This document shows, piece after piece, positions 1 to 20,604 of a DNA stretch of 20,604 nt. The notes under the pieces were generated by a model that was not told the origin of the DNA, did not search any database, and was given only the letters and a program-made list of their open reading frames with translations. The stretch is taken from assembly GCA_001179505.1 (NCBI GenBank), contig CDMY01000780.1, positions 1-20,604 of the forward strand. The letters run 5' to 3'. A program made the position numbers and the translations under genes. Each line of letters starts with the position of its first letter. Positions within the stretch are counted from its first letter, which is position 1. The stretch comes from Vitrella brassicaformis CCMP3155 (Eukaryota; Protista; Chromerida).

Positions 1-158
1 TCTTCGGCTCCTTGGGAGAGAGGGGTTGTGACGAGCTGGGCGTTCTCTTTCTCGAAGAAAGGCAAGCCATTCACAGTGAGCTGCAAGCCAGACAAAGGGA
101 CACAGGACGAGAATGCACACGGCGTGTCTGTCTTCGAGCAGGGATCTTCTGTGGCTTT

Positions 159-502
159 CTACTTCGTCGTTTGTCTGTTCGGTGGCTGCCGAGCCGCTGC
201 ACCAGTTGATTTTACTCGCACCACCTGACGTGGCCTCCGTTTGCTGTACTTGTGGGAAGCCAGGGCACGGTAGAGTGTGCAATGGACGATAGTCGCCACA
301 GACTCATTTGACTGCAACCAACCACAGACTCATTTGACTGCAACCAACCATGCACACACAGTGACACAGATACACACATAGTGACACACATACACACAGT
401 GACACACATACACACACACACACAAACACACGTCCGTCATGAACTGGGCGCAACCAATGTCATAAAATGAGCGCTCATGACCAGCTTGGCACACGAACCG
501 AG
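159..502 (-). CDS. Possible 3' part of a spliced orphan gene or gene relic (exons 502-432 and 311-159)
   Basis: Exon 502-432 (RFVCQAGHERSFYDIGCAQFMTD) has an AG acceptor and a phase-0 GTGTG donor. A TG-rich intron ending ttgcag follows, then SNESVATIVHCTLYRALASHKYSKRRPRQVVRVKSTGAAARQPPNRQTTK* with the stop at 161-159. No homology recognised and no start found. Confidence 0.25.
296..347. repeat. Perfect 26-bp tandem duplication (CCACAGACTCATTTGACTGCAACCAA x2)
   Basis: Identical copies at 296-321 and 322-347, read directly. Confidence 0.95.
352..431. repeat. (CA)n-rich microsatellite with recurring AGTGACACA units
   Basis: CACA tracts interrupted three times by (t/c)agtgacaca; resembles the intronic repeats elsewhere in the window. 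Confidence 0.85.
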
Positions 503-775
503 CTGTGACTGAAGCTGAGGGCCTGCATGAAGCTGGAACAGTGTATACTCATATTGATGGCCCACTCATACTCGCACCGCATGTCAAAGCCTATAGCTCC
601 CCCGTTGCGACAGCTTCCGAGTTGTCCAGCCTTGCTATGGGGGAGGAAACACGTCACTCCACCTGTAGTGAGGTGCGTCCTTCCCCACTTTGCAGACTAG
701 AGACTCATTTAGCGGTCGTGAAGCCGCTGGCAAAACACTGAACCACCTTGAAACACTCGATGCAGCCACCTTTTG

Positions 776-808
776 GCATGTATGATAGCATGTATGATAG
801 CATGTATG
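776..808. repeat. 12-bp tandem repeat (GCATGTATGATA x2.75)
   Basis: Copies at 776-787 and 788-799, partial at 800-808. Confidence 0.95.
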
Positions 809-979
809 TCTCCCGACACCTACTCATCCCTTCAGCCGCTGCGGGCCTGTGGCTCATCACCCAGTGCAACGGAAGTAGAAACTGGTCAAAAGCTTCGTGC
901 ATGGTGTACAAAAAGCCCACCCCCGCTCCTCTGGGATTACATCATTGCCAAAGTGGGGACTGCATCTTTCGTTCCCGCA

Positions 980-1270
980 CAATAGGCGCGACTTGTGCGC
1001 CATAGCTGGCCCTGTGGCCGGAAGGCTGGCATGTCTGCCCGTGGGGCCAGCCCTGCAGGTGGATGTCCAGCCCTGTGAGTGCAAGGCTGGCCATCTGTGC
1101 AGGGCTGGCCCTGTGTCTGCAGGGCTGGCCCAGTGCAACACTGGCCCCGTGAGTGCAGGGCTGGCCCTGTGGCCGCAGGGCTTGCCTTCTGGCTGCGGGG
1201 CTCGTCCCACAGGCGGACATGCAGCCTTCCGGCCGCAGGGACAGCTTTGGCGCACAAGTCGCTTGTATTG
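980..1270. mobile_element. Foldback/MITE-like non-autonomous element with ~79-bp imperfect terminal inverted repeats and internal GCAGGGCTGGCCC sub-repeats
   Basis: 980-1058 aligns with the reverse complement of 1193-1270 at 67/79 positions by hand. The internal unit occurs at 1099, 1119 and 1155, with variants at 1081 and 1175 and an inverted copy at 1044. No transposase. CA flanks both ends (978-979, 1271-1272), a possible but weak TSD. Confidence 0.6.
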
Positions 1271-1571
1271 CAGGCCCGTTGCCTGCATGTGCTGAGACAC
1301 ACGGGCAATTGCGAAGGGTGGGCTGGCACGCGGGGGAGACACAATGACGTTGGCTGGCCACATCCGGTCCGCTCGTGTAAATTTCTTAGTGGCGAGAATT
1401 CGAGACGGTTCTCAAAAGAGGCACATTTTCTTTATGGCAGCAATCTGCACCGTTTCTCTGTGCCTTTGGCTCCTCGTGGTATTCCTTCTTGCTCCTCCAA
1501 GTCCCTTGAGGCAAGAAAAAGCAGGAGCCCATCGTAGCCCTCCGGCGCTCCCCCCCCCCTCCCCCAAAAAA

Positions 1572-2206
1572 ATGAGTTTCAACGAGACGATGGCTTGTGT
1601 GATGGTCTTCACGGTCAACCTCTTCGAAAAGGGGCCGCTGAAGGCCATCACACAGCAGCTGCGGGACCTGCGAAACGGGGTGGACTTCGCCGAAGTTGGT
1701 GAGGACAGACATGAGAGACTCTGAGGACAGAACACGATAGGGCAAGCCGATGACAGGAACACTCTTGTGTGCGATTTCACATATTCGCAGTCGCGAGGTC
1801 CGACAAGGCGGAAGAGGACGCGGAGGTCCAGCGGTTCCTGGGGGAGATCAGGAGGGCCAAGGCGAGAGTCCTCGGACTCATGGGTGCTCAGGTATGCCGC
1901 TTGGCGGAGGGGTCAACCATTGCTCATCGCCGACCGTGAGGATGCGGGCGAGCTGATTTTGGTCAGCGGCACACAGACGACAGAGACAGACAGGACACGG
2001 AATTGCAAAGCGCTCTTCTGTCCTCTGCCCTTTGTTGTGCTGCGTAGCAGAGGGAGTTAGAATCGTTGCCTGCATTTTATATTGGATGGCAATTGTACTC
2101 ACTTCGCACCTCCGCCAAGGTGAGAGCGTAGACACACGCCATTTGGGCACATGCATCGCTTCGAGATTGTGTGATTGTTAGATTGATGAAGAAGCCGTGA
2201 GGGCAG
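1572..2206 (+). CDS. Small spliced orphan ORF (exons 1572-1698, 1791-1891; tentative 2051-2119, 2182-2206); 3' end unresolved
   Basis: MSFNETMACVMVFTVNLFEKGPLKAITQQLRDLRNGVDFAEV|VARSDKAEEDAEVQRFLGEIRRAKARVLGLMGAQ is joined by a phase-consistent GT-AG intron (1699-1790), with donor GTATG at 1892. An in-frame upstream ATG at 1434 would add a hydrophobic segment (MAAICTVSLCLWLLVVFLLA). No family recognised. Confidence 0.45.
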
Positions 2207-2227
2207 GTGAGACGGGCACGGCGTGTG

Positions 2228-2327
2228 TGTGTCGAGACTCATTCATACAACGTGTCTGTGTCAGCAACGAGAGAATGTCTGGCTGACACACCGACACACA
2301 CACGCTGTATGAATGAGTCTGGACACA
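2228..2327. repeat. 100-bp inverted repeat/hairpin
   Basis: 2228-2255 pairs with 2300-2327 (26/28) and 2257-2265 pairs with 2282-2290 (9/9); 16-nt loop. Confidence 0.85.
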
Positions 2328-2482
2328 ACCACGACATCGATCCATTCGAACCGTCACAAGCCCACCACTTTGCATCCATACACCCAGGAATAGAACAGTC
2401 GTCAGTCCGTCTTTCCACCAGCTGTACACACACCTACACCTTTCGGTGCACCAACCAATGCATTGCATATATCCCCATTCAA

Positions 2483-5334
2483 TCAGCTCGTCTTCACCTT
2501 GCCCTCCCCGCCTCCCACCCACCCCCTGCCCCTCTCTGGCAGCATCAGCACCAGCACCACGGCAAACAGAAACGGCAAGTACACGAACCACACCACCGCC
2601 ATGCTCATGCCCTCCACACACCGATAGTCCTGAGCCATGCGATACACCGCAAACAGTGGCCGCTCGTGTGGCAAAGGGCTGGTCTGTTGAGCGACGGCCT
2701 CCCCCACTTGCCGCAGCCAGGCCAGCAGCCGTCTTGGCCCGTACTTGGCGAACTGCCGGGGCACAGAGTGCGACCAGACGGACAGCAGCAGTGAAGCCAC
2801 TGAAGCGACGCTGTGGCCGATGAGACGGATGGCCTCGTGACGGATGTGCAATACCCATTCTGCCATTGTGCTGCCGTGGGCAGCGCCATCTTCCTTTCTG
2901 TGTGACAGGTTGGCGTCGAAGAGTAGCAGCCATGTGAGCAGCAGATAGCGCAGGACGAACAGATGGCTTCGTCGCAGCCGAGGCCGCCATTTCCACCGCC
3001 ATCTGCCGCTGTGCTGCGGGGGCGATTGGGCGGTCGTCTGTTGCTGCTGTGGCGCATCGATGAGTGAGGTAAGAGGCTCCACCAGCAGGAGCGGCGGGAC
3101 CACTAATGGCGTCAAGTACACTGACGCAGCCCAGTTGTACACCTGAACAAAAGGGAAGGGGGTCGACACCAAATGAATGGATGGATGGATGGATTCGGTT
3201 TGGCTCGCTCACCGTGAGTGGTGCCAATGTGAGAATGGCCATCGCCCTCGCCACACTCTTGACGCACATCCACAGCGGCGGCATCTCACGGATGCTCGGC
3301 TGCCCTTCACCCGTCGCTTCGTTCCCCTTTGCCACGCTGTCGCCTTTGGCTGGCTGGCGTGATGATCGTGGCTGTCGAATGAGCGCCTCACTGACCAAAC
3401 AGATGAGACCGACGGCGGCGTAGCCCATCAGCGCCACCCACACCCACACAGACGCCTTCTGCAACGCACAGCACAGCACAGCACACGGTGAGTGGTGCGG
3501 TGCCGTGGAGTGCAGCCTCTCGATGCACTGGCCTTTCTGGCCATCCGCACTTGGCGTTTGTCGTGTGCAGCTGCTGGTGTGCATGAGGGGGTGAGGGGGC
3601 CTGCATGCCTCCAGCGAAGGAGGGAGGGTGCTGATGTGAGCAGACCCCCAATGCCCCAAGATGACAGCTGGTCCACAAGACCACTCTGAAGAAAAGACAA
3701 GGGCCAACCTGCAAACCGAAGTTCCCCGCTTTCTGGCTGTGTGTGACCGATCTCACCTGTGTGGCGAGTGCAAAAGACGTGAGGCTGCCTGTGATGAGGC
3801 CCGAGAGCATGACGGTGGCGCCAAGCATCACAGCTCCCACGTCACTAAACACCCTACACTGAAACGTCTGACGACCAAACCAGCACCAGACAACACAGAC
3901 AAAGCCATCCATCCATCCATCCGTCCATTGGCTGACCGCTGCGGCGAGCGGCATGAGCATGCCGAACACGGGGTAGAGGTAGAGGCCCGACGACACGTGG
4001 CTGTTGGGGCTGGTGAAGAAGTAGAAGTTGAAGGAATGGTGCAGCGCCTGCAGGGCGCTGCTCTGGCAACGCAAGATGCCCTCCAACGAGCTGCATAGAC
4101 ACGCACAGCATACACACAGAGAGAGGGAAGGGGATCAGTGCACATGGATCTTACCCGCCCAGCTGAGTGAGTTTGGGCTGGCCGTTGCCGCCCCGAGGGT
4201 TAGACGAGGCCACTGCGGTGAACGCAGGGATAGCACGCCTGACGGCAACAAGGGCAGGAAGCAAACAAGTCATTGCGTGATGATTCTAGATGCGTGTGTA
4301 TGTGGATGAAGAGCTAACTGCAGGAAGGCCGAGTGGATTCGGTCGGCCCCGGCATCGGTGGCCATTCGGTTGACGGAATCCCAGGCCTCTCTAGGCTCCG
4401 CGCGGATGCCGTCCTGCTTGGCCTCTATCGCATAGGCGTTGACCAGGTCCTGGTTCGGCTGCAGACCGTTCACACCCTCTGCACACAGACACACATACTC
4501 AAGACCCATTTAGTTGCAAATGCTGTGCGTACCGATGTCCAGTGTCACGGCGACTTGGTTGGGGCGGTGCTTGTCGATCTCGAATATGACGGCCTGGCGC
4601 ATGAGGCCCCTGCGGGGAAAGGGCGCCTTGTCACGCAGATAGCCGTCAAGGAACGCACGGACGCCTGCAGACAAACCCACACATATCCATCCATTCCTCC
4701 GCTGTGCACAGCCGTCTGCCTGTCTGTGTCTGTCTGTCTGACCTGCGGCGTAAGGCAGCGTCCGGTCGGTGAAGATCACAATGACGTCACGCGCAAGCCA
4801 CTGAACCGTCTGCAGATAGTCCGCCAGTGCGAGCCCCAGTGCGGGAGTGGCCGTGTCGTCCCTGTCACGCCAGTCCGAGGCCATGACGAGCACGATGCTC
4901 TCCCTCGAGTCGCCACGAGCAGACGGCACCACTGCCACAACTGTCGTGCCCCGCACCTCCCCATCGAAGTAGCTCCAGCTGATGTTGTAGGCTGGCAGGC
5001 CCGACCGCTCAAGAGCCGACTGCAGCTGCCCCGCCACACCACCACCACCACCACCAGCAGTAGCAGCAGCATGAGACGATGACCTTGAAGATGATATGTC
5101 AGCCGTCGCTTCTTTTAGCTCTTGCCTCATGGCGCCCAGCTGCCGGCTGCTGTGCGATGTGATGAAGCCGTGCTGTGCATAGCCCGGGACGAGGCCGTGC
5201 TCTTCGATGACTGTTGGTCTGTCGAATGCGTCGAACATGCTGAGCCAGATGGTGCCTGCGAGGGCCACCAGGAGGGAGATCTGCCACAGACGGGGCGCCA
5301 AGAAGGAGGCCACGCCGTCGCGGACAACACCCAT
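2483..5334 (-). CDS. GAA1: GPI-anchor transamidase component GAA1/GPAA1, 9 exons, 757 aa
   Basis: Exons 5334-4743, 4664-4533, 4478-4319, 4238-4155, 4090-3937, 3867-3757, 3685-3551, 3458-3213, 3142-2483; all GT-AG and phase-consistent (2274 nt). N-terminal TM followed by Gaa1 luminal motifs PSARGDSRESIVL, WLARDVIVIF, EGVNGLQPNQDLVN, HSAFLQ and LEGILRCQSSALQALHHSFNFYF, then a multi-TM C-terminus ending KVKTS*. Exon 7 is the least certain. Confidence 0.92.
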
Positions 5335-5512
5335 GACTTCAACAGACGATTGCTTAATGCGCTGAGGCCATGGCCCTCGGTGTCACGCGGGGCCCGCGGC
5401 GCAGGTCCATCAGCTCGAGCGCTCAGACTGGCGACCTTGCCCAAAACCCATCTCCGCTCTAACCCAACTTGGCTCGACCGTCGGAAACGCGCCGCGCCGT
5501 TGACTCATCGAA
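5335..5512. promoter_or_regulatory. Putative bidirectional promoter between GAA1 and the 199-aa orphan
   Basis: Divergent start codons with only 178 bp between them; no specific motif identified. Confidence 0.5.
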
Positions 5513-6112
5513 ATGATGGATCTGGTGGTTTCCCTGCTGCTCAGGCTTGTCCAGAGGATGATCTACCCAAGGCTGACGTGCTTGGCCATGGTTGTCCTGT
5601 TTTCCCTCACGGCGTTGGCCACTCGGCTTCGTCTGGGCGCACAGGAGATTCCGCTGGCCATGCCGTGGACGCCCAAGAGCTTCGTGCAGGAGTACAGCCT
5701 GGTGCGGGAGTGGATCTTCGACCGACGGTGGGACGAGAGGGTGGAGTGGAAGAAGCAGGGCAGGTGGCTGCGGAACGGACCGGTCAAGGTGGAGCTGACC
5801 AAGGACCGGTTCGCCAAGTTTGTTGGCACGTCGGGCGGGAGTGAGGGGGAGGGCGTGTGGCAGTACAAGCGGCGGATATCGAGCGGGCCGGTGGAGGTCG
5901 AGGTGGAGGACGACCCCAACTCGCCCAACAAGATGCTGCTGTACGTGACGGAGGCGAGGACGGGGCTGTTCAACCCTAATGCGGTGCGGTTCGACGAGGG
6001 GAAGATCTACCTCATAGTGCCGCCCTTTCTGCCGTGGAACAAGAGGAAGGTCGGGACGTTCACCGTCAAGGCCAAGTCACAGATACCGCTGCTGGACAAG
6101 TCAATGAGATAG
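5513..6112 (+). CDS. Intronless hypothetical protein, 199 aa, N-terminal signal peptide/anchor, Trp/Gly-rich predicted beta domain
   Basis: Clean ORF with GC-rich third positions and hydrophobic N-terminus (MIYPRLTCLAMVVLFSLTALA), followed by a GA/TG-repeat 3' UTR-like region. No family recognised. Confidence 0.8.
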   Translation: MMDLVVSLLLRLVQRMIYPRLTCLAMVVLFSLTALATRLRLGAQEIPLAMPWTPKSFVQEYSLVREWIFDRRWDERVEWKKQGRWLRNGPVKVELTKDRFAKFVGTSGGSEGEGVWQYKRRISSGPVEVEVEDDPNSPNKMLLYVTEARTGLFNPNAVRFDEGKIYLIVPPFLPWNKRKVGTFTVKAKSQIPLLDKSMR

Positions 6113-6699
6113 ATGAGGAATGAACGAAGACGGATGGATGATGAATGTGCTGATCGAGTGGAAAGAAAGGGACAAATGGATGGCGTGACGTGTGTGGTTT
6201 TCGGTGTCGTCATGAGAGATACATGAGCGATAGATACTGCATGCTTTGACTCACTGGCTGGTCGGTCGGTCATGAGCGTCTGTCTCAAGACATCGATGTG
6301 TGTGTGTGTTCCACCATCCATCACCATAAAGTGTCCCCTCCGCACACACAATGCACGTGGCCCCCATCATCACTCAGCAGACACAGCAGCTCCGGGGCAT
6401 GCATCACCAAGGAGCAGCGCACAGCTCACGGCCATGCGCAACCCACACGAAATCGTCACTTCACCTCTGATCCGATGACTGACTCATGGTTGCCCTTCGT
6501 GTACCCAACCAAAGCCTCTCTCTGTGGACTGTCTGTGGCTCTCTCAAATCGCCATCCATCGGTAAAGTGCCTGTGGCTGTCTGTTTGTGAGCATGACAGC
6601 AGCACACACATCACCGAGAACGAGATAAGAGATGTATGTCACAGAAATGCGGACGACCAGACAGACAAGGTAGAGGGTGGATGGGATGGCTCTCTCGAC

Positions 6700-6733
6700 G
6701 ACACGACACGACACGACACGACATGACATGACA
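6700..6733. repeat. (ACACG)n / (ACATG)n pentanucleotide microsatellite
   Basis: acacgacacgacacgacacgacatgacatgacac read directly. Confidence 0.9.
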
Positions 6734-7567
6734 CATCACACACGGCCCGGCCCACCGACCCATCGACCGACCAATGAGACCTGCAAGCAAAGCAAGTACA
6801 CACAAACAACCCGACCACATAAATGGAAATGCAGCCTCCACACCAAAACAGCATCCATGTAGCGTGTAGCCTCCCTCCCCTCCCCTCCCCTCCGTGTCCG
6901 TCTGCCCGCCCTGCCAGAAACTGGGGCCATCAGCCAGCCAGCCACAAATCGATCGGTCCACACTGACGGCCCCGACAGTCTCTCTCTCACGATAGAGCCA
7001 TTCTACAGCCCAGCCAGCCACACAGAGAGTGAGTGGATTGTGCGGCGGGGGGAACAACAGCCTACCTACCTACCTGCTGACATGCCTAGCTCGCCACAAA
7101 TCAGTCAGCACGTTGCATGGATGATAGTCGATCAATAAAATACCAACCCTGTCTGTACACTTAATGCGTGTGTGTACGCGCGAAATAAAGCCCCTCCCCC
7201 TCCCCCTGCCCCCACCAGGCAGGTGGTGAATAAAAGCGGCCCCACATGACATGCTCACACGTCACGGTCGGTGGACAGAGGCAGGCAGGCAGAAGCGCGG
7301 GGGAGCATTCTTCCCCGCGCACCACACAGCCGCCAGTCCACCCACCCACCCATGCCACTCACACGCATTCACACACAAAGGCCTCTTGCCCCGCCGTGTG
7401 ATTATGCAAACTCTGGTAAAGCGACCCCTTCCCTCCCCCCCACTCCCATCCCTCTCCCCAAATCCACACACAATGTGTCCACAAAAGTCATCCGACCACC
7501 GCGCGTCAAAAAGGGCGCGCGCGAGAGACCAGGACCAGGACCAAGACGCATACATAACTGACGGTGC

Positions 7568-10500
7568 TTACACATCGGTGGGCGAAACCACGGTGGGATT
7601 GGAGGTGGGAGGGCAGCCGTGGCGCTCGCTGTCGACCAGGCAAGAGGTCTGCTCCCTGCCGGCCGCCCGTGCGTCGCGCCGCTGCTTCCTCTGCGCCCTC
7701 TTGGTTGCCTTCCGCTGCTGCCGCAGTTTCTCCAGCTCGGCCTCTCTGACGGCGGCTCGGTGCTTGTTGAGAGCGATGAGCGTGGAGGAGGTGAGAAAGG
7801 CCACACCGACTATGGCTATGGACAGCACCACCTGACAGACAGACATACATGGCAGTAAGTAGGGGATGTGTGTGCTGTGCTGTGCCGTGCTGTGTGCCTT
7901 GTGTGGATCGTGTGGATTGGGTGGTTCGTTGCAACGGTTGGCTCACCTGCACGCCCACGCGCAGCCCCGCCTCATCTCGGATGACACCGGGCAACAGACT
8001 TCCTGAAAGGAGGAAGGCAAGCAGAGACACACAGATAGTGGTTGGTACTCAAAAGAGAATTTCTGTGTGTGTAAACTTGTCTGTCCGTCCGTCTGTCTGC
8101 CTGTCTGTTCGTTCGTACCCAGCGGGTATCCGACGACGTTGTAAACGAACATGGAAATGCTCGCCGCGCACGGCCGGAGGTATGGAGGCACCGACTGGAT
8201 GATGATCCCTGACAGACCCCAGACACACACACACACATACACATACACATACACACGTGTGTCAACAACGGCCTCTCAGTGAGCGCGCGGCTGGTGGCCC
8301 GGGTGGTCACGTACCTGTGATGGTAGGAATGATGGCCCCGCCCAGCACCAGCAGGCACCATATCAGAGCAATCGCGCCGCCAAACGAAGGCATGAAACCG
8401 GCAGACAACGCTGGACAACACAAACACACACACAAACACGCACACACATGCACCCCTCCCCCCTCTCCCCGCCCCAGCCAGGCAGCCAGTGTGCTTGCTT
8501 ACAGCAGATAGCGGCAAGTATGCCTGAGACGGTGCAGGCCACCAGCGCCCTCACGGTGCCGTAGGTGGTCGCATAGCCGCCCAGCCGGTCGACCAGCACG
8601 CCGCCCAGCACCACACCGAGTGTGGGCGCGGTCAGCACGACGGCCGAGAAAGTGGCTGTGAAGGTCCACTCTGACATCGTGTAGTACTCCAGAAAGTACA
8701 CCTTGGCCCAGTACTGAATGCCTGTGGGTACACATATGGGGTGTGAGGGGATGGTGGATGTTTCTGTTTCTGCTGCTTGCTGGCCTACCCGTGACAACGA
8801 TGAACAACGCACATTTGGCGCCAACAGTCGACACGTAAAGACCCGTTCTGAAACAAAACCACCACACACACACACGTATGCATACATGCACACATCCATG
8901 CACACACCTGGCCGCACCAGCCTCCCACTTACCGTAAGAGAATCCACACTTGTTGTCTGAAGCCAATCCGCGGCGTGGCCAGGTCGAAAGGCGACGCCAT
9001 GACGTCGCGCTGCCGCTGCTCGCCCCCGCTCCCGCTCCTCTCGAGGTCAGTGGGCATCCTGGGCGGTGGCTCGGTGTCCGTGGGCAGCCGGGGGGACATC
9101 ATCGCCGCCGCAAAGTCATACAAGTTGGATGTCGACTCTTGGATGCGCAGACCCTGATGAATGCGATGGCGATGGGCGACACACACGAAAGGATTTATGT
9201 GGGCAAGGTTAGGTGGGCTGGTGTGTCCCATCCTTCTGTCTGTCTCACCGCGTAAACCATGCTGGTTTCGCTGTCGCTCTGTTGGTCGGCCTTCCTGTCG
9301 TCGCTCGGCGGCTCCCTCCCCAAGGACATGGCCCCGTCGTCCAGGACGCCGTTCGACAGCTGGGGACACGAGCTCCCCCTCTCCACCACCTCACAGGGCG
9401 TGCCCCCCGACAAAGGCGTGACTGAGTCAGACCTTCTCGCACACTCCTCGTCTGAGGCAGACGCTGCGGTGCCCTGCGTGACCGTCGGCTGCACCAGCAT
9501 CGGGTCAGGCGACCGATGAACCCATGGCGGCGTCTTGTGCGTGTCGTCGGGCAGCGTCAGCGTTGCCGATGTGGCCACTTCTTGCGTGGGTAGGTCTGGC
9601 TCAGACACGGACACGGACACGGCGGACAGCTGAGGGTCTTCAGGGAGTGACGGAAGGGTGGGGGTGGGCGGCTTGCGGCTGGTGGTGGTGGCCAGGGGGG
9701 AGGTGGCCGATAGCAGGGGGAGACGGTCGACACGCCCAAAGCTCGAGGGGCTGTTGACTGACGCTGCCAGCTGAATGAGCGAGACACCGCGCAAGACACA
9801 AGACACACACGAACGTTTGTTTGAAGACACATCATGATGGTGGCATGGCACGTGTGATGTGATGTGGAATGCATACCCTCAGCTCGGTGTAGACCGAGTT
9901 GCACGGCGAAGCCACAAAGAAGCCAGAGGGGATGGGCGGCGTCCATTCGCCAATGCCGCCGATGCCCTCCCCCCCAGCACCACCCCCCCTGCCTCCCTCG
10001 ATCGCTCCACCCTTGGTCTCTGCCTGGCTGCTACTGCTTGATGGGGTGCTCTGCTGGGCACTGCTCTGCTCCATGGATGCCTCGAGGAAGGTGCGGCGGA
10101 GTGGGTGGCCACCCAGGATGACGTCGAAGCTGCCGGGCTCGCTCCCGCTGCCCGACGGAGTGGGAGTCATGTCGCTGGAACAACGTACACAGAGAGGGAG
10201 AGGGAGAGGGAGGGAGCGTAGCACACACGCACATGACCATCCAGATGGTGTGGGCGGGAGAGTGCCCACATGGGCGACTTACAGTGATCGCGACCGTGAG
10301 GCCTTGGGAATCGGATGTGCGCCGGGCGAGTCGGTCCTGGCCCGCCTTATCGCACAGTGCTCTAGCTCCTCCGTCGCTGCCCCAGCCGCCTCGCCCCCCA
10401 GGTGCGTCTGGGATCTCTGCATGCCCTGCGCCATGGGCCACAGCCATCCTCGCTGGTGGTGCGATGATGGGGGGGTCGATGGGGTGGGTGTCTCCTCGGG

Positions 10501-12118
10501 TGTAGCCGCTTGGTGGATGGTGTGTGTGGTTGGGGGGATGGGCGAGGTGGGGGAGGTCGGGGAGGCCAGTGCGGGGAGGGGCTCGGGGGCAGGCTGTGGC
10601 AGGCTGCTCGGCGGTGCTGGCTGCACACACAGATGGCCGAGGGACACGCAGAGGAATGGATGGAGAGAGAACAGGTGACTGCCCCCCTCCCTCCCTCCAA
10701 CCTGTTCGTTAACAGCCGCACCGTCCATAGCAGCAGCAGCAGCAGCATCGAGGTCCTCCCTGCTCATGAAGACCGTGTCGTCGTCGTCGGTAGCGTCGCT
10801 CCTTCTGCGGTCCTTGCCTGTCAGCGGCTGCTGCGAGGCGTCTGGTAGATTGATGTAGATGTGCTTGATTGGGATGAGGATGGCCGTCATGGTGAAGAGG
10901 AAGAACGACTGGATGCCGATCGACCACCTCCAGTTGAGGCCGGAACTCACAACCGCCTCAACCAGCACGTACCCCAGCTGTGCGTGGGACAGACAGAGAG
11001 GGAGGGAAGAGGGTGATGGGTGGCTTTTTCCTCGGCTCGGCTCTTACCGCGACACCAAACACAGCCGTCGCTTGATTCAGACCCTGCACACAGTGACAGA
11101 CAGGAAGGAAGCAGAGCAACAACTAACCCATCGGCGAACAATGAACACACACACAAACATCCCCCCACCCACCGGCCCACCTGCCACAGCGTGACCATCC
11201 TGAGCGGCGAGAACTCCTCGATCCACACAGTCGCGTAAATGATATAGCACGCCTGCGTGACGCCGATCAGGAACCGCGACGCATACAGCAGCCTCGCAGC
11301 GTCCTCCCTGGTGCCGATCTTGGCTCCCGGGCCGTCGTCGCCACCCACCCCTCCGATCCCAGACATGGCCAGCATGAGGCAGGACAGCGAGTTGAGGCCG
11401 AGGGAGATGGTCAGAATGAGCTTCTGCCGCCGATACTGCAGCAATCGGGACGCAATGAGGGAGCCGACGGCAAGGCCGAGAAAGGGAAGGGCGCCGATCC
11501 AGCCTGTTTGGTTAGGTGGTTTGGTGGAGCGGAGGGAAGAGACAGTGCGAGGCGGAAAATGAATGCGTCTGTGAGTGTGTGTGTGTGTGATGTACCTACC
11601 TTGCTCGTAACCGTCGAGTGTGAATTCTTCAGCAATCGACGGCAGCACGGCGGCGATGGCGCCGTTGTCATAGTTGACCCACAGACCTGCACCACACGCA
11701 CCAACCAGTCCACACACACACACACGAGCCACACCTGCCTGCCCACGCACCAACAGTGAAGAAGACAAGAAACACCACAAGGATGACCCTGACACACACA
11801 GACACACACACACACAGACAGACAGACAGACAGACAGACAGATACACAGACAGACATGACGTCCAGTCCTTCAGTGCCTCAGCCCCTTAAGTCCACCCGG
11901 CTCGCTCACCTTTTGTTATCCCTCGGGTGTGGTGATGAGGCCTCAGCGGCGGTAAGGGAGGCGAGGTTCGATACGGTGATCTGGAGGCTGCCCTTGTCTG
12001 TGTTGCCGTCGGAGGCCGTCGTCCGCGGCGTGTGCGTTACAGGGTGAGGCAATGAGGGCGTTTCCCACCTGCGGAAGAGGGCAGGATCACTGTCCTCCGT
12101 CGGCGGAGGCGAAGCCAT
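7568..12118 (-). CDS. Major facilitator superfamily transporter, Spinster-like, 16 exons, 1043 aa
   Basis: Exons 12118-11910, 11788-11751, 11686-11600, 11503-11181, 11083-11048, 10977-10702, 10620-10283, 10174-9877, 9770-9249, 9153-8933, 8847-8789, 8721-8503, 8410-8315, 8208-8119, 8002-7947, 7831-7568; GT-AG, phase-consistent (3132 nt). Motifs VNYDNGAIAAVLPSI, ASRFLIGVTQA, TVWIEEFSP, GIQYWAKVY, GVVLGGVLVDRLGGY, QSVPPYLRPCAASIS fit a 12-TM Spinster-like MFS. Confidence 0.9.
11791..11855. repeat. (CA)n/(ACAG)n compound microsatellite in MFS intron 1
   Basis: gacacacaca...cagacagacagacagacagacaga; representative of many intronic microsatellites in the window. Confidence 0.9.
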
Positions 12119-12255
12119 GTTGTAAGAAGCAAACGACGCGAAGATTCGCAATTGTAAGCTCGCAGTGGGAATTCGATCGGTTTTTGCTTGTGATGAAGGT
12201 GGGGTGAGATGACGCAGGGAATGACTCGAGATCTGCACAGGCAGTGTTGAAAGCG
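12119..12255. promoter_or_regulatory. Putative bidirectional promoter between the MFS transporter and the EDEM-like gene
   Basis: Divergent ATGs at 12118 (-) and 12256 (+), 137 bp between them (161 bp if the ATG at 12280 is used). Confidence 0.5.
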
Positions 12256-15200
12256 ATGACTGCCGAGTCGCCCGGATGGATGCACGACACATGGAGATGG
12301 CCGAGGGCGCTCGTATTGCTGCTTGCTGTGGTCGTGATGATCTGCCCGGCCGTCTCGCAGATGATGTCTGCAGAGTCATCGAGGTGAGACGAGCGAAATG
12401 AATCATATCACATCACTATGGCTAACGTGCATTTCTAATGTGTTTGTCACTGCGTGTGTGTTGTCTGTGCTGCAGGTTGTTGATAGAAGACATGTACCGC
12501 CACGCGTGGACGTCTTACGTGGAGCATGCCTTCCCTGCCGACGAACTGCAACCCGTCGCGTGAGTGAGCCATCGACAGTCAGACAGTCAGACAGACAGAC
12601 GTCCATGCGCCGCTTATTCCCTTCCCTCTCTCTCTCTGGTCAGGTGCATTCCCCGTCTGCACCGCACTCGGGGCGCGATGGACTCGATCATCGCCAATGT
12701 GTCGCTCACGGCCGTCGACGCACTCGACTCGCTGCTGGTAGCTGATGTCTTGTCTGTGCCTGTTGGCCTGGATGTATTCTTGTGTGTGTGTGTGTGTGTC
12801 AGATTTTCGGCTATGAGGATGACTTCAGGCGAGTGGTGCAGCACATCATCGCCAACGTCACATTCGATAAGGTCAGATCGGCCAAACACGACAGCAACCA
12901 TACACCCATCATCACACGGTCTGCTGTTCCTTCGTGTGTGTGTCTACGTGTGTGTGTGGGTGAAGGATTTGGAGGTGTCCACATTTGAGATGAACATTCG
13001 TGTGCTGGGTGGGCTCATATCGGGACACCTGCTGGCACTGGCATCTCCCAAGCTGCTGCCCGAGTACAAGGTCCATCCATCGCACGCACTCTCTCTCTCT
13101 CTCTGTGCACGGAATGGATGTGTGTATGTGTGAATCGCAAAGGGCGAGCTGCTGGTGTTGGCTGAAGATTTGGGTCATCGGCTGGCCAGGGCGTTCGAGT
13201 CGCCAACCGGCATCCCTTTCACACGGGTCGGTGGGTGGGGTGGGTGAGGGGGTCATGTGCATCACAAATAAGCCAGCATGTCAACGCGCAGGAGCAGACG
13301 TTAGAATTCTCTTGTCTGCTGTCCGGCACGTGTGTGATCGAGTGTGTGCAGGTGAACTTGCGTCGAGGCGTGTCGCGCAACGCCCCCCGGCGGACGTCGG
13401 TGGCCGAGGCGGGGACGTACCTGATGGAGTTCGGGATGCTCACGGCACTCACCGGCAACCAAACATTCTACGTGACCGACCGAGGGCGGGATGCACACTC
13501 ACTCACTCACTCACTCACCGACCACCCTTCCTTCCTTCCTTGATGCGTGTGCAATTCTCTCTTTGTCTTTGTGTGTGTGGATGTGTGGATGTGCAGATGT
13601 TGGCAAAGCAGTCGTCCATCGCGATATTCTACAGACGGTGGGTGTGTCAAGTCGAGACGAGGGGAAAACATCTCACTCACTCACTGGTTGTGCATTGTCA
13701 TTGTGTTGTTTGTTGTGATCTGGTCCCCCTCCCCTCCGCTCCTCTCCCCTCCCCTCGCCCAGGTCGTCGTTGGGTTTGGTGGGGAGTGTGGTTGACGTCA
13801 CCAGCGGTGCCGTCATGGACGGCACCTCCACCATCGGACCGAACTGCGACTCTTTCTACGAGTCAGTCAGTCGGGCAGACAGGCACCTGACCTACCTGCA
13901 CGTGACCTCGCCCATGCGTGTGTGTGCTGCTGCTTTGCCAGGTATTTGCTCAAAGCTTACTTTCTCTTCGATGATCGAGAGCTTTATGACATGTTCCAGC
14001 CGGTCTGGGATGGGATACACACAACCATCCAATGTCTCTCGTCATGCAGATGTCGTGTGTGAATGGTTCGTTGTCGATGTGTGTTCAGTTGGCCGAGGCC
14101 ATCGACCGGCACCACCGCTTCGAGGGTTTCTACTTCAGCACCGACGCCTACAGGGGCACGTGGCTGCACCAGCAGGTCTCGCCACTCGCCGCCTTCTGGG
14201 GAGGCACACAGGTCCCCACTCACAGACAACACGCAGCCCAACCAATCGGACACTCACCATCCATCCGTCAAGTGTGTAGTGTGTTGTGTCTACCAGGTCT
14301 CGTTGGGTGATCTGTTGGGTGCGTCGGCCACTGCCCACTACTGGTATGCCCTCTGGCGCATCCACGGGGCTCTCCCAGAAGGTAACCAACCCCTCCCTCC
14401 CTCCCCCTCTCTCCCGATTCACGTCTTGTGTTGTGTGATTCTCCCTGCACAGGGTTCGACGTGGAGTCTCTGCGCGCCCTGACCCACCTGCGGGACTCGC
14501 CCCTGCGCCCCGAGCTGTACGAGACCAACTACTACGTCTACCAGGCCACCAAGCTGCCCATACACATGACCATGGCGGAGGAGTACGCCGCCCAGATCAA
14601 CAACAGGAGCAGAGTGGCGTGCGGCTTCGCGTCGATCAAAGGTCACGTGGGGCAGAGGGGGGAGGGGCGAGGGGGGTGAGCGTATCGTGTGTTGCTTTGT
14701 GTGTGGTGTGTGGTCTGTGGTGTGTATGTTGTTGGTTGTAGATGTGAGGAAGGAGGGGTCTCATGATGAGAGGATGGACAGGTGGGGGGGTGGGTGGCCT
14801 GCATGCTTGGAGGAAACATGTGTGTGTGCGTCTGTCTCTCCGCCTGTTTATCGTTGTCCAGCTACTTCCTGAGCGAGACCCTCGTTTACCTCTACCTCAC
14901 CGTCACGCCACCAGCCGTCATCGACCAACGGGTACACACACACACACACACACAGAGGAGATGGACCAGCCTCCCTTCCCTCCCATACATGCAGCTGCCC
15001 TTCCCCCTGGCGCACACCGTCTTCACGACGGAAGGCCACCTCTTCCCCGCACCACGACTCATCCCGCACCTGCTGCCAAACGGCACCGCACGCTTCAGCA
15101 CCACCAACAGCAGCAGGGCCGACAACCACACAGACGGTGGTGGTGGTGGTGAGTATGGCCGTGGCGAGCAGCAGGTGCATCCGATGGGCTTCCACAAGTT

Positions 15201-17506
15201 CATTGTCAACCTGCCACCGGCCCTCGTCGAGACAAGACCCGTCGACAAGTCAGTCAGGAACCACACACACAGAGAAGAAAGGAATCCACACACGGAAACA
15301 AGCGTGTGTGTGCGTGTTGTATACTTAGGTGTCCGAGAGTGTCATTCCTGGACCACGAGTCATCCGCCGCCCGCAACGACGTCGTGTGGGTCCCCCGCGC
15401 GCCCACCTCCGCCCTGTCCCGCACCACGCACACCAAGTGCCACCACGAGATGGCCTTCGCGACGGTCGTCATCCGCCCTCCAGTGCCGCTGGACGGACCC
15501 AACGACTTCGCTGACGACCCCTCGTCGCCAGCCCCCTTTGCCCTTCACGTCAAGGGCACCGCCACGAGTGGCTTCACCGGCGCGGTGCCGCCCTTCCCGG
15601 TGTCACAGATGTATCACGTCAGCGGCAACCATCGCGTGTTCTGCCCGTTTTACCCCAACCCGCCACTGCGAAAAGCGAGGGAGGTGCGTGGGAGTGGGGT
15701 CGGCGACGGGGCGTGCGCGTGCCGCTGGTGCGCCTGCAATGGGGAGCAGGATGGTGGGGAGGAGGACGGGGAGGGGGAGAGCTGCCACGTCAACGAGACG
15801 CTCCCATCCCATGAACTGGTGGCTTCATGCGGCCACCGGCTGATCGACGGAGATAGGTTGGTGCTGTGGGACGGTGGTACTGGTGGAGGGTGTGTGGGGT
15901 GCTACTGCTGCCGACACGGCGGCGCGACCAGGGGCTCTGCGCGGTGCCAGTGCGAAAACGGCCTGGTGGCGCCGATGTGCCACTGCCGATGCCTCAATCG
16001 GACTGAGAGTGACGCTGACGCCATGGCGGTGTGCGGCGACACCGGCGAGATCCGCTCTGTCCCCCTCACCTCCCTCGCCCATCTGGAGGTGCCCCTGCTG
16101 CCTGGCGTGCCGTCCTTTCTGCTCGACCGACGGGGCCCGATGATGAAAGGCGGAGACCATCGATCACAGCACCACCAACACCACCACCACCACAGGCACC
16201 GACAAGAGCCATCAAGCCCAGACCAAGGGCAGGAGGAGCACGGCAGTAGCTACCGGTCGTGGATGGGCAGCCTGCAGCACCGGTTCGCCTACTGCTTCGA
16301 GCCGCCCGACGTCTTTGACTGGTTCACCTGGACCATCACCGGCACCTGGCGGCGGGACCCGCGACACAACAACCACCATGGCGATCGTGGCGACGGCTAT
16401 GATGACACCTCTCCAGTCTATTCGGCCGACGAGATCGAGGCCGTCGACTGGCGGCTGTCGGTGAGGGCGGCGCAGATGTGTCTTGCGAATGCGACCAGGG
16501 GAGGTGACGGTGGGGGGCTGTGGCGTGGGGTGAGGGTGGGGAGTGTGTCTCAGCTGCCGCCTGACCACACGCAGGGCGACGAGGGGCTGTCGATTGTCAG
16601 AGGCAGGCGCTCCATCAACACGTCAAGGTGAGTAGTGAGAAAAAGCCAGACATACCTGTGACGCCCATTGGGTATCTGTCTGTCTGTGTGCAGGCGGCGC
16701 GTGACGCCCGGCAAGGGCATGGGCGAGTTCCGTTTTGACAGCCCCAGCGAGGCGACACTTGCCTTTGGGCGGCCTGTGGTGATTGCTGACCCGTCTGAAG
16801 CATGCACGCCCCTGCAGACGACCGACGATCGGCCGTTTGCCTACCTGAACAAGGTAGGTCTGTCATACCGAGAGAGAGGGCCCTTCAATTGTGCATTGAT
16901 TGTGTCATGACTTACTTGGTGTGTGTGCACAGGTAGTGTTGATAGAGCGTGGCTCATGTCTGTTTGTCGATAAGATCAGCGCGGCGGAGGACGCCGGCGC
17001 CGCTGCTGTGCTCATTGTCAACTACCCTCACAGAAAAGGCAAGCCAGCCACGCTGCCCACACACACAACCACACAGGGAGGGCCACAGAGGGAGAGGGAG
17101 AGGGCTGGGGTTCCATCCACTGCTGTCTGTGGGCGGACGTATGTGTGTGTGCAGCTCAAGTGATGACGGGCCCCGCGGCCCAGCCGGGTGTGAGCGGCCC
17201 ACAGGTGCACATCCCCGCGATCATGATCTCTGCCGAAGATGGCGACACTATACGGTCAGCCAGGCACACAGGCACTCACAGACAGACAGACAGACAGACA
17301 GACAGAAGCTGTCCACCATCCCCCTCATTATCCCTCGTGGCCGTATGTCTGTCTGTATGTGTGTGTGCAGGGAGCTGGTGTCATCTCTTGGTGACTTCAT
17401 CTCTGTCCACCTGTATGCGCCGCCCAGGCAGACGTCACACATACTCGGGCAGCGCAGGAGGGCCGTGCGCAGACGACACGCGGCACGATCAGCAGCCAAC
17501 GCCTGA
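12256..17506 (+). CDS. EDEM: ER degradation-enhancing alpha-1,2-mannosidase-like protein (GH47 + PA domain, EDEM3-like), 21 exons, ~1148 aa
   Basis: Exons 12256-12383, 12476-12559, 12644-12737, 12803-12871, 12966-13070, 13143-13226, 13352-13471, 13597-13637, 13763-13861, 13942-14002, 14089-14211, 14297-14381, 14453-14641, 14742-14781, 14862-14931, 14995-15248, 15329-16627, 16694-16853, 16933-17038, 17155-17254, 17371-17506. Signal peptide; GH47 motifs HAFPADELQP, AVDALDSLL, STFEMNIRVLGGLISGH, DSFYEYLLK, LRPELYE, MDSYFLSETL, FTTEGH; PA motifs VLIERGSCLFVDKISAAEDAGA and IPAIMISAEDG. The last exon and the internal structure of exon 17 are less certain. Confidence 0.92.
17039..17154 (+). other. 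Non-canonical GC-AG intron in the PA domain of the EDEM-like gene
   Basis: Donor AAG|GCAAGC. Among nearby donor candidates only this phase-1 site joins YPHRK to AQVMTGP...IPAIMISAEDG; phase-0 GT sites run into CTC AAG TGA. Confidence 0.75.
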
Positions 17507-17926
17507 CGACGAGCGCAGCGTGTTGGGTCGCTGTGCTGTCTGTACGTGCTGCCGATCGGCTGTGTACCAGTATATTGAAATTCTTGCCTTCCGCTGCGTA
17601 TGAATCAGCGGCGACGCACGAAATGGTGGCGGGTGACGTGATCCCCGCTCACCCTCCCGTGATCCGGCGCTACGTGATGCGCAACAAAAGGGATGGATGG
17701 ATGGATGGATGGACGCAAGAGTGAGATACGTGTTGTGTGCGTGTGGATGTGCGTGGTGGACTGACTGAATCTCTTCAAACCGACCGACACACAGAAAGTC
17801 CGTATGTACAGTACGAACATGCTCCTTACTGCGCTGCACAGATCAGATCTGTCCAACCCATCCCCCCTCCCCCCCATGTTTCCCCTTTGCTTCTGCTGTT
17901 CTAACGGGTTGAGAACTATCACCTTG

Positions 17927-18376
17927 CTACGGCAGTATCACTCCCGACCTGTGTCTGATCTCAGCGTCCCCCACCTCCCCCACAAAGAAGTGCCGCTGCT
18001 CCAGTGCATCTACCCTGCTGCCGCTCTCCTCCATCGACACACACATCACCGGCCGCATCGCCGCGCCCTTGACGCACAGCAGCACCGCCCCGACAGCCAG
18101 AATGACGCATACGGCCAGCATGGCGTCGAGCATGACGGCGTGGTCGTTGAAGGGCCCCTGCTCGTACTTCTTGCCCTTCGGCAGCAGCGTCAGTATCAGG
18201 ATGAGCAGCCCGTTGAGCAAAAGGCCGGCGAGGAACACATGCGGCAGCTTCTCGCTGAAGGAGAAGGCCAGGCAGCAGAGCAGGCTCAGAAACACCACAA
18301 ACAGGATGACGAAGAGGCCGGTGCCGACGCCCAGCACACGCGCTGAAGCTGCAGACGCCGCCAAGAGCAACATCAT
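17927..18376 (-). CDS. TMEM218: TMEM218-like small three-TM ciliary transition-zone membrane protein, ~149 aa
   Basis: VLGVGTGLFVILFV resembles the TMEM218 N-terminal VLGVGAGVF motif; second TM ends LTLLP (LLLFP in TMEM218); a loop Asp precedes TM3 and MRPVMCVSM matches the post-TM3 xPIYxxxL position. Recognised from memory of the family, not by search. C-terminus could be spliced differently. Confidence 0.72.
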   Translation of the reverse strand: MMLLLAASAASARVLGVGTGLFVILFVVFLSLLCCLAFSFSEKLPHVFLAGLLLNGLLILILTLLPKGKKYEQGPFNDHAVMLDAMLAVCVILAVGAVLLCVKGAAMRPVMCVSMEESGSRVDALEQRHFFVGEVGDAEIRHRSGVILP

Positions 18377-18764
18377 CTTGTGAAATCCGAGACGTGCCGC
18401 GGCTGGAAAAGAAACAAAGCGGCCAGGAGATCTGCAGATCTGGCCAGCTAACCAACGATGGCACCAGAGATCTCTCCAGATTTCATCGCATTCATAGTCG
18501 TGTCGGCGGTGTCGCTCAGAATCACACACACACACACACACGCACAAGTCACGCACTAGCAGCTGCATTGGATGCCCAAATATCTCGCTGGACGCACCCA
18601 AATCCGATTCGACTCGCTGCTGTCGTGTCCAGCCCCCGCATGACATGACCCCGATCACCTCATCTATCCCATGCATCAATCATCTCATCAACCATCCGTA
18701 CCTACCGTACACGCGCGCCCTACTATCCTATCCGCCATCCATCCATTCAGCCCCACAGTTGCTG

Positions 18765-20279
18765 CTAAGGCAGGTGCAGCCTGACGTGGTACATCTTGCC
18801 CCAGTTCTTGCCCGTCACCAGCACCTCCCCTCGCCGCTCGTCCACCGTGGCGATGCCATTGAAGCTGCCGTCTGTCCGCCGCCGGTGAGGCGCCAAAGGA
18901 AGACAGGAAAAGTCCCAGAACGACAACACTCGGCCGGTCGATGGATCGATCTGTAAGATCCACTTGGTGTACCACACGTTTGCCAGCAGAGACCCGCGGA
19001 ACCACTCAAGCTCATTGATCATCCTGCAGACAGACAGCGAAAAGGAAGGGCATCAGGCCGCTTGGTCGTCTGTCCCTTCGGCCGTTAAGTCATTCCTGAG
19101 CCAAATGAACCGTGTGCTCACGTGATGGGTTTGCTGTCTTTGTCTCGGACATTGATGGACTTGACGACGCGAGCGGGCCGGCCTTGGTCGTTTCCATGGA
19201 CGAGAGAGGAGTCCCAGAAGTCGAGCTGGCTGGAGCCGTCAGACACAATCAGGTGACGACTGTCGGTCGTGATGCCCCAACCTACACACACTCATGGATA
19301 GAGAAACAGACGGCTGGCAGGCAGGCAGGCAGGCACATCGATGCACCTCCCCCTTCCCCTCCCCGCCAATGTTGCTCACCCTCGCCTGTGGTCGTTTCGA
19401 AGGAGATCTTGTGGAGAGGCCTCAGCTCTTTGTCCCAGACGATCGCCTGCTGCTCCTTCCACGTCAGCTGCACCAACCTATCTCCCACAGCACAAATGCC
19501 CTCGCCGAAGTAACGCGGTGGCAAACGCCGCTCCATCACTTCTGGGCCCAATAACGATTCTGAAGGCCGGTCGTCGTCGATAACGGCGACGGACCTCCTG
19601 CCGCTTTCGGAGCTCGAGAGGGGTATAGGGGCGGTGTGGTGGTTTTGGTCACCAGCCAGAGAGACCGATGGCCGGAGAGCCGACAGGATGTTCATCCAGC
19701 TGGTGGGCCGCATCTCTGATGGTGAGGGGAGAGGCCCGGCTGGCGCATCTTTGGTGAGCCTCCGGGCAGTGATACGGCTCCTTCCCCACATACCTACGCA
19801 CACACCGAGGCACAGACAAGACGACTGAATGAGTGAATGAAGGCCCCCCACCCCACCCGTTGTTGTGTGTGGACCGGACCTGTGCTCTCGTAGAGCTTCC
19901 CGTCGAGCGTACACAGCCCCTGGGTGAAGTCCCTGGGGTTGTGCTCACACACGCCCAACACCTCAAAGCCACACGGCTCCGGCAGGTGCACCTCATCCAC
20001 GTCACCGTCCACCGTCTCCATACTCCTCACTCGAGGCCTCTCTTGGGTGGCGGCCTTCGCAGACATCACAGAAAGGAGCGGCAACGCAGCAAGGGGCACA
20101 AAGTGGCGCCGCGGGACGGTGCGGCGCGGTCCGCCTTGGGTGCGGGGAAGGGAGAACAGGCGCTTGGGGTAGTGAGAGGCGCATCGGTCGGTGGAGAGGC
20201 GGATGAAGGAGAGGGCAACTGACGGCACTCTGAATGCATGCAGCAAAGCTGGTAGAGCCAGCATGTGGGCGACAAACAT
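18765..20279 (-). CDS. QC: Glutaminyl-peptide cyclotransferase, plant/bacterial (type II, beta-propeller) family, 4 exons, 410 aa
   Basis: Exons 20279-19880, 19793-19380, 19281-19122, 19023-18765; GT-AG, phase-consistent (1233 nt). Family motifs FTQGL, LYESTG, YFGEGI, QLTW, EGWGIT, SDGS, INELE, ANVW, FNGIA, TGKNW all present. The start could extend upstream via an intron at about 20307-20378. Confidence 0.93.
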
Positions 20280-20604
20280 CAAGCTGACAGACGGATGCAC
20301 GTGCCTGCACACACAGACAGAGCGTAGATCAGATGTTCAGATCTGATGTGCAGATCTGAGCGGATCTTTCGTTCACCTTTGAAGGACGGTGCAGCAGGTG
20401 CATGGATAGATCATCCAAAGGGCATTTCGCGCGTGTGAGAATGGAGCTGCCTAAGCTCGCGCAGGGGAGCGGTTTCACAGAATGTCCTAAGCGGCCTGAC
20501 GGCCAAGTCCCATGTCTTTCACGCACAGTCTGTGCGAAAAGGCCGGTGAGGACCTTTCCTGTAGTCAGCTGAATAGAGGATCTGCTGGGCGGTAAGTCCC
20601 AGAG

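What the first reader, a model, noticed from the sequence alone, without database searches (positions are those of the whole stretch)
20052..20279. Type II glutaminyl cyclase with an apparent three-part (ER + plastid + thylakoid-lumen Tat) leader
Seen: the 76-aa leader reads MFVAHMLALPALLHA|FRVPSVALSFIRLSTDRCASHYPKRLFSLPRTQGGPRRTVP-RRHFV-PLAALPLLSVMSAKA|ATQ. That is a short hydrophobic segment, Phe at the predicted +1, an Arg/Ser-rich and acid-poor stretch, then RRxF(V), a hydrophobic helix and an AxA site. Established: complex red-derived plastids use a signal peptide plus a Phe-initiated transit peptide; thylakoid-lumen Tat substrates add RR-hydrophobic-AxA; characterised type II QCs act in secretory or periplasmic compartments. 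Inference: N-terminal pyroglutamate formation may occur in the thylakoid lumen of this alga, on lumenal proteins that expose Gln/Glu after thylakoid processing peptidase cleavage. I do not know of this pathway being described.
Basis: partly seen in the sequence, partly recalled or inferred. Interest (0 to 1): 0.75.

Follow-up and report, generated by a model that had tools for sequence, protein, structure and literature searches.

The report
Algal glutaminyl cyclase with three-part leader
An expressed gene of the alga Vitrella brassicaformis encodes an ordinary plant/bacterial-type glutaminyl cyclase behind an unusual three-part address label that may send it into the thylakoid lumen, where no such enzyme is known, but this rests on sequence features of one species only.

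Summary
The quoted 76-aa leader is real, on the minus strand. The gene is Vitrella brassicaformis CEM33233.1, which is annotated as 5'-partial. Spliced transcript contigs from two studies confirm all exons. They also show one more 5' intron and an in-frame ATG 21 codons upstream, so the leader is probably 97 aa. The first hydrophobic segment is kept and gains a basic n-region.

The enzyme is a type I (five-bladed beta-propeller) cyclase, not type II. Pfam PF05096 matches, predicted-model TM-scores to the four solved type I cyclases are 0.79-0.90, and all family-invariant residues are present.

Among 243 homologues only Vitrella has two hydrophobic segments separated by a basic, acid-poor spacer. 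The layout fits a signal peptide, Phe at +1, a transit peptide and an RR-hydrophobic-AxA lumen signal.

Support is limited:
- No close orthologue exists.
- Diatom and Plasmodium relatives carry a recessed signal anchor where Vitrella has its second segment.
- Tat-signal HMMs do not match.
- TatA and TatB were not found in chromerids.
- RR arises by chance about 16% of the time.

I put thylakoid-lumen targeting at about 0.45 and a secretory/Golgi route at about 0.3.

The parts
20377..20492 (-). 5' exon, transcribed. Its 5' end is unknown because contigs break in a repeat. It holds a 4-codon uORF (ATG 20425, whose stop overlaps the next ATG) and the first in-frame ATG.
   Evidence: Spliced contigs in X8 (to 20492) and X1 (64 nt past the joint). 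ORF analysis.
20412..20414 (-). Upstream in-frame ATG.
   Evidence: an in-frame stop lies upstream in the same exon.
20305..20376 (-).
   Evidence: Joint 20303/20376 in X1 and X8 (two studies).
20235..20288 (-). First hydrophobic segment, like the h- and c-regions of a signal peptide, ending L-H-A.
   Evidence: KD13 2.05 and KD19 1.85, typical of signal peptides in this family (median 1.82). AF2 helix at P0160 residues 8-23.
20232..20234 (-). Phe at the predicted +1 after signal-peptide cleavage.
   Evidence: The Phe motif is documented in chromerids but is weaker in Vitrella (PMC6668581).
20112..20234 (-). Spacer like a transit peptide: Arg/Ser/Pro-rich, one acidic residue. One search gives net charge +8 over residues 37-78 of the 431-aa form.
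20052..20111 (-). Third part: R-R-H-F-V, a 13-residue hydrophobic core with two Pro, then A-K-A. It resembles a thylakoid-transfer (Tat-like) signal.
   Evidence: No match to Tat-signal HMMs.
19880..20304 (-). Coding exon 1: leader, acidic linker and first propeller strands.
19380..19793 (-). Coding exon 2. Holds the YFGEG motif, with the Glu codon at 19501-19503.
19558..19755 (-). Lineage-specific insert of about 65 residues, predicted disordered and retained in the mRNA.
   Evidence: No joint inside exon 2. pLDDT below 50 at P0160 residues 171-209 and 213-218.
19122..19281 (-). Coding exon 3.
18765..19023 (-). Coding exon 4, including the stop codon. The 3' UTR runs to about 18475.

Best explanation
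The minus strand carries an expressed Vitrella brassicaformis gene for a catalytically intact type I (five-bladed beta-propeller) glutaminyl cyclase. It has a multi-part N-terminal leader of 97 aa from ATG 20414, or 76 aa from ATG 20279.

Shown:
- the gene structure, its expression and the extra 5' exon;
- the fold and the conserved family residues;
- the anatomy of the leader and its uniqueness within the family.

Inferred route:
1. The first hydrophobic segment acts as an ER signal peptide and is cut after L-H-A.
2. The exposed Phe and the basic, acid-poor spacer carry the protein across the inner plastid membranes.
3. The third part (RR-H-F-V, a short hydrophobic core, A-K-A) exports it into the thylakoid lumen. 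Tat is more likely than Sec. The thylakoid processing peptidase then cuts after A-K-A, 26 residues ahead of the fold.
4. In the lumen the enzyme would cyclise N-terminal Gln or Glu of lumenal proteins.

The third part probably descends from the recessed signal anchor that diatom and Plasmodium cyclases carry at the same position. An upstream signal peptide would then have turned a basic cytosolic tail plus anchor into a transit peptide plus lumen signal.
For: - Gene model and 5' exon.
- Type I cyclase: Pfam PF05096 at 1.9e-59; PDB 3MBR, 3NOL, 3NOK and 2FAW by sequence and by fold, TM 0.79-0.90; all 18 invariant columns kept.
- Fold boundary: the fold starts at P0160 residue ~111, downstream of A-K-A.
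- Uniqueness: only Vitrella among 243 homologues has two hydrophobic segments with a basic spacer.
- No alternative start: there is no Met between the two segments, so no isoform can begin at the second one.
- Charge pattern: spacer net +8 with one acidic residue, and the region after A-K-A is net -4.
- Second segment is weaker than anchors: KD19 1.47 and an uncharged run of 16, against 2.31 and 21.5.
- Chance estimates: AxA 2.7%, Phe 3.2%.
- Literature: Phe after the signal peptide is documented for chromerid plastid proteins, and TatC, SecA and SecY are present (PMC6668581). Tripartite lumen leaders are accepted in diatoms and cryptophytes (PMC3774753; PMC9951199).
Against: - No SignalP, ASAFind or TatP run was possible, so segment calls rest on hydropathy and rules.
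- There is no close orthologue, so there is no conservation test.
- Diatom relatives and Plasmodium QC (TM at residues 42-57, PMC9436314) have a recessed anchor where Vitrella has its second segment, often preceded by RR.
- A loose RR-x-hydrophobic-hydrophobic pattern beside the hydrophobic segment occurs in 16 of 198 homologues, and RR arises by chance at 16%.
- TIGR and Pfam Tat-signal HMMs give no hit.
- TatA and TatB were not found in chromerids.
- The Phe motif is weaker in Vitrella.
- No paper reports a plastid or lumenal cyclase.
Confidence: 0.45

Rival explanations
1. Secretory, ER or Golgi enzyme, as in its relatives. Either the second hydrophobic segment is the family's recessed signal anchor or signal peptide and the basic stretch before it is a cytosolic tail, or the first segment opens the ER and the protein simply stays in the endomembrane system.
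For: - About 43 homologues, diatoms among those identified, have a single hydrophobic segment starting 30-75 residues in, behind a tail.
- Plasmodium type I QC has a TM at residues 42-57 (PMC9436314).
- Colponema has a plain signal peptide.
- The tree places Vitrella inside the eukaryotic group, SH-aLRT 86.
- RR before the anchor is common there.
Against: - The second segment is shorter and less hydrophobic than 91% of those anchors and contains two Pro.
- The N-terminal segment is as hydrophobic as typical signal peptides and always precedes it in the mRNA.
- Relatives' tails are of mixed charge or acidic, not acid-poor and Arg-rich.
- Phe sits exactly after a small-x-small site.
Confidence: 0.3
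2. Plastid-targeted but not a soluble lumenal Tat passenger. The third part would be a Sec-type signal, or an uncleaved tether holding the enzyme on a thylakoid or envelope membrane.
For: - The first two parts are the same as in the main reading.
- SecA and SecY are plastid-encoded, while TatA and TatB were not found.
- Tat HMMs are silent.
- RR is plausible by chance at 16%.
Against: - RR-x-F-V plus a Lys in the c-region and a weakly hydrophobic, Pro/Ser-containing core are Tat-like features (established knowledge of Tat signals).
- A-K-A is a good processing site.
- A 16-residue uncharged run is short for a stable tether.
Confidence: 0.12
3. Mitochondrial intermembrane-space protein. The basic N-terminal region would be a matrix-targeting presequence, followed by a hydrophobic sorting signal cut by the inner-membrane peptidase, in the style of cytochrome b2 or c1.
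For: The Arg-rich, acid-poor stretch followed by basic residues, a hydrophobic core and a small-x-small site has the same grammar as bipartite IMS presequences (established knowledge). A mitochondrial cyclase isoform is reported in Drosophila (PMC7948796).
Against: The first 36 residues of the long form hold one Arg and a 16-20-residue hydrophobic run, which looks like a signal peptide rather than an amphipathic presequence. The Phe after a cleavage-type site fits the plastid route.
Confidence: 0.06
4. Gene-model artefact: the leader is untranslated or intronic sequence read in frame.
For: The public model is marked partial.
Against: Transcript contigs from two studies contain the whole leader in frame with the enzyme, with no intron inside it. 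The frame is closed by a stop just upstream of ATG 20414.
Confidence: 0.02

Closest known systems
Type I glutaminyl cyclases (papaya QC 2FAW/2IWA; Xanthomonas 3MBR; Zymomonas 3NOL; Myxococcus 3NOK; Plasmodium QC)
   Same: Pfam PF05096, five-bladed propeller fold, invariant FTQG / YFGEG / GWG / NELE / TGK positions, and an extracytoplasmic destination implied by an N-terminal hydrophobic signal.
   Different: Has a disordered insert of about 65 residues in the propeller. Has a two-segment leader with a basic spacer, where bacteria and Colponema have one signal peptide and diatoms and Plasmodium have one recessed anchor.
Tripartite thylakoid-lumen leaders of algae with red complex plastids (diatom lumenal proteins; cryptophyte phycoerythrin alpha subunits)
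   Same: Same order of parts: ER signal peptide, aromatic +1 with a basic transit peptide, then a hydrophobic lumen signal ending AxA. Cryptophyte alpha subunits use RR, which I state from my own knowledge of Gould et al. 2007.
   Different: The passenger is a protein-modifying enzyme with no known plastid role. Function of the leader is not shown here.
Bacteroidetes Q-rule system (membrane-associated cyclase acting on signal-peptidase-I products; PMC5837995, PMC10653852)
   Same: A cyclase placed in the compartment where a type I signal peptidase creates new N-termini. The thylakoid lumen is topologically equivalent to the periplasm.
   Different: Whether Vitrella lumenal proteins begin with Gln or Glu is unknown. 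The organisms are unrelated, and some Bacteroidetes use the type II enzyme.
Ochrophyte cyclase homologues with a signal peptide followed by Phe (Nannochloropsis/Microchloropsis P0279, P0251; Tribonema P0021)
   Same: A eukaryotic type I cyclase whose signal peptide is followed directly by Phe and, in the eustigmatophytes, by a Ser-rich, acid-poor stretch. This suggests plastid import of cyclases may not be limited to Vitrella.
   Different: They have no second hydrophobic segment, so they would not be lumenal by this logic. They were not run through a predictor.

Membership tests
Type I glutaminyl cyclase (PF05096, beta-propeller) | Profile match above the curated cut-off | tested here: met
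   P0160 scores 201.5 bits against a cut-off of 22.3, and every exon piece matches.
Type I glutaminyl cyclase (PF05096, beta-propeller) | Five-bladed propeller fold like the solved enzymes | tested here: met
   The AF2 core has pLDDT above 90. The Foldseek top six hits are all type I cyclase chains, TM 0.79-0.90 normalised by target.
Type I glutaminyl cyclase (PF05096, beta-propeller) | Conserved active-site residues, including the Glu of YFGEG | tested here: met
   All 18 invariant columns of a 54-sequence alignment are present, including F237, E239, W281, N348 and K405 of P0160. Mapping these to papaya residue numbers is from memory.
Type I glutaminyl cyclase (PF05096, beta-propeller) | Cyclase activity | not testable with these tools
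   Needs a recombinant enzyme assay.
Type II glutaminyl cyclase (animal, zinc, alpha/beta-hydrolase fold) | M28-like alpha/beta fold with Zn ligands | tested here: not met
   PF05096 is the only Pfam match, the model is all-beta, and the nomenclature is given in PMC7948796.
Bipartite leader of red complex plastids | N-terminal ER signal peptide | tested here: inconclusive
   Hydropathy and the -3/-1 rule fit, but no trained predictor was available.
Bipartite leader of red complex plastids | Aromatic residue (Phe) at +1 of the signal-peptide cleavage site | tested here: met
   L-H-A|F. This depends on the predicted site, and the motif is weaker in Vitrella.
Bipartite leader of red complex plastids | Transit peptide with net positive charge and few acidic residues | tested here: met
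   42 residues: 8 Arg, 1 Lys, 1 Asp, 0 Glu.
Thylakoid Tat signal | Twin Arg directly before the hydrophobic core, then two hydrophobic residues after one spacer residue | tested here: met
   R-R-H-F-V. Chance is about 16% for RR nearby.
Thylakoid Tat signal | Moderately hydrophobic core, basic residue in the c-region, AxA site | tested here: met
   13-residue core with KD13 2.15 and KD19 1.47, then A-K-A.
Thylakoid Tat signal | Match to Tat-signal profile models | tested here: not met
   No hit in NCBIfam or Pfam at E up to 10. These models are bacterial and demand a stricter consensus.
Thylakoid Tat signal | Tat machinery present in the organism | tested here: inconclusive
   From the literature only: TatC is present (Vbra_12257), and TatA and TatB are not listed (PMC6668581 supplement).
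Type II signal anchor, as in diatom and Plasmodium cyclases | One hydrophobic span of about 19 or more uncharged residues behind a cytosolic tail | tested here: not met
   The uncharged run is 16 with two Pro, and KD19 of 1.47 is at or below all but 9% of relatives' anchors. A second hydrophobic segment lies N-terminal to it.

The most novel reading that the evidence does not exclude
Vitrella places a glutaminyl cyclase in the thylakoid lumen, giving lumenal proteins pyroglutamate N-termini after thylakoid-peptidase cleavage. This would be a plastid counterpart of the Bacteroidetes Q-rule. The route would have been created simply by adding an ER signal peptide in front of the basic tail and recessed signal anchor of an ancestral Golgi-type cyclase.
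Probability: 0.35. Interest if true: 0.7.

Novelty: new variant of a known kind. Interest (0 to 1): 0.45.

Why it matters
No cyclase is known in any plastid, and enzymatic N-terminal pyroglutamate formation has not been described for thylakoid-lumen proteins (paper searches). If the leader works as it reads, three things follow. It would add a new protein-maturation step to the lumen. It would give a concrete example of how a secretory type II membrane protein can be re-addressed to the innermost plastid compartment by one N-terminal addition. It would also make a testable prediction, that Gln or Glu is enriched at the mature N-termini of Vitrella lumenal proteins. If it does not, this is an ordinary secretory cyclase with an odd N-terminal tail.

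Tried and rejected
- Plus-strand reading gives stops only.
- I looked for an intron hidden in exon 2 to explain the insert. The transcripts show none.
- Tat-signal HMMs in NCBIfam and Pfam on the leader gave no hit.
- Orthologue leader comparison failed. The word search with P0160 and the exhaustive search with P0001 gave nothing closer than about 45-48% identity, and no Chromera protein could be recognised because the hits carry no taxonomy. Contig look-ups for P0080 and P0015 named no organism.
- On the origin of the enzyme, FastTree placed Vitrella next to short bacterial sequences. The site-heterogeneous IQ-TREE run moved it into the eukaryotic group, unresolved, so I treat the first placement as long-branch attraction and claim no donor.
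- I could not obtain Vitrella's real lumenal proteins (Vbra_7099, 12477, 15129, 1771, 15278, 6554) by reference, so that comparison was left out.
- Notes on this genome returned titles only and no checks.
- Rfam and repeat scans of the contig end found nothing.

Full report
**Observation**

The stretch 20052-20279 translates to nonsense with stops on the plus strand. I built a four-exon coding model with GT..AG introns: 20279-19880, 19793-19380, 19281-19122 and 19023-18765.

Contigs from public runs laid on 17600-20604 (3,005 letters) confirm it. Runs X1, X2 and X8 carry spliced contigs with exactly these three joints. X3 carries one unspliced genomic contig. There is no joint inside exon 2, so an insert of about 65 residues relative to other cyclases is part of the mRNA.

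**The true 5' end**

The same contigs show a fourth joint that removes 20305-20376 (72 nt, GT..AG). Upstream of it lies an exon reaching at least 20492, seen in two studies.

In the spliced mRNA the enzyme's frame is open back to an ATG at 20414 and closed by a stop just upstream. This adds 21 residues, giving 431 aa against 410 aa from ATG 20279. A four-codon uORF (ATG 20425) ends in an ATGA overlap with that start. An out-of-frame ATG (20403) opens a 109-codon ORF. All starts have weak contexts.

No Met lies between the two hydrophobic segments, so every isoform carries both. The public protein, CEM33233.1 of Vitrella brassicaformis CCMP3155 (P0160, 418 aa, 'partial', contig length 20604), begins exactly at the 20304 acceptor.

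**What the enzyme is**

- P0160 matches Pfam PF05096 at 1.9e-59.
- It matches the solved cyclases of Xanthomonas, Zymomonas, Myxococcus and papaya by sequence.
- An AlphaFold model built on a 54-sequence alignment has pLDDT above 90 over residues ~111-415, apart from the disordered insert.
- Its six best PDB matches are those same cyclases, with TM 0.79-0.90 normalised by target.
- All 18 invariant alignment columns are kept, including the Glu of YFGEG at 19501-19503.

In the literature the propeller enzymes of plants, bacteria and parasites are type I, and the zinc alpha/beta enzymes of animals are type II (PMC7948796; PMC9436314).

**Anatomy of the leader**

Numbering follows the 431-aa form.

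| Residues | Content | Charge |
|---|---|---|
| 1-36 | One Arg, then a hydrophobic run ending L-H-A (KD19 1.85; family signal-peptide median 1.82) | net +1 |
| 37 | Phe | – |
| 37-78 | 8 Arg, 1 Lys, 1 Asp, no Glu | net +8 |
| 77-97 (overlaps the spacer by two residues) | P-R-R-H-F-V, a 13-residue hydrophobic core with two Pro, then A-K-A | net +3 |
| Next 26 | Acidic linker; the fold begins right after it | net -4 |

**How unusual it is**

I collected 243 homologues containing the FTQG motif and scanned their N-terminal extensions.

- 211 have one hydrophobic segment.
- Only the Vitrella protein has two segments separated by a basic spacer.
- Shuffling the local composition gives AxA right after the core in 2.7% of trials, small-x-small in 12.5%, and RR within six residues before the core in 16%. 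Phe makes up 3.2% of the protein.
- A loose RR-x-hydrophobic-hydrophobic pattern beside the hydrophobic segment occurs in 16 of 198 homologues.

The overall build is therefore far from chance, but the RR alone is weak evidence.

**Relatives**

The relatives that could be identified are as follows.

- The best-scoring hits after self include diatom proteins (Grammatophora, Astrosyne, Proboscia). Many are tandem two-domain proteins, with a tail of 30-75 residues followed by a 19-27-residue anchor.
- Plasmodium type I cyclase is described with an N-terminal TM at residues 42-57 (PMC9436314).
- The plastid-less alveolate Colponema has a plain signal peptide.
- Nannochloropsis/Microchloropsis and Tribonema homologues have a signal peptide followed directly by Phe. 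In the eustigmatophytes a Ser-rich, acid-poor stretch follows. None has a second hydrophobic segment.
- A site-heterogeneous tree puts Vitrella inside the eukaryotic group (SH-aLRT 86), unresolved. A FastTree run had put it beside bacteria, which I regard as long-branch attraction.

**Weighing the readings**

For the plastid-lumen route:
- The first segment looks like a normal signal peptide and is always translated first.
- Phe follows a cleavage-type site, and chromerid plastid proteins show this Phe, though less strictly in Vitrella (PMC6668581).
- The spacer has transit-peptide composition.
- The second segment is weaker than 91% of relatives' late anchors and ends in A-K-A.
- TatC, SecA and SecY are present in chromerids.
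- Tripartite leaders are the accepted form for lumenal proteins in complex plastids.

Against it:
- The position of the second segment matches the recessed anchor of the diatom relatives and Plasmodium, so it may simply be that anchor.
- Tat-signal HMMs do not match.
- TatA and TatB were not found in chromerids.
- No predictor, orthologue or localisation data are available.

A mitochondrial intermembrane-space presequence has the same grammar and cannot be excluded.

My estimates:

| Reading | Probability |
|---|---|
| Plastid and lumen (Tat more likely than Sec) | 0.45 |
| Secretory / Golgi | 0.30 |
| Plastid but not a soluble lumenal passenger | 0.12 |
| Mitochondrial intermembrane space | 0.06 |
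| Gene-model artefact | 0.02 |

A simple evolutionary path fits the data. This is inference. An upstream signal peptide added to a type II cyclase turns its basic tail into a transit peptide and its anchor into a lumen signal.

**Novelty**

The paper searches found no report of a cyclase in a plastid or of enzymatic pyroglutamate formation in the thylakoid lumen. The enzyme family and the leader type are both known, and only their combination would be new. The nearest functional analogue is the Bacteroidetes Q-rule, in which a cyclase modifies N-termini made by signal peptidase I.

None has been followed up. This may mean the pattern is common in Vitrella, or that it is over-called in an Arg/Ala-rich proteome.

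**Surroundings**

Other ORFs in the window match an MFS transporter, the Gaa1 GPI-transamidase subunit and, weakly, GH47. None has a functional link to the cyclase. The last ~140 bases of the contig are a very high-copy repeat with no Rfam match.

Noticed in passing
window 20464-20604: The contig ends in short stretches (about 20464-20529 and 20537-20596) with depth 50 to 1000 times the local level, in both the genomic run X3 and the transcript runs. Many different continuations leave them. This is an unexplained high-copy repeat. It breaks the transcript contigs and hides the transcription start. It has no Rfam match.
   Followed up: partly
window 19558-19755 (minus strand): An insert of about 65 residues, rich in Pro, Ser and Arg, lies between two propeller strands. 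It is retained in the mRNA, predicted disordered, and was absent from the bacterial and papaya enzymes compared.
   Followed up: partly
window 20403-20425 (minus strand): A four-codon uORF has a stop that overlaps the first in-frame ATG (ATGA). An out-of-frame ATG at 20403 opens a 109-codon ORF across the leader. Both could affect start-codon choice between the 431-aa and 410-aa forms.
   Followed up: no
P0279, P0251, P0187 (Nannochloropsis/Microchloropsis), P0021 (Tribonema minus): These ochrophyte cyclase homologues have a signal peptide followed directly by Phe (A-V-A|F-A-A-G and G-W-S|F-A-V-P). In the eustigmatophytes a Ser-rich, acid-poor stretch follows. They are possible plastid-targeted cyclases without a lumen signal.
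   Followed up: partly
P0011 and P0013 have them behind a type II signal anchor and long acidic linkers. In P0013 the two domains are each other's closest relatives in the tree.
   Followed up: no
window 18765-20492; public protein CEM33233.1: The deposited model is 5'-partial. The transcript contigs allow it to be completed to 431 aa with an extra 5' exon.
   Followed up: yes
window 4513-5334 (-), 10950-11813 (-), 14782-15840 (+): Neighbouring ORF pieces match Gaa1 (GPI transamidase), an MFS transporter and, weakly, glycoside hydrolase 47. Their gene models were not built.
   Followed up: no
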